This document shows positions 1-64,000 of a stretch of DNA of 64,000 nt, piece by piece. Origin of the DNA: Calditrichales bacterium. GTDB taxonomy: Bacteria; Calditrichota; Calditrichia; Calditrichales; J004. The position numbers and the translations under genes were made by a program. Positions within the stretch are counted from its first letter, which is position 1. Each line of letters starts with the position of its first letter. The DNA is taken from positions 1,408,001-1,472,000 of the forward strand of contig OZ254086.1 of the NCBI GenBank assembly GCA_965267575.1, given 5' to 3'. The notes under the pieces were generated by a model, which was not told the origin of the DNA, made no database searches, and was given only the letters and a program-made list of their open reading frames with translations.

Positions 1-1
1 C

Positions 2-2578
2 CCAGTCGGTGTAATAAAGCTGCGATTCATCAGCCACCGGCTCGATCAGCACCTCGCGGCTGCCGGCCTCCTGCGGAGCGCTGTTTACAGTGATGCGGAC
101 GGGTTTGCCGGCTTTGTTAAGGAGAGCGCTGAAGGGATTGCCCATACCCTTGGTTGATTCATCTTCGATAGCGATGATATAATCGCCCTCGCTGATATCC
201 AGGCCTACCTGGGTCAGCGGCGAAATCGTTGATTTGTCCCAGTTTTTGCCTGGCAGGATTTGTGTAATCCTGAAGAATCCGGAACTGTGCTTTTCCAGCT
301 CGGCGCCAAGCAGGCCGGTTTGAATGCGTTTGGGCTGGGGGCGATCGCCACCGCCGACATAAGCGTGACCCACATTCAGCTCGCTGATCATCTCGCCAAT
401 AACATAGGTCAGGTCGTTGCGGTGGTTAACGTGAGCTACAAGCGGCGCGTACTTATCGCGGATGGCCGGCCAGTCTACGCCGTGCATGTTGGGGACGTAG
501 AAAAAGTCGCGCATCTGGCGCCAGCTTTCGTTGAATATCTGCGCCCATTCGGCTTTGTAATCCACATGCGCTTCCATGTTGGAAAGATTGAGCTTCTTGT
601 CGGTGTTGATCGGACCGGAGGGCATATCGATAATAGCGTAGGCATTGCCCATTCCTACAAGCATCTTTTTGCCATCGGCGGATACTTCATAGCCGTTTAT
701 CTCGCCCAGTTCAGTCTCTTTTTTCTCGGACAGGTTATACAAAAACAGCTTTGATTTCGGATCGCCGGAACCCTGGCGGATGTAATAAACCTTGCCGTCC
801 GTGCCGTAAAGGTTGCGGTATGCCGAGGAGGCAATCGGCAGCACGACGATGCGATCTACAATATTGTCAAAATCGACCGTTACACTGACGTCGCCTTCTT
901 TCTTTTCTTCCTCTTTGGAAGCGTTTACTTCATCATTTTCAGGGGCCAGCGGTGAAGGTGTTGATGCATTCAGAGTCAGCAGATAGACGCGGGCCATATC
1001 CTGGTAAGCGTGGTTCCACTCCGTCCAGCTGTAGATCGGATTAAAATCGCGGCTGGAGGTGAACATCAGGTATTTGCCGTCCTTGCTGAAAGCGGGCGAC
1101 CCCGAATTGTACCAGGCATCCGTTACCGGCCGGCTGTTGCCGCTGGCCAGCTCGTAGATGTAGATACGCTGCATTACCTCTTCTTCCGGGAAGCTGTAAG
1201 CAATAAAGCGGCTGTCGGGCGACCAGGTGTATTCGCCGATTTCCCATGCCGTAGCCTGGGCCACTTTTGTTGTTTTCTTTGTGTTGATATCCGTGTAGTA
1301 AAGCGTCTGAGAACGGTCGGCCCAGAGCAGCCTTTTACTGTCGGGAGACCAGTAGGGCTGGTACTTATAAGGCTTGCCGTTGTCGGTGATTCTCTGCGGC
1401 GGTTTCAGCCCGTCTTTGTCCTGAATGTAAATCTCATCTTCGCCGCTGGCATCGGAAATAAAAGCGATCCACTTGCCATCGGGCGACCATTTGGAATTAC
1501 GCTCGTGAATAGACGAGGTCCCGGTCAGGTTATAGGTGATGCCCTCTTTGGCGGGAACAGTGAAAACGTCGCCGCGCGCGCCGAACAAAGCACGCTTGCC
1601 GTCAGGGGCGATCTCATAGTTGGTTACTTCTTTGTCCACGCTTTTCAGCTCGGAGCGGGAAGCCAGGAAATCATTGGCGATTGTAATAGCGACTTTTTGC
1701 GGCTGATTGCTTTGTGTATCGAATTTGTAGATATAGCCGCCGTTTTCATATACGATGTAGCGTTGGCCGGCAGAAGGAAATTTAATGTCAAAATCGGCGT
1801 AGTCGGTCAGCCGTGTTTGCTCTTTACTCGCCGTATCATACACGTAGAGATTCATGCGCTTGTTGGGGCCGCGGTCGGAAAGAAAATAGATCTTATCAGC
1901 GATCCACATCGGGATAATATCCTGGGCCTCGTTATTTGTGAGGTTAGTGGTCTGTTTTGTGTTGAAATCAAACATCCAGACATCATCGGCCATGCCGCCG
2001 CGGTAACGCTTCCAGGTACGGAATTCGCGGAAGATGCGGTTAAAGGCCATTTTGCCGCCATCGGCGGAGTAGGAAAGAAAGCCGCCGCGGATAACCGGGA
2101 TCTGCTCGGGAAGCCCGCCATCCAGATCAACCGTGTACAACGATCCGTTAAAGCTGTTAAACGAACGCATCCGGGAGCGGAAGGCGATTTTTTTGCCATC
2201 CGGCGTCCAGTCCATCACAATGTTGTTGGGACCCATGCGGTCACCGATATCATCGCGGCCAAGCGTGGCTGTGTAGGTCAGACGCTTTGGTGTGCCTCCT
2301 TCCGCGGGCACAACGAAAACTTCGGTGTTGCCATCATACTGTCCGGTAAATGCAATGGTTTGCCCATCCGGTGAATAGCGGGCAAACATTTCGTAGCCGT
2401 CGTGGCTGGTCAGTTTGCGCGCCATGCCGCCGTCCAGGGAAACGGTATAAAGGTCACCGGCATAAGTAAATACCAGTTGCTGATCATTGGTCGCCGGAAA
2501 ACGAAGCAACCGTGCTTCATCCTGGGCCGCAAGCTGGGCCGTGAAGACAAATACGATCGCGAAAAACAGAAAACGCAT
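2..2578 (-). CDS. Tricorn-family S41 protease (beta-propeller + PDZ), runs off the left window edge
   Basis: Translated by hand, not in the ORF track. ATG at 2578 follows an AGGAG SD and gives MRFLFFAIVFVFTAQLAAQDEARLLRFPA...FTYAGDLY...ARYSPDGQTIAFTGQYDGNTEVF. The same frame reads REVLIEPVADESQLYYTDW at the edge. Confidence 0.9.
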   Translation of the reverse strand, partial: MRFLFFAIVFVFTAQLAAQDEARLLRFPATNDQQLVFTYAGDLYTVSLDGGMARKLTSHDGYEMFARYSPDGQTIAFTGQYDGNTEVFVVPAEGGTPKRLTYTATLGRDDIGDRMGPNNIVMDWTPDGKKIAFRSRMRSFNSFNGSLYTVDLDGGLPEQIPVIRGGFLSYSADGGKMAFNRIFREFRTWKRYRGGMADDVWMFDFNTKQTTNLTNNEAQDIIPMWIADKIYFLSDRGPNKRMNLYVYDTASKEQTRLTDYADFDIKFPSAGQRYIVYENGGYIYKFDTQSNQPQKVAITIANDFLASRSELKSVDKEVTNYEIAPDGKRALFGARGDVFTVPAKEGITYNLTGTSSIHERNSKWSPDGKWIAFISDASGEDEIYIQDKDGLKPPQRITDNGKPYKYQPYWSPDSKRLLWADRSQTLYYTDINTKKTTKVAQATAWEIGEYTWSPDSRFIAYSFPEEEVMQRIYIYELASGNSRPVTDAWYNSGSPAFSKDGKYLMFTSSRDFNPIYSWTEWNHAYQDMARVYLLTLNASTPSPLAPENDEVNASKEEEKKEGDVSVTVDFDNIVDRIVVLPIASSAYRNLYGTDGKVYYIRQGSGDPKSKLFLYNLSEKKETELGEINGYEVSADGKKMLVGMGNAYAIIDMPSGPINTDKKLNLSNMEAHVDYKAEWAQIFNESWRQMRDFFYVPNMHGVDWPAIRDKYAPLVAHVNHRNDLTYVIGEMISELNVGHAYVGGGDRPQPKRIQTGLLGAELEKHSSGFFRITQILPGKNWDKSTISPLTQVGLDISEGDYIIAIEDESTKGMGNPFSALLNKAGKPVRITVNSAPQEAGSREVLIEPVADESQLYYTDW

Positions 2579-2660
2579 AGCAATGCTCCTTGTAATTGTT
2601 AGGCGGGAAGAAAATACACTACGCGCGTTTTTAAGCTTGGTTGCGCGCATTTTGATGTAT

Positions 2661-2707
2661 AAAAAGCCGGGCCACGGACAGCAGCAAAAAAGGCGCCCGT
2701 CCCGGCT
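2661..2707 (-). terminator. Probable intrinsic terminator after the OPT operon
   Basis: Minus strand AGCCGGG-ACGGGC...GTCCGT-GG-CCCGGCT followed by a T run. Confidence 0.5.
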
Positions 2708-2734
2708 ATAATTGAATAAAGCCATATAAACAGT

Positions 2735-3271
2735 CTAAAGTTTCTTGTCCAGCTCGCGGATGCTTTCATAAGCCTGAATGAATTGCTCCTCCGTACGCTG
2801 CAGGTATTCCGTCACTTCGTCGATATAGCCGTCTGCCGAAGCCGACCAGACGCGGTTGAGATAGCGCTCACCCGTCGCGAAATGGTTCATTACCTCAGCG
2901 TAAGCATTCAGGCCGTGGACAAGGCCGATGCTTTTGCGCGCGTCCACGAAAATTTGCAAGTCTTCAGTCAGCTTCTCGTCAATCAGCGCATGGATCGCCT
3001 GGGGATGTGTCGGATCGAGCTGCCCGCGGATTTCCTTAACATCTTTTACAATCCGTTCCAGGCTGGCCTCAATATTCTTCATATTGCTGGTCAGCGTTTC
3101 CTCGTGCATGGCCTCTTTTTTGGTGCTGCTGCGAATGACCACAACCCCTATCACGCCCACCACAAAGGTGAGCGCAAACCAGAGCCAGTCCACATGGCGG
3201 GTTTCTACGACAGCCACAAGTGAAGCCGCAATAAAACCCAACGTAATTAATATATATCCGATTGCTTTCAT
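2735..3271 (-). CDS. Hypothetical membrane protein (2 N-terminal TM + helical domain)
   Basis: 178-aa ORF with a GGAGG SD, 9 bp downstream of the OPT gene. Confidence 0.8.
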   Translation of the reverse strand: MKAIGYILITLGFIAASLVAVVETRHVDWLWFALTFVVGVIGVVVIRSSTKKEAMHEETLTSNMKNIEASLERIVKDVKEIRGQLDPTHPQAIHALIDEKLTEDLQIFVDARKSIGLVHGLNAYAEVMNHFATGERYLNRVWSASADGYIDEVTEYLQRTEEQFIQAYESIRELDKKL

Positions 3272-3280
3272 GGCGGCCTC

Positions 3281-5011
3281 CTAGTTCATACCCTGAAAAA
3301 TGAAATAAATGGCAAAGCCCACACCGACAAGCGCTTCACCAACGATCAACCCTGCGGCAGCCGGGATACCAACCTGCTCGCTCCAGCCTTTGCCCATTTT
3401 CCAATCGGTGAACAGGCGCAGCAAAGTGCCCAGGCTGTAGGTTAGGACGATATTAAACGGGAGATAGAATCCCAGCCCGACAAGCACACCGAGTCCGCCC
3501 ACACCGCTGGCGCTGAGCAACGCTCCCAGTCCGGCACCGGCGATATATTTTTGAACAGGCACATCACCGCCCAAAATACCATCAATCATGCTGGCCAGGG
3601 CCTGACCCTGCGGCGCCGGTAAACGTTCGCTGCCAAGACCGTATGCTTCGTGCAGGATGAAGATCAGCACCATGATTACCGCGGGACCGATCCAGACACC
3701 CCAGAACTGACCGGCCTGTTGCTTGCGTGGCGCGGCACCGACCAGGTAACCGGTTTTCAGGTCCATCATCAGGTCCGTTGCCTGGGACATGGCCACACAG
3801 GCAGCGGCGCCAACCAGCAGGGATGAAATGATGGCGGCGCGATCGCCCAGACCCGAACTGATGATGATAAGAATGGTAACCGCGATCAGCGTCATACCAC
3901 TTAACGGCGACCAGTTGGTACGGCCGATACATTCGGCAAGAATGACACCGGCTACCCAGACCCAAACCGTACCCAACAAAGCCATCAACGCGCCACGGAA
4001 AAAGCCCATCTCTTCCGTTGAATAAATGGCTATGGCGAAAAGCAGAATCGCGGCCAGGGCGACGGCAACATAGAGTAGCTTGATCGGCATCTCTTCGGTG
4101 GAAACAGCCGTTTTTAGCTTCGAAGCCGTTTGCATACTGCGGATGGCGCTGGTAATAAGCGGCAGGGCCAGGACGATGCCCATCATGGCACCGCCGATCA
4201 GCATACCGATACCCACAGGGCGGAACAGCTCATAGCGCAAATAGCTGGGCATCGATTGTCCTGCTTCGGCCAGCACTTCGGGTGTAGGCAGCAGGCCCAA
4301 TCCCGAAAGAATAGGAGCTAACACCCAGTAACAGGTAAAGCCGCCGACGATAAAAAAGAAGCCGCCTTTACCGGCGATGTAGGCTGCGCCCAGCGTCAGC
4401 AGCGACACGTACCAGACGCCGTTCATGTACTCGGGCATACCGATCTGCGCGCCAAGGTTCCAGTTTTCAAAGCCTGTCGTTTGGCTGATAAAGTGTAGAA
4501 TCGCACTGACCGCCGCGCCTCCCAGAAGATAAAACGCCTTACGAATCCCGGCACCAGGAGATTTTAGAATAGTAGCGACCGCCACGCCTCCGGGATAGGT
4601 CAGTCGCTCAAAATCTATCATTTGCTTGCGCAGCGGTATAATAAAAGCCACGCCCAAAACACCGCCGGCGATACAGGCAAAGACCATCACAACAGCATTG
4701 AAATCGGTCTGCCCCAGAATAAACAAGGCCGGTACCGAAAACATCATACCGCTGGATGCGCCGTTAACGGCACTGGCCACTGTCTGGTTGATGTTGTTCT
4801 CGATGATGCTGCTGCGCCCCATCAGACCGCGAAGGATACCAAAACCAAGAATGGCCGCCAGCTCCGAGCCCTCGATGGAAAAGCCCAGAATAAGGGCGGC
4901 GTAACCGATGCTTAATGCGATCAGAATTCCTAAAACATAACCCACAAGTACCGCGGTAGGTGTCAGTTCAGGATACGGCCCGCGCCGTACAATATGCTCC
5001 GTTTGTGCCAC
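3281..5011 (-). CDS. OPT/YSL family oligopeptide transporter
   Basis: Multi-TM protein with PELT, ENNINQTVASA, LTYPGGVAVA, DLKTGYLVGA and LPAPQ motifs. GTG start at 5011 after GGGGA is preferred to 5083. Confidence 0.9.
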   Translation of the reverse strand: MAQTEHIVRRGPYPELTPTAVLVGYVLGILIALSIGYAALILGFSIEGSELAAILGFGILRGLMGRSSIIENNINQTVASAVNGASSGMMFSVPALFILGQTDFNAVVMVFACIAGGVLGVAFIIPLRKQMIDFERLTYPGGVAVATILKSPGAGIRKAFYLLGGAAVSAILHFISQTTGFENWNLGAQIGMPEYMNGVWYVSLLTLGAAYIAGKGGFFFIVGGFTCYWVLAPILSGLGLLPTPEVLAEAGQSMPSYLRYELFRPVGIGMLIGGAMMGIVLALPLITSAIRSMQTASKLKTAVSTEEMPIKLLYVAVALAAILLFAIAIYSTEEMGFFRGALMALLGTVWVWVAGVILAECIGRTNWSPLSGMTLIAVTILIIISSGLGDRAAIISSLLVGAAACVAMSQATDLMMDLKTGYLVGAAPRKQQAGQFWGVWIGPAVIMVLIFILHEAYGLGSERLPAPQGQALASMIDGILGGDVPVQKYIAGAGLGALLSASGVGGLGVLVGLGFYLPFNIVLTYSLGTLLRLFTDWKMGKGWSEQVGIPAAAGLIVGEALVGVGFAIYFIFQGMN

Positions 5012-5207
5012 GCTGAGTCCCCCTATGTGTGAAAGTAAGTTGCAAGTTGCGTACTTAAAATAAGGAAATCGGCCATTTCTCAAAACAAAAAATAATCTGC
5101 AAAAGAACAGAAATATCAGTTGATTTTGTGAAATAATTCTTTATTATATATAGAATTTTTAGATAACCTTCCATAGGGGACTGGATGGGGACGGAAGGGC
5201 GTCTGCC

Positions 5208-6611
5208 TTACGAGACAGACGCCTTTTTTATTTTTAACTGTTCAGCCTTTTTTGCCAGCTCCGCGCGGCCCGCCTTGATAGATCCGGCGCTTTCTTCCGG
5301 CAACTCAAAAAAATAGTCCGGCACTTTAAAGCCGGCCAAATGCTTTTTCAGATAAGATCGTATTTCTTCGAACTTTATGCTTTTTCCCTTTACAAAAGCC
5401 GCCGGCCTGCGACCAAATTCTTTATCGGAAACCGCCACCACAATTGCCCGGTCAACCGCGGGATGCTTCAAAAGGATTCGCTCAATTTCTTCCGGCTGAA
5501 TGTTTTCCCCGCCGCTGATAAACATATTGTCCTTGCGTCCGCTAATTTTCAGTTTTCCGTTTCTGTCCATTTCACCCAAATCACCGCTCAAAAACCAGCC
5601 GCTTCGATCAAACGGTTTTTCCAGGGCGCCGTTTTCAAGATAGCCCAAAAAGCGCGTTTCACCGGCCAGGGCAACTTCACCATCTTTTAAGACCTTAGCC
5701 TTTCTGTAGGGCAATATGGTAGCCGCTTGGGGATTGTCCGGATTGGCTATGGCAACCGTGCTGGCCATCTCGGTCAAACCGTAGCCGGGATAGAGCATGT
5801 TCAGGCCCAATTCGCGGGCGGCGTGCAGCAGGTTTTGCGCTATGGCGCTGCCGCCAAGCAAAATGCGCGATTGTTTCAGTTGCCCGGTGACATTCCCTGC
5901 GGACAACAGGCGTTGAAGTTGCGTGGCCACCAGCGAGATGTGCGTAGGCTGGTGGTCAATGACAGCCTCTTCCAATGACGCACTATCTTTAACCGGGATG
6001 ACGCTTGCCCCGGCAACCATTGCCCGTGTTAGAATTGCCAGTCCGCTTACATGGTGCATTGGCAGGCATAACAGCCAGCGGCTGGGCGTGCCGAAGTCAA
6101 GTGTTTGGTTAATACCCAGCGCACTGAAGTAGTGGTTGCCAATGGAATGAAGCACGTACTTGGGGTTCCCGCCGCTGCCCGATGTCAGTACAATCGTGGC
6201 CGGGCTTTTCAGTTTAAGTGGAGGAGCAGCGAGTGGCACGGCTGACCCGGCTAATAAATCTTCTATGTAGAGGCGCTTATGATCGCTGCCGAAGGCAGTG
6301 CTTTTGGAGGTTGCTAAAACAGCGTCGCAGTCACTAAGATGTTTGGACAGTGTTGCAGGAGGTAATTTGGCATTAAGCGGAAAGACGGTGTGCCCCTCAT
6401 ACCAGGAGGCCACAAGCAAAGCGGCGAAATCGGAAGCAGGCAGACCGGCGCAGGCGATAACAGTCGGTTTTGTAAGCCTTTCCCGCAAAGATCCGCGAAG
6501 TATATCTATGCGCTCCAATAGATGCCCATAATCTTGCGCTACATTGCCGTGGCAAAATGGCGATGCCGCATTGGCGACCATTGAGCCGTAAAGGTCCCAG
6601 GTACGTTTCAT
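5208..6611 (-). CDS. menE: o-succinylbenzoate-CoA ligase
   Basis: AMP-binding motifs TSGSGGNPK, YGLTE, SGDLG and GRKDNMFISGGENI; men operon context. Confidence 0.9.
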   Translation of the reverse strand: MKRTWDLYGSMVANAASPFCHGNVAQDYGHLLERIDILRGSLRERLTKPTVIACAGLPASDFAALLVASWYEGHTVFPLNAKLPPATLSKHLSDCDAVLATSKSTAFGSDHKRLYIEDLLAGSAVPLAAPPLKLKSPATIVLTSGSGGNPKYVLHSIGNHYFSALGINQTLDFGTPSRWLLCLPMHHVSGLAILTRAMVAGASVIPVKDSASLEEAVIDHQPTHISLVATQLQRLLSAGNVTGQLKQSRILLGGSAIAQNLLHAARELGLNMLYPGYGLTEMASTVAIANPDNPQAATILPYRKAKVLKDGEVALAGETRFLGYLENGALEKPFDRSGWFLSGDLGEMDRNGKLKISGRKDNMFISGGENIQPEEIERILLKHPAVDRAIVVAVSDKEFGRRPAAFVKGKSIKFEEIRSYLKKHLAGFKVPDYFFELPEESAGSIKAGRAELAKKAEQLKIKKASVS

Positions 6612-7648
6612 GGCACCTCTTGCAACACGCTGCGGTCCGGCTCGATTTGCTGCATGGCTGTTATTGAGTCGGCCGTTGGGGTATCCAGCTTTGCCAGATC
6701 GTTTTCAAAGAAGCGGGAGGTATCAAGTCCGTGCGCCGTTTTAGCGGCAAGAGCAGCGGCCAGGTGCGCCAGGAGATTTAATCCGACGGCGCTTTCAAAA
6801 ACGCTGCTGATGGTGCAGTCGATACCCGCGTTTTGTGCCGCGCGCGCCCAGGCCAGTGTTTTAAAGATGCCATGCAGCGAAGGCTTCAGAACCAAAGCCC
6901 GGCATCCACCGGGAAATTGCACGGCGTCCGGCCGCAAGTCACGCAGCGACTCATCGAGCGCGAAGGGCAGACCGGTTTGCGTGTAAAAGCTTTCCAGGTC
7001 TGAAGGTTTTTTCAGCGGCTCCTCGATGTATTCAATGGGAGCTTGCAGCTTGTCAGTAAAGAGGACTGCTTCTTCAAGCGACCAGCTTCGATTGGCATCC
7101 AGGCGTATGGTTGTGCCCTTCCTCAGCATCCGGGCAATGCGGTTTACAAAGGAGGCTTCTTTCACCGGACTGTGCCGGCCGACTTTTATTTTAATGCTGT
7201 GAAAATTATCAACGATCGCCTTTAAGCTATTTTCATCATCTGACATGGAGACAAGCGCATTGAGCCGGACGGATGAAGCGGAGCCGGGATTAAGCGCCGT
7301 ATGCAGGGTTAGGTTCTGATTTATGGCAAAAATTTGCAGCCACAAACCCTGCAGGGCAAAGCGCAAACTGGGTGGCCAGGCGGCAGTTGTTAGCATATTG
7401 GGCTCGCGTTCAGGACTGTTCAGGTTTGTCAACAGGAAACCGGCTTCATGCCGCAGAGTCAGGACCTGTTCCACCGTTTCGCGGTGCAGTCCCGGCAACG
7501 GCGCGGCCTCACTCCAGAGGGACAGACCCGAGTCGGTTACGCCTTCAACTACAATACCATGCCGCCGTGTAAGTCGTTGACCCATCATTAGCAGCGGGGC
7601 TTTCAAACGGCGATTGTATTGATACCAGCGCAGAGATTTAAAATACAT
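6608..7648 (-). CDS. menC: o-succinylbenzoate synthase
   Basis: Enolase-superfamily motifs KIKVG, RLDAN, IEEP, LDES, LKP. Confidence 0.9.
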   Translation of the reverse strand: MYFKSLRWYQYNRRLKAPLLMMGQRLTRRHGIVVEGVTDSGLSLWSEAAPLPGLHRETVEQVLTLRHEAGFLLTNLNSPEREPNMLTTAAWPPSLRFALQGLWLQIFAINQNLTLHTALNPGSASSVRLNALVSMSDDENSLKAIVDNFHSIKIKVGRHSPVKEASFVNRIARMLRKGTTIRLDANRSWSLEEAVLFTDKLQAPIEYIEEPLKKPSDLESFYTQTGLPFALDESLRDLRPDAVQFPGGCRALVLKPSLHGIFKTLAWARAAQNAGIDCTISSVFESAVGLNLLAHLAAALAAKTAHGLDTSRFFENDLAKLDTPTADSITAMQQIEPDRSVLQEVP

Positions 7649-7652
7649 CGGA

Positions 7653-8528
7653 TCAGGCGATCCAGCCTATGGCAAAAATAAGGCTGTAAAGGAATAGAAT
7701 TTTACCCGTGTTGGCCAAAACCTTATTCAGAGGTGCCCCGGCGCTGCCGTCCAGCACCATGCGAATGCCGGGCACGGCGGGAAAAAGCACCAGGAGAGTC
7801 AGAATAGACAAATAGTTTTCGTGCGTCATGTAGATCAGGATCAGTGGAACGAGGCAGGCAGCCAGCATACTCGCAATGTATTCGAAGCGGGCAAAGGCCA
7901 CGCCGAAGCGCACGGCCAGCGTCCGTTTGCCGGCCAGACGATCGGTTTTAATATCACGCAAATTGTTGACTGTGAGGATGGCCATGGAAATAAAGCCCGG
8001 CGCCAGCCCCGCCACCAGCACCACCGCTGTCATATCCAGCGTTTGTACATAATAACTGCCACCTACGGCAACAGGCCCGAAAAAGACCAGCACAAAAATA
8101 TCACCCAACCCGTTATAACCCAGCGGATAGGGACCGCCGGTATAAAGAATACCAAACAGGATCGAGAGCAATCCAATCAACAGGATGGGCCAGCCGCCTC
8201 TGAAAATGAGATATAGCCCGATAATAAAAGCGAGAGTGAAGGTGAGAATAAAGGCACGCTTCATTACAGCAGGTGCAATAAGCCCGGTCTGCGTCGCCCG
8301 ACGGGGGCCAAGACGCTCGTGGTTGTCCGCGCCCTTTTTAAAATCAAAATAGTCGTTGGCGTAGTTGGTGCCGATTTGTATCAGCAGTGCGCCGAGCAGG
8401 GCCGCAAGCGCCGCGGGAAGATGAAAGCCGCCATCGTGAAAGGCCATGGCGCTGCCCATGATAACGGGCGCGGCCGCAGCCGGCAGTGTTTTGGGGCGGC
8501 TGGCTTCAATCCAGATACTGAGATTCAT
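7653..8528 (-). CDS. menA: DHNA polyprenyltransferase
   Basis: RPKTL, NDYFD and NNLRDIKTD UbiA-family motifs; multi-TM. Confidence 0.95.
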   Translation of the reverse strand: MNLSIWIEASRPKTLPAAAAPVIMGSAMAFHDGGFHLPAALAALLGALLIQIGTNYANDYFDFKKGADNHERLGPRRATQTGLIAPAVMKRAFILTFTLAFIIGLYLIFRGGWPILLIGLLSILFGILYTGGPYPLGYNGLGDIFVLVFFGPVAVGGSYYVQTLDMTAVVLVAGLAPGFISMAILTVNNLRDIKTDRLAGKRTLAVRFGVAFARFEYIASMLAACLVPLILIYMTHENYLSILTLLVLFPAVPGIRMVLDGSAGAPLNKVLANTGKILFLYSLIFAIGWIA

Positions 8529-8543
8529 AACCGATAATCTTGA

Positions 8544-9368
8544 TTAAGGCCTGCGTGTAAATTTGGCAAAGTCCGGTTTGCGCTTTTCCAGGAATGCATT
8601 CTTACCTTCCTGACCTTCTTCGCTCATATAGAACAGCATGGTGGCGGCGCCGGCCAGTTCCTGCAGACCGGCTTGTCCGTCACAGTCGGCATTAAGGGCC
8701 GCCTTCAGGCAACGGATGGCTGTGGGTGAGTTGGCCAGGATATCTTTGCACCATTCGATTGTTTCTTCTTCCAGTTTTGCATAAGGCACAACCGTATTCA
8801 CAAGGCCCATATCCAGCGCCTGCTGCGCGTCGTACTGGCGGCAGAGAAACCAGATCTCGCGTGCCTTTTTCTGACCCACGATACGCGCCATATAGCTGGC
8901 GCCGTAGCCGCCGTCGAAGGAGCCTACCTTGGGACCGGTTTGTCCGAAGCGCGCGTTATCCGCGGCAATGGTCAGATCGCACATCAGGTGCAGAACGTGC
9001 CCGCCCCCGATGGCGTATCCCGCTACCATGGCGATGACCGGTTTGGGACAGGTGCGGATCTGGCGCTGAAAGTCGAGCACGTTCAGCCGATGCACGCCGT
9101 CATCACCGACATAACCGGCTTCGCCCCTTACACGCTGGTCACCACCGGAGCAAAAGGCCTTTTCGCCTTCACCCGTCAATATGATAACGCCGATGCTGCT
9201 GTCGTCACGGGCGTCAGCCAGTGCCTGCATCATTTCCTGCACGGTAAGCGGACGAAAAGCGTTGCGTACTTCCGGCCTGTTTATGGTGATTTTGGCGATG
9301 CCAGACGGATCGCTCGATTTTTCATATTTAATGTCTTCAAAATTTAAAGCGCTTGACCATTGCGTCAT
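8544..9368 (-). CDS. menB: 1,4-dihydroxy-2-naphthoyl-CoA synthase
   Basis: [29 protein letters not shown]. Confidence 0.97.
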
Positions 9369-9390
9369 TTTTAACCCCTATCTCGTTTTA

Positions 9391-10176
9391 TTAGCGAATT
9401 GACAAATTTAAGAAGCTTACAAGATGTTCTGCAAATAGCTGTGGTTGCATAAAGTGTGTGTTGTGGCTGCAGTTTTTCATGGCAATGCTTTTAAACGACA
9501 TATTTAGCTGCAGCATTTCATGTGTGATTTGCCGGTATCGTACATCATCCTCACCGTGGATTAACAGCGTTGGCTTTTTAAATGCCGGCAAAAGGACCCT
9601 GTAATTTGTCTGAACACCCGGCGAGTACGCCACAATCGCCTGCGCTATGTTTTCTTTGTCCTGTGCTAGCCGGCTTTGCAGAAGCTGCCGGAAGTGTGGC
9701 GCCGATTTAATGCCCATAAACAGATCAGCGTCATACCAGGCGTTCAGAAACAGAGCATAGTCTGCGCGGATGGCCGCGGCGCGGCTTTTATCCTGTTCCA
9801 GGCGCGCCTGTTTGTGTGGTCCTTCGGGCATGCCCGGAGATGTTGACTCCAGGATAATCGCGCTGACATAGGCCGGATAATGCAGCGCAAAATCAAGTGC
9901 AACGCGCCCTCCAAGCGAATAACCGCACAGCGCAATATGGGGAAGATCGTAGTTGTCTAAAATGTCCAGGATTAGCGAGCGGGCGGCATCAAAGCCCGGT
10001 TTGGTTTTGCCGGCGGAAGCATGTCCAGGCAGATCGGCGGCTATCAAAAAATACTGATTCCGGGCGTAGCCGGCCACTTCAGACCAGTCAACGGCGGAGC
10101 CCATAAAGCCATGCAGAAGCAGAACCGCCGGTTTTTCCGGGTTGCCCCAGGTCAGGCCATATTTTGTTTTAACCAT
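9391..10176 (-). CDS. menH: SHCHC synthase (alpha/beta hydrolase)
   Basis: LHGFMGS, GYSLGGR; lies between menD and menB. Confidence 0.88.
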   Translation of the reverse strand: MVKTKYGLTWGNPEKPAVLLLHGFMGSAVDWSEVAGYARNQYFLIAADLPGHASAGKTKPGFDAARSLILDILDNYDLPHIALCGYSLGGRVALDFALHYPAYVSAIILESTSPGMPEGPHKQARLEQDKSRAAAIRADYALFLNAWYDADLFMGIKSAPHFRQLLQSRLAQDKENIAQAIVAYSPGVQTNYRVLLPAFKKPTLLIHGEDDVRYRQITHEMLQLNMSFKSIAMKNCSHNTHFMQPQLFAEHLVSFLNLSIR

Positions 10177-11891
10177 TGGGCGATCTCTTCACTCAGCTTG
10201 CGTTGAAATGTTTTGTGCTGCTCCAGGTTAGCGACGCGTTCGGACTCTATTTCGATAAGGTGATGGCCGCTCTTATTTTGCAAAAGTGCGGCTAACTCTT
10301 TTAGCGAGGCCGGACGCGCGTATTGCAGGCCGAACATATTAGCCGCGTGCTCAAAATGGAGGTCATGTGGCGTCCCAAAAAACGGCTCAAAAACGGGTGC
10401 GTGTTTTGCAACCGGCAGAAAATGAAAAATGCCCCCGCCGTGATTGTTGATGACGACTATCGTGGCCTGCTGCTCCAGCGCTTTTACAAGTTGCAGACTG
10501 CTTAAATCGTGCAGCAGCGCCAGATCACCCATCAGCAGCATAAGCGGTTTGCCTGTACCCCGCGCAAATCCGGCCGCGCTGGCCACCGTACCATCGATGC
10601 CGCTGGCGCCGCGGTTGGCCGCAACAACGGGCGCCGGACTAACAGGCTGTGCGTACATATCCAAATCACGTACGGGCATGCTGGAGGCCATAAACAACGC
10701 CTTGCCCGCGCAAAAGCGGCTAAGGCACAGCGCAGCAGAGGCCTCGTTCAAGTCATCATCCAGTCCGGTAGCAATTTTCACGGCCATATGATCGTTTAGC
10801 TGCTTCATCCAGCGCCAGTCCCACGCCGGTTTTGCCTCTAATCCGGAGAGCGCCATACAAAAGGCTGCAATATCGGAGGTAACGCGCCAGGTTACTTTGT
10901 GTAATGGATCCACCCGCTTTTCACGTGGTGAGATATGGATGTATTGTTCAATATGCTTGCCCAGCCATTGCATTACTCTTTTCGACACGAACGGCCCTCC
11001 GAAATGCAAAACGGTTTTCCCTTTCAGCCGCTTGGCAAAGTCGTCATTCAGCAATAGCTGATCAAAATGGGCGATTAGATTGGAGCATGTGCCGTCCAGC
11101 CTTATCGGACAGGTAATGTCCGCTATCACCGGCAGGTTGAAATCTGACGCCAGTTTTTTTATAGCCTGCGCATCGGCTTGAGTTACGCGTCCGCATAAAA
11201 TAACACTGTTGCCCAGATCAATCCCGGCAAATTGATTGCCGGAAAATGAAACAAAAGGGTTCCCGCTGCTGATTTTGGTAAACGGCCGGTTGCCTTTGCT
11301 CCAGCCCTCCAATGGAGTCAGGTAATCCGGGTCGATGGGCTGCGGGTCGGGTGCCAGTGGTTCGCGGAACATGCAATTAAGGTGAACCGGCCCTGCATTC
11401 TGCCCAACGGACTTTTGCAGAGCATAATTGATTGTCGAAAGGACAAAAGGCGCCTCTATTTTTTCATCCGGGCAGGGCATTTCAAAAAACCAGCGTACGT
11501 ATCCGCCAAAAAGTTTTGTTTGATCAATAGTTTGGTTGGCGGCGGAATCTTTCAACTCCGGCGGACGGTCGGCGCTTAAGATAAGCAAGGGCAGGTTTTC
11601 CGAGGATGCCTCAATTACCGCCGGATAATAGTTGGCCGCCGCTGTCCCCGATGTGCACATCAAAACGGCCGGTTGACCGCTGGCCCTGGCGTGGCCCAGT
11701 GCGAAGAAAGCCGCGGCGCGCTCATCAAAAATAATGTGTGTATTGGCCCTGGGATTTTCAGCGGCAGCAAAGGTGAGCGGCGTACTGCGCGAACCGGGCG
11801 AAATGACAAAAGTGATGATGCCCTGCCGCGTCAGCTCCTCAACGATCAGGTCGCTCCACAGTTGGTTTAGATTTGCGGCAGCCTTCAACAT
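10152..11891 (-). CDS. menD: SEPHCHC synthase (ThDP-dependent)
   Basis: PGSRSTP, DERAAAF, NRGASGIDG, GDLALLHD. Confidence 0.96.
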   Translation of the reverse strand: MLKAAANLNQLWSDLIVEELTRQGIITFVISPGSRSTPLTFAAAENPRANTHIIFDERAAAFFALGHARASGQPAVLMCTSGTAAANYYPAVIEASSENLPLLILSADRPPELKDSAANQTIDQTKLFGGYVRWFFEMPCPDEKIEAPFVLSTINYALQKSVGQNAGPVHLNCMFREPLAPDPQPIDPDYLTPLEGWSKGNRPFTKISSGNPFVSFSGNQFAGIDLGNSVILCGRVTQADAQAIKKLASDFNLPVIADITCPIRLDGTCSNLIAHFDQLLLNDDFAKRLKGKTVLHFGGPFVSKRVMQWLGKHIEQYIHISPREKRVDPLHKVTWRVTSDIAAFCMALSGLEAKPAWDWRWMKQLNDHMAVKIATGLDDDLNEASAALCLSRFCAGKALFMASSMPVRDLDMYAQPVSPAPVVAANRGASGIDGTVASAAGFARGTGKPLMLLMGDLALLHDLSSLQLVKALEQQATIVVINNHGGGIFHFLPVAKHAPVFEPFFGTPHDLHFEHAANMFGLQYARPASLKELAALLQNKSGHHLIEIESERVANLEQHKTFQRKLSEEIAQWLKQNMA

Positions 11892-11906
11892 GGAGATGTC
11901 TTTCTG

Positions 11907-13337
11907 TTAGCGCGAGACAGAATGGGGTGTGTCCGCGGGAAGAATAGTTTCCTCGTCCTCAGGGGAGAGGGCACGCAGGAAGCTGGCGATTTTGCTTTCA
12001 ATCTCTTCCCACTCTTTTTCCGCATCGGAGCCTTGCACAATACCGGCTCCGGAGTAAAGGTAAAGATCTTTATGGTCAATCAATCCAGAGCGGATGGCTA
12101 CAGCAAATTCGGCCATATTCTGGCCTACCCAACCGACAGGTCCCGCATACCAGCCGCGGTCAAAAGGCTCAATCTTTTCAATCTCCTGCTGCGACGCTTC
12201 CGTTGGCACGCCGCCCACCGCCGGTGTGGGATGCAGACTGTCCAGAATATCCGGATCGGCCACTTCCGTGCGCAGTTCACCTTTAAACTGCAGTCGCAGG
12301 TGTTGCAATCGCGAAAGCTTTAAAACGTTCAGGCCGCCGTTTTGCTTACGGCTGCTGCAAATGCCATCGAGCGCCTGGCGGATGCTGTCCACCACATAGC
12401 GGTGTTCGCGCACGTCCTTTTCACTGTTCAGGAGATCCTGCTCCAGCTGTAAATCTTCTTCGGGGTTATGTCCGCGGCGGCGTGTGCCGGCAACGGCCTC
12501 TGTGTGGATCTGTCGTCCGCCTCGTTTGTACAGCTGCTCCGGTGTGCCGCCGATAAAGGCGATATTATGCTGCGGCTGGAAACAAAAATAGTAGGCACGG
12601 TGATTGTTAAGACGCAGCTTCCACAATAAGTCAATAACCGGGATATCCTGCTCAAAGCGAAACAGCGACTTACGCGCCAGGACGATCTTATCCAGTTTTT
12701 TCTGAGAAATAGCCTGCAAAGCCTCATCGATCTTGCGGTGCCAGACATTGCGTTCGGGCAAATCCTTACGCTCGTTCAGATCCGGCAGGCGTTTTATCTG
12801 CGGCGGCGCTTCAAACACGAGTTGATGCAATTGTTCGAGAACACGCTCCTGTGTCTGCTCGCGCGGCTCACTGTTCATCAGCGGAATGTTGGCGGCCAGA
12901 ACGGTCTCACTGCCTTCACGAAACACTTCGAACAGCGGCACTATAAAACGAAAGGATGTAAACGGCTGCCAGTGGAATCCCGAGCTGTGGCTGCGGCTGA
13001 AGCGCATGCCGCCGTAATAGCGTATCCCGGGTGAGGAATGTTTCAGATATTCGTTTAATCTGCTGAAAATAGCCTTGTTGTCTGCCGTAAGCGATCCGCA
13101 GACTACATCCGATTCGCCGACACCTGCCATTTCAAAGCGGCTTTCACGATCGCGCCAATAGGTTTTGGCGGCATTCTTCTGCGCGGCCAGCCAAAGCAGG
13201 GCGTCACATTTATTAAGGGCTATCTCTACGCGGATGATGCGTTTTGGTCCGCCCGGGGGCTCCTGTTCAATGGCCCGGTTAATGGCGTTTTCCAAATCGT
13301 TTTTTGCTGCGAAATATACAGAGCTGCACTGTGTCAT
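11907..13337 (-). CDS. menF: Isochorismate synthase
   Basis: KIVLAR, LHPTPAVGG, RGWYAG, AIRS. The start at 13337 overlaps the menG stop (TAATG). Confidence 0.92.
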   Translation of the reverse strand: MTQCSSVYFAAKNDLENAINRAIEQEPPGGPKRIIRVEIALNKCDALLWLAAQKNAAKTYWRDRESRFEMAGVGESDVVCGSLTADNKAIFSRLNEYLKHSSPGIRYYGGMRFSRSHSSGFHWQPFTSFRFIVPLFEVFREGSETVLAANIPLMNSEPREQTQERVLEQLHQLVFEAPPQIKRLPDLNERKDLPERNVWHRKIDEALQAISQKKLDKIVLARKSLFRFEQDIPVIDLLWKLRLNNHRAYYFCFQPQHNIAFIGGTPEQLYKRGGRQIHTEAVAGTRRRGHNPEEDLQLEQDLLNSEKDVREHRYVVDSIRQALDGICSSRKQNGGLNVLKLSRLQHLRLQFKGELRTEVADPDILDSLHPTPAVGGVPTEASQQEIEKIEPFDRGWYAGPVGWVGQNMAEFAVAIRSGLIDHKDLYLYSGAGIVQGSDAEKEWEEIESKIASFLRALSPEDEETILPADTPHSVSR

Positions 13338-14101
13338 TACGATGTTGTTTTGTCTCCGCTGTAAATCGTTGCAATTCCAAAAGTAAGCGGCTTTTGTTTT
13401 ACATTCCTGTATCCGTTTTCCTCCATCAGACGGCAAAAAGCGTCGCCGTACGGGAAGCTTTCAACAGTTTTATTGAGATACCTGTAGGCGTAACTGTCTC
13501 CGGAAAGTGACCCGCCGATGATCGGCAAAATATGGCGAAAATAAAAAAGATACAGCTTTTTCATCAAGCTGTTTTTTGGCAGGGAGAATTCAAGCACCAG
13601 CAGGCGACCGCCATGCTTCAGAACGCGTTTCATGTTTTGCAGGGAGCGACTCACGTCGGTTACGTTGCGTATGCCAAAAGCGATAGTCACCACATCAAAG
13701 GCCGCTTCATCCAGCGCAATTTCCGTGGCGTCACCGGTTTGCAACTTTAAGCGATTGTCCAGCTGCAGACGTTGCAGCTTTTCGCGGCCCACGCTGAGCA
13801 TTTTTTCAGACATATCGATGCCCACGCCTTCAATCCGGGCGGAGGCATGCTTTTGCAGGGAGATCAGTACATCAGCGGTTCCGGTAGCTACATCGAGTAC
13901 GCGCAGCTTTTGGCCGGCGGGCAGAAGGCGCGCCAGTTTTTTGCGCCAGGCGACATCCTGCCGCAGAGAAAGCATGCGGTTTAACAGGTCATAACGGTGG
14001 GCAATGCGGTCAAACATGAGCCACACTTTTTGCCTGGAAATATCCTGTTGTTCTAAGCCGGTCTTGCTTTGAGGCATGGTATCCATGTTTGTGAAATTCA
14101 T
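13337..14101 (-). CDS. menG: Demethylmenaquinone methyltransferase (UbiE/MenG)
   Basis: MFDRIAHRYDLLN, LDVATGTAD, FGIRNV, LEFS. Confidence 0.93.
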   Translation of the reverse strand: MNFTNMDTMPQSKTGLEQQDISRQKVWLMFDRIAHRYDLLNRMLSLRQDVAWRKKLARLLPAGQKLRVLDVATGTADVLISLQKHASARIEGVGIDMSEKMLSVGREKLQRLQLDNRLKLQTGDATEIALDEAAFDVVTIAFGIRNVTDVSRSLQNMKRVLKHGGRLLVLEFSLPKNSLMKKLYLFYFRHILPIIGGSLSGDSYAYRYLNKTVESFPYGDAFCRLMEENGYRNVKQKPLTFGIATIYSGDKTTS

Positions 14102-14183
14102 CTCTTTTCCAATAAAGCGTAAACGCTAAATCTATCACAAATATTCAGTTTGGTCAAATGGATAAATGCTCTCTAAAACGGGA

Positions 14184-14209
14184 GAAGAAAAGGCGCCCCG
14201 AAGGACGCC
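14184..14209 (-). terminator. Intrinsic terminator
   Basis: Minus strand GGCGTCC-TTCG-GGGCGCC-TTTTCTT, immediately after the stop at 14220. Confidence 0.8.
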
Positions 14210-14219
14210 GGTTTTAGCT

Positions 14220-15125
14220 TTACTTGCGGTTTCGGGGTGTGGGCATGGCGCCGGGGCCCATTTCCGGCATATCTTTTTTCTTGAATCCCGAAGGGGGTAA
14301 AAAGGTACCGCTGGGATGGGACACTTCCTCAATGGATATCAGACGGTACATGGACACATCGCTGTAACCCGTCTCGGAGGAGATTTCCGTTGATGCAGCG
14401 GGCCAGCCTTCCTTGATGTTGTCCCATACTTTTCTTTCTGTTTTGGCGCCCATCGGGTCTATATCAAGCATGCCTTCAAAAGCCCTGCGTATATCCTCTT
14501 TCTCCGTTGTTATCCAGTATTGACGCCGTTCGCTGTCGCCAACAGAGACAATGTATTCCTCACAATCATAGCCGTTTACATTAAGGCTTCGCCCGGTGCT
14601 TTTTACGTCAACTGGCTGCTCCTCTTCACCGCCCATCATGCCCATTTGCTTCATCCGGGCTTTTGCTTCCGGCGGCATGTTGGCCATCATCTGCTCCATC
14701 GCCGGCATCTGTTGCGCCATCATCTTTTCCATTTGTTCGCGCATTTCGCGTACTTTTTCTATATCAATTTCATAGTACGAATTTTCAGCCCAGTTTATGG
14801 AGTAAATTTTCTGCTTACCCTGGTCCATGATGTGGCTCATTTTATCGCCTTCTTCCACCATGTCTACACGAAATTTGTCCTTGCCCAGATAAAGCACATT
14901 TTTTTCGTGTTCGGTTTCCAGATCACTCTTTTCAAGGCTGGTCTCAACTTCGTCCAGGCTTTTTCCAAAAAAGAAAGTGGCCATGTCATCAACCGAAGGG
15001 TCCTCGTTTTGCATAAGCGCGAAAATGGTTTCGGAATCAAGTGATAACTGCTCGGTCTCAACGAGGAAGTCCTGCGCGGGCAGCATGGCAAAGAACAATA
15101 ATATAAAAGTTAAAAGAAAACGCAT
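14220..15125 (-). CDS. Secreted DUF4412-like protein with Met-rich linker
   Basis: Signal peptide; TG..VNGYDCEEY and F.PPSGFKK pattern. Confidence 0.7.
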   Translation of the reverse strand: MRFLLTFILLFFAMLPAQDFLVETEQLSLDSETIFALMQNEDPSVDDMATFFFGKSLDEVETSLEKSDLETEHEKNVLYLGKDKFRVDMVEEGDKMSHIMDQGKQKIYSINWAENSYYEIDIEKVREMREQMEKMMAQQMPAMEQMMANMPPEAKARMKQMGMMGGEEEQPVDVKSTGRSLNVNGYDCEEYIVSVGDSERRQYWITTEKEDIRRAFEGMLDIDPMGAKTERKVWDNIKEGWPAASTEISSETGYSDVSMYRLISIEEVSHPSGTFLPPSGFKKKDMPEMGPGAMPTPRNRK

Positions 15126-15301
15126 GGTGAACGTCCTTTCATTTAATAAGAAGTAAACACGCGGGTAAAAAGTAATCGGGAAATATCGTTATGGCCATCA
15201 ATATATGAAAAGTTGTATCTGCGTTGAATTAAATTTTTATGTGGTTTATCTTGCTGCTTTCATTTTCTCGTTACTTTTCACATCATAACACAGGAATGGT
15301 C

Positions 15302-16858
15302 ATGTCACAATCCAAAAAGATTGAAAAAAACGGCAACGGTTCGTTTTTGCTCAAGGCGCTGAACTGGATTGAGGTAATCGGCAACAAGCTGCCCGATCCG
15401 GCGATGCTCTTTTTGTTTGGTCTGTTTATCGTCTGGATTCTCTCCTGGCTGCTGGCTCCGGTTGCTTTTTCGGAAATAAACCCGCGTACGGGCGATCCCA
15501 TTCAGGTAATAAATCTTTTAACGGGAGCCAATATTGCCAATTTCCTTTCTACGATGGTCAACACCTTCGTCAACTTTGTACCGCTTGGTGTCGTGCTTGT
15601 CGCCATGCTTGGTGTAGGCGTTGCCGAACACTCCGGATACATTAATGCCGGGCTCAAATTGTTGCTCAATTTCACTCCTAAATCTCTGCTGACACCGATG
15701 GTGATTTTGGTCGGAATCATCAGTCACACGGCGGTGGATGCCGGCTATGTGCTTGTGATACCGCTTGGCGGTGTAATTTTCTATGCCGCGGGAAGGCATC
15801 CTCTGGCGGGTATTGCGGCGGCATTTGCCGGGGTGTCCGGCGGCTTTAGCGCCAACTTTGTGCCGTCTGCGATTGACCCCTTGCTGCAGGGCTTTACGCA
15901 GGCAGCCGCGCAGATACTTGATACAAGCTATGAAGTGAATCCGCTGTGTAACTACTACTTCACCGCCTCGTCCGGTATCATCATCATTGCCCTTGGCTGG
16001 TTGCTAACGGACAAGGTGATTGAGCCGCGACTGGATAAAAACGATCCCGTCGATGAAGACGCAGAAGAGACGCCCGAGATGGAAAATCTGGGAAGCAAAG
16101 AAAAGGCGGCTTTTTGGGTTGCCACCGCTACCATTATCCTCGGGCTGGTCATTTTGTTCTTTGCAGCGATTCCTGCTGACTCGCCGCTGCGTGATGCCGA
16201 AGGCGCGCTGGATTCCTTCCGCGCACCGCTGATGCAATCGATTGTACCGCTTATCTTTATTCTCTTCTGGATTCCGGGCATGGTTTTTGGCTTTATGACC
16301 AAAACCTTCAAATCGGCCAAGGACATGATCGATACGATGACCAAGGCGATGAACGGTATGAGCTACTACATCGTGATGGCCTTTTTCTGCGCACTGTTTA
16401 TTGACGCTTTTGGCGATTCCAATATCGGCGCTTTGCTGGCCCTGAAGGGCGCTTCCTTCTTGCAGGCGCTTGCTTTACCCGGCGAGGTAACGATCGTAGG
16501 CATTATTTTTCTGACCGCGTTTGTAAACCTGTTTGTTGGCTCGGCCAGCGCCAAGTGGGCTTTAATCGGTCCCATTTTTGTGCCGATGCTGATGCAGGTG
16601 GGTATTTCACCGGAACTGACGCAAGCCGCATACAGGGTTGGGGATTCTTCTTCAAACATCATTACGCCGCTGATGCCCTATTTCCCGCTGGTAGTGGTTT
16701 TCTGTCAGCGCTATGTAAAGAAAACGGGAATCGGAACTCTCATCTCAATGATGTTACCTTATTCCGTCGTTTTCCTGATCGTCTGGTCTATTTACCTGGT
16801 GATTTACTGGATTCTTGGTATCCCGCTGGGTCTGCAGGCCACGTACGTTTACCCGTAA
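15302..16858 (+). CDS. AbgT family transporter
   Basis: [51 protein letters not shown]. The start is uncertain (15296 or 15302). Confidence 0.93.
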
Positions 16859-16862
16859 AAAC

Positions 16863-16898
16863 AAAAAAAGGGAGCCAAAATTGGCTCCCTTTTTCTTT
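16863..16898. terminator. Bidirectional intrinsic terminator
   Basis: A7-GGGAGCCAA..TTGGCTCCC-T5 between convergent genes. Confidence 0.85.
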
Positions 16899-16906
16899 AT
16901 TAGAAG

Positions 16907-17485
16907 TTATTGTGTTATTACCTCTGCCTGCTGCTCCATTTCCTGTTCGTCCGGCAAACTCTCTACAAGCTGCTTAAAGTTTTGCAGCCCCTGCTCGAAC
17001 TGCGGCCCGATCATGCCTTCCATGCCCAGGTTCATATAGCGCATCATGTAACTGGGGCTCTCACCCTCGATCGCCCAGGTTACGTCGGTCGTCGTACTGT
17101 CAATTTCTTCAAAAGTCCATAGATCTTTGGCAACGGACTGGTAGGGGGATACAAATTCCAGCCGGCTCTCGATGCGGCTGTAAGGTTCAAAAGAAACAAG
17201 AGTCAGACTGCCAACACCGACCGTGTCACCTTCCCATGACCATTTGGAGCCTACTTCGCCCGGTGTGCCGCTCATTTCATCATAGGCGGATGGTTCCATT
17301 TGTGACCATGGATTCCACTCCAAATAGTATTCATAATTTTTGGCGATCATAAATGTTTTTTCCACAGGCGCGTTCACTGTGACGGAACGCTCCACCCTGT
17401 ATTCGGAATCGACAAAAGCCGGAATGATCACAATGATTAGGACAATAACGGCAACGGCGATTAAAATACCCTTGAGTATTTTCAT
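16907..17485 (-). CDS. SRPBCC (polyketide cyclase-like) protein with N-terminal anchor
   Basis: VERSVTVNAP, WNPW, WEG..VGVG, GPQFEQGLQNFK. Confidence 0.85.
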   Translation of the reverse strand: MKILKGILIAVAVIVLIIVIIPAFVDSEYRVERSVTVNAPVEKTFMIAKNYEYYLEWNPWSQMEPSAYDEMSGTPGEVGSKWSWEGDTVGVGSLTLVSFEPYSRIESRLEFVSPYQSVAKDLWTFEEIDSTTTDVTWAIEGESPSYMMRYMNLGMEGMIGPQFEQGLQNFKQLVESLPDEQEMEQQAEVITQ

Positions 17486-17562
17486 ACTTCCTCCCCTGAG
17501 TAATGAGTTTAGTCGTTGGAGCCTGAATATAGCCTAAAAAGCGTGAGGATAAAAGAATGACT

Positions 17563-18579
17563 TTAAATGACAATAATTTCGCCGCCCGCCGCGTCCATAA
17601 CTTTGCGCCACTGCTGCTGATGGCGCAGCCGGGCAATCTCCAGTTGATGCCATAGCGCGTCAGGATTGGCCAGGCTGATGTTTTTATTGAAATATGCTTT
17701 GAATGAATCAGGGGAGGTATCCCTCATAACAGCGTACATGCGGTTAACCGGCGTCAAAACGCGACGTGCCTTTTCAGAAAGAAGCTCAATTTCTGCATCC
17801 ACATCCTTGCTGTAAACTTCCTCATAAAGCACGGAGAGTCTCTCTAAATCGGACGGGCTTACACCTCTGTCCAGTGTGTTTTCCAGGAGGTCGGACAAGG
17901 CATTAAGCGTGTGCGTTGTCTGCTCAAGGTCGGCCATCAGCGCCCCCATAACGCCCCCGCGACGGATAACCACAAGGTATTTATCCATGGTTTGCGGCGG
18001 ACCGGGATTTTTATTGGACAGGCTGATGCTTATCTCGGAGAGCTTAAGCAGGCTGAATGAAAGGGCGGCTATTTCGGCGCTTGTCGTTTCACCCGCATCG
18101 CTCAGGGAAAAACAGCGCTGGAATTCTTCCGCGGCAAACGTTGCGTTCCAGAACGCGGGCAGCAGATTTTCCCGTTTCAGTGCTTTGTATTCATTGAGAT
18201 TCTGATAGGCCAGGGGCTCGTTACTGCTGTCAATTCCGGCCAGGCAACTCCCCGCTTCGTTAAAAAAGCGCCACTCGTACAGCAGACGCTCGCTGGCCGG
18301 CATAACCCTGCCCAGGATGCTGTTGCGCTGCGCCAGTAAATCGCTCAGGCCGCAGCCGTCATAATCAAACATATCGAAGAAACCGATCCGCGTTTCCTGC
18401 AGCTTCACCTGGACGGCACGCTTGCGTGGATAATTTTCCAGACTGCTGGAGAAGGGGGCAACCGGCTGGCCCAGTATGCTGGACAGGCTGTCGGCATAAG
18501 CGTTATCCAATGATGATTTCTTTCCGGATTGACAGCTTACTAAAAAAAACAGGGCGATTAAGATTAAAAGAGATTTCAC
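17563..18579 (-). CDS. Lipoprotein, DUF3080-like
   Basis: Lipobox LVSC; C.LSDLLAQRNSILGRVMPASERLLYEW motif recalled from DUF3080. Confidence 0.65.
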   Translation of the reverse strand: MKSLLILIALFFLVSCQSGKKSSLDNAYADSLSSILGQPVAPFSSSLENYPRKRAVQVKLQETRIGFFDMFDYDGCGLSDLLAQRNSILGRVMPASERLLYEWRFFNEAGSCLAGIDSSNEPLAYQNLNEYKALKRENLLPAFWNATFAAEEFQRCFSLSDAGETTSAEIAALSFSLLKLSEISISLSNKNPGPPQTMDKYLVVIRRGGVMGALMADLEQTTHTLNALSDLLENTLDRGVSPSDLERLSVLYEEVYSKDVDAEIELLSEKARRVLTPVNRMYAVMRDTSPDSFKAYFNKNISLANPDALWHQLEIARLRHQQQWRKVMDAAGGEIIVI

Positions 18580-18591
18580 TTTTCCACACTT

Positions 18592-19245
18592 TCAGGATTT
18601 GGCGGCTGCCGGTTTACGGCGCTGGTAATAGCGGCAGTAGTCGCTGAGAAAACACTCTTCACAAAGCGGATTGCGTGCACGGCAAACTTTGCGTCCATGC
18701 CAGATCAGCCAGTGATGCGCCGCCGACCACTTTTCAGTAGCGATATTTTTCATCAACTGCTCTTCTGTCTTCAGCACGTTTTTGGCATTGGCCAGTCCTA
18801 TGCGATTGCTTACACGAAATACGTGTGTATCAACGGCGATGGCCGGAAAATCGCTGGTTATGCTTAAAACCACGTTGGCTGTTTTGCGGCCTACGCCGGG
18901 CAATTTTACCAACTCTTCGCGTGTTTGAGGCACCCGGCCATTGTATTGCTCCGCCAGGATGCGGCACGTTTCAACAACGTTTTTAGCTTTGGATTTATAC
19001 AGTCCGACCGTTTTTATATACTCTTCCATTTCGGCGGTGCTAAGCTGCGCCATCGAAGCGGCATCAGGGTAATCACGGTAAAGTTCTTTGGTGACAATGT
19101 TGACCCGCTTGTCCGTGCTCTGTGCTGCCAGCATGGTTGAAATCAGCAATTGGAAAGGCGTCGTGTAATCCAGCGCGGTTTCCGTTCCGCCATACTCCTT
19201 TTCAAGAAGTTCCAGGGCCTTTTTGTTTTTTTCTTTGCGCGTCAT
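18592..19245 (-). CDS. nth: Endonuclease III
   Basis: HhH LPGVGRKTANVV, VDTHVFRV, Fe-S motif C-x6-C-x2-C-x5-C. Confidence 0.96.
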   Translation of the reverse strand: MTRKEKNKKALELLEKEYGGTETALDYTTPFQLLISTMLAAQSTDKRVNIVTKELYRDYPDAASMAQLSTAEMEEYIKTVGLYKSKAKNVVETCRILAEQYNGRVPQTREELVKLPGVGRKTANVVLSITSDFPAIAVDTHVFRVSNRIGLANAKNVLKTEEQLMKNIATEKWSAAHHWLIWHGRKVCRARNPLCEECFLSDYCRYYQRRKPAAAKS

Positions 19246-19375
19246 CCTTCACATCCTTTTTGAAAACGCCATCAAGTTAGGGTTCCCGCCTATTTTTTTC
19301 AAAAAGGAAGCTTTCACCTCTATCGGATAATTTTCTATATTGCCGCTTTTAACAGCACAACAGGAGATTATATTC

Positions 19376-20302
19376 GTGAGCGGTGAAGAGAAAAAGCTTT
19401 TGCGGCCGTCGGTCGAGGAGATCGACGCCATCCTCGGTAAACAGTTTAAGGTGCTCGACGATGGCTTTATACGCGTTGTCGATTACATGGGCAGTGATGC
19501 TGCCATCGTGCAGGCTGCGCGCGTTTCCTATGGCGAAGGGACAAAAAAGGTGCATGAGGATCGTGGATTGATCCGCTACCTGATGCGCCACCGCCATACC
19601 ACGCCGTTTGAAATGTGTGAGATAAAATTCCATGTACGCGTGCCGATGGACGCCTGGCGCCAGTGGATTCGCCACCGCACGGCCAACGTTAACGAATACA
19701 GCACGCGCTATTCCGTGGCAATCGACGCGGCGCAGGCAACGGAACCCGGGGGATGGCGTTCACAATCGGATTCCAACAGGCAGGGCAGCGCCGGCTATCT
19801 GCCAAAAGATCTGGGCCGTGAACTGACGGAGCAGGAAAAAGAGCTGCATGAAACCAGCCGCCGCATTTATGAAGAGCGCCTGGAAAAAGGCGTTGCCCGC
19901 GAACAGGCGCGCAAGGATCTGCCCCTTTGCACCTACACCGAAGCGTATTGGAAAATCGATCTGCACAACCTGTTGCACTTTCTTTCCCTGCGCATGGACA
20001 GCCACGCGCAATACGAAATCCGTGCCTACGCCGAAGTGATCGGAAAAGAAGTTGTCAGCCGCTGGTGCCCGGCAGTCTGGGAAGCGTTTATGGATTACCG
20101 CGCCAACGCCCGCTTTTTATCCGGCATCGATGTCCAGGTAATACGCGAGCTGGCTGCCGGCAACCCGCAAGAGGCCACTAAAATTTTGGAAGAGGCCGGT
20201 ATGATCAAATACCGCGACGGCAAGCGCCTTCGCAACCGTGAAAGAGCCGAGCTGGAGGCCAAATTGGAAGAGTTGAACCTGCCGGTACCGTGGAAGGAGT
20301 AA
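19376..20302 (+). CDS. thyX: Flavin-dependent thymidylate synthase
   Basis: AARVSY, HTTPFE, RHRTANVNEYSTRY (RHRx7S), AREQAR, HAQYEIR; GTG start after AGGAG. Confidence 0.95.
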   Translation: MSGEEKKLLRPSVEEIDAILGKQFKVLDDGFIRVVDYMGSDAAIVQAARVSYGEGTKKVHEDRGLIRYLMRHRHTTPFEMCEIKFHVRVPMDAWRQWIRHRTANVNEYSTRYSVAIDAAQATEPGGWRSQSDSNRQGSAGYLPKDLGRELTEQEKELHETSRRIYEERLEKGVAREQARKDLPLCTYTEAYWKIDLHNLLHFLSLRMDSHAQYEIRAYAEVIGKEVVSRWCPAVWEAFMDYRANARFLSGIDVQVIRELAAGNPQEATKILEEAGMIKYRDGKRLRNRERAELEAKLEELNLPVPWKE

Positions 20303-20335
20303 AAATTCCAAATTGGCAAATGCCAAATAACAAAT
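20303..20335 (+). repeat. Degenerate 7-8-nt tandem repeat (AAATNNC)
   Basis: aaattcc aaattggc aaatgcc aaataac aaat directly after the thyX stop. Confidence 0.5.
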
Positions 20336-20385
20336 GAGCACCCTCCTTTGGCGACACGGGCAACAAAGGGATACTGCCAAACTGC

Positions 20386-22068
20386 TTATTGCGAATTTTC
20401 CGTGTAGCCCGGCCCCTTTACAAACCTGCCCGGCAACGCGCCCGTATGCTCGCCATCTCTCAGGACCTGTTTCCCGTTCACAAAAACATGCTGCACGCCG
20501 GTGCTGTATTGATGCGGTTGCTCAAACGTGGCGTGGTCCTGAATCATCGCCGGATCAAACACCACAACGTCTGCGAAATAACCCTGGCGCAGATAACCGC
20601 GCTCACGCAGATTGAGCTTGTCGGCGGACAGGCCTGTCAGCTTATGGATCGCCTCATGCAGCGGGATAACCTGCTCTTCGCGGACGTATTTGCCCAGCAG
20701 TCTCGCAAAGTTCCCGTAGGCGCGGGGGTGCGGACTGCTTTGTAAAAAAATGCCTTCCGGCGCCATGGACCCGGCATCGCTGCAAAAGGTCATATAAGGC
20801 AGTTTGATCTGCCGTTTTACATTTTCCTCGCTCATCAAAAAGAATACGGCTTCCACGCGGCTGCTGTCCTCCAGCACCAGGTCTATTGCCGTTTGCTCCG
20901 GCGATTGCCCGCGCATTTCGGCCACTTCGGCCAGGGTTTTGCCAACGTAGGGGCGCAGCTTTTCCGTGCGGAAAGAACTCAGCAAAATACCGTCCGCGCC
21001 CGAGCCATAGTAGAAATTTTCCCACTCATCGCTGTCCTGCACCATTTCCGCAGCAACCTTTGCACGGGTTTCGGGATCGCGCAGTCTTTCGGCCCAGGCG
21101 TCATAACCGCCCTCCTGTACCCAGGGCGGCATGGTGGCGTTTAGTCCGGTTGCGCCGGCAATGTAAAGGTACATGTCAGCGGCAATGTCCAGTCCGGCTT
21201 GGCGTGCAGAGTCGATTTTGGCAATGACCTGATCCAGTTTGTCATGATTGTTTTTGCCGGCCGCCTTAAGATGGTAGATCTCCCCGCGGATGCCGGTGGC
21301 TTCGACGATTTGAATTAGCTCATCAATGGCCTGCAGCAGCTTATTGCCCTCACTGCGCAGATGGGTTGTGTAAATGCCGCCGTGTTTGGCTGCTACTTCG
21401 CATAAGGCGATCAGCTCTTCTGTTTGGGCATAAAAAGCCGGCGCGTAGATCAGCGAAGACCCTACGCCGAGCGCTCCTTCACGCATGGCCTGGTCCACCA
21501 GCAGCCTCATACTGTCCAGTTCCGTCTCTGTCGGCGGCCGGTCTTCCTGACCGATCTGGTGAATGCGCAGGGTGGTGGCGCCAACCATGCTGGCCACATT
21601 AGGCGAAACACCTTTCTCTTCCAGGTAGGTCAGATATCCACCCAGCGTGGACCACTCCACGCCGTAAACAATCTCATCCTGGCTCTCCTCGTGCCTTTTT
21701 ATCATCTCGCTGTTCCAGGGCCCCATGCTCCAGCCTTCGCCAAAAACCTCCAGCGTCACACCCTGACGGATATCACTTTGCGATTTGCCGTCATGGATCA
21801 GCGATCGCGTGGCCCAGCTCAACATGTTTATAAAACCCGGCGCCACGGCTTTTCCCGACGCATCTATGACCATCGCGGCGCTTGCTTCGCTTAAGTCGCC
21901 CATTTTAACAATACGATCGCCCTTAATGGCCAGATCGGTTTTTACGCCTTCCGATAAACTGCCGTCGTAAACGGTACCGTTTTTGATAATGACATCGTAG
22001 TCAGGCGAGCTGCAGGCAAATAAAGAGAGAATCAATAAAAAAGATAGTTTACGCACGGAGACCTCCAT
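20386..22068 (-). CDS. N-acyl-D-amino-acid deacylase family amidohydrolase (lipoprotein)
   Basis: LFAC lipobox; THLRSE, YHLK, SDAG, HPRAYGNF, ADVVVFDP. Confidence 0.88.
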   Translation of the reverse strand: MEVSVRKLSFLLILSLFACSSPDYDVIIKNGTVYDGSLSEGVKTDLAIKGDRIVKMGDLSEASAAMVIDASGKAVAPGFINMLSWATRSLIHDGKSQSDIRQGVTLEVFGEGWSMGPWNSEMIKRHEESQDEIVYGVEWSTLGGYLTYLEEKGVSPNVASMVGATTLRIHQIGQEDRPPTETELDSMRLLVDQAMREGALGVGSSLIYAPAFYAQTEELIALCEVAAKHGGIYTTHLRSEGNKLLQAIDELIQIVEATGIRGEIYHLKAAGKNNHDKLDQVIAKIDSARQAGLDIAADMYLYIAGATGLNATMPPWVQEGGYDAWAERLRDPETRAKVAAEMVQDSDEWENFYYGSGADGILLSSFRTEKLRPYVGKTLAEVAEMRGQSPEQTAIDLVLEDSSRVEAVFFLMSEENVKRQIKLPYMTFCSDAGSMAPEGIFLQSSPHPRAYGNFARLLGKYVREEQVIPLHEAIHKLTGLSADKLNLRERGYLRQGYFADVVVFDPAMIQDHATFEQPHQYSTGVQHVFVNGKQVLRDGEHTGALPGRFVKGPGYTENSQ

Positions 22069-22085
22069 CGCTGTGAAAGGGATGC

Positions 22086-22574
22086 TTAAATTTGTTTGTA
22101 GCGTAATTGCCGGCGGATGGCGTAGCCGATGACCAAAACGATATAACCGATCAGGAGCGGCCAGAAGAGACCCGGATCGAGCGAAGCCGCCTCGGACAAA
22201 TTGGCGCGGTAGACGATGGCCGAGATGAGACCAAGAAAAAGCATGGTCATGGCGCCAATAATGTTCAGATCGCCCCGCAGATCTTGGATGGTTTGTTCAC
22301 GGCGCTCCGGGGCAAGCCAGTATTTCTTGTTTGGTACGTTAATCAGGTCATCAGGCAATTTGGCCATCATTTTCCCCACGCCCCAGAATACAAGCAGCAC
22401 AAATAGAGTAACCCCCGAAATAAGATAAACGTACATCTCTTTGCTCAGCCAGGAATCGGCCGAACCGCTAAAACTGAAATGAATAGCCATGGTTTCGGGG
22501 ATGGCCGGGTAGTAGTAAAAATGGATCGAAATAAAAAAGAAAATAGCCAGAAACATAAAGATGCGGCCGTTCAT
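22086..22574 (-). CDS. DUF1648 family membrane protein
   Basis: PETMAIHF...G.ADSW, INVPNKKYW; 4 TM. Confidence 0.75.
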   Translation of the reverse strand: MNGRIFMFLAIFFFISIHFYYYPAIPETMAIHFSFSGSADSWLSKEMYVYLISGVTLFVLLVFWGVGKMMAKLPDDLINVPNKKYWLAPERREQTIQDLRGDLNIIGAMTMLFLGLISAIVYRANLSEAASLDPGLFWPLLIGYIVLVIGYAIRRQLRYKQI

Positions 22575-23569
22575 GCGCTCTCCTCACGCTCAATGAATTG
22601 AAGTAAATTCTCAAAATGCGACTGCCACTTTTGGCGAAAGGATTCGCGCCGGCTTTGATCCAGCTTAATCGCGATGTTGCTGTTCTGGCGTGCCTGCTTT
22701 ACTGTACGGATACCCGGGATCACCGTGGAAACAGCATCAAAAGCCAGGATGTAAGCAAAGGCGAGGTCCGCCTGCGACACATCCAGTTCGTCGGCAAAAT
22801 CGCGGAAAGGCGCCAGGTCCTTTACGGCACGTTCCAGAACATGCGGCTTCAGGCGGAAATGGCGGTGATCATCTTTATCGAACTGTGCGCCATCATCGAA
22901 TTTGCCGGTAAGCAGGCCAAACTGCAGCGGCATACGTGCGATGATGCCGTAACCCTTTTCACTGGCTTTGTCCAGGAGTCCGTAGGCGCGTTGGTTTATC
23001 ACATTAAAAACAAACTGGAAACCATCACCGAGATTATGGTCCATCATGTACTCCGCTTCCGGAAAAGGATCATAGGTGTTTAGCGACAAGCCCCAGTAGC
23101 GGATTTTGCCCTGCTTCTTAAGCTGCTCCATCGCCTCAACACAGCCGCCTTCCAGCAAGTGCTTTAACTTTGCGGAATGAAGCTGGTAATAATCGATCTG
23201 ATCGCGTTTCAGACGTTTCAGGCTTTCATCGCAAGCGTCAAGAATATGCTCCCTGCTATAGTCCAATGCGATCGTGTCATCAGGCATGGCGCGGTGGCCC
23301 ACCTTGGTCGCGATGATCACTTTATCGCTGTTGCCAAAAGCTTCACCGATCAGTTTTTCGGAATGGCCCAGACCATAAAAATCCGCGGTATCATAAAAAT
23401 TGATGCCGCGGTCGAATGCTTCCTTTAAAGCGTTCAGCGATTCCTTGTCATCCGTACCGCCCCAGCCGATGGCCACATCACCGACCTTGGCCGGACCGCC
23501 AATGGCCCAGGCCCCGAAACCAATCTCGCAGACACGCAGTTCACTGCGGCCGAAATGTCGACGTGTCAC
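22571..23569 (-). CDS. Aldo/keto reductase
   Basis: IGFGAW, FYDTADFYG, ATK, SLKRL..D.IDYYQLH. Confidence 0.93.
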   Translation of the reverse strand: MTRRHFGRSELRVCEIGFGAWAIGGPAKVGDVAIGWGGTDDKESLNALKEAFDRGINFYDTADFYGLGHSEKLIGEAFGNSDKVIIATKVGHRAMPDDTIALDYSREHILDACDESLKRLKRDQIDYYQLHSAKLKHLLEGGCVEAMEQLKKQGKIRYWGLSLNTYDPFPEAEYMMDHNLGDGFQFVFNVINQRAYGLLDKASEKGYGIIARMPLQFGLLTGKFDDGAQFDKDDHRHFRLKPHVLERAVKDLAPFRDFADELDVSQADLAFAYILAFDAVSTVIPGIRTVKQARQNSNIAIKLDQSRRESFRQKWQSHFENLLQFIEREESA

Positions 23570-24081
23570 TCTTTAGGGCCTTCGCCGGGTGCCTGGCTGC
23601 CCAGCTTCTGGTCAAGCAGGAAGAGCGCGCTGGGATTGTCACCAACCATTTTGCACTGCTGAATGATATCCTGGGCTTCCTTCTCTTCTTCCACCTGTTC
23701 CTCGATAAACCACTGCAGCATCACCTGCGTCGGATAGTCGCCCTCCTTAACCGAAAGCTCGTACAGCTTGTGGATCAGCGCTGTCACATGCTCCTCATGT
23801 TCCAGCTGCTTTTCAAAGATCTGGCGGTGATTCTTAAAGCTTGTCGGTGGCTGCGGAATGGCCTGCAGCTCAACTTCACCGTCACGGTCCAGAATGTAGT
23901 TGTAGATTTTCATGGCATGGTCGCGCTCTTCCTCGCTTTTCAGCTTCAGGAAGGCAGCCATACCTGGCAGGTCATTGGCCTCGCACCAGGCCGACATGGA
24001 AAGATAGTAGTACTCGGAATAAAGCTCATCCTTAACCTGCGTATTTAAAGCCTCCAGCATCTTTTTGCTAAGCTTGGCCAT
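23566..24081 (-). CDS. ftn: Non-heme ferritin
   Basis: Ferroxidase residues ELYS, EERDHA, HEEHVT, WFIEEQVEEE. Confidence 0.93.
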   Translation of the reverse strand: MAKLSKKMLEALNTQVKDELYSEYYYLSMSAWCEANDLPGMAAFLKLKSEEERDHAMKIYNYILDRDGEVELQAIPQPPTSFKNHRQIFEKQLEHEEHVTALIHKLYELSVKEGDYPTQVMLQWFIEEQVEEEKEAQDIIQQCKMVGDNPSALFLLDQKLGSQAPGEGPKE

Positions 24082-24179
24082 AATAATTCTCCTGTTTTTT
24101 GATGATTGTTAAAATACAAAATGCACTCTTACCGCCCAAAAATGTCAGACATTGTTAACAAGCGCCATACGCATGTCGC

Positions 24180-25262
24180 TCACTTCCAGCGGTAGCGACG
24201 CGCGCTTCCCAGCAGCCCGAAAAAAATCACATACAGGGGATAGGTCAGCGCAAACATAAACAAACCCGCCAGGCCGCATTTTTCATCCAGTTTTGTAGAA
24301 AAAAATTTCAGGGCGATCGTTTCCACGGCCGCTTTTGCGCCAAGGGCTGAAAGCCAGATTTCCGGTGAAAGCCCAAAAATCCACGGCGCCCCATACAGGA
24401 CGGCATGCGCGGCAAAAATCACCAGCGAAATCATAACGCTGCCCGGCGATTTCTGCAACAGTTTGCTGTTCTTACGCACCTGCTGCTGGAACACATCGGC
24501 TTTGCCTGCCGGCGGCAGCGTCTCTGTTGTGATGTCCTTTCCCGCCGCAAAACGGATCTCTCCTTTCAGCCTGCGCCGGAAAAGCTCTGTTAAATGCACA
24601 TCATCGCCGCTGGCAAAAGCGGACAGCCGTGGATAGCCGCCGCTCTGCAGGTAAGCGTCTTTCCTGTAAGTCATATTACGGCCCACGCTGGAGTTGGGAA
24701 AACCAAGCCGCGCCGGCAGAGCGATCATTATGCCGGAAAAAAGATTGTCCATGCGCAGCCAGGCGTTCAGCCAACCCGCTTGCTTTTTTATGCGGCTATG
24801 ACCCAAAACCATCAGCGTGTTCTTGTCAAAGGCCCCGGCCAGCGCATTTAGCCATCCGCCGGGCACCGTGCAATCGGCATCGGTAACGGCAATGATTTGT
24901 CCACGGGCTTTTTGAATCGCCGTATGCAGGGCGTTTTTCTTACCTGGCAATGCCGTGCTTTTTGTATCTAATTTTATCACCTGCCAGTTGTCTTTTTCGC
25001 GGCCATGCTGCTCCATAATAGCTGCCGTGTTATCCTGTGAAGCGTCATCCACAAGAATGACTTCGTAGTTTTTCTGCGGGTATTCCAGCTTTTTAAAGCT
25101 TTCCAAAAGCGGCACAATGCGGAGGCTTTCGTTACGCGCGGCAACAATGACAGAAAAAAAGGGAAGCTCCGTCGAACCGCCGTTCCGCTTTGCGAGGAAA
25201 AGCCGCATAAGCAGCGCAAGAAACAACGCATATAGGAAAATCGAAATAATCAGGATTAACAT
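24180..25262 (-). CDS. GT2 glycosyltransferase, membrane-bound
   Basis: SVIVAARNE, VDDAS, GKKNAL, TDADC, SGDD. Confidence 0.9.
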   Translation of the reverse strand: MLILIISIFLYALFLALLMRLFLAKRNGGSTELPFFSVIVAARNESLRIVPLLESFKKLEYPQKNYEVILVDDASQDNTAAIMEQHGREKDNWQVIKLDTKSTALPGKKNALHTAIQKARGQIIAVTDADCTVPGGWLNALAGAFDKNTLMVLGHSRIKKQAGWLNAWLRMDNLFSGIMIALPARLGFPNSSVGRNMTYRKDAYLQSGGYPRLSAFASGDDVHLTELFRRRLKGEIRFAAGKDITTETLPPAGKADVFQQQVRKNSKLLQKSPGSVMISLVIFAAHAVLYGAPWIFGLSPEIWLSALGAKAAVETIALKFFSTKLDEKCGLAGLFMFALTYPLYVIFFGLLGSARRYRWK

Positions 25263-25340
25263 GGGGCCGTGTAAAGTTGAACTGAAACAACAAAATAGCT
25301 AATCTAGCGCTTTCCGAACAAGAAAAATGAAGCGGAGCTT

Positions 25341-26432
25341 ATGCTGAACGAACTTGTCTTGCCAAACCTTATGAAATCTCTTACGCCGCGCCGCGCCGGC
25401 AACCTGCTGAAAACGGGCAGTTCCTATCTGCTGTCTGCCTTAATGGACAAGCCGGTTATCTGGGGCAAGCCTTCCATCCTGACCATCGAACCGACCAATA
25501 TCTGCAACTTGCGCTGCCCGTTGTGCACCACAGGCTCCGGCGACATGAACCGCGTTAACGGCAAGATGCACCTGGACACCTTCCGTAACATCATCGATAA
25601 AATGGGCGATGACATATTTTTCCTGCTACTCTACCACCAGGGCGAACCCTATATCAACAAAGATTTTCTGGAATTTGTGCGCCTGGCAAAGGAAAAAAAG
25701 ATCTACACCACCACCAGCACCAACGCCCACTATTTCAGCGACGAAGTCATTAACGCCACGATCGATGCCGGGCTGGACAGTATGATCGTTTCGCTGGATG
25801 GCGTTACGCAGGAGGTGTACGAGCGCTACCGCGTAAAGGGCAAAGTGGATAAGGTCATAGAATCCACGGCGCGTTTTATGGAAATAAAGCGCCGGCGCAA
25901 AGCCAAATATCCGCTTATCGCCCTGCAGTTCCTGGTGATGAAGCATAATGAGCACGAGCTGTCCGCCGTAAAAAAACTGGCCGCCGATATAGGTGTGGAC
26001 CGCTTGCTGATCAAGAACATAGAAGTGCACAACGAAGAAGAGGCGGCAGAGTGGCTGCCGTCGGAAGATAAGTATCGCCGCTACAACTTTGACGGACAGA
26101 GCCTGCAGGTCAAAAACGGCAGCAAGAAATCGTGCCCGCGCGTCTGGAATTCCACGCTGATCAATTGGGACGGCTCTGTGGTGCCGTGCTGTTTTGATAA
26201 AAACGGCGAGCATGAGCTCGGTAATATCAACAGCGCGGAAAACCTGGATGCCTTATGGAATGGTGATGCCTATGCCGCTTTTCGCAAACGATTGCTGCAC
26301 CAGCGCGAAAGCATCGACATGTGCCGCAACTGCAACCAGGGCCTGGGCAGCTTTGTTTTCAACATCCGCACCAAAAAGAAGCAATCGGACAAAAAAGAAA
26401 ATAAATCTCCTTTTGTAATCCTGAATCAATAA
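25341..26432 (+). CDS. Radical SAM protein with SPASM/twitch domain
   Basis: CNLRCPLC, GEP, and C-terminal CPRVW...VVPCCFD...CRNC. Confidence 0.92.
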   Translation: MLNELVLPNLMKSLTPRRAGNLLKTGSSYLLSALMDKPVIWGKPSILTIEPTNICNLRCPLCTTGSGDMNRVNGKMHLDTFRNIIDKMGDDIFFLLLYHQGEPYINKDFLEFVRLAKEKKIYTTTSTNAHYFSDEVINATIDAGLDSMIVSLDGVTQEVYERYRVKGKVDKVIESTARFMEIKRRRKAKYPLIALQFLVMKHNEHELSAVKKLAADIGVDRLLIKNIEVHNEEEAAEWLPSEDKYRRYNFDGQSLQVKNGSKKSCPRVWNSTLINWDGSVVPCCFDKNGEHELGNINSAENLDALWNGDAYAAFRKRLLHQRESIDMCRNCNQGLGSFVFNIRTKKKQSDKKENKSPFVILNQ

Positions 26433-26518
26433 TCCTTGCAGGCATTGCATTGAATATTCTTTGCCCGATATATTCCCATTACTGAAAATGCCTCACAAGC
26501 CGTGGATGGGAATATAGC

Positions 26519-27424
26519 ATGAGCCTTCTTGATAAACTTGTCGTCTGGTCTATCCCCTTTGTACCCAAGCCGCTGGTCGGCTATTTTTCGCGCGATTATA
26601 TCGCCGGGGACAGCCGTGAACATGCCGTCAGCAAAGTGAAGGAACTAAACAGTCTGGGCATGATGGCTACGCTGGATTTTCTTGGTGAAGAGATTACCAA
26701 TAAAGCCCAGGCCGAAGCCGCGGCCAATGAATACATCGCCATGCTGGATATCATCGAACAGGAAAAGCTGGACTCGAATATTTCGATTAAGCCAACCCAC
26801 ATGGGGCTGAATCTTGATCAGGAGTTTGCCCATAGAAATATCCGCCGCATTGTGGAAAAAGCCAAAGAACACGGCAATTTTGTCCGCATTGACATGGAAG
26901 ACCGCCACGTTACAACTAAAACCATCGAATTATATCTGAAGTTAAAAAAAGACTTTGAAGGACATGTCGGTACGGTGATACAATCTTACCTGCGCCGTAC
27001 CAATGATGATGTGGGCGCGCTGATTGAGCACAGGGCAAATCTGCGCCTGTGCAAGGGCATTTATGTTGAACCCCGCGAAGTGGCCTTCAAGGATATGGCG
27101 ATCATAAACGAATGCTACAAGTACAACCTGGAACGGCTGCTTAAGAATGGCTGCTATGTCGGCATAGCCACCCACGATGAGAAGCTTATCTGGCACGCCT
27201 TACGCATTATCGACGCGCTTAACCTGCCCCGGGAGGCTTACGAATTCCAGATGCTGCTGGGCGTGGACGAGCAGCTGCGCGACATCCTGGTTAAGTCCGG
27301 ACATCGCCTGCGTGTGTATGTGCCATACGGCCACGATTGGTACGCCTATTCCACGCGCCGTTTAAAGGAAAACCCGCGTATGGCGGGCATGGTGTTTCGC
27401 AAAATCTTTGGACTAAACCATTAA
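26519..27424 (+). CDS. Monofunctional proline dehydrogenase
   Basis: RIDMED, QSYL, RLCKG.Y, ATHD, EFQMLLG, YVPYG..WY.YS.RRL.E.P. Confidence 0.93.
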   Translation: MSLLDKLVVWSIPFVPKPLVGYFSRDYIAGDSREHAVSKVKELNSLGMMATLDFLGEEITNKAQAEAAANEYIAMLDIIEQEKLDSNISIKPTHMGLNLDQEFAHRNIRRIVEKAKEHGNFVRIDMEDRHVTTKTIELYLKLKKDFEGHVGTVIQSYLRRTNDDVGALIEHRANLRLCKGIYVEPREVAFKDMAIINECYKYNLERLLKNGCYVGIATHDEKLIWHALRIIDALNLPREAYEFQMLLGVDEQLRDILVKSGHRLRVYVPYGHDWYAYSTRRLKENPRMAGMVFRKIFGLNH

Positions 27425-27427
27425 TTT

Positions 27428-28867
27428 TTATTTTTCGAATACTTTTAACCTCGCCTCAATCCAGCTGATAAAATCCAGGTAATCCAGCACATTGCTCCTG
27501 GATTGTGAAGATTCCTCTCTGAACAGATTGTCCTTGATATGAGATAATATTTTTTCGTGTTGGTCTTTTGTGGACGTGCTGAGCCTGGAGAAGCCGTTTA
27601 ACAATACTTTTTCATAGCTCTGCAGCATGCGCTTTTTCTTTAGAAAGCGGCGGCAGGACTCCACGGCGTAGCGCAGCAGATTCATATTGCCCAGCTCAAA
27701 GTGAATGATCAGGTAGAGCAGGTGCGCAAAAGCAAGAATGTCTTCCCGCGGATGAACAAAACGATCGTTTAAAACACGATTGAGGCGACGCAGAGCCGCT
27801 TCATGATCGGACGCCAGAAAAAAGAGGTAAGCGCATTGATAGCGCAGCGACAACCGGTAATTTTCAGGCAGGTCTGTGTGCTTTTCCAGGAAAGCTTCTA
27901 TAGTAGCTACACGCTTAAGGCCGGTCTCAAAATCACGCACATCGCGGTAAAATTCCAGTTCCACATTGAATAGTTGCAACACAGCTCTGCGGCTGATCGT
28001 TTTGTTCCGGCCGTAAAATTTAGCGGCCTTCTCCAACAGAAAGCGGGCTTTTTGAAGGTCCCTGAATTGCAGTGCCATGCCAATTGTATTATTAAGCGAT
28101 GTGAGATAGCTGGTGCCCTGTGTCTCTAACATGACCGGTTTTTCTTCCCATAGCTGCAATACTTTTTCGGCCTCCGGCAAACAAGCGTCACGATTGTTGT
28201 GCATGGCATACCAGGTCTGGCGTATAAAATGATATTGTGTGGCTGCAGCTAAAGATAAAGGCTTTTCTTTTCCATCCAGCACATCACGCAGGGCCTGCGG
28301 CGGGTCGGACAGCGACTCAAAAAGCTGCGTGGACATTATCCTGAAACGGTTCTCCTGCTCGATGATCCTGTGGATTTCCGTTTCTTCATGCAAAACCAGG
28401 CGCAATTCAATGTCCCGTTGCCTGCGGGCGAAACTTTCATTCGCGAGACGTCTTTTCAGTGCCAGATATGACAAGGCCTCCGGCCACATTTCCAGCTCGC
28501 GTGCTCTTTCCAAACCCGCTTTGAGATGCCGCGAGCAGAAACTCCACAAACCGCGTGCATATAAAAATTCGCACTCGCTGAACTGCCGCCGGCAGCGGCT
28601 TTCGGGGCTGTTTTGCAGCTCCTGCGCGGAGAAAGCCGCCAGTATTTGTCCACGCAGGTAATTCTTTAAAACGTGGAACTGTCGCAGGAAAGGCTCTCCG
28701 GCAAAGTATTCACGCAAAGCGGATTCATCATAAATATCCTGGGCATCGATGGCGTCAAACAGGCGCGCGTAGGCTGTTCCGTTACGGGCAACGTTTTGCC
28801 GGAAATGTGCTTTTTCGCGCTCAGTGAGCGATTTAATCAGGTAAAAAAGTTCTTCTCTTTTGAGCAT
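27428..28867 (-). CDS. Uncharacterised all-alpha/TPR-like protein, possible regulator
   Basis: 479 aa; N-terminal LFYLIKSLT..EK..F...LFDAI....YDE pattern as I recall it from Bacteroidota hypotheticals; helical repeats. Confidence 0.7.
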   Translation of the reverse strand: MLKREELFYLIKSLTEREKAHFRQNVARNGTAYARLFDAIDAQDIYDESALREYFAGEPFLRQFHVLKNYLRGQILAAFSAQELQNSPESRCRRQFSECEFLYARGLWSFCSRHLKAGLERARELEMWPEALSYLALKRRLANESFARRQRDIELRLVLHEETEIHRIIEQENRFRIMSTQLFESLSDPPQALRDVLDGKEKPLSLAAATQYHFIRQTWYAMHNNRDACLPEAEKVLQLWEEKPVMLETQGTSYLTSLNNTIGMALQFRDLQKARFLLEKAAKFYGRNKTISRRAVLQLFNVELEFYRDVRDFETGLKRVATIEAFLEKHTDLPENYRLSLRYQCAYLFFLASDHEAALRRLNRVLNDRFVHPREDILAFAHLLYLIIHFELGNMNLLRYAVESCRRFLKKKRMLQSYEKVLLNGFSRLSTSTKDQHEKILSHIKDNLFREESSQSRSNVLDYLDFISWIEARLKVFEK

Positions 28868-28956
28868 TGTTCCTACGTTTTGCCGCTATTTAGCAGACAG
28901 AATGTATTATAATTAATAATTGGTGAACAAAATAGATAAAAATTGTTCTACGTTTT
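28866..28956. promoter_or_regulatory. Direct repeat ATTGTTC(C)TACGTTTT in a divergent promoter
   Basis: 28866-28881 attgttcctacgtttt and 28942-28956 attgttctacgtttt. Confidence 0.45.
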
Positions 28957-29048
28957 ATCAAAACTTTGTGATTGTTTCGCCGTAAAGCACAGCCTATAAT
29001 TACGCCGGGCGCTCACGAAACAGACACAAACATACAATAGGAGGAGAT

Positions 29049-29423
29049 ATGGCAAACGCGATCAACTGGTTTGAAATACCCGCAACGGATATAGACCGTG
29101 CCCGTGCTTTTTACGGCAAGGTCTTTAGCGGTGAGATTGAAGTAACGGAAATGGGCGGTATTAAGATGGCTTTTCTGCCCGGTGATTATATGAGCGGTGA
29201 ACTGACCGGCGCTTTGTGCCAGGGAGAAGGCTATGAACCCACGGACAAAGGCGCGCTGCTTTACCTTAATGGCGGGGAAGACCTGAGCGAACGCCTGGCC
29301 CTTGCCGAAAAGGCCGGCGCAAAAGTGCTTTTACCAAAGACAAAAATCTCCGATGAAATAGGCTTTATGGCCATCTTTCTCGACAGCGAAGGTAACCGCG
29401 TTGCCTTTCATTCGCCGCGCTAA
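29049..29423 (+). CDS. VOC/glyoxalase family protein
   Basis: NWFEIPA.D..RA..FY, F.DSEGNR.A.HS; GGAGGAG SD. Confidence 0.92.
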   Translation: MANAINWFEIPATDIDRARAFYGKVFSGEIEVTEMGGIKMAFLPGDYMSGELTGALCQGEGYEPTDKGALLYLNGGEDLSERLALAEKAGAKVLLPKTKISDEIGFMAIFLDSEGNRVAFHSPR

Positions 29424-29485
29424 ATTAAAAGCTGCTCCCGGATGATGCACGCCGGGAGCTTTTGACTTTTTGACAAGGGGGAGCC

Positions 29486-29962
29486 ATGGAGAGGACGCTT
29501 AATGATATTATCGCTTTGTATAATCTGAACAACCGCTTACTAAAACGTTGCTTTGACGCTATCTCCACGCAGCAGGCAGACAGGCCATTGCAGGCTGAAT
29601 TGCCTCCTGTAAACTGGCTGCTGGGGCATATCACCCGCACGCGTTATCACATCATGGAGCTGCTGGGCGCAAAACGGTCGCACGAGTTTCTTAGTGCTTA
29701 CGGAGAGCCTTACAACGCGAAAACCCGTTACCCCTCGGTGGCGGAAATAATTCAGGCCTGGCGCGGGGTTGAGGATGACCTTATTAAAATGATGAAGGAT
29801 GCAGGCGCCGACAAGCTGAACCAAGCTATAGATTACGATTTGCCTCATGGTGACAAAACGGTACTAGGTGCGATCGTATTTTTTTGCTATCACGAGACGT
29901 GGCATGTGGGACAGATCTCAGCGCAGTGCCGCATAGCCGGTCTGCCCGGATTGGCCGGATAA
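29486..29962 (+). CDS. DinB/YfiT family protein
   Basis: NWLLGHI and HETWHVGQI His triad. Confidence 0.85.
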   Translation: MERTLNDIIALYNLNNRLLKRCFDAISTQQADRPLQAELPPVNWLLGHITRTRYHIMELLGAKRSHEFLSAYGEPYNAKTRYPSVAEIIQAWRGVEDDLIKMMKDAGADKLNQAIDYDLPHGDKTVLGAIVFFCYHETWHVGQISAQCRIAGLPGLAG

Positions 29963-29978
29963 AAATGAGGAGCCGATA

Positions 29979-30641
29979 ATGACTTTTTTTGAACAGGATT
30001 TTGTTCGCTTCTTTCAGGAGCTGCGGGCGAATAACGAGCGCGATTGGTTCAACGCCAACAAAAAGCGCTTTAAGCAAAATGTGCAACAGCCGTTTAAAGC
30101 TTTTCTGGCCATGCTGCTGGGCCGCATCCATGAAGACGATCCTGAAATACCGCCTTCGCCGGATGAAGCTGTTTTTCGTATTTACCGCGACGTTCGTTTT
30201 TCCCAGGACAAGTCGCCATACAAGACGCATATGGGCGCACTTATTGCTCCCGGGGGCCGACGGGAGAAACGGCCCGGTAATTACATTCAGATGAATGACG
30301 AGCAGATCTTATTTTACGGCGGCGCTTACTGGCTGGAAAAAAACGAGCTGGAGAAGGCACGTGCGCGGCTGCTGAAAGAGCCTGGCACGTTTCAGGCCAT
30401 CGTTGATGATCCCGCATTCCGCAAGGCATTTGGGGAAGTGCAGGGTGAAAAATACAAGCGCATCCCGCCGCATTTGAAAGAGGACGCCGAAAAACAACCA
30501 TGGCTTTTTTACAAGAGCTTTTACTTCGGCACCAGCCTGCCCGTTGATATGATCTTTTCCGACGAGCTTCCGGACAAGCTGTTTGAGCTTTACAAAACCG
30601 GCAAGGCATTCAACCTTTATATGCGCGAAACCATCGCCTGA
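29979..30641 (+). CDS. DUF2461 (TIGR02453) family protein
   Basis: NNERDWF.ANK, FRIYRDVRFS.DKSPYK. Confidence 0.9.
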   Translation: MTFFEQDFVRFFQELRANNERDWFNANKKRFKQNVQQPFKAFLAMLLGRIHEDDPEIPPSPDEAVFRIYRDVRFSQDKSPYKTHMGALIAPGGRREKRPGNYIQMNDEQILFYGGAYWLEKNELEKARARLLKEPGTFQAIVDDPAFRKAFGEVQGEKYKRIPPHLKEDAEKQPWLFYKSFYFGTSLPVDMIFSDELPDKLFELYKTGKAFNLYMRETIA

Positions 30642-30645
30642 ACGT

Positions 30646-31452
30646 TTACTCCGGTGCCAGGCCTTCTGCTTTGTTGGCCGATGTAACAATTCCCTGAATC
30701 AGCGCCGAGCTGAATCCGGCATGTTCCATCTTGTTAAGGCCGGCGATTGTGCAACCGAGCGGCGTCGTCACTTTGTCGATTTCAAATTCGGGGTGGCGCT
30801 TGTTTTTCAGCAGCAGCGTCGCGGCGCCTTTTGCTGTTTGTGCCGCCATGGAAAGCGCCTCTTCCGCATGAAAACCAATCTCAATACCACCTTGAGACGC
30901 GGCACGGATGGCGCGAAGGAAAAAGGCAATACCGCATGCCGCCAGGGCCGTAGCCGACGTCATCTGAGTTTCCTCAATAACCAGTGTGCTGCCCAGCATG
31001 TTAAATAGCTCTTTGGCTTTTTCCAATGCAGGATCCTTTCTATTCACGGCGCTCAGACAGGTCATCGATTCGCCCATGGCAATGGCCGTGTTTGGCATGG
31101 CACGTACGATTTGCAGGGGCTTTGCAACCTTTCCGGCGATATGCGCAACCGTAACAGCTGTAGCAACGGAAATAAGGATTTGTCTTTCATTCAGGTCGGC
31201 GCCGATTTCATCCAGCACCTTATCTACCTGATGCGGTTCCACGGCGAGTATAACGATGCCGCACTCCCGGACGGCTGTTTTGTTGTCGGCAGATACCCGG
31301 CAACCTTCATCCGCAAAGCCGCTGATAAGCTCTGCTCTGCGTCGCGTCAGATATAAATTGTCCGCCTTAACGGCCTTCCTTTCAAGAAAGCCGCGGGCTA
31401 ATGCCCCTCCGATATTGCCGGTGCCGATGATGGCGATTTTCTCGTTTAGCAT
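30646..31452 (-). CDS. proC: Pyrroline-5-carboxylate reductase
   Basis: IIGTGNIG, RAMPNTA, VTTP.GCTI.GL. Confidence 0.93.
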   Translation of the reverse strand: MLNEKIAIIGTGNIGGALARGFLERKAVKADNLYLTRRRAELISGFADEGCRVSADNKTAVRECGIVILAVEPHQVDKVLDEIGADLNERQILISVATAVTVAHIAGKVAKPLQIVRAMPNTAIAMGESMTCLSAVNRKDPALEKAKELFNMLGSTLVIEETQMTSATALAACGIAFFLRAIRAASQGGIEIGFHAEEALSMAAQTAKGAATLLLKNKRHPEFEIDKVTTPLGCTIAGLNKMEHAGFSSALIQGIVTSANKAEGLAPE

Positions 31453-31595
31453 AAGGGCTCCCCTGTTTACTGATGATTTAATTGAATAGCCAAAAGTAAG
31501 TAAAAAAGGGAAATGACTGAAAACTGTTTTGAGTGGTTGTTTGATTTAGGTGTGTGGAACGAAGCACCGGCAGACGAAAGGCTGATTGCGGATTG

Positions 31596-34562
31596 CTAAA
31601 CGGCCTGTTCCAGAAAAGGCTGGACCTTATTGATCAGGTCATGGGGTTTGTAGGGTTTTTGCAGAAAGCCGCACAGGCCATCGCCTTTAAAGCGCCTGGT
31701 AGCCTCCTGCTCGCTGTAGCCGCTGGAGAGGATCACTTTTACATCCTCACGTATGCGTTTCAGTTCCTGGAATGCTTCGCGGCCGTTGAGGTGTGGCATG
31801 GTCATATCCATCAAAACAAGGTGGATCTCCTCGTGATTTTCTTCAAAAACACGCACCGCGTCACGTCCGTCATCTGCTGTGATAACATTGAGGCCGGCGC
31901 CTTCCAGCGTTGTTTTGCCCAGCTGGCGTATGGCCTCATCATCATCCACAACCATCACGGTACCGCTTCCGCGCCAGTCCTTCATGGCGGCAGCGTCCCC
32001 GTTTTTGCTGTGCAGAAGGCTCTCCTGCTCGGTTTGCTCTTTTACCGGGAAAAGAATACGGAAGCGCGTGCCATTGTTCACAGAGGTTTCCAGATCGATG
32101 GCGCCACGATGGCTGCGCACGATACCCAGCACGGCGGCCAGGCCGAGACCACGGCCGGTGAACTTGGTCGTAAAAAAGGGATCAAAAATACGTTCTACCG
32201 TTTCCTGATCCATACCGCTGCCGTTGTCCTCAACCTCAAGATACATGTAGTGGCCTTCAGGGAGATTTTCTTCGTGCAGCGTAGTGTTGAGGTATTGGCG
32301 ATCGCAGAACATGGTTTTGGTGCGCACCGCAATACGGCCTCGGCGGTCACCAATGGCTTCGCTGGCATTGGTGATAAGGTTCATGATCACCTGCTGAATT
32401 TGCGCGGCATCCGCTTCGAGAGCCGGCAGCGATTCGTCAAAGTCATACTGCAGCTCAACCTTTTTGGATAATGATACCTCAAGCAAATGGGTCATGTCCT
32501 CAACCATATCATTGAGGTTGATTGCTTCGACGATAAACTGACCCTTGCCGGAGTAGGCCAGCAGTTGGCGGCATAGGTCGGCCGCCCGCGTTGAGGCCTT
32601 TTCGATATTGGCCAGATTTTTCCGCAACGATTTTCCCTCGTCCGGTATCTGCATAATGGCCAGTCCGCAATTACCCATAATCGCCGTTAACAGATTGTTG
32701 AAGTCGTGGGCGATGCCGCCTGCCAGAACACCAAGGCTTTCCAGCTTCTGCGAGTGGCGGATCTGCTCCTCAAGCTTACGGCGCTCCTTCTCCGCCAGTA
32801 TGCGCTCGGTAATATCCTTTGCTACGCCGACAAAGCGCAGCTCACCGCTGGAATTCTGGTTGCGCGAAACCGATGTGGCATGCCATGCGGGATGGCCGTT
32901 TTTGTGGTTGACTTTGTACTCCAGCCCGATCTCGTTTTCGCTGCCCTCCAGAACGCGCTTGAGGCTGGCACTCACTTTGTCGCGGTCTTCCGGAGCGACA
33001 ATCGTCATAAAAGGCTGATGCCGCAGCTCCTCCGTTTTGTAGCCGCTGGCCTGCTCAACGGCAGGCGACAGGTCCGCAAAAGTTGCTTCCGGCGAGAGTG
33101 AAAAAATAACATCCTGGGCATTTTCAAAAATAAAGCGCAGCCGGTCTTCGCTCTCCTGCAGGGCTTTCTCGGCGGTTTTTTTCTCCGAGATATCGCGCAC
33201 GATGCGCATAACGCGTTCTTCGCCGCATTCACTGATGCGCGCCTCAAAGTGGCGTATTTTACCGGTGACGTTAAGGCTGTATTCCATGGTGCAGGTTTCA
33301 CCGCTGGCAAGCGACCTGGCGAAAAGTGTTTTCATTTCGTCGGCCACGTCAGCCGGCAGCACATCGTCAACGGTTTTACCCAGAAAGCCGCTTTCCGGCG
33401 AAGCGGTATTTTTCTCGGCTGCCTGATAATCCAGGTACTTTCCGTCGCGGTTGTGCAGAAAGATCAGGTCGGGAATGGACATCAGCATCGCCTTGTTGCG
33501 CTCTTCGCTTTCCTTTAAGGCTGCTTCGGCTTTTTTGCGCTGATTGACCTCTACCAGAAGCTCCTTGTTTATTGTTGCCAGCTCCAGTGTGCGTTTGTTT
33601 ACACGTTTTTCAAGGTCGTTTTGGATATCCTTCAGCTCGCCTACCGCACGGCGACGCTCCTGGATGGCAACCGCCATGCTGTAACCAACCAATGCGGCAA
33701 TCCCAACAAAAAACTGTGTATGCGTAAGCGCCAGTTGCCTGTCCGGACGCATAAACGGCCCGTAGCCGGACATCGTAGCCAAAACGGCCATGGCGGCCAG
33801 GCCAACCACCGCGGCGGCCGTTTCGCGAGGCGTAAAACGGAAGCTTATCCAGAGCAGAACGATCATTGTCAGAAAGGGAAGAACAGATATAAACTCTTCG
33901 GCGATCATGGGGCCGAATATCAGGAAAATCAACGCGACCGTGAGCGTGAAGACGGAAATTACCTCAAGGAAACCGCCCAATGAAAAATCGAGCTTGCGGT
34001 TTTCGTAAAAGGCAAGCATAAAAGGCGTTATTACCCAAAGGCCAATGATATCTCCCAGCCACCAGGTAAGCCAGCCATTTAGAAAAAGATTACCTTCCAG
34101 CAGGCCGAAAACCAGAAATAAGGTTGCCCCGGGCAGCGAGGTTATAAAGCCAAGCGCCAGTGCCAGGCCAAAAAAGGTGAAGGTGTTTTTTACACTGCTT
34201 AGAAAACCCTTATCAATATTCAGCTGTTTGAGTACGGAGTAACCGATCCAGGCCTGGGCACTCGCAACAAGCGCATCGAACAAGGCAAACAGCACAATCG
34301 ATAAACTCCAGCCGTGGCGCCAGGGCAGCAGGCTGAAAGTAAGTATCAGGGATCCGAAAAAAATAGCCGGCAAAATGCGCTTGCCAAACAGAAGCATAGC
34401 GGCAAGCGCTAACCCTGCGGGCGGCCAAAACGGACTGATAAGAGTTGACGGCGTTGCCAGCAAAAAACCGGTCCACCCTGCGACCGGGAAACCGATGGTT
34501 ACCAGCAGAAAGGTGAGGATCTCTTTTTTATCAGGCGGCTTATCAAAAAAATGTATTGGCAT
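31596..34562 (-). CDS. Hybrid sensor kinase: MASE1-PAS-PAS-HisKA-HATPase-REC
   Basis: FWPPAG MASE1 TM region, AGGIAHDFNNLL, FDPFFTTK..GRGLGL, REC VDDD/DMTMP. Confidence 0.93.
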   Translation of the reverse strand: MPIHFFDKPPDKKEILTFLLVTIGFPVAGWTGFLLATPSTLISPFWPPAGLALAAMLLFGKRILPAIFFGSLILTFSLLPWRHGWSLSIVLFALFDALVASAQAWIGYSVLKQLNIDKGFLSSVKNTFTFFGLALALGFITSLPGATLFLVFGLLEGNLFLNGWLTWWLGDIIGLWVITPFMLAFYENRKLDFSLGGFLEVISVFTLTVALIFLIFGPMIAEEFISVLPFLTMIVLLWISFRFTPRETAAAVVGLAAMAVLATMSGYGPFMRPDRQLALTHTQFFVGIAALVGYSMAVAIQERRRAVGELKDIQNDLEKRVNKRTLELATINKELLVEVNQRKKAEAALKESEERNKAMLMSIPDLIFLHNRDGKYLDYQAAEKNTASPESGFLGKTVDDVLPADVADEMKTLFARSLASGETCTMEYSLNVTGKIRHFEARISECGEERVMRIVRDISEKKTAEKALQESEDRLRFIFENAQDVIFSLSPEATFADLSPAVEQASGYKTEELRHQPFMTIVAPEDRDKVSASLKRVLEGSENEIGLEYKVNHKNGHPAWHATSVSRNQNSSGELRFVGVAKDITERILAEKERRKLEEQIRHSQKLESLGVLAGGIAHDFNNLLTAIMGNCGLAIMQIPDEGKSLRKNLANIEKASTRAADLCRQLLAYSGKGQFIVEAINLNDMVEDMTHLLEVSLSKKVELQYDFDESLPALEADAAQIQQVIMNLITNASEAIGDRRGRIAVRTKTMFCDRQYLNTTLHEENLPEGHYMYLEVEDNGSGMDQETVERIFDPFFTTKFTGRGLGLAAVLGIVRSHRGAIDLETSVNNGTRFRILFPVKEQTEQESLLHSKNGDAAAMKDWRGSGTVMVVDDDEAIRQLGKTTLEGAGLNVITADDGRDAVRVFEENHEEIHLVLMDMTMPHLNGREAFQELKRIREDVKVILSSGYSEQEATRRFKGDGLCGFLQKPYKPHDLINKVQPFLEQAV

Positions 34563-34668
34563 TTTTGTTAGCTTGTACTTTTGCTAAGGCAATATTCGGC
34601 AGATATTTTTGTAGATTTACGCTTTCAGTTCAGAAAGATGGTAATAGGTCTGAAAAAATACGGGATGA

Positions 34669-35094
34669 GTGTGGATGGTTTACGTAATAGCACAGTTCTT
34701 TTTTCTGGGCATGCTGGCCTGGGTGGCGCCGCTGTGGCCGCTAAAAATCGTGCCCCTGGTTTTGTTAAGCCTGGGTATATTTACCGGGTTGTGGGCGATT
34801 ATAAGTATGGGCTGGCCGTTTAATGTGCGACCGCAAATCCATCCCTCGCGTGAGAAACTGGCAACGCATGGCCTCTACCGCTATGTACGCCACCCGATGT
34901 ATCTTTCGGTTTTGACGGTCGGCGCGGGTCTGTTGCTGCAACGTGTTAATCTGTGGAGCCTGATCGCATTTGCGGGTCTTGTTGTTGCGCTGCTTCTGAA
35001 GTTACACTTTGAGGAAAAGCATTTGCAGCAAAAATTCCCGCAATATGAAGAATACATAAAAAAAAGCAAAAAGCTAATACCGTTTATTTATTGA
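34669..35094 (+). CDS. Isoprenylcysteine carboxylmethyltransferase/PEMT family membrane protein
   Basis: L.THGLYRYVRHPMY, EE..L...FPQY.EY. Confidence 0.85.
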   Translation: MWMVYVIAQFFFLGMLAWVAPLWPLKIVPLVLLSLGIFTGLWAIISMGWPFNVRPQIHPSREKLATHGLYRYVRHPMYLSVLTVGAGLLLQRVNLWSLIAFAGLVVALLLKLHFEEKHLQQKFPQYEEYIKKSKKLIPFIY

Positions 35095-35561
35095 TCGTTC
35101 CATTCGCGGTAGGGGTATTTTGCCAGCCAGGCATTGTAATAGCGTTTGTCGCCTGTTACTTCTTTGCCCAGCCAGGGCGGTTTGGCAAACTGTTCATCCG
35201 CGTTGTCAAGCTCAATTTCAGCAAGAACAAGTCCGCGGTTTTCGCCTTCAAAGACATCCACTTCCCAGGTTTTTTCCCCGAATTCAATTTTATAGCGCCA
35301 TTTTTCTACCACATTACCGCAATAACGCTCCAACATATATTGGGCTTCCTGCAGCGGGATCTCGTATTCAAATTCATCCCTGGTTAGATTTTCAGCAGGA
35401 CCCTTTATGGTCAGAAAACCCTTGTCGCCGGCGATGCGCAGCCGAACCGTGGTTTTACTGTCTGAGGTTGAAATGTAACCCTGGCGAAAGGGAATTCCTT
35501 TTTCCGATTGTAGCCAGGATGTGTCTGTTATGAGAAATTTGCGCTCGGTTTCTTTTGCCAT
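35088..35561 (-). CDS. CYTH domain protein
   Basis: ETERKF, QGY, RLR, LTIKG, EFEY, WEVD.F, AEIEL. Confidence 0.92.
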   Translation of the reverse strand: MAKETERKFLITDTSWLQSEKGIPFRQGYISTSDSKTTVRLRIAGDKGFLTIKGPAENLTRDEFEYEIPLQEAQYMLERYCGNVVEKWRYKIEFGEKTWEVDVFEGENRGLVLAEIELDNADEQFAKPPWLGKEVTGDKRYYNAWLAKYPYREWNDQ

Positions 35562-35567
35562 AATAAG

Positions 35568-35594
35568 AAAAAAGCCCGCCGGGCAGCGGGCTTT
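35568..35594 (-). terminator. Intrinsic terminator after the OMP-lipoprotein pair
   Basis: AAAGCCCGC-N6-GCGGGCTTT hairpin with a T tail on the minus strand. Confidence 0.75.
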
Positions 35595-35602
35595 CGTTTG
35601 GA

Positions 35603-35980
35603 TTATTTTCTGTTAAGTGTCAGCGTTTCCTGCTCTGTGTTGAAAAGCAGCTGGTTTTCTTCCGGCTGTTCTACAAAATAACTGACAACACGGTCATTGT
35701 AGGCAATATCGATTTTCTGGTTATCGGTTATATTCCAGTAGGCTGCTGTCACATTTTCGCCTTCACGGATTTTCAGCGTTCCGTCTTCGGCGAAGGTCCA
35801 GGTAATGTCCCCATTGGTCCAGCTATCGATCAGCTCTACGGATTCCCAGTAATTGTAGCTTCCGTAATAGCTGCCACCAAAACCGGAAGGACTATCGCCG
35901 GCAAAACGGCCGCACTGACATTGGCCCAAAAACAGGGAAGCTACGGCAAGGACTGCGATAATTATTTTGGTCTTTTTCAT
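35603..35980 (-). CDS. Hypothetical exported/lipoprotein (lipocalin-like)
   Basis: Signal peptide, CQCG, LIDSW...WTFAEDGTL; ATGA overlap with the upstream gene. Confidence 0.7.
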   Translation of the reverse strand: MKKTKIIIAVLAVASLFLGQCQCGRFAGDSPSGFGGSYYGSYNYWESVELIDSWTNGDITWTFAEDGTLKIREGENVTAAYWNITDNQKIDIAYNDRVVSYFVEQPEENQLLFNTEQETLTLNRK

Positions 35981-37128
35981 TCTTCACCTCCAAAATTATA
36001 AGTGAGGGAAAGTTGAGTGGCCAGCCTTTCACCCGTATTGCTTATGATTGCGGGTCCGTCAAACAGGATGCCTTCATTAAAAGCGAAGTCCAGGTCAAAA
36101 GCACCAAAGTTCATGGCCAAACCAAGGGAAAGACGGAACTGTGATCCGTCGGTCGTTGATTCGCTGGTTTCCCCACCTTCCGGTTTAGATTCGGTTGTTG
36201 TTTGTACGTTTTCCTGTGCGGCTCCAACACGCCCGGTAAGCCAGCTTGAAATCCGTGATTCTACTCCAACAAAAATTGCCGGTAAGCGTAGGGTCGTTGT
36301 GGTCGTTTCGCCAACATCTTTTGTATCGGCGGTAAGACTGCTGTAGGTAATACCCTCTATACCCACCACAATCAGATTATTTTCACTAATCTCTTTGGAG
36401 ACACCAACGCCCGCCGAGACAGACAAATTGCTGAAATCAACCTCGGTGCCATTGGAAAGCGAACTGCTGCTAAAAACCACGCGACCAACAGGGAAAATAT
36501 TATAGCCGTTTCTTTTCATTAAATGCATACGTCCGTTTGCGTTCAGGCCAAAACCGCTGAATTCCGTGGTTGCATCTCCGACTTTTCTCTCGATGGCGGG
36601 CAGTTCTACCATCAAGCCGAGATCCATCATATTATTTGATAAGCCCGCTAAAACCGAAAGATAGCGAGATGTTTCCTCTACCTTACCGGCACCACTGCCC
36701 GTTTCCGTACCAGACATGGCGCCCATAAAACCAAAGCCAAGATTCATACCACCAAAATTAGCGGCGTACATTAAAGCGTAAGTATTATCAAGCGTGGATG
36801 TAAGCCCGGCGATACTTGCTTCTCCAATTGCAACAAGCGGAGAGGTAATAGGCATATTAATGTACAAGGCAGATGCCGTATTTTGATCATAGCCCATATG
36901 CACGCCAACCGAATAGCTGGGCTGCGTTTTGCGGGCACGCATTTCGGCAACAACCAAATCCTGGTAGTCGGCCAGAGTTGCCGGAAATAAAAAGACGTTG
37001 GCCTGGTCCTCGAGGAAAATACCGGAGCCGCCCATCGTAGCGATGCGCGTTTCACTCGCGAAAACGTTTGTGGCCAGGAAGGTAACAAGAAGGGCAAATA
37101 ACGTGCGCTTCGTAAACGAATTCTTCAT
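35977..37128 (-). CDS. Putative outer-membrane beta-barrel protein
   Basis: Signal peptide, amphipathic strands, C-terminal LSLTYNF; ATG at 37128 after AGGAG. Confidence 0.75.
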   Translation of the reverse strand: MKNSFTKRTLFALLVTFLATNVFASETRIATMGGSGIFLEDQANVFLFPATLADYQDLVVAEMRARKTQPSYSVGVHMGYDQNTASALYINMPITSPLVAIGEASIAGLTSTLDNTYALMYAANFGGMNLGFGFMGAMSGTETGSGAGKVEETSRYLSVLAGLSNNMMDLGLMVELPAIERKVGDATTEFSGFGLNANGRMHLMKRNGYNIFPVGRVVFSSSSLSNGTEVDFSNLSVSAGVGVSKEISENNLIVVGIEGITYSSLTADTKDVGETTTTTLRLPAIFVGVESRISSWLTGRVGAAQENVQTTTESKPEGGETSESTTDGSQFRLSLGLAMNFGAFDLDFAFNEGILFDGPAIISNTGERLATQLSLTYNFGGEE

Positions 37129-37295
37129 AGTCGATCTCCTGATAGGTGTTGGTTGGAATCCGTTCTGTGAAGATACATCCGTATAAGAAAATATAGCTGA
37201 CTGCACCTCCTTCTTTTAGTGACACTTTCGTTCGAGAAAGAAATTGGGATTAAAAATAGCCTTACGATGCCCTTTTGTAAAGAATTAATTTCAAT

Positions 37296-38531
37296 TTATG
37301 ATTGTGGTGTAAACTGAATGCGATTCATATCCTGGCCGGAGGGTTGCTGGTAAATGTGCAGATCAAACTCCGGTACCACGGCCAAAATGTGGTCGAAAAT
37401 GTCGGCTTGTATGGCTTCGTATTCAACCCAGGCCGTAGTGTTGGTAAACATATATATCTCAAGCGGCAAACCCGTCGCGCCGGGGGCAAGCTGGCGCACC
37501 ATGCAGGTCAGGTCCTGGCGGATGCGCGGATGGTTCTTGATGTATATCTCCACATATTTACGGAACGTACCGATATTGGTAAGCCGCCGGCGGTTTACGA
37601 TCTCGGTGTCATCAATGTTATGTTTCGCATTATGCTCGGAAAGTTCTTTTCTTTTTTCGGATAAATAATCGCGTATCAGGCGGATCTTTTCAAAGCGTTG
37701 CAGAAGAGCTTCGTCGCAAAAGCGAATGCTGTTCAGGTCAATGAAAAGGGAGCGCTTGATGCGCCGTCCGCCGGCCATGGTCATACCGCGCCAGTTCTTA
37801 AAACCTTCTTCAACCAGTTTATATGTCGGGATTACACTGATCGTCTTATCCCAGTTTTGCACCTGTACGGTATGCAGGGCAATGTCAATCACGTCGCCAT
37901 CCGCGCCGTATTTGGGCATTTCGATCCAGTCGCCTACGTGCACGAGATCGTTGCTGGCAATCTGGATGCTGGCAACAAAACTGAGGATCGTGTCGCGGAA
38001 AATAAGCAGGAGAACCGCCGTAAGCGCGCCCAAACCACCGAGCAATGCCCAGGGCGACTTTCCTGTTAAAGAGGCTAACACAAAGATAAAGGCAATCAGA
38101 TATACAAACAGATTGACTATTTGCACATAGCCCTTGATCGGACGCTGCTTTGCGATATCCAAAGTGGAATAATAATTACTGAAGCCGCTGGTGAGTGCCG
38201 TAATGGAGCGGGCGATTATAAACACGATTACGATCTCGCCCACGGCATGAATGATGCCCTGGTAGCTTTTGAACAGAAGCAGCGCGTTATATATGATAAG
38301 TACGGGGATCAGCAGGCTGAGCTTGTCAAAAACACGGCTTTCCAGAATATAGTCGTCAAAACGGACGCGGCTGCGGCGGATCAGGCTTTCCGCCAGCTTA
38401 AGGATAACCCTCTTAAGAAGAAGATGGATGATAAAACCGATAAGAAATATTAAACCGACAAGCACGGCATTACGCCATGGCCCCAGACCTTCCAGCCATT
38501 GCTGCGCATTTTGAAAGATGTATTCAAACAT
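37296..38531 (-). CDS. MscS family mechanosensitive channel (YbdG/MscM-like)
   Basis: GDWIEMPKYGADG.V, VQNWDKT, FKNWRGM...GGRRIKR. Confidence 0.92.
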   Translation of the reverse strand: MFEYIFQNAQQWLEGLGPWRNAVLVGLIFLIGFIIHLLLKRVILKLAESLIRRSRVRFDDYILESRVFDKLSLLIPVLIIYNALLLFKSYQGIIHAVGEIVIVFIIARSITALTSGFSNYYSTLDIAKQRPIKGYVQIVNLFVYLIAFIFVLASLTGKSPWALLGGLGALTAVLLLIFRDTILSFVASIQIASNDLVHVGDWIEMPKYGADGDVIDIALHTVQVQNWDKTISVIPTYKLVEEGFKNWRGMTMAGGRRIKRSLFIDLNSIRFCDEALLQRFEKIRLIRDYLSEKRKELSEHNAKHNIDDTEIVNRRRLTNIGTFRKYVEIYIKNHPRIRQDLTCMVRQLAPGATGLPLEIYMFTNTTAWVEYEAIQADIFDHILAVVPEFDLHIYQQPSGQDMNRIQFTPQS

Positions 38532-39184
38532 TAGGCGTTCTCCCGGTTCTGCAGCAGAATGTTTTCCTTAATGGATTTACCGTCGCTGACAAATTCCCTT
38601 ACGCTGCCGTGCATAATATCCAGGCTGCCGTCGCTGTTATAGCAGACAAAGCTGTTCTTACTCAGCCCCCAGGCCGCGGCATGATCACCGCTGGCCAGCA
38701 GCGTTTTCTTAAGGCCGGACCAGTGACTTTTGTCCGCATGCACGTCAATAAAAAAGGGGATCAGACCTATGCAGGGCGCGATGGCGCTTTCGTTCCAATA
38801 GCCTTTGCCCAGATGAATGGCGCCGGCGGACACCCCCGCCAGCATGCAGCCGTCAACAAAGCGCTCGCGGATAGTCTCAATAAACCCGCCGCTTAATAAA
38901 GCGCTTATTCCCATTATCACATCCCCGCCGGACAACAGGACAAAATCGGCCTGTTTTAAAAAATGCCACTCTTCGTCGCTCGGGCGGGCATGGACGTGGA
39001 CACATTGTTCAATTCCCAGATTGTTCATGGCGCCGCGAAAAAGCTCATAAAATTCCGGCTGGTCGCCATTGGCGGCGCCGATATAGGCAGCGCGGCTTTT
39101 GCCTTTCAGGACGTCGCGTATTTCATCGGAAAAAAGCGGGCGGCTGTCTGCCAGAAGCAAAATGGCTTGCGTTTTAGCGGCCAT
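38531..39184 (-). CDS. Peptidase E / S51 (class I GATase-like) family protein
   Basis: LSGGD and the GVSAGA nucleophile elbow; the start at 39184 overlaps the end of lgt. Confidence 0.75.
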   Translation of the reverse strand: MAAKTQAILLLADSRPLFSDEIRDVLKGKSRAAYIGAANGDQPEFYELFRGAMNNLGIEQCVHVHARPSDEEWHFLKQADFVLLSGGDVIMGISALLSGGFIETIRERFVDGCMLAGVSAGAIHLGKGYWNESAIAPCIGLIPFFIDVHADKSHWSGLKKTLLASGDHAAAWGLSKNSFVCYNSDGSLDIMHGSVREFVSDGKSIKENILLQNRENA

Positions 39185-40010
39185 GTTTCTTTTTCTTTTG
39201 CTGTTTGGATTGCTTTGCTTTTGGTTCGGGCTTTGGCGGCAGCGGGCGGTTTTTTGCAGACAGGAAAAAATATAGACCGACAAGCACCAGCGGGATGCTC
39301 AGCATCTGGCCCATGTTCAGGGCCATGGTGGCTTCAAAAGCTTCCTGGTTTTCTTTGAAGTTTTCCACGAAAATGCGGAAGCCGAAAACGAGAATTAAAA
39401 ACAGACCAAAGAGCGAACCCGGAGCGGTCCTTTCTTTCCTTTGGGTATATAAAAAGTAAAGAAAAACAAAAATGATCAGATAGGCGCCGGCCTCATAAAG
39501 TTGCGCAGGATGGCGCGGTATCATATCCACGCGCGTAAATGTGAAGGCCCACGGCACATCGCTGGGTTTGCCGATAATCTCGGAGTTGAACAGGTTGCCA
39601 AGCCGGATAAAACTTCCGGCAAGCGCGACCGGGATTACGACGCGGTCCAGCAGCCATAGAAAATTAAAGTGCGGCCTGCGCTTGACAAAAAGGTAGAGGG
39701 CTATAATGATTCCGGCGGCTCCGCCATGGCTGGCAAGACCACCTTCCCAAACTTTGAATATTTCTAAGGGATTGCTGAAATAGTGCCCCGGATTGTAAAA
39801 CAGAACATGGCCCAGGCGCGCGCCCACAACGGTTCCGATCAGCACATAAACAAGCAGGTCATCCACTTCAAGAGGATCATGGTTTTCCCACTTGAAAAAA
39901 CGCTTCATGAGAAACAGGCCCAGCAGAAACGAAACAAGAAAAAGAAGACTGTAGTAGCGGATCGAAATAAAACCGAAAGAAAATATTTCCGGGTCAACGG
40001 ACCAGGTCAT
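39174..40010 (-). CDS. lgt: Prolipoprotein diacylglyceryl transferase
   Basis: GARLGHVLFY, GGLASHGG, RLGNLFNSEIIG, RHPAQLYE. Confidence 0.96.
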   Translation of the reverse strand: MTWSVDPEIFSFGFISIRYYSLLFLVSFLLGLFLMKRFFKWENHDPLEVDDLLVYVLIGTVVGARLGHVLFYNPGHYFSNPLEIFKVWEGGLASHGGAAGIIIALYLFVKRRPHFNFLWLLDRVVIPVALAGSFIRLGNLFNSEIIGKPSDVPWAFTFTRVDMIPRHPAQLYEAGAYLIIFVFLYFLYTQRKERTAPGSLFGLFLILVFGFRIFVENFKENQEAFEATMALNMGQMLSIPLVLVGLYFFLSAKNRPLPPKPEPKAKQSKQQKKKKHGR

Positions 40011-40074
40011 GGACTACCTTTCTTTATAGTTAACAGGAAATTTCTGCTTTTAAACCACACGATGCAAGTGGCAA

Positions 40075-40653
40075 TCAGCTCGTTTCGATGACCCGGCGGA
40101 TGGTGTCGCGCAAACGCGGAAGCAATTCGTCCTCGAACCAGGGATGACGCTTAAACCAGGCCTGGTTGCGTGGAGAAGGGTGCGGCAAAGGCCACGTTTC
40201 AGGAGCAAACTCCTGCCAGCATTCCACGTTACGGGTAAGATTGCCCCGGTGGTTTTGAGCGAGATAGTAGCTGTGCGCGTATTGTCCGCAAAGCAGCGTC
40301 GCGGAAATATTTTTCAAGGCGGGAATAAGACGATCAAAAAATAACAGGCTGCATTCTTTGCGCGGCGGCAGGTCTCCGCTTTTGCTTTTGCCGGGGTAGC
40401 AGAAACCCATCGGGACCAGCGCAAAAAGGGCGGGATCGTAAAACTGCTCTTTGCTGACATTAAGCCAGCGCCGTAGCCGGTCTCCACTTGGGTCGTTCCA
40501 AGGGATGCCGGTTTGGTGAGCGGCGCGTCCCGGTGCCTGCCCGGCAATCAGGATTTTTGATTGGGATGATGCCTGAAGCAACGGAGCCGGCCCCAAAGGT
40601 AGCTGATCCGCGCAATATGTGCAGGAACGAATTTCCCGAAGCAGCGAATCCAT
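40075..40653 (-). CDS. Uracil-DNA glycosylase superfamily protein
   Basis: GQAPG, PWNDPSGDRLR.WL, FCYPG, LPHPSPRN. Confidence 0.9.
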   Translation of the reverse strand: MDSLLREIRSCTYCADQLPLGPAPLLQASSQSKILIAGQAPGRAAHQTGIPWNDPSGDRLRRWLNVSKEQFYDPALFALVPMGFCYPGKSKSGDLPPRKECSLLFFDRLIPALKNISATLLCGQYAHSYYLAQNHRGNLTRNVECWQEFAPETWPLPHPSPRNQAWFKRHPWFEDELLPRLRDTIRRVIETS

Positions 40654-41270
40654 CAGGATGATGAGAGTTCTTTTATGATTTTGTCCAGGCGGCGTTGACG
40701 CGTTTCCTCTTCCTTGGCCTGCTCCACGGAAATAACTATTTCTTTTTTGCGGGTATAGGAAAGCTTTTCAAAAGCTTCCGTAAGACCGGCCTCTTCCAGC
40801 TTATCGCTGAGTGCGTCGGGAAGGCTTTTGATCTCGCGGTCCTCAAAATCAATATGCTTTGATTGCTTCGGTCTGGATTTGACCTGCTCCTTTATCCGCA
40901 GCCTCATTGCCGACCAGACATCGCTGAGAGCTATCTGGGAAACCGCGCGTAAGTTAAAATCAGCTGCCATTTCCATGATCCGGTCACGATTAAGATCGCC
41001 CTGTTCGCCCTTGGCATATGCAGTCCAGATGATTGTTTCATCAGAACTTTGTTCCAGCGTCCGGTCCAGCTTTTCTTCAAAATCTTCGGCATCGTTTACA
41101 AAGGCGATGATCCAGTCGGCTATCGCGTCATGGCTCTCCATATCGACGATGCTGCATCCCTCCGGCAGTGGCTTCAATGCCGCAGTAATCTCCTGTGGCG
41201 CATCGATAAGCAGGACTTTGTAGTTTATGTTGAGTTGCAGTTTTTTGTGTAAAGGATTTGCAGACATCAT
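40653..41270 (-). CDS. YdeI/OmdA-associated family protein
   Basis: W.AY.KG..DLNRD N-domain; FEKLSYTRKKE...AKEEETRQRR C-domain. Confidence 0.8.
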   Translation of the reverse strand: MMSANPLHKKLQLNINYKVLLIDAPQEITAALKPLPEGCSIVDMESHDAIADWIIAFVNDAEDFEEKLDRTLEQSSDETIIWTAYAKGEQGDLNRDRIMEMAADFNLRAVSQIALSDVWSAMRLRIKEQVKSRPKQSKHIDFEDREIKSLPDALSDKLEEAGLTEAFEKLSYTRKKEIVISVEQAKEEETRQRRLDKIIKELSSS

Positions 41271-41981
41271 TTATCTCAGCCTTGCCAGTTCAACATCAAT
41301 TTGCCCAATTAAACCCGAAGCGTCATTAAAATACTCTCTGTAGTATTGGATTATGGAGCTCTTAAAAATTCTGTTGACTATCAGAGAATTACGAAAATAT
41401 TTTTGCTCCATGAGCTCTTCATAAAGGGCTTTTCCCGATTTTGTTTTTCTCATCGGATTATCGACAAAAAACATTGTCGCGTCTTTCATCAGGAATGGTA
41501 TAAACTGTTCAAGCACCATGCTGCGATCTATATAACTATACTCCTTTAAAACCAGGGCTTTGTCATTGTATAGTTCCACAACCCTTTTTAAAAGGGCCTT
41601 GTTTGAGATTATGTTGAGCTGCCCGGTTTCTTTCAGCTGTTCATATCCGGTACTGTTTTTATTAAACGTGGTATATGTGGCGTAGGCCGTTAAGGCGGTT
41701 ATTATACTGTCCCTGTTTGCCTGCGCATCTCCCTGGTACAATCGAATCATATAGTTAAGCGCACTATCAAACTTATCCATTTGCTTGATTTCATTATTGA
41801 TCATGGTTGTGTCGGCAACCAGGTCATCACGCAAACTTTCCAAAGCCCGGATCTCGGCCTCGGCCATGTTGCGGTCCGCGCGCCATTCATTTAGCAAAAA
41901 AGAGAGCGTAATACCAACGATAATAACACCTATCTCAAGCAGGTATTCTGGCCAGCGGCGCTTTAGTGTATCAATAAACAT
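41271..41981 (-). CDS. Hypothetical membrane-anchored helical protein (DUF6090-like)
   Basis: YLLEIGVIIVGITLSF.LNEW..., L.DDL..D, YEQLK.TG.L.II.N..L. Confidence 0.7.
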   Translation of the reverse strand: MFIDTLKRRWPEYLLEIGVIIVGITLSFLLNEWRADRNMAEAEIRALESLRDDLVADTTMINNEIKQMDKFDSALNYMIRLYQGDAQANRDSIITALTAYATYTTFNKNSTGYEQLKETGQLNIISNKALLKRVVELYNDKALVLKEYSYIDRSMVLEQFIPFLMKDATMFFVDNPMRKTKSGKALYEELMEQKYFRNSLIVNRIFKSSIIQYYREYFNDASGLIGQIDVELARLR

Positions 41982-41987
41982 GATTGT

Positions 41988-44555
41988 TTACTCGTCTTTA
42001 AACAGCGTCGTTTGCTCTTCTCCGGCGATAATAATTTCAGGGCCGTCATCATCGGCATTTTCAACCGGTTTAACATCCAGCACCCGGTAATTGCTCAGGC
42101 GGTTGCCGCGGGCCTTCCAGCCCTTCACGTCCACAACGTCCTTTAACTCCAGGGTTTCCGTGCGACGCTCTTTCTGGCGGCCAAAAAGAAACTTTACCTG
42201 TGCCTTCGGATTGTCGTCGGTAGATATAAGCGCGGGAAAGCTGCTTTTGTCCTCGGATATAAAAGTGAACAGCCTTCCCGTTGACTCGCTTTCCACCTGG
42301 AAACGCTTTACATAGAAGTTGTCCGATTCGCTGTCGTAATGCACGGCGGTTATTACAATTTCAGGATCGTATCTCATTATGCTGTGGATTTTTTCATAAT
42401 CATAGCGATTGGTCAACTCGTAATTGGTCAGTTCCAGCGACCCGTCTTTGTAGATAACCAGTATTTTGTCGTCACCCTCAAAGCTGCCCAGGTACTGCCC
42501 GCGCTCCTCGTCGTTCAGGCGGCCCACGGTCGCATCGTACCAAAGCTCAAGCCCGCCCAGCGTGGAAGCGCCGGTTTCGCGCAGACTTACTTTGCGCACC
42601 GGATATTTTGTTAGAATGTTGCCCTGCGCGCCGCGTCCCTTGATGGCCAGCTCTCCGAAATCGAAAGAAAATTCCTTTTTGCGTGCTTTTGATTTGGGAT
42701 GTAGCTGAATGTCTACAACCTCGGATTCGCTGTTGGGGTTAGACGAAAAGTAAAGCACTTTTGAGCCTGCCGTGCCTTTGGACAGGTCGTAGGGCTTGTC
42801 GCGTGTAATAGACGTGACGGCGAATCGCTTAACGTAACTGCTGCCATCTTTGCCATCGCGGTAGATCATGTGGTAGATCATGCGCTCATCGCCCTTTTTC
42901 CAGACGGTGGCGTGGATGATGTTTTTGCCCACGAAGACTTTTTCCGACATACGCGTCACCTGGAAATTGCCGTCTTCCAGGAAAACAATGATATCATCGA
43001 GGTCCGAGCAATCGCAGATAAGCTCATCCTTGCGCAATCCCCACCCGATAAAGCCTTCCTCGCGGTTTACGTATAGCTTAACATTGTTTGCCGCTACCTG
43101 CGCCACCTCAATGGTGTCAAAGTTGCGGATTTCGGTCTTGCGTTCGCGGCCAGTGCCATATTTTTTGAGCAGATTGCGGAACCAGTCAATGGCGAAATCG
43201 ACAAGGTGCTTGAGGTGGTGCTTCACCTCACGGATCTCGTCTTCAAGGTTCTTGATCGCCTCATCGGCCTTGAACGAATCGTATTTTGAAATACGTTTGA
43301 TCTTAATCTCGGTTAGCCGGATGATGTCGTCGCGGGTGATCTCACGGTAAAACATATCCTTGTAGGGCTGCAGGCCCTTGTCGATTGTCTCGATGACCGC
43401 TTCCCAGGTTTCGCACTCTTCGATATCGCGGTAAATGCGCTTCTCGATAAAGATCTTTTCCAGCGACGAAAAGTGCCACTTTTCATTCAGCTCGGCCAGG
43501 CGGATTTCCAGCTCACGCTTGAGCAGGTGCAGTGTGTTACGCGTGGATTGCTTCAGGACGTCGTTGACATCCATGAAATGCGGCTTTTCATCAATGATGA
43601 CGCAGGTGTTGGGCGAGATCGATACTTCGCAATCGGTGAAAGCGTAGAGGGCATCGATGGTCACATCCGGTGATGTACCCGGCGGGATTTCAACGATGAT
43701 CTCCACCTCCTGGGCCGTATTATCGATAACTTTTTTGATCTTGATCTTGCCGTTATCGTTGGCCTTGATGATGCTTTCTATCAGTGAGGTGGTGGTGCTG
43801 GAAAAGGGAATTTCACGGATGGCCAGCGTGCGCTTGTCTACCACGTCGATCTTAGCGCGAATGCGGACGCGTCCGCCCTTTTGGCCGCCGTTGTAATTGC
43901 TGAAATCGGCCATACCGCCTGTTGGAAAATCCGGCAGGATGCTGATCTCTTTTTTCTGCAGCACCGCGATGGATGCTTCGATCAGCTCGCGGAAGTTGTG
44001 CGGTAAGACTTTGGTGGCAAGACCAACGGCGATGCCTTCGGCGCCCTGGGCCAGCAGCAGGGGAAATTTTACCGGCAGATGCACCGGCTCGTTTTTTCGG
44101 CCGTCGTAAGAGAGCTGCCATTCGGTGGTCTTATCGTTAAAGGCCACCTCGAGGGCAAATTTGGAAAGGCGCGCCTCGATATAACGCGGTGCCGCGGCGC
44201 TGTCCCCCGTGCGGATATCGCCCCAGTTGCCCTGGGTTTCGATCATCAGCTCTTTCTGGCCCATATTGACCAGCGCGTCGCCGATGGCCGCGTCTCCGTG
44301 CGGGTGGAACTGCATGGTATTACCGATGATGTTGGCCACTTTGTTGAAGCGCCCGTCATCCATCTGCTTCATGCTGTGAAAAATGCGCCTTTGAACGGGC
44401 TTCAGTCCATCGAACAGAGCCGGTACGGCCCTTTCAAGAATCACATAGGAAGCATAGTCCAGGAACCAGTTGCTGTACATGTCCTGAACGTGTGTGGCCT
44501 CACGCATTTCCTGCGGCTGGCCGTTTTGTTCTGCGGGAGTTTTTGAATCTGGCAT
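41988..44555 (-). CDS. parC: DNA topoisomerase IV subunit A
   Basis: DGLKPVQRR, HPHGD, catalytic AAPRY, GIAVG. Confidence 0.9.
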   Translation of the reverse strand: MPDSKTPAEQNGQPQEMREATHVQDMYSNWFLDYASYVILERAVPALFDGLKPVQRRIFHSMKQMDDGRFNKVANIIGNTMQFHPHGDAAIGDALVNMGQKELMIETQGNWGDIRTGDSAAAPRYIEARLSKFALEVAFNDKTTEWQLSYDGRKNEPVHLPVKFPLLLAQGAEGIAVGLATKVLPHNFRELIEASIAVLQKKEISILPDFPTGGMADFSNYNGGQKGGRVRIRAKIDVVDKRTLAIREIPFSSTTTSLIESIIKANDNGKIKIKKVIDNTAQEVEIIVEIPPGTSPDVTIDALYAFTDCEVSISPNTCVIIDEKPHFMDVNDVLKQSTRNTLHLLKRELEIRLAELNEKWHFSSLEKIFIEKRIYRDIEECETWEAVIETIDKGLQPYKDMFYREITRDDIIRLTEIKIKRISKYDSFKADEAIKNLEDEIREVKHHLKHLVDFAIDWFRNLLKKYGTGRERKTEIRNFDTIEVAQVAANNVKLYVNREEGFIGWGLRKDELICDCSDLDDIIVFLEDGNFQVTRMSEKVFVGKNIIHATVWKKGDERMIYHMIYRDGKDGSSYVKRFAVTSITRDKPYDLSKGTAGSKVLYFSSNPNSESEVVDIQLHPKSKARKKEFSFDFGELAIKGRGAQGNILTKYPVRKVSLRETGASTLGGLELWYDATVGRLNDEERGQYLGSFEGDDKILVIYKDGSLELTNYELTNRYDYEKIHSIMRYDPEIVITAVHYDSESDNFYVKRFQVESESTGRLFTFISEDKSSFPALISTDDNPKAQVKFLFGRQKERRTETLELKDVVDVKGWKARGNRLSNYRVLDVKPVENADDDGPEIIIAGEEQTTLFKDE

Positions 44556-44560
44556 GTCTT

Positions 44561-44593
44561 TATTGAATGATTGATTTGATGAATTTATTGAAT
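44561..44593 (+). repeat. Degenerate ~8-nt tandem repeat in the parE-parC spacer
   Basis: tattgaat gattgatt tgatgaat ttattgaat. Confidence 0.4.
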
Positions 44594-46494
44594 TAATGGA
44601 TTGCTGAAACCTCTTCCGCGGCTTCTTCCGCCAGGTCCGGCTCTTCGTCTACGACGTCTTTTTCAACGCGCAGGTTGTCTATGATAAAGGTCTGCCGGTC
44701 GGGTGTGTTTTTGCCCATGTAATAGCCGAGCAGATTTTTGATGTTGGTCTTTTCCTGCAATACCAGTGGCTCAAGGCGGATATCTTCCCCGATGAACTGC
44801 TTGAACTCCTCAGGCGAGATCTCGCCAAGGCCTTTAAAGCGCGTTATTTCAGGATTCTTGCCAAGCTTTTCCATGGCCCGGCGTTTTTCTTCTTCACTGT
44901 AGCAATAGATGGTTTCCTTTTTATTGCGCACACGAAACAGCGGCGTGTCCAGAATATAAACATGGCCGTTGCGCACCAGGTCCGGGAAAAATTGCAGGAA
45001 GAATGTCATCAGCAAAAGACGGATATGCATGCCGTCCACGTCGGCGTCGGTGGCAATTACCACGCGGTTGTAGCGCAATCCTTCCAGTCCGTCTTCGATG
45101 TTCAGCGCGTGCTGCAGCAGGTTAAACTCCTCGTTTTCATAGACCACTTTTTTGGTCAGCCCGAAGCAGTTCAGCGGCTTGCCGCGCAGGCTGAAAACGG
45201 CCTGTGTGTCCACATCCCGGGCCTTGGTAATGCTGCCGCTGGCCGAATCGCCCTCGGTGATGAACAGCGTCGTGTTGTGGCGGCTTTCCTTTTTCTCATC
45301 TTCGTAATGAGTGCGGCAGTCGCGCAGCTTTTTGTTGTGCAGGTTGGCTTTTTTGGCGCGTTGATTGGCCAGCTTCTTAATGCCGGCGATTTCCTTGCGC
45401 TCGCGCTCGGATTGCAGAATGCGCTTCAGCAGCTTGTCCGCTGTCTCAGAGTCACGGTGCAGGTAATCATCCAGCTGCTTTTTGACGAAGTCATTGATAA
45501 ACGTACGGATGGTTGGCCCGTCCGGACCGACCACCTGAGAGCCCAGCTTGGTTTTGGTCTGCGATTCAAACACCGGCTCCTGCACGCGCACGCTGATCGC
45601 GCCGATAATCGAAGCGCGGATATCGGAAGCGTCAAAATCTTTTTTGTAAAATTCTCTAACCGCTTTAACGATACTTTCACGAAAAGCGGACAGGTGCGTG
45701 CCGCCCTGCGTGGTGTGCTGGCCGTTTACAAAGGAGTAGTACTCCTCGCCGTATTGGATGCCGTGGGTCAGGGCGAATTCAATGTCCTTGCCGCGAAAAT
45801 GGATGATCGGATAACGGATCGACTCCGGATCGGTTTTGCGTTCCAGCAGATCACGCAGGCCGTTTTCAGAATGGATTTTATCACCATTGAAGTTGACCGT
45901 TAAACCGGCATTGAGAAAAGCGTAATTCCAGAACTGGCTTTCCAGAAAATCGGGAATGAAGCGGTAATGCTTGAAAACAGAATCGTCCGGCTCAAATTCT
46001 ACCAGCGTGCCGTTGCGCTGTGTCGTAAGCTCTACCGGATGGTCTTTCAGGACTTCACCGCGGGAGAACTCGATGGTCTTCATCTTGCCGTCGCGCACGG
46101 ACTGAACCTTGAAATAGTTGGATAACGCGTTAACCGCTTTCGTACCCACGCCATTCAATCCGACGGATTTCTGGAATGCTTCGCTGTCATATTTACCGCC
46201 GGTATTTATCTTTGCCACGCAATCGTACACCTTGCCCAGCGGGATGCCGCGGCCGTAGTCACGGATTTTTACTTTCTGCTCGGTAATGCGTACGTCTATG
46301 GTTTTACCAAAGCCCATCACATGCTCATCAATGGCGTTGTCGATCGTCTCCTTCACCAGCACGTAGATGCCGTCATCCTGGGCGCTGCCGTCACCGAGCT
46401 TGCCAATGTACATGCCGGGTCGCAGACGGATGTGCTCTTTCCAGTCCAGCGATCTAATATTCTCTTCAGTATATGTGGAATTGTTTTTTGCCAT
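44593..46494 (-). CDS. parE: DNA topoisomerase IV subunit B
   Basis: [47 protein letters not shown]. Confidence 0.92.
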
Positions 46495-46584
46495 AATATC
46501 TTTTGTTGGGGTCACGGGTTGAAGTAACTGATGGCCAAATATACATCACATGAAGTTATTTGCACAACCGTACAATAAAAACAA

Positions 46585-47349
46585 TTACGACTCCTGCAAA
46601 TAAATACGCTGCTGCAGGTCGTCGATGGTGTCCGGTGCGTGGCCTTCATAGTGGTTGTTGGCAAAGGCAAAAACCTCGAGGCCTTTCTCCATAAACGCGC
46701 GGATACGCCCGGCCCACCAGTCCAGTTCCAGCGACCGGTCAAGGGTACGTTCAGTAAAATCATCGCCGGTCACTTTGCGGTTGCCGATAAGCCGGATGTA
46801 AACAAAGGCGGCTGTTTCAATGCTCAGCCGCGGCATGTAATAGAGATCGTTTAAGACCAGCGCGATGTTCAATCCGCGCAGGCGATCATAAAATGTGGGA
46901 TTGAGCCAGCTTTTGTGGCGCACTTCTACGCAGAGCCGCGCCTCATCACGGTGCCGTTCCAGAAAATCAAACAGGACACGTTCAAATTTGGCTGCGGTAA
47001 ATTTGTAATCAAACTGCAAAACCACGGGACCAAGACGCGGGCCAAGGCCGGACATAACCTCCATAAATTCACGCCACAGATCATCGCAATCCTGCAGGCG
47101 CTTTTCATGGGTGATCTGTTGCGGAACCTTGGGGGCAAAGCGGAAATCCTCTGTTGTTACGGCTGCCCATTTCTCAATGGTCGTAGGCCGTGGCGTGCCG
47201 TAAAACGTGGAATCGATTTCGACCACATCAAAACGCTTGGCATACTGCCGCAGAAAGTCCGTCGATTTGGAACCGGGCTCGTAAATCTTTCCCAGCCAGT
47301 CTTTATAGCCCCAGCCGGAGGTGCCGAGATGTAGCAGCTTTTTGTTCAT
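46585..47349 (-). CDS. DUF72 family protein
   Basis: GTSGWGY..W, VEIDSTFY, K.P..ITH, EVRH.SW, NNHYEGHA. Confidence 0.9.
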   Translation of the reverse strand: MNKKLLHLGTSGWGYKDWLGKIYEPGSKSTDFLRQYAKRFDVVEIDSTFYGTPRPTTIEKWAAVTTEDFRFAPKVPQQITHEKRLQDCDDLWREFMEVMSGLGPRLGPVVLQFDYKFTAAKFERVLFDFLERHRDEARLCVEVRHKSWLNPTFYDRLRGLNIALVLNDLYYMPRLSIETAAFVYIRLIGNRKVTGDDFTERTLDRSLELDWWAGRIRAFMEKGLEVFAFANNHYEGHAPDTIDDLQQRIYLQES

Positions 47350-49778
47350 CAGCGCAGCAAGACCATTCTTTTTTCAAAACTGTGACCGCCGGCCTGCAGC
47401 TTGAGAATGTAGATGCCTGATGCCGCGGGCGTGCCGTTTGCGCTGTTGCCATCCCATACCAGTTTTGTTTCGCCGGCGGATGCGCTGCCGTTTACCAGTG
47501 TGCGCGTTTTGCGGCCGTGGATGTCGTAAACGGTCAGCCGGACGTCCTGCGCTTTGGGCAGATAAAAGCGCAGCGTGGTTTGCGGGTTAAAGGGATTGGG
47601 ATAGTTTTGATAAAGCTGCATGGCTTGCGGCTGTAACGGCTTCTCTTCGCCGATATGATCCGGCGTATCCCGGTAACCAATGATGGCGATATCGTCAATA
47701 TGCCAGCCGTCGAATTCCACGTTGCTGTCCGAGGAGAGGTTAAAGCGCAGATAAAGCGAATCACTGCCGGCGTAGGTGCTGAGATCGATAAGCTCGTGCA
47801 CCCAAATCAGTTGCGTACCGTGATAGCCGGGTTCGTTAAGGTCCTGCCGCCCGTAACCGGAGCCGGGATAGCTGAAAAGGCCGCTCAAAGCGTTCCAGTT
47901 GCTGCCATCCGTCGAAGCCTGAACGATGCCAAAATCATAACCGGTTTCAATGGACCAGCGCGTGCGGAAGCTGAGGTAAATGTTTTGCAACGAGTCTGCC
48001 GGGAGGGCTTTTTTCAGCACAAAGCTGCTGCTAAGATTGGAGCCGTAGTCGGAGCCGGGGCTGTCGCTGTAATGATTTTCTCCGCTATAAGAGTCGCTGC
48101 TTTCTTTGGCCCAGGGGCCCTCAAAAAGGGAGATTGTACTGTCGGCATTGTCGGTCATCAGCAGGTTGGGGATGCCTACAAGAAAAGTTCCGACCGGTTG
48201 ATAGTGCGTATAACCGTTATGGTCAATTTCCAGAAACAGATCGCTGACGAGGCCGCGGCCGGCTGCCATGCTTGCTATGACGGGAATGGTCAGGATGGTG
48301 TCTGTCTGCGCGGCCAATGAATCCAGCATGATGCTTTCTGTTAGCGGCAGAATGTCCTCGTTTTCGTTGAAGATATTTATCCGGGCATCAGCGGCAGTCC
48401 CAAGCCCGATGTTGCGAATGCGAAATTGAATGTTGACGGAATCACCCGGCGCAACCCAGGTGACCGGGCTGTCGTTTTGGCTTAATGTGTAACCCCGGAA
48501 GCGCAGCAATCCGCCCGCGGCTTGTGCCAAAACCAGGTTGGGATAAAGGTTCTCGCGGGCATGCGGATAGATGCGATCTATGTCAGGCCAGAAACCGTCG
48601 GTATAGCGGCCCACTTCGGGCGTCATCGAGAAAATCTTGTTTTTCTCTTCCTGCTCGCCGTACATCCAGTCGTCGGAATCGCCATTAACCAGGTAGCCGA
48701 CAGTTTGATCGCCGGTGCCGTAGACGTAGCGGTTGTCGCGCGTCATTTCCATACCCAGGTAACGAAAGGCCGTGGAGTCTTCCGTCTCAAAGGAAGCGAT
48801 GTAGCCCCAGGGATAGATCAGCAGGTTGGAGTAGGTGTGATAGTTGAGCGCCAGCCGGAATTCGTGCAAAAAACAGAAATCGCGAATGGCCTGTGTTTCC
48901 GGCTCTGAGAAAGGCCCCGTGCCGCGGTACACGGCGCTGGAAGGATTGGAGCTGGAACCGTTGTCGTCGTAACCCCAGGTGTGGCCGTAGTTGCGGTTGA
49001 GGTCTACACCATAACTGCCGCCGCCGTTGTCGCGGCGGTTTTTGCGCCAGTATATGTTGCCCTCTTCGTAGCCGTTTTGATTATAGAGATAACCATCGGG
49101 ATTGATCATCGGGACAAAATGAAGCTGGCGGTTTTCCAGCAGGTAGGTGACCTGCGGGTCCAGGCCGTAGTTTTCCAGCAGGTACCACATAAAATAGACC
49201 AGTGTCTGCATGCTTCCCGGTTCGCGGGCGTGGTGCAAAGAAGTATAAAGCACTTCCGGCTCCTGCTCCTCATATACCTCGGGATTGTCGGAGATTTTCA
49301 CCGTCCAAATGCTGCGATCTTCTATAGTTTTACCGATGGAAGACTTCTCCGTAATTAAATGCGGGTAAAGCGATCGCATGGAATCCAGCTCGGCCTCAAA
49401 TTGCTCTTTGGTGTAAAAACCGCCCAGGTCGCCCAGCTCAAAGTTGACGGGATCGTCGCTGTTTTCCAGCTGCGCTATGTCCGGCCATTGCTTTTTGCGG
49501 CGCTGGTAATCGGCAAACAGGTCTTCCACGGTGATGCGGTAGGAAAAACCGGAGGCCTTAAGCAGGGCCATTTCATCCTGACCCAGGATTGTTTTTAGCA
49601 CAAAGCTGCCGTCAGCTTTCTCCAGGTGCGCGTGGTCCAGGATAACGCCGGCCCCGGCCAGTTCTGCAATCTCAGCTTTGGAGTTAAGCAAAATATCCAC
49701 TTTGCTGTGAATGTTTTGTGCCGGCGCAGGGGCCGTAAGCGCAAATACAATCGAAACTAAAATTAAAATCCGTTTCAC
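47349..49778 (-). CDS. Secreted M14 zinc carboxypeptidase (carboxypeptidase T-like) with C-terminal FlgD/T9SS-like domain
   Basis: HAREP, WRKNR, DLNRNY, YHTYS, TPEVG; C-terminal QNYPNPFNP...YDIHGR...SGIY. Confidence 0.92.
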   Translation of the reverse strand: MKRILILVSIVFALTAPAPAQNIHSKVDILLNSKAEIAELAGAGVILDHAHLEKADGSFVLKTILGQDEMALLKASGFSYRITVEDLFADYQRRKKQWPDIAQLENSDDPVNFELGDLGGFYTKEQFEAELDSMRSLYPHLITEKSSIGKTIEDRSIWTVKISDNPEVYEEQEPEVLYTSLHHAREPGSMQTLVYFMWYLLENYGLDPQVTYLLENRQLHFVPMINPDGYLYNQNGYEEGNIYWRKNRRDNGGGSYGVDLNRNYGHTWGYDDNGSSSNPSSAVYRGTGPFSEPETQAIRDFCFLHEFRLALNYHTYSNLLIYPWGYIASFETEDSTAFRYLGMEMTRDNRYVYGTGDQTVGYLVNGDSDDWMYGEQEEKNKIFSMTPEVGRYTDGFWPDIDRIYPHARENLYPNLVLAQAAGGLLRFRGYTLSQNDSPVTWVAPGDSVNIQFRIRNIGLGTAADARINIFNENEDILPLTESIMLDSLAAQTDTILTIPVIASMAAGRGLVSDLFLEIDHNGYTHYQPVGTFLVGIPNLLMTDNADSTISLFEGPWAKESSDSYSGENHYSDSPGSDYGSNLSSSFVLKKALPADSLQNIYLSFRTRWSIETGYDFGIVQASTDGSNWNALSGLFSYPGSGYGRQDLNEPGYHGTQLIWVHELIDLSTYAGSDSLYLRFNLSSDSNVEFDGWHIDDIAIIGYRDTPDHIGEEKPLQPQAMQLYQNYPNPFNPQTTLRFYLPKAQDVRLTVYDIHGRKTRTLVNGSASAGETKLVWDGNSANGTPAASGIYILKLQAGGHSFEKRMVLLR

Positions 49779-49916
49779 GATGCGATCCTTTTTTTATGAA
49801 TGTTTTTAATATTAGTGCACCTGCCAACGCGCCGCAAACAAAAGAGTGCCCCGGCAATTTGAAAAGCATGCGCGTATCCGATATTTTCAAGCTCTGAATT
49901 AAACCTGCTCATCCGC

Positions 49917-51725
49917 ATGTTTTCGATCATAGACTGGCTTATCATCATCGCTTACCTGGTTTTTGCTTTTGCCATCGGCGCGCTAATGACGCGCAAGGCG
50001 GGCACAGGCCTGGACTCCTACTTCATCGCCGGGCGCAGTTTGCCCTGGTGGTGGCTGGGCACATCGATGGTCGCTACGACCTTTGCCGCCGATACGCCGC
50101 TGGCCATCACCGGCATCATCGCCAAAGACGGTATCTCCGGCAACTGGTTCTGGTGGAGCTGGATCATCACCTTTGTCACGATCACTGTATTCTTTGCCCG
50201 GCGCTGGTCGCAAAGCGGCGTGCTCACCGACGTGGAGCTGATCGAACTGCGCTACAGCGGACGTCCGGCGTCCATCCTGCGTGTGTTCAAGGCGCTGTAC
50301 ATGGGCGTGATCGTTAACTGCGTGATCCTGGGCTGGGTGTTCCGGGCGATGAGCAAAATTACCAGCCCCTTCATCGACTGGCAGATTATTCTTGGTTCCG
50401 GCGTTTATAACAACCTGCTCAACTTCTGGCCCGGATTCCTCATTTTTGACAATTTTAATAACACGCTGACCGTGCTGGTTATTTTTGTTATTGTTGTCAC
50501 CTACAGCAGCATGGGCGGTATCCGCGGCGTTATTTTAACCGACCTGTTCCAGTTTGTTTTGGCCATGGGCACGGCGATCATTTTCGCGGTACTGGCGGTG
50601 CAGCATGTCGGCGGCTTGGGAGAACTGTTTGCGCAGATGCACCAACTTTACCCCGAACGCGGCGCGGACTTCCTGCGTATCTGGCCCGATTTCGACAATG
50701 TGCTTTTGCCGTTTGAGGTGTTTCTCATTTTCATCGCCATCCAGTGGTGGGCGCAGTATTACTCCGATGGCTCCGGCTACCTGGCCCAGCGCATGAATAC
50801 GGCGCGCACACCGGCGGACGCGGAAAAAGGGACCTTGTGGTTCACGCTGGCCAACTTCTGCCTGCGCACCTGGCCCTGGATCATGGTCGGGCTGGTGGCG
50901 ATTGTCGTTTTCCCGCTGGACGATCCCGCCAGGTATTACGCGCTTGGTGAAAGCGTGGCCGGCGACCGCGAGATGGGCTACCCGGTGCTGATGAAACTGA
51001 TCCTGCCGTCGGGCTTACTGGGCCTGACTTTCGCCAGCCTGATGGCCGCCTTTATGAGCACGGTGGACACGCACATCAACTGGGGCGCCAGTTACATGGT
51101 CAACGATCTGTACAAGCGTTTCTTTAATCCTGCAGCCTCGCAAAAGCGCCTGGTTCTTGCCAGCCGCGTCAGCGTTATTCTTATTTCGCTGGCCGCCGTG
51201 TTGATAGCCAGCCAGATCAGTTCCATCGAAGAGGCCTGGAAGTTTTTTGTCGCCCTGGGCGCCGGGCTGGGTCTACCGCAGATGCTGCGCTGGCTGTGGT
51301 GGCGCGCCAACGCCTGGACCGAGATCAGCGGCATGGCGGCGGCGTTTGTCAGCTCCGTTTTTCTTTACACGGCCTTCCCTGATACCCGCTCGGAGTACCT
51401 CATCTTCTGGAGCGTATTGATCAGCACGGCCGTGGCATTATCCGCCACATTTGTAACAGCGCCGGTGCGCGCTGAAACGCTGCGTCAGTTTGTGGACAAA
51501 ACATCACCGGTGGGTTTTTGGGGCGTTTACACCGTAAAAACAGAACAGCGCAAAAAAGAATTCAAACAGCGATTGCTAATATGGCTATTGGGGCTGATTA
51601 CCTGTTTTGCCAGCGTATTTGGTATAGGCTACCTGTTGCTGCTGGACTGGCCGTTGGGACTGGCGTTGCTCGCTTTGTGCGTGGTGTGTTTTTGTGCCAT
51701 GCTAAAACGGATGAAGGCGAAATAG
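49917..51725 (+). CDS. Sodium:solute symporter family protein
   Basis: [41 protein letters not shown]. Confidence 0.92.
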
Positions 51726-51740
51726 GCTTTTCGCCGATTC

Positions 51741-51784
51741 CCTCTTTTTCCTTCTCATTCTCGTTATCTTTATCGTATCTTTAT
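51741..51784 (+). repeat. Degenerate hexamer repeat (NTCNTT)
   Basis: ctcttt ttcctt ctcatt ctcgtt atcttt atcgt atcttt. Confidence 0.6.
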
Positions 51785-51789
51785 TTCAC

Positions 51790-51825
51790 CATGAAGGCCA
51801 TGAAGGCCATGAAGAGCATGAAGGA
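51790..51825 (+). repeat. 4 x 9-nt tandem repeat CATGAAGNN
   Basis: catgaaggc catgaaggc catgaagag catgaagga. Confidence 0.9.
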
Positions 51826-51897
51826 AAATAATGCCACGACGGTTTCTTGATCATGATCGTGCTCCTGATCAAAGAGAATGTACCCTTCTGGGCAAAG

Positions 51898-51953
51898 ATC
51901 CCGGTGTGGAAAAAGCACCAACCGGGATGACACTTTGGGCTGTCATTTCCCGG
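51898..51953. repeat. ATCCCGG...CCGGGATGAC palindromic element
   Basis: atcccggt (51898) pairs with accgggat (51921); alternatively ccgggatgaca pairs with tgtcat(tt)cccgg. Confidence 0.55.
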
Positions 51954-51982
51954 CGGGGATATTTTCAGCTTGAAGGAAAAAT

Positions 51983-52007
51983 GTAGAGACGCAAAATCTT
52001 GCGTCTC
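51983..52007. repeat. GTAG-type REP-like palindrome, copy 1
   Basis: GTAGAGACGCAA-AATC-TTGCGTCTC. Confidence 0.9.
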
Positions 52008-52038
52008 ATTGAATTAGAGAATGATAATGATTATGAAA

Positions 52039-53098
52039 ATGAAAAAGACCTTTACGCGGCTGCCGCTCCTGGCCTTATCGTTTTTCTGCAGCGAACAGCC
52101 AACAGACCCGCCTCCCCAACAAGACGTTTGCGAAATAAGCGACACGACAACCCATAACTTTACCTGGCATACGGACACATTGGGCGAGTGGCCAAGCGTT
52201 TTATATGATGTTGCTGCTGTTGATGAGAATAATGTGTGGGCCGTGGGCGACATCAAAAAAGCGGACAGCCACTATAATGTTATTAAATGGAACGGGGAGT
52301 CTTATGATTACTTATCATTAAAACTACATGCATATGGCGGCAATAATCCTCTTTATCAAGAGCTACGCTCATCAATAGCTTTTTCCGTAAATGATGTTTG
52401 GGTTTTTCCCATAGGGGGAGCTTATGCGCATTGGGATGGTAGCAAGTGGGAAAGTGAATATTTTGGGACCTTCCAAAAAGGCATTACCCTTGATGTATGG
52501 GGTTCCTCTTCCAACGATATTTTTATTGTCGGCTCAAACGGCTCCATTACCCACTACGACGGCTCATCCTTTACGCTTATGGAAAGCGGAACGGACGTGG
52601 AACTGCGCGACATCACCGGCTATGTCGATCCGGAGACCGGGCTGACCCACGCCTGGGCCGCAGGGCCATTGACATTGCTGCATTACGATGGCTATGAATG
52701 GCAAACAGTGTGGGATGAAAACAATCCCCTGGTTCCGGACGGCTACATTCATCCGGCGGCCATACATGATATTAACCATGAACAGGTTCTGGTCGCTGCT
52801 TACAAGCCGATTGAAATCAGCGGTTATTGCATCAATACAAAAGACCCTGCCGACTTCCGCCACATTTTTACGACGGACTTTTTTCCATACGCCATTAGCG
52901 GGAGCAACGCTTAGTGACATCTTTGTTGTAGGAGAATGGGGAAATATAGCACACTTTAATGGCGCCAGTATTATGAAATATCCGGAGTCAAACTCAGGTG
53001 TAAACAGAAACGTGAGTTACGTAAACGACCACGTCTTTGTCGTCGGTCCGCTTGCCGAACAATTAGGGTTATTTGTCAGAGGCAGGAAAATTCCTTAA
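52039..53098 (+). pseudogene. Frameshifted beta-propeller-like lipoprotein, paralog 1
   Basis: The frame stops at TAG 52912-52914. The +1 frame continues SDIFVVG...AHFNG, which aligns with NDLFVAG...VHFNG of paralog 2. Could be a sequencing error. Confidence 0.75.
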
Positions 53099-53120
53099 CG
53101 GGCGTCTATGAAGAATAAAT

Positions 53121-53145
53121 GCAGAGACGCAAAATCTTGCGTCTC
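53121..53145. repeat. GTAG-type REP-like palindrome, copy 2
   Basis: GCAGAGACGCAA-AATC-TTGCGTCTC. Confidence 0.9.
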
Positions 53146-53176
53146 ACCGGATTAGAAAATGATAATGATTACGAAA

Positions 53177-54244
53177 ATGAAAAAGATTCTTGCGCTATGG
53201 TCGTTTTTATGCTTGGCGCTCTTTTGCAGCGAACAGCCAACCGACCCGCCGCCTGATGAAAAAGAGCTTTGTGAAATAACGGACACTACGAGTCATGCTT
53301 TTACCTGGCGAGTTGACACTCTTGGCGCTTTTGGAAGTGTATTGATGGACGTGGAAGCTGTTAGTGAAAACGAAGTGTGGGCATGCGGGGAAATCGAGCT
53401 TAAAGAGCGTCCGGAAGTTGACAGATACAATGTGGTAAGATGGAATGGGTCTGAGTACGAATTCTTGAAAGCAAAAGCATATGGCGGTGTCTCTCTTGCC
53501 GAAGCGATACTGCCCTTCCCTGATGGGACGGTCTGGGTATTTATGGCAGGTGTAGCGTATTCGTTTTGGAATGGAGATTCCTTTAAAACCGAATATTTTG
53601 ACGGAGAAGTGACCGGGCGGGTAATGGATGCCTGGGGCACCGCTACAGATGACTTTTATGTTGTCGGTCAATTCGGCTCAATCGCCCACTACGATGGTAC
53701 CTCTTTTACTCCGATGGAAAGCGGAACGGATATTACACTTTTCGAAATACAGGGCTATGTGGATCCGCAAACAAATAAGCAACATATCTGGGTTTTGGGC
53801 TTCGTGACCGGTCGCTCGGTTGTACTCAAGCTGGAAGACGGCGTTTGGAAACATATGTGGGAAATGGAGATGCTGCAGAATAACTTTCGCTTCCCGCAGT
53901 CTTTGTTCATTGATGATTCCGAAACGGTCGTCATGTCTGTGTGGAGTGGCCTGGATCAACGGGGCAGGCTTTATTGTTTTGACCAAAACGATTTTACCAA
54001 CTATCGACTGCTTGCCGAACATAGCGCGTATTCTCGGGGTTTTGGTGGAACGGGGATCAATGACCTTTTTGTCGCTGGCATTAATCAATATAATATTGTT
54101 CACTTTAATGGTTCCACGGTATTTCAATATAGCGAGCTCAGGGCCGCCGGTCTTCTAACTGAAATAGCAACCTTAAATGACAAAATATACATAGTGGGAG
54201 ATACTGCAGGCGGTGCTCATGCGGTAATCATGCATGGCTGGTAA
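53177..54244 (+). CDS. Beta-propeller-like lipoprotein, paralog 2
   Basis: Signal peptide ending in Cys (CSEQPTDPPP), DTTSHAFTW, repeated vWa.G / HYDG..F / HFNG blades. Confidence 0.85.
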   Translation: MKKILALWSFLCLALFCSEQPTDPPPDEKELCEITDTTSHAFTWRVDTLGAFGSVLMDVEAVSENEVWACGEIELKERPEVDRYNVVRWNGSEYEFLKAKAYGGVSLAEAILPFPDGTVWVFMAGVAYSFWNGDSFKTEYFDGEVTGRVMDAWGTATDDFYVVGQFGSIAHYDGTSFTPMESGTDITLFEIQGYVDPQTNKQHIWVLGFVTGRSVVLKLEDGVWKHMWEMEMLQNNFRFPQSLFIDDSETVVMSVWSGLDQRGRLYCFDQNDFTNYRLLAEHSAYSRGFGGTGINDLFVAGINQYNIVHFNGSTVFQYSELRAAGLLTEIATLNDKIYIVGDTAGGAHAVIMHGW

Positions 54245-54248
54245 AAAT

Positions 54249-54276
54249 GTAGAGACGCAAAATCTTGCGTCTCTAC
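54249..54276. repeat. GTAG-type REP-like palindrome, copy 3 (perfect 12-bp arms)
   Basis: GTAGAGACGCAA-AATC-TTGCGTCTCTAC. Confidence 0.92.
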
Positions 54277-54294
54277 CTCCTTGGCACAAATCAC

Positions 54295-54561
54295 CTAAAA
54301 ATCAAAAAGATCATTCAGGAAATTTTTCTTCTTGCGTTTCTTGTAATCGTAATCATCATCGTAATCCTTGCGGTAGCTTTGTTCGCGCCGCTGGCTCTGG
54401 GCGGGTGCTTGTCCAAATCCGGCGGTGGCGCTGCGCTCGATGATTTTATCAAGCTCACCGCGGTCCAGCCAAACGCCGCGACACTGCGGGCAGTAGTCCA
54501 CTTCAATCCCCTGCCTGTCGGCGATTACAAGGGTTACATCTTTACATACCGGGCAATTCAT
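54295..54561 (-). CDS. zf-TFIIB zinc-ribbon protein
   Basis: CPVC...IEVDYCPQCRGVWLDRGELDKII...FL.DLFDF; AGGAG SD. Confidence 0.9.
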   Translation of the reverse strand: MNCPVCKDVTLVIADRQGIEVDYCPQCRGVWLDRGELDKIIERSATAGFGQAPAQSQRREQSYRKDYDDDYDYKKRKKKNFLNDLFDF

Positions 54562-54721
54562 ACTCTTTCTCCTTTGTGGGTAGTGTTTTCAATTACTCGC
54601 GTTAACGATAGACAAAAAATTAAGATTCCTGAAATCGGTTTGAAGAATTGATTTGCGAAAGGAGCCTTTTTATTTATATTTGCTAAGCGATTGTATGTTT
54701 TTACTAAGCAGGACTAAAGTT

Positions 54722-54979
54722 ATGATTAATCACAAATCAGTCAAAGTAAGCAACCGTTTTCAAATTGCACTTCCCAGCGAGGCGAGAAGGAAATTGAACA
54801 TTCATGCCGGCGACCGGCTTTTGGTTGATATTCAGGATGGAGCCATTGTGCTGGTACCGCGCCCGGACAGCTTTACAAAAAACCTGGCGGGACGCTACGC
54901 AAACATCTGGAGAGAGCTGAAGTCTGCTGAATATTTGGCGCAGGAGAGAAATGATTGGAAAGACTCAGTAAGCGGCTAA
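54722..54979 (+). CDS. vapB: AbrB/MazE-type antitoxin
   Basis: KVSNRFQIALPSEARRKLNI..GD.L; overlaps the PIN gene. Confidence 0.82.
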   Translation: MINHKSVKVSNRFQIALPSEARRKLNIHAGDRLLVDIQDGAIVLVPRPDSFTKNLAGRYANIWRELKSAEYLAQERNDWKDSVSG

Positions 54980-55404
54980 AAAGCCATCAAATAGTTGCGC
55001 TGGATACTTCCATTTTAATTTATCATTTCGAAGCGCGCACAAAGTATCTGCCTTTAACGCATATCATTTTGGAAAATATCGAAACCGGAAATAACAAAGC
55101 CGTAATTTCCACCATTTCCCTAATGGAAATAGCCGTTGGGCCTTTGCGCTTTAAACGGCACGACATTGCCCAGCAATACGAAGCGCACCTGGCAAATTTT
55201 CCCAATCTTTACATTGCAGATATAACACGCGATGTCGCCCGCAAAGCAGCTTATATCCGGGCGGAAGATAAACTGGCTCCCCCCGACTCATTGCTTATTG
55301 CAAACGCGATTATTAATGGGGCGACGTTATGGCTTACTAATGATAAAAGACACGACAGGCTTAAAGCGGAAATAGACGTGTTGATCCTCGATGAGTTTCT
55401 ATAA
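54955..55404 (+). CDS. vapC: PIN-domain toxin
   Basis: LDTS, E, PDS and TND acidic tetrad; TTG start after AGGAG. Confidence 0.88.
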   Translation: MERLSKRLKSHQIVALDTSILIYHFEARTKYLPLTHIILENIETGNNKAVISTISLMEIAVGPLRFKRHDIAQQYEAHLANFPNLYIADITRDVARKAAYIRAEDKLAPPDSLLIANAIINGATLWLTNDKRHDRLKAEIDVLILDEFL

Positions 55405-56448
55405 TCATCCATCATACCTCCCCACAGCCACTTCCGGGTGCAATTCACTACCAAACACTAAATAAGCTGCCATTTGCCGGGCGAAGTAGGGTGCCAGTGT
55501 TACGCCCTTTGTGCCAAGACCGTTAAAAATATGCAGACGCGACTCTTCCGGGTGTGTGCCGATGAAAGGTCGCCGGTCCTGGGTGGCCGGCCGTAATCCC
55601 GCCTGCTGATCCGTTACTTCAAAGGGCAGTCTTACCAGGCTTTTAATTTTTTTTGTAATGAATGTGCGGCCTTCCTCCGTTGTGTCGAGGTCGAAGCGGT
55701 CCCACTCGTAGGTGGAGCCGGCGCGGAAAAGCCCGTTGCCCAGGGGCAGCAGAAAAACACCTTTATTGAGAATAGCTTGTTGATTTAGCCCGGGACAATG
55801 AATCGTCAGCACCTCGCCCTTGTTGGGGTAGATTTCCAGATGCCGGAACCAGGGGTTTTCCTTCACCCGCCAGCCCTCGCAGAAAATCACGTGCCGCGCT
55901 TCCACATCTTTCCATCGTACGTCCTCTTTGCGCAGATCTAGATCGTCATAAGCGATATTTTGAGTGGTCAAAGCTTCGCTCTTCTCAAGATAGCTGCGCA
56001 TTTCATCCAGGAAAATTTCTGTATCCAGCCAGCCGCCATAGCGGAAAACGGCGTGGCCATGCGGCGCGTTCAACTGCCCTATATCCGGGCGAAAGTCCTC
56101 GTCGATAAAGGGTGCTGCTTCGGGGTCCGCCGCTTTCACCGACCAGTCGTTGGCCTGTTTGGCGGAATTAAAGACGCGTACCACTGGAAGGGGGAAGAAA
56201 AAGCGTTTGTCAAAAAAACGCTCCAGCTGTGGATAAATGGAATGGGCAAATGGAAAAAGTTCGTCGGCCAGCCAGGTAAGCACCATCTTTTTGCCGGTGA
56301 CAGGATTGATGATACCGGCAGCAACGCGTGATGAGTGGGCACCGCTGCGGGCGTCGGCGACTAGCACACGTTTGCCATGCTGCATCAGAAACCAGGCCAG
56401 CCAGCTTCCGGCCAAACCCTGCCCGGCGATCAGGTAATCAACCTGCAT
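55405..56448 (-). CDS. FAD-dependent oxidoreductase (DAO/glycine oxidase family)
   Basis: GQGLAG, SRVAAG..NP, KGE, GSTY, AGLRP...DRRP, NGLG.KG. Confidence 0.9.
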   Translation of the reverse strand: MQVDYLIAGQGLAGSWLAWFLMQHGKRVLVADARSGAHSSRVAAGIINPVTGKKMVLTWLADELFPFAHSIYPQLERFFDKRFFFPLPVVRVFNSAKQANDWSVKAADPEAAPFIDEDFRPDIGQLNAPHGHAVFRYGGWLDTEIFLDEMRSYLEKSEALTTQNIAYDDLDLRKEDVRWKDVEARHVIFCEGWRVKENPWFRHLEIYPNKGEVLTIHCPGLNQQAILNKGVFLLPLGNGLFRAGSTYEWDRFDLDTTEEGRTFITKKIKSLVRLPFEVTDQQAGLRPATQDRRPFIGTHPEESRLHIFNGLGTKGVTLAPYFARQMAAYLVFGSELHPEVAVGRYDG

Positions 56449-56803
56449 CCAGCTCCTCGCGTTTGGCGCGTGGCAGGCTTTTAACGATCAGATCGTAGCT
56501 GTCACGGACCAACTCTTCTAAAAATTCAGTGGCAAGGCTGCCGTCCAGCTGCACGGTGTTCCAGTGCTTTTTGTTCATGTGATAACCCGGCGTGATGGCG
56601 GGGTGCTTTTGGCGCAAAGCAATCGCGAAAACGGGGTCGCATTTCAGGTTCATACTGACGGGTTCATCCAGGCTGAGCAGGCAAAACATTTTGCTGCCCA
56701 CGCGGAACACCATCGGGTCCGGGCCAAAGGGGAAATCGTGGGTTACTCCGTTAAGAGAATGGCAGTAGTTGATGATGTGTTGCGCGATCTTATTGACGTC
56801 CAT
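56438..56803 (-). CDS. MmcQ/YjbR family protein
   Basis: DFPFG, VFRVG.KMF, NLKCDP, PGYHMNKKHWN. Confidence 0.92.
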   Translation of the reverse strand: MDVNKIAQHIINYCHSLNGVTHDFPFGPDPMVFRVGSKMFCLLSLDEPVSMNLKCDPVFAIALRQKHPAITPGYHMNKKHWNTVQLDGSLATEFLEELVRDSYDLIVKSLPRAKREELDAG

Positions 56804-56932
56804 GCTGAAAAATAGCAAAAAGCAGGCAGAAGCGACAGTTCAACCGCAATCATTTTATCCGCTTGCAGGCATCTTTCAATAACCGCGGCGCGTTGCTATA
56901 TTGCAGCCGAGCAATCGTAAACGGACATTGAA

Positions 56933-57481
56933 ATGTTTTTTGAAGAAGTAACTATTTTTGGTGACGTCTTTCGTTTTTACAGCAAGGCTCTGGCCTTTCC
57001 GTATAATGAAATGGGCTTTGAGTTTCAGCATCTTTTCCGGCAAATGGAGGTAGCCTGCCGCAGCGATGAGGATGAGCAACTTGCCGCCCGCGTTCTGCAG
57101 GTGATCAATAATTTCCAGGGTGAAGAGATTAGCGCCCTGCAGGCCGAATATACGCGCATGTTCACACATGAGCCCGCGTCCAGGCCGGATGTCTCTATTT
57201 ACATGGCGGATTACAGTAACAGCGAGACGGCAGACGCGTTGATTGCCCGCATGTATGAAAGCGATCTGGGCGATATGTATGATGAGACGCCGGAAACGAT
57301 CACACACTTGTTAAATTACGCGGCGCAGATTTCTGACGAAAATGATCCTGAAAGCCAATTATCAGAGCTGCCGCAAATAATCAATCCCTTCAGCCAGCAC
57401 CTGTACAAAGGCACTACATTGGGCTTTTACAAGGAAGTGGCCAAAGGGCTCAGCGAAATCTGCCTTGTCATAACCAGCTAA
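56933..57481 (+). CDS. TorD/DmsD/NarJ-like chaperone homolog (degenerate)
   Basis: LQAEYTRMF..P.V..Y...Y pattern; the E(P)xDH motif is replaced by ETPET. Confidence 0.55.
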   Translation: MFFEEVTIFGDVFRFYSKALAFPYNEMGFEFQHLFRQMEVACRSDEDEQLAARVLQVINNFQGEEISALQAEYTRMFTHEPASRPDVSIYMADYSNSETADALIARMYESDLGDMYDETPETITHLLNYAAQISDENDPESQLSELPQIINPFSQHLYKGTTLGFYKEVAKGLSEICLVITS

Positions 57482-57489
57482 AAAACCAT

Positions 57490-59892
57490 ATGGCCATTCG
57501 TGTTGATGGGCGGGATATTTATCTTGCCGTGAGGGACCTGGCTCCTGCAGCGGATGACGGACCGCTGCTTTCCTCTTTTCCGCTGCCACGCCGTGGTGCT
57601 TTGGGTCAGCGTGCTCAAAAATATTTTCAGCGCCAGAAAAAACAAACCGGGCTTTTCCACAGCGAATATCACATCAGCCGCAGCTACGAGCAGGATGGAT
57701 TCCGCTTTCACCTCTCCGGGCGCATCGATGGCATTTACGCGATGCCGGGCAAGCTGGAGGTGGAAGAGATCAAAAGCGTAATCTTAAACCGCGCGGCTTT
57801 TAAATCCCTTCAACCGCAAAATATGCCGCACTTTACCGAGCAGCTTCTCACCTACGCGCTGATGCTCGCCCAGGAAAAACCGAACGAAAAAATCCGCCCT
57901 TACCTGATTCTGATCAACCTGACGGACCTGAGTGAGAAAAAAGTAGAGCTCGACCTGGACCGCAAAGTGCGGGAAGCCGTTCTGCGCAAAAAACTTGCCG
58001 ATATTGCACGGCGCACCGAAGACGAAATGACCGCACGCGAGATTCGCAAAGACCAGGCCTCGCGTATGATCCCCGAGCCTGTGGAAGAGCGGCCGCAACA
58101 AAGGGAGATGGTGGCCTGCGTTCAGCGGACGGTGGAGCAGGGCGGACAGCTTCTCGTTTCTGCACCAACAGGGACAGGCAAAACAGCGGCGGCGCTTTAC
58201 CCTGCTTTGAGCTATGCCTGGGCCAATGGCAAAAAGGTCATTTTCCTAACCCCCAAGAACAGCCAGCATGAAGTGGTAATCGACGCTCTGCGCCCCGTGC
58301 GGCAGGCCAATCCGGATCTGCGCTGGGCCATACTGAAGGCGGCCCGCAAGCTGTGCGCCAACGACATCTTTTTCTGTCACGAAGCGCATTGCAGCTATGC
58401 CGAAGATTTCCGTAAGCGGCTGGACAGCAGCAATCTAACCGGCAGGCTGATCCAACGCGGCATAATGCGGCCGGAAGATATATTTGACCAGGCCCGTGGT
58501 GAAATGCTATGTCCGGCAGAAGTAAACAGCGATCTGGCTGTGCGCGCCGATGTTATCGTCGGCGATTACAACTATGTGTTTGATCCGGCCGCCCGCTTTA
58601 ACCGGCTTTTTCAAAAAACAGCCGAAAGCGATTGTATTCTTATCATCGATGAGGCGCACAATCTATACGACCGGGGACGCCACTACCTGTCACCCACACT
58701 CTCGCGCAGAAAAACGGCGTTGCTTCTGGAGCATGCGTCGTCGTACCATTTGGCTGTCTACAAAAAGCTGGCCCGCGCCCTTAAGGAGATCAAAAGCGTT
58801 TTTGACGCTCTGCAGCAGGAAGGTGAAACCGCGCATGAATCGCAACAATACATGGCGGTCCAGCCAGATGTGGCGCGTTGGCGTGAACTGCAGGCGGCCT
58901 ATGAAGCCGCTTACGTGGCTTACCTGATCTACCGCGTTAAAAAAAATATTGTGCAGGCGGAAGATCCCTTTGAAGACTATTTTTATAATCTGCAGCGTTT
59001 CGCGCGCACCCTGCGCCTGCTGGATGATTCCTTCCGGGTCTACTATGACGCTGCCGATGGCGGTGTGCTCAAGTTGTTTTGCTGCGATCCCGCGCTGCAT
59101 CTGGCCAATATCTTGCAGCGTTTTCATGCGGTGATTGCCATGTCTGCCACGCTCGATCCAATGGCTTATTACCGTGAGGTGCTGGGCTTCGATGCCAATG
59201 CCGATACTTTGCGGCTTGATTCGCCGTTTCCTTCACAAAACCGCAAAGTGGTGATCGTGCCGAATGTCTCTACGTTGTATAAAGACCGTACCGACAGCTA
59301 TCCGCGCATCGCCGAGATCCTGATGCGTTCCGTAGCGCTGAGGCAGGGCAATTACCTGGCTTTCTTCCCAAGTTATGAGTACATGCAAAACGTAAAGCTT
59401 TTTATGGGACGGGCGCCATTTGAGATTTATATGCAGCGTCCCTCGATGGGGCAGGCAGAAGTTGAAAGCATTCTTGCCGAAATAAAAAATAACGGACGCG
59501 GCCAATTGCTTATGGCCGTTATGGGCGGGATATTCGCGGAAGGCATTGATTTCAAAGGTGACATGGCCATCGGCGTATTTGTGATCAGCCCGGCCCTGCC
59601 ACGGGTGGACTTTGAGCGGCGGCTTTTGCACGAGTATTATGAAAATAAGAACGGTAGTGGCACCGCCTATGCCTATCATTATCCCGGTATGAATAAAGTA
59701 ATCCAGTCTGTGGGTCGGCTAATCCGCGGGCACAGCGATAAAGGTGTGGCGGTTTTGATCGGAAAGCGATTCGCCGAGGATCATCTTAACGGACTTTTGC
59801 CCGATTATTGGTTTGGCGCCACCAGAAGCGTTGTTATCAGTGCAGATTATGAGAACGAGTTGAAGGATTTTTGGTCATCCATTCAAAAGTAA
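57490..59892 (+). CDS. DinG/XPD-family Fe-S helicase with N-terminal PD-(D/E)XK (RecB/Cas4-like) nuclease
   Basis: GRIDG..EEIKS..QLLTY; RPQQ, APTGTGKT, four Cys, DEAH, SATL, EGID, QSVGRLIR. Confidence 0.9.
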   Translation: MAIRVDGRDIYLAVRDLAPAADDGPLLSSFPLPRRGALGQRAQKYFQRQKKQTGLFHSEYHISRSYEQDGFRFHLSGRIDGIYAMPGKLEVEEIKSVILNRAAFKSLQPQNMPHFTEQLLTYALMLAQEKPNEKIRPYLILINLTDLSEKKVELDLDRKVREAVLRKKLADIARRTEDEMTAREIRKDQASRMIPEPVEERPQQREMVACVQRTVEQGGQLLVSAPTGTGKTAAALYPALSYAWANGKKVIFLTPKNSQHEVVIDALRPVRQANPDLRWAILKAARKLCANDIFFCHEAHCSYAEDFRKRLDSSNLTGRLIQRGIMRPEDIFDQARGEMLCPAEVNSDLAVRADVIVGDYNYVFDPAARFNRLFQKTAESDCILIIDEAHNLYDRGRHYLSPTLSRRKTALLLEHASSYHLAVYKKLARALKEIKSVFDALQQEGETAHESQQYMAVQPDVARWRELQAAYEAAYVAYLIYRVKKNIVQAEDPFEDYFYNLQRFARTLRLLDDSFRVYYDAADGGVLKLFCCDPALHLANILQRFHAVIAMSATLDPMAYYREVLGFDANADTLRLDSPFPSQNRKVVIVPNVSTLYKDRTDSYPRIAEILMRSVALRQGNYLAFFPSYEYMQNVKLFMGRAPFEIYMQRPSMGQAEVESILAEIKNNGRGQLLMAVMGGIFAEGIDFKGDMAIGVFVISPALPRVDFERRLLHEYYENKNGSGTAYAYHYPGMNKVIQSVGRLIRGHSDKGVAVLIGKRFAEDHLNGLLPDYWFGATRSVVISADYENELKDFWSSIQK

Positions 59893-59896
59893 AATT

Positions 59897-62626
59897 ATGG
59901 ACTATTCAAACTATACCCGCGAACAATTAATAGAGCGCCTGAAACAGCTGGAGCTGCGTGATGCGGTATCCGCCGTTAATACCCAACCGGGCGATACGGA
60001 AAGCCTTGTTCTCGACAGCCTGCCTGTTGCCGTAATCCGTTTTAACAAAACAGGCCGCATGCTTGCCACGAACCGGTTCAGCCATATTATCTTTGCCGCC
60101 CTATCCGATCCGCTTGCGGGTTACAGCAACATTGAAGACAGCCCGGCGGTAAAGCTGATGCAGCTGGAAGAGCCGCTACACAATCTAATTGCCAAAGACA
60201 AGGAGTTTGATTTTGAGACGGAGGGCCTGAGCAGCGGCAAGTATGTACGTTATATGCGCTGCATCGGCCGTGTGTTGCACCCTGGCAATGAAAGCGAAAA
60301 TCAATATGTGCTGATTGTCGGTGATATCACCCAGCGAAAGATCATCGCTTCGCGTTATATCGAGCACAGTTACAACTATAAGGCGCTATTCAAAGTGTCG
60401 CCCAATGCCATTCTGCTGGCCGACGACAACGGCATCATCATCGATGTTAACCCGGCCCTTTATAAATCGCTTGGCTACGAAAAAGATGACTTGATCGGGA
60501 AGAATGTAAAAATATTGGCGCACCCTGAGAACGTAACCGAGGTGGAACGCAATATAAGCCAGATTTTGCGTGGCGACACGTTGCGTCATACCGTAAAAAG
60601 CCGCACGAAAAAAGGTGATATTGTCTACATGGAGCTTCATGAGCGGCGCGTTTTGCTAGCCAACAACCGATACGGTTTTATAAGCGTGGGGCGCAATATC
60701 ACGGAGCGTGTGCTGGCCGAACAGGCCCTCAAAAGTGCCCGCGATCAGCTGCAGGCGGTTATCGATGCGGTGCCGGGAGGTATCAGCTGGATTGGGCGCG
60801 ACCTGCGCTATATCGGCGTGAACCGCCACTTGTGGGAAAGCCATAAGGTCGAAGCGAATGAGTTCATCGGGAAAAAGGTGGATGAATTCGTACCGGTAAG
60901 CGAGGGTTTTATCCAGTTTGCCAAGTCCTTTTTTGCCACCGACCGAACAAAGGACAGTTGCGAAATACAGGATGATTTTGCGGGGCGCAAACGGACATCG
61001 CTGATTGTGGCGCAGAAGTATTCTTCCGGTAACGCCGCCGTTTTTGTTGATATTGATATTACGGAAAGCCGCCACGCCATGGAGCAGCTTGAGGAGGAAC
61101 GCAACTTTAACCGCAGCCTCGTGGAAGCCGCTCCCGCGATCATCGTTATTTTGGAAAAGCCGGATCTGATACGTGAAATAAATAAATACGGCCTGCAACT
61201 GAGCGGCTATCGCCGGGATCAGGTGATAAACAAAAGCTGGATGGAATGTTTCGCGTCGCGCAACGATGAGGAAGATGCCAGGGAGCTTTTAAAAGACATG
61301 TTTATCGAAGGGAAGATGGCGGAAGGCCGGCTGGCATCTTTATACACGCATGACGGCAAGCAGCGGCGCGTTTTGTGGCACAACAGCCTGCTGTCCCGCG
61401 GCACCCGGCAGAACCTGGTTATTGCAGTCGGTATCGATGTAACGGAAAACCTGCGTCTTGAGGAGCAGTTGAGGCAGTCGATCAAGATGGATGCGATTGG
61501 AAAACTGGCAGGAGGCGTCGCTCACGATTTTAACAATCTGCTTACCATAATTAACGGCTATTGCGAACTGCTGTCTCTGGACAAAAAACTGGAGGAGGAG
61601 TCGCAATCCAAGATCGTGCAGATCAGGGATGCGGCGGAGCGGGCGGCGGGCTTAACGTCGCAGTTGCTGGCTTTTAGCCGGCGGCAGATGCTAAAGCCGA
61701 CAATTGTCGATTTGAGCGACTTGGTGCGCAATATGAGTAAGATGGTCTCACGGGTGCTGGATGAAAATATTCGTTTTGAAACGCGCCTGGCTGAAGACCT
61801 GTTTAAGATCAAGGCCGATCCCAACCAGATTGAAAGCGCGCTTCTGAATCTGATCATCAACGCGCGAGACGCCATGCCCGATGGCGGCGAACTGCTAATA
61901 GCAACGGAAAACCTGCATCTGGATGAAGCGGCTGAGTTTAACAGGACGCTGCTGCCGGCCGGTGAATACGTCAAGCTTTCGATACGCGACTCGGGCAAGG
62001 GGATTGCGGAAAACATCCAGGACAAGGTTTTTGAGCCATTTTTTACAACGAAGGATATCGGGCATGGAACCGGCCTTGGACTATCCATGGTTTATGGTGT
62101 GATTAAGCAAACGGGCGGGCACATTGCGCTGGAAAGCGAAGCGGGCAAGGGAGCCTGTTTTAATATTTTCCTGCCCCGCACGAAAGAAAAGGCGCCGCAA
62201 ATAAAGCGCGACGGGCGGGTACATAAAAAGCCTGAGGCCCACTACGGTATTCTTGTTGTTGAAGATGACGATAAAGTGCGCAAGCTGGTTTGCGATATAC
62301 TGGTATCCAACGGCTACGTGGTGCGCAATGCCGCAGACGGCAAAAAGGGACTGCTCGCTTTTCAGGCGGAACCGGAAAAAATAAAGCTTGTTTTAACCGA
62401 TGTTGTCATGCCCGTAATGAACGGCCCGGAGATGGCCAGGCACATCCTCCAGATAAAGCCCTCTGTAAAGATTCTTTATATGTCGGGCCACCCTTATGAT
62501 GTGATGCAGGGGAAGGGTCTTTTGCAATCGGAGGCGGAAATGATCAAGAAGCCTTTCACGCTGGACGAACTTCTGTTGAGGATCAGCGGTCTGGCCGAAA
62601 AAAGCGACCCGAATGAGGTGCTATAA
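59897..62626 (+). CDS. Cytoplasmic multi-PAS hybrid histidine kinase
   Basis: Several PAS domains, AGGVAHDFNNLL, FEPFFTTK..G.GTGLGL, REC VEDD/DVVMP. Confidence 0.93.
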   Translation: MDYSNYTREQLIERLKQLELRDAVSAVNTQPGDTESLVLDSLPVAVIRFNKTGRMLATNRFSHIIFAALSDPLAGYSNIEDSPAVKLMQLEEPLHNLIAKDKEFDFETEGLSSGKYVRYMRCIGRVLHPGNESENQYVLIVGDITQRKIIASRYIEHSYNYKALFKVSPNAILLADDNGIIIDVNPALYKSLGYEKDDLIGKNVKILAHPENVTEVERNISQILRGDTLRHTVKSRTKKGDIVYMELHERRVLLANNRYGFISVGRNITERVLAEQALKSARDQLQAVIDAVPGGISWIGRDLRYIGVNRHLWESHKVEANEFIGKKVDEFVPVSEGFIQFAKSFFATDRTKDSCEIQDDFAGRKRTSLIVAQKYSSGNAAVFVDIDITESRHAMEQLEEERNFNRSLVEAAPAIIVILEKPDLIREINKYGLQLSGYRRDQVINKSWMECFASRNDEEDARELLKDMFIEGKMAEGRLASLYTHDGKQRRVLWHNSLLSRGTRQNLVIAVGIDVTENLRLEEQLRQSIKMDAIGKLAGGVAHDFNNLLTIINGYCELLSLDKKLEEESQSKIVQIRDAAERAAGLTSQLLAFSRRQMLKPTIVDLSDLVRNMSKMVSRVLDENIRFETRLAEDLFKIKADPNQIESALLNLIINARDAMPDGGELLIATENLHLDEAAEFNRTLLPAGEYVKLSIRDSGKGIAENIQDKVFEPFFTTKDIGHGTGLGLSMVYGVIKQTGGHIALESEAGKGACFNIFLPRTKEKAPQIKRDGRVHKKPEAHYGILVVEDDDKVRKLVCDILVSNGYVVRNAADGKKGLLAFQAEPEKIKLVLTDVVMPVMNGPEMARHILQIKPSVKILYMSGHPYDVMQGKGLLQSEAEMIKKPFTLDELLLRISGLAEKSDPNEVL

Positions 62627-62671
62627 TTTTTGATTTGAAAAAACAATCATCGTATATTTAAAAGCTCTGAT

Positions 62672-62755
62672 GCGAAAGTGGTGGAATTGGTAGACGCGCT
62701 AGGTTCAGGGTCTAGTGGGCGCAAGCCCGTGGGGGTTCGAGTCCCCCCTTTCGCA
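62672..62755 (+). tRNA. tRNA-Leu (anticodon CAG), CCA not encoded
   Basis: Acceptor GCGAAAG/CTTTCGC, D-loop TTGGTAG, anticodon arm CTAGG-TTCAGGG-TCTAG, long variable arm, GGTTCGAGTCC. Confidence 0.96.
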
Positions 62756-62764
62756 CAGCAACGG

Positions 62765-62790
62765 GCCCCGCTAAAACGGGGCTTTTTTTT
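62765..62790 (+). terminator. Intrinsic terminator after the tRNA
   Basis: GCCCCG-CTAAAA-CGGGGC-T8. Confidence 0.88.
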
Positions 62791-62794
62791 ATTC

Positions 62795-62827
62795 ATCTTT
62801 TTCATTTTCTTAATCTTTATCTTTTTC
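62795..62827 (+). repeat. Hexamer-periodic repeat, inverted near-copy of 53155-53187
   Basis: atctttttcattttcttaatctttatctttttc; 30/33 identical to the reverse complement of 53155-53187 by manual alignment. Confidence 0.65.
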
Positions 62828-63005
62828 AAAACAATCCGGCATGAAGCCGGGAAGGCAATTATTAGTCTTGCTGCGTTTATGAAGCTGTTGGCAGTTACCG
62901 GCTAAATCCTGAAAATCCCAATCTTTTATATAATCGCCTTTCATTAACGATGCGAACGTTGTAAATTTTTGTGCTTCCCTGTAACCGAATGAGGAGGAAA
63001 TTTAC

Positions 63006-64000
63006 ATGCGTAAGGAAAAGGATGCTTTGGGTCCGGTAATGGTACCGGAGGACAAATACTTTGGAGCGCAGACACAGCGTGCTTCTGATAATTTTAAAAT
63101 CGGTGCGGAGTATTTTCCGAAAGAAATGATACGTGCCCACGCCACAGTTAAAAAAGCGGCGGCACGTGTCAACAGTGCCATCAGCGGCCTTGACAAGAAA
63201 ATCGCCGAAACAATTGAAAAAGCGGCCGATGAAGTGATTGAGGGCAAACTGGATGATCACTTCCCGCTGGTGATCTGGCAAAGCGGCAGCGCGACGCAAT
63301 TTAACATGAACGTCAACGAGGTGATTGCCAACCGCGCCATCAAGATGCTGGGCGGGCAGATGGGCACCAAATCACCGGTGCACCCCAACGATCATGTGAA
63401 TATGTCGCAATCCACCAACGACACGATTCCCACAAGCATGCACGTGGCCACGGTAATCGCCCTGAAGGAAAAACTGCTGCCGGCCGTGAAATACCTGAAG
63501 GAAGGTCTGGACAAAAAAGTAAAGCAGTTTGACGGCATCGTGAAAATTGGGCGCACGCATCTGCAGGACGCCACGCCGCTGACACTGGCACAGGAATTTT
63601 CCGGGTACGCCGCGCAACTGGAACAAGCCTATGAAGCCATCGAAAACACGCTGGATCATTTATACGAACTGGCCATAGGCGGCACAGCCGTTGGCAGCGG
63701 CCTGAATACCAAAGTGGGCTACGACAAAAAAATGGCCGAAGAGATCAGCACAATTACCGGGCACCCGTTTAAAGCGGGCCGTAATAAATTTGCCGGTCTG
63801 GCCGCCCATGATGCCATCGTGGAAACTTCCGGCGCGCTGAAAACGCTGGCCGCGGCGATGATGAAGATTGCCAATGATATCCGCTGGCTTGGCAGCGGAC
63901 CCCGTTCCGGTCTGGGCGAGCTAAACCTGCCGGCCAATGAACCAGGCAGCTCGATCATGCCGGGCAAGGTGAATCCCACGCAGTGCGAAATGGTGACACA
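63006..64000 (+). CDS. fumC: Class II fumarate hydratase, runs off the right edge
   Basis: Translated by hand: [90 protein letters not shown]. Confidence 0.95.

Follow-up and report, generated by a model that had tools for sequence, protein, structure and literature searches.

Organisation of the W1/W2 locus

Two tandem paralogous genes for predicted lipoproteins, W1 and W2, were found in the window (the whole stretch of 64,000 nt that was analysed), each filling one of the two intervals between three intact, identically oriented copies of a palindromic repeat, in the order REP-W1-REP-W2-REP (Table 1). On the + strand, the window contains exactly three copies of the repeat core, GAGACGCAAAATCTTGCGTCTC (at 51986, 53124 and 54252), and 100 shuffles of the window gave none. 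Counted from its head, the palindrome begins at 51983, 53121 and 54249, so that successive copies are 1138 and 1128 bp apart. The leaders of the two genes (70 nt each) match at 64 of 70 positions, and exactly 31 identical nt are shared by 51977-52007 and 54243-54273, the second of which includes the last two bases of the W2 stop codon (54242-54244). These figures, reported in a first-pass annotation made from the sequence, were exact on recount. The same annotation had placed one paralogous lipoprotein gene in each interval; this was correct in that each interval holds one paralog (W1 and W2 share 41% protein identity), but the first of the two genes is frameshifted rather than intact.

Table 1 Features of the W1/W2 locus (positions in the window)
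Feature	Position	Strand	Remarks
Spacer between symporter gene and REP copy 1	51726..51976	.	Patchwork of at least three other short genome-wide repeats
REP copy 1	51977..52007	+	A-rich 5' flank, GTA, 9-bp stem, loop AATC
Leader 1	52008..52048	+	13 nt, then ATGATAATGATTATGAAAATGAAAAAG start region
Gene W1	52021..53098	+	Predicted type 1 beta-propeller lipoprotein paralog (from ORFs and alignment to W2)
REP copy 2	53117..53145	+	Head GCAG, not GTAG
Leader 2	53146..53186	+	Defined by alignment with leader 1
Gene W2	53159..54244	+	Intact, 361 aa, type 2 (from ORF)
REP copy 3	54243..54276	+	Full 28-nt palindrome, 12-bp stem, A-rich 5' flank

REP copy 1 is without the right-hand TAC of the full palindrome and folds as RNA into a 9-bp hairpin. 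REP copy 2 lies 22 nt 3' of the W1 stop codon and 13 nt 5' of the first W2 ATG, and REP copy 3 (fold z-scores -3.85 and -3.49) is located between the convergent W2 and zinc-ribbon genes; read on the minus strand, its hairpin is followed by ATTTTT, giving a terminator-like match at 54276-54249. Overall, the REP hairpins have stems of 9-12 bp and fold z-scores of -2.1 to -3.9. When 51726-52020 was compared with the genome by blastn-short, the REP block gave 17-19 matches, and the spacer blocks 51776-51825, 51836-51875 and 51886-51935 gave 4-7, 9 and 8 matches, respectively. A scan for sigma-70 promoters returned 6 sites in the region (5.4 expected), none of them in the leaders. One candidate promoter across REP copy 1, TTGCGT-N18-GATAAT, was dropped as it did not recur at the leaders of the related genes A and B (see below). 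Sense-direction termination of the preceding gene by the REP was also rejected, since on the + strand the hairpin has no T-run behind it.

W1 is interrupted by a +1 frameshift near 52895/52896, the reading frame running over 52021-52914 and then continuing in that of 52688-53098. Its orthologs in three genomes of other genera (G005, G003 and G007) have a single frame; at base 52895, one base fewer was found in sequencing runs X1 and X2, while the X3 contig and the window do not differ. The break in W1 is recent.

Predicted structure of the lipoproteins

The W2 protein is predicted to consist of a signal peptide, Cys23, a Pro-rich linker and a seven-bladed beta-propeller. By inspection, a hydrophobic N-terminus precedes Cys23, and this Cys is nearly invariant among 19 homologs. 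The AlphaFold2 model of W2 (pLDDT 87.6, pTM 0.83), which has an N-terminal helix at residues 3-21, found its best PDB match in Ycf48 (5ojp_C; E 2.9e-10, TM 0.64/0.75, 330 aligned columns), and the top nine PDB matches were all Ycf48 chains (E 2.9e-10 to 1.6e-9). Sequence identity between W2 and Ycf48 was 12-13%, and searches with the lipoproteins returned no family from Pfam (E up to 1) or NCBIfam. As judged from the model, the family would comprise Ycf48-like seven-bladed propeller lipoproteins; as W2 is a predicted lipoprotein from a lineage without photosynthesis, its similarity to Ycf48 is restricted to the fold.

The REP population of the genome and its RAYT-like gene

The palindrome is a genuine low-copy REP with a cognate RAYT-like gene in the same genome, in agreement with the first-pass annotation, which had assigned it to the REP class with a Y1/RAYT partner. 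The 4.73-Mb genome contains 18 copies at three mismatches or fewer, plus about 7 variant or half copies. All but one of the 18 are located outside credible ORFs, mostly between convergent or co-directional genes, the exception lying inside the RAYT gene; about 13 loci are unrelated to the lipoprotein family, and most of these are at gene 3' ends. GTA stands directly 5' of the 9-bp core in 14 of the 18 copies (copy 2 of the window has GCA) and pairs with a terminal TAC in six, including copy 3 of the window. Relative to the direction of replication, as inferred from GC skew, 15 of the 18 share one orientation.

The RAYT-like HUH/Y1 gene encodes 184 aa at positions 1114494-1115048 of the source genome (G000), about 345 kb from W1/W2. 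Two REPs are found upstream of it (at 5 and 116 nt), one lies inside it in frame, and a half REP follows just downstream. Its product matched the NCBIfam model REP_Tyr_transpos (NF047646) with an E-value of 4.5e-13 and 49.3 bits, the curated cut-off being 80 bits, and contains by inspection the motifs NHIH, GWQ and YIVNNP as well as the peptide VETQNVAS, which is encoded by the REP. The palindrome is likewise present in frame in the orthologs of G010, G013 and G035. In TnpAREP subclass 2.4 (Quentin et al. 2018, PMC6006769), which corresponds to RAYT group 4 (Bertels et al. 2017, PMC5581495), the motifs described are NH[IFV]H, WQ and YIxNNP, in proteins of about 194 aa, with a REP inserted within the gene, and the 184-aa protein and its REPs agree with this. 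In metagenomes, the REP was found in at least 140 stretches; the 80 REP loci that were fetched yielded no homolog of the lipoprotein family and five RAYT homologs, and the unit of REP plus W leader was present in none of the stretches in the metagenome scan. Genome G028 has 8 REPs and two genes of the lipoprotein family, on different contigs.

A second REP-bracketed array

A second tandem array of the lipoprotein family, A-B-C at 4.10 Mb, is bracketed by REPs like W1-W2, in the order REP-A-REP-B-decayed REP-C-half REP (two intact, one decayed and one half copy). The REP 5' of gene C, which is intact, differs at 6 of 25 positions and is decaying. No copy of the W-locus REP was found at the paralogs that occur as single loci (D, E, F and G). 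The first-pass annotation had suggested testing whether other paralogs combine the same REP and leader. In E and F, the ATGATAATGATTA leader and the CSEQPT(D/Y)PP block of the W genes occur without the REP, and the leader of A and B is unrelated to the W-type leader. In spite of the unrelated leaders, the REP is similarly placed in both types: its end lies 13-31 nt upstream of the W1, W2, A and B start codons, and its orientation is the same throughout. The best other paralog of W1 or W2 has 24-40% protein identity, and neither unit has a second copy. The family as a whole is multi-copy and probably confined to the bacterial order of the host, itself probably an order of the Calditrichota.

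With both tandem arrays bracketed, the enrichment of REPs at the arrays of this family is real and non-random, and the chance of two independent arrivals at family loci was estimated, roughly and post hoc, at about 1e-3. The lack of enrichment beside the family that the first-pass annotation had named as evidence against its proposal was not observed.

The constant position and orientation of the REP ahead of W1, W2, A and B despite their unrelated leaders could reflect a selected cis-regulatory hairpin (a 5'-UTR stabiliser, a translational element or a read-through insulator), retained because it sets lipoprotein expression. No other non-coding part of the unit is as well conserved as REP plus leader, the hairpin is stable and looks like an intrinsic terminator on the opposite strand, and REPs elsewhere are known to serve as 3'-UTR and mRNA-stability elements (PMC3733652; 10.64898/2026.03.23.713779). 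We nevertheless regard such a function as quite improbable, given that the REP is missing from E and F, with their W leader, as well as from the G005, G003 and G007 orthologs, shows decay ahead of gene C although that gene is intact, and recurs at the unrelated genomic loci and in metagenome stretches of which none of those fetched held a family gene; furthermore, the sigma-70 scan located no promoter in the leaders.

Age of the duplication

In a tree of the C-terminal half, the family fell into the clades {W2, G5b, G7_C15} and {W1, G5a, G3, G7_C141, G7_C2}, each with 100/99 support, so that both the W1-type and the W2-type clade contain genes from other genera. G005 has an orthologous tandem pair (G5a, G5b) in the same order. 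A pattern search for the W-locus REP gave 0 copies in the genome of G005 and 0 in that of G003, and the REP is absent at the orthologs in G005, G003 and G007. The position of the family also differs between genera: in G003 and G007 it is found beside ybeY, and in the window it lies between the symporter gene and the zinc-ribbon gene. The compared genomes with family genes all belong to other genera, and the close relative is known from contigs alone. Judged by these sequences, the split between W1 and W2 predates a genus split, and the duplication is older than the presence of the REP at the locus, because the pair in G005 is without REPs and the W1 and W2 clades span genera. An origin of the W1/W2 pair by unequal crossing-over between REPs was ruled out by the age of the duplication relative to the REP.

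Arrangement of the locus in relatives

The X1 contig, which is 4-11% divergent and comes from a metagenome relative of roughly 91-96% identity, is collinear with the window over 47000-54276 and carries on from 54249, with both genes in the same order and no listed indel at a REP position. The contigs of X1 and X3 break at REP copy 3, and run X7, which carries the same species label, gave short repeat matches alone and is uninformative on the locus. Neither an empty site for a W unit (G005 and other-genus loci, X1 contigs) nor variation in cassette content between relatives (X1, G005) was found. The data of all four runs were contigs, which lose rare variants, so that rare junctions could have been missed; joints with sides below 30 or likeness below 95 were treated as coming from other organisms or repeats. 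Four joints were considered as deletions or circles and rejected: 52006>54250, 52008>54252 (with 28 foreign letters between) and 54274>51896 had sides of 24-32 nt and were of metagenome origin, and 51933>52020 (side 29) was dismissed on the same grounds.

The first-pass annotation had proposed that REP, leader and gene may be gained, lost or shuffled as one unit, giving an integron-like array with no integrase in cis, and that REP-REP junctions might be seen in reads. This proposal was not supported: the relative represented by X1 and the genome G005 keep two genes in a fixed arrangement, which the annotation itself had named as evidence against it, the orthologous pair in G005 is free of REPs, no second copy of a unit exists, the leader of E and F stands without a REP, and the joints in reads with REPs at them had sides of at most 32 nt, came from a metagenome and were flagged as repeat artefacts.

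The ends of IS200/IS605 elements are two hairpins in direct orientation. The directly oriented REPs of the locus resemble the two ends of such an element, an observation that counts against the explanation favoured below. REP-gene-REP could on this basis be a non-autonomous, IS200/IS605-like cargo element that the RAYT excises in trans as a single-stranded circle and reinserts, which would correspond to the integrase-free array of the first-pass annotation; the shared orientation of 15 of the 18 REPs relative to replication, the RAYT-like gene in the genome and the different genomic places of the family in different genera would all fit. We consider this highly improbable, however, as the gene types are ancient and stand in the same tandem order in the REP-free G005, the units exist in single copies with distant paralogs, the arrangement is unchanged in the X1 relative, no empty site was found, and the REP joints in reads are short-sided.

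Concerted 5' ends and mosaic genes

Identity in the N-terminal coding block was 78% between W1 and W2 and 99% between G5a and G5b (100% at third codon positions), compared with 62-65% between orthologs, while in the C-terminal block W1 and W2 shared 49% and orthologs 61-69%. In a sliding comparison, identity peaked at 90-98%, in each tandem pair at the 5' end, and the 5' parts of D, E and F, which lie at three REP-free loci, are nearly identical. The 5' ends of the family genes thus evolve in concert, probably by gene conversion, also in the other arrays and genomes. Mosaic (recombination) breakpoints fall inside the genes. B and C, for example, are 95-100% identical except for one replaced stretch of about 240 nt, and the middle of C resembles D at 55-72% identity, against 35-48% to B; the near-identity outside the replaced stretch implies that the A array was recently active. 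Shuffling with breakpoints at the REPs, as first proposed, is at odds with these internal breakpoints and with the decay of the REP 5' of C. The combination of concerted 5' ends and internal segment swaps suggests diversifying pressure on an envelope protein. A diversity-generating retroelement is an unlikely source of the variable segments, which differ by about 60% with changes that are, by inspection, not adenine-specific.

In A/B, high identity sets in at the left edge of the REP and in B/C at its right edge; in W1/W2, the tract opens 12 nt to the left of the REP. These starts by REP edges are also compatible with conversion initiated at the REP. The REPs might accordingly be recombination hot spots, at which hairpin extrusion or nicking by the RAYT starts conversion tracts or unequal crossovers and so drives both the uniformity of the 5' ends and the growth of the arrays. 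Such hot spots would account for the occurrence of REPs in the tandem arrays of the family alone, with D, E, F and G as REP-free single loci, and would fit the recent activity of the A array. This is nonetheless unlikely, since homogenisation of the 5' ends is stronger in G005, a genome without the REP, and extends to the REP-free D, E and F, since the W1/W2 duplication predates the REP, and since decay has gone furthest in the REP between B and C, two genes that are recently related. Similarly, we doubt that the REPs are working sites in a broader sense, at which the RAYT or hairpin extrusion nicks or stalls and thereby starts conversion or an occasional excision of REP and gene.

Proposed history and significance of the locus

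On balance, the probable explanation is that of an old tandem pair of propeller-lipoprotein genes, colonised by a generic REP hairpin and overlaid by gene conversion, with no shuffling cassettes. An ancient duplication would have given the tandem lipoprotein genes W1 and W2, of which W1 was later frameshifted; after the duplication, the generic low-copy REP of the distant RAYT system, similar to TnpAREP subclass 2.4, would have entered the three spacers; and gene conversion of the 5' ends would have produced the near-identical REP and leader in the W1 and W2 units. The REP would thus have been copied between the leaders by conversion rather than by repeated site-specific insertion, and any effect of the hairpins would presumably be no more than that of an RNA or DNA hairpin (a terminator, an insulator or an mRNA stabiliser), with no part in cassette recombination. 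Because most of the evidence marks the REPs as late colonisers of an old gene pair, the locus is no new kind of cassette system. The element is of a known kind, and the mosaic gene family that it accompanies is of moderate interest.

What the colonisation account leaves unexplained is the enrichment of REPs at two tandem arrays of one family, and arrays in which every gene lies between REPs of the same sense are a natural site to look for REP-dependent recombination. Should the REPs work as sites, the 5' ends would be kept uniform while the bodies of variable propeller lipoproteins are reshuffled, and this would amount to a host use for a domesticated RAYT. Apart from this, the genome provides a clear subclass-2.4 RAYT/REP system in a Calditrichota-type background, with a strand bias relative to replication, and the lipoproteins would constitute an order-wide family of Ycf48-like propellers with concerted 5' ends and internal segment swapping.

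Comparison with known systems

Surface proteins are diversified by segmental gene conversion in Borrelia (vls), Neisseria (pilE/pilS) and Treponema (tprK). The W family resembles these systems in its conserved 5' ends and islands around variable, exchanged segments, but showed no layout of expression site and silent cassettes, every copy being a full gene with its own leader; moreover, its host is free-living and environmental, and its members are putative surface proteins. With integron arrays, the locus has in common one promoter-less-looking gene per unit and an imperfect-palindrome hairpin at the unit boundaries. It differs in that cassette variation among relatives is absent, the boundary is a generic REP of unrelated loci, and all the genes come from a single paralogous family, each preceded by a conserved leader of its own. 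Direct orientation of the hairpins is shared with an IS200/IS605 cargo element, but the Y1 gene is far away and neither unit copies nor empty sites were found. Shyamala, Schneider and Ames reportedly described in 1990 tandem duplications of Salmonella with REP sequences at the join point. The order REP-gene-REP-gene-REP is the product expected from unequal crossing-over between flanking REPs; W1 and W2 differ from such a product in that their duplication is older than the REP and in that the genes share far less than their REP cores, which are identical. With Ycf48/HCF136 the W2 model has the fold in common, at the low sequence identity given above and with no Pfam match.

The closest counterpart of the REP itself is the REP/RAYT system of subclass 2.4 as presented in PMC6006769, which is alike in its GC-rich extragenic hairpin, its single HUH/Y1 gene (NHIH, WQ, YIVNNP), and the REP in frame within the transposase gene with more copies flanking it; the REP_Tyr_transpos score of the RAYT-like protein (49 bits) is nevertheless under the curated cut-off. 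REPs are usually present in more than 100 copies per genome, going by the account in PMC2817692, compared with 18 full copies here. In GTAG-type REPs, as characterised by Di Nocera et al. 2013 (PMC3733652), the GTAG tetranucleotide is found at one end, outside the base pairing, whereas six of the 18 copies here have a 12-bp stem in which GTA is paired with TAC, so that GTAG forms no free tail in those copies; the host phylum is missing from the phyla given for GTAG repeats in a Results passage of that source. The same study describes exopolysaccharide (EPS) genes of Thauera sp. MZ1T that are flanked by GTAG-1 arrays and for which an effect on expression was suspected. The two cases are alike in having REPs right beside functionally related, clustered genes; in Thauera these are REP arrays, whereas here single REPs bracket each gene, in two tandem arrays of paralogs.

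The REP triplet and the lipoprotein gene pair

The repetitive extragenic palindrome (REP) core GAGACGCAAAATCTTGCGTCTC was found in three exact + strand copies in the window (REP1-3, at 51986, 53124 and 54252), against zero in 100 shuffles. Counted from the palindrome starts including the head (51983, 53121 and 54249), the copies were spaced by 1138 and 1128 bp, and each interval held one of two lipoprotein paralogs, W1 and W2, with 41% protein identity (coordinates in the table). The 70-nt leaders of the two genes were identical at 64 of 70 positions, and 51977-52007 matched 54243-54273 over exactly 31 nt, a run that takes in the final two bases of the W2 stop codon. Everything described in the first-pass annotation was present, with one correction: W1 is not an intact gene, its reading frame being split in two.

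An extra base inserted at the TT of CCATTAGC (52895/52896; site within 52879-52900) caused the split, while the W1 orthologs in three relatives (G005, G003 and G007) had a single frame. Base 52895 was missing in contigs of two sequencing runs, X1 (depth 24.6 of 24.6) and X2 (4.8 of 4.8), and its omission restores the ortholog frame. A contig of a third run, X3 (labelled 'organism A'), showed 0 differences from the window and so carries the extra base, but X3 may be the sample of origin for the genome, and its agreement is not independent. As the insertion site is not a long homopolymer, W1 looks like a recent pseudogene, and phase variation is disfavoured.

Features of the window, its genome (G000) and related genomes
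Feature	Position	Strand	Description
W1	52021-53098		two frames: 52021-52914, then frame of 52688-53098
W2	53159-54244		partner paralog of W1
Other repeats, symporter-W1 spacer	51726-51976		CATGAAGGC-type tandem; GATC-rich module; CCCGGT...ACCGGG hairpin; 4-9 genome matches each
Zinc-ribbon gene	54295-54561	convergent to W2	Pfam Zn_ribbon_TFIIB, E 2.4e-20
RAYT-like HUH/Y1 gene	G000 1114494-1115048	minus	184 aa
Secreted-partner genes, L018 (G005:C239)	1664-1939, 3156-3533
Secreted-partner gene, L024	127-2304
Secreted-partner gene, L022	downstream of 4632

A generic REP with a RAYT-like gene

In the single-contig, 4.73-Mb genome, the REP core was present in 18 copies at 3 or fewer mismatches, with about 7 more variant or half copies (consensus AAAYGTA-GAGACGCAA-RATY-TTGCGTCTC-(TAC)), and the full 12-bp stem was formed by 6 of the 18. 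The copies lay between convergent or co-directional genes, frequently right behind a stop codon, and were locally clustered: the region at 2.67-2.69 Mb had 5 in 22 kb, and another 4 lay around a gene resembling those for REP-associated tyrosine transposases (RAYTs) at 1.114-1.115 Mb. Fifteen of the 18 shared their orientation relative to replication direction, which was taken from GC skew with its cumulative minimum at 1.32 Mb and its maximum at 3.85 Mb. This bias fits single-strand, replication-linked spread and is confounded with gene orientation.

The protein of the RAYT-like gene matched the NCBIfam 'REP-associated tyrosine transposase' model (E 4.5e-13, 49 bits, cut-off 80), and its Pfam Y1_Tnp match was weak (E 0.27). 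The gene contains a REP in frame (translated VETQNVAS), which was kept in the orthologs of three relatives (G010, G013 and G035; loci L029, L030 and L026), and around it (G000:C1:1114455-1115186) an inverted REP doublet lay upstream, at distances of 5 and 116 nt, with a half copy just downstream. These features match the description of TnpAREP subclass 2.4 by Quentin et al. 2018 (PMC6006769). The genome search for a RAYT/Y1 gene thus had a positive outcome, with REPs upstream, inside and downstream, and the proposed REP class assignment holds, with the caveats of low copy number, a GTA within the stem of full copies and the sub-threshold NCBIfam score. Five further Y1_Tnp genes in the genome were IS200-like and flanked by other repeats. 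A second paralog of the RAYT-like gene (G000 4440831-4441397) contained a different in-frame palindrome.

The same REP was present in at least 140 metagenome stretches from many habitats. Among 40 relatives, at up to 1 mismatch, it was found in G028 (8 copies), G010 (3) and G007, G013, G035 and G040 (1 each), with no match in the remaining 34; the REP itself is generic. In the metagenome loci (L031-L110) the copies were often clustered in alternating orientation, about 90 and 176 nt apart, in what looks like a BIME-type arrangement, and a RAYT homolog was located within 1.5 kb in only 5 of 80 loci.

REPs are enriched beside the lipoprotein family

By tblastn, nine family members were detected in the genome at six loci: the W1-W2 pair, a second tandem array (A-B-C, 4.10 Mb) and four single genes (D, E, F and G). 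A and B were each preceded by a REP oriented as at W1 and W2, with 13-31 nt from REP end to start codon across the four genes; C was preceded by a decayed REP (6 of 25 positions changed) and followed by a half REP behind its stop codon, so that both arrays read REP-gene-REP-gene-...-REP. No REP was found at D, E, F or G, although E and F share the leader, opening with the ATGATAATGATTA start region of the W genes and carrying their CSEQPT(D/Y)PP block. Because REPs cluster locally, the array REPs were counted as only about two independent arrivals, for which the chance of falling at family loci, out of about 14 REP loci, was roughly 1e-3 (a rough, post hoc estimate). The enrichment next to this gene family was thus borne out, as opposed to the REP distribution without enrichment that had been named as the counter-case. 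In the A-B-C region (G000:C1:4099363-4103095), a B/C-type 3'-end fossil (...FLPSVQDDK*) lay between the A stop codon and the next REP.

Cassette behaviour of the tandem pair is not supported

The first-pass annotation had further suggested that REP, leader and gene form a unit that may be gained, lost or shuffled by recombination at the repeats. A maximum-likelihood tree built on the C-terminal half had two clades, one joining G5b and G7_C15 to W2 and the other joining G5a, G3, G7_C141 and G7_C2 to W1 (family genes of G005, G003 and G007; 100/99 support each). The 40 comparison genomes belong to other genera than the window's, and one of them, G005, had its W1-type and W2-type genes arranged in tandem as in the window; the REP was not found in G005 or G003, where the spacers hold other hairpins. 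Judged from these comparisons, the W1/W2 duplication is ancient and predates the arrival of the REPs.

Read evidence consisted of assembled contigs. In the X1 metagenome, one 42.9-kb contig was collinear with 47000-54276 and a second continued from 54249, with 228/2504, 187/2334, 54/487, 50/1271, 100/1636 and 191/2002 letters differing from the window per piece, and with no indel at any REP position in the contig-level indel list, which does not display the bases at the REPs. The effect of the 31-mer repeat on the assembly graph accounts both for the X1 contig break at REP3 and for the extent of the X3 contig (51978-54272). Gene order was thus maintained in both G005 and X1, and variable copy numbers with breakpoints at the REPs were not observed in either. 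Two parts of W1 (52249-52447 and 52933-53006; 197 and 72 nt) were too diverged from the X1 relative to align at 80% identity, and 53006-54276, the W2 region, was only about half as diverged as the flanking genes (50 of 1271 letters); this unevenness suggests uneven selection or recent exchange.

C is intact despite its decaying REP, which the gene would hence not need, and the adjoining leader was about 95-100% identical to that of B. B and C were 84-100% identical at both ends and 35-52% over about 240 nt mid-gene, where C was 55-72% identical to D; D and E were 95-100% identical over the first 200 nt or so, then 33-53%, then 82-97%. Across genera, N- and C-terminal propeller parts were combined differently (for example, in G3 and G7_C15). 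These mosaics argue that exchange occurs inside the family genes and not at REPs. Together with the old duplication, the stable order in X1, the leaders without REP and the dispensable REP, they speak against a mobile unit, and integron-like behaviour is not supported. The original interpretation is thus partly supported: the REP class, the RAYT and the enrichment stand, but cassette behaviour does not.

Concerted evolution of 5' ends

Between the lipobox Cys and the FTW motif, DNA identity was 78% for W1-W2 and 99% for the G005 pair G5a-G5b (third codon positions 100%), against 62-65% for orthologs; in the C-terminal block the relation was reversed (W1-W2 49%, orthologs 61-69%). The 5' end was also where sliding identity peaked (90-98% in W1/W2, A/B, A/C and G5a/G5b); the family's 5' ends evolve in concert. 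A conversion tract over spacer end, leader and first codons would carry the REP to the neighbouring gene; repeated insertion into the same target is a possible alternative. As the tracts of high identity start at the REP edge or next to it, a rival reading is that the REPs themselves may initiate conversion, but G005, which has no copy of this REP, homogenises its 5' ends even more strongly. The best reading, with moderate confidence, takes W1-W2 as an old tandem pair within a mosaic lipoprotein family, with spacers colonised by a generic subclass-2.4 REP, and with REP and leader spread or kept alike via 5' gene conversion.

Hairpins and spacers

No T-run followed the REP stems on the + strand. 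On the minus strand each hairpin was followed by (T/C)(A/G)CATTT, and a terminator scan listed all three as terminator-like. The convergent zinc-ribbon gene has REP3 19 nt behind its stop codon, and this copy may therefore end its transcript. The symporter-W1 spacer held at least three other repeat families, and the GATC-rich module also adjoined REPs at G000 1115165 and 4103074; judged from this patchwork, the spacers act as landing pads for small repeats generally. Judged by eye only, 54653-54979 and 54955-55404 resemble an AbrB/SpoVT-type antitoxin and PIN-domain toxin pair, and 47349-49778 an M14-type peptidase ending in a C-terminal tail of the type IX secretion kind.

The lipoprotein family

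W2 had zero Pfam or NCBIfam matches and only 21 homologs in a 5.8-billion-protein search (best outside its own genome 56% identical; one named Calditrichaeota bacterium). Twenty-eight of the 40 relatives carried the family, as many as 10 matches being detected in one genome; the matches were often located on short contigs. In G005 and G007, each lipoprotein gene had behind it a gene whose secreted product contains an NGH(G/D)H motif; no such partner was found behind W1 or W2 in the window. The W1-type ortholog of G007 (L023, G007:C141) was flanked on both sides by direct copies of another repeat than the window REP, about 60 nt long (approximately 3730-3800 and 5055-5120) and containing the palindrome TTCTGAATCCGGAGATTCAGAA; this repeat was absent from the G003 ortholog at the same ybeY-linked locus.

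W2 is a putative lipoprotein by inspection, Cys23 being nearly invariant. The proposed structure prediction, run for W2 with AlphaFold2 (19-sequence alignment; pLDDT 87.6, pTM 0.83), gave a model with an N-terminal helix, then a Pro-rich linker, leading into a seven-bladed beta-propeller. Ycf48 chains took all nine top places among the PDB matches of this model (best 5ojp_C, E 2.9e-10, TM 0.64/0.75, 12% identity).
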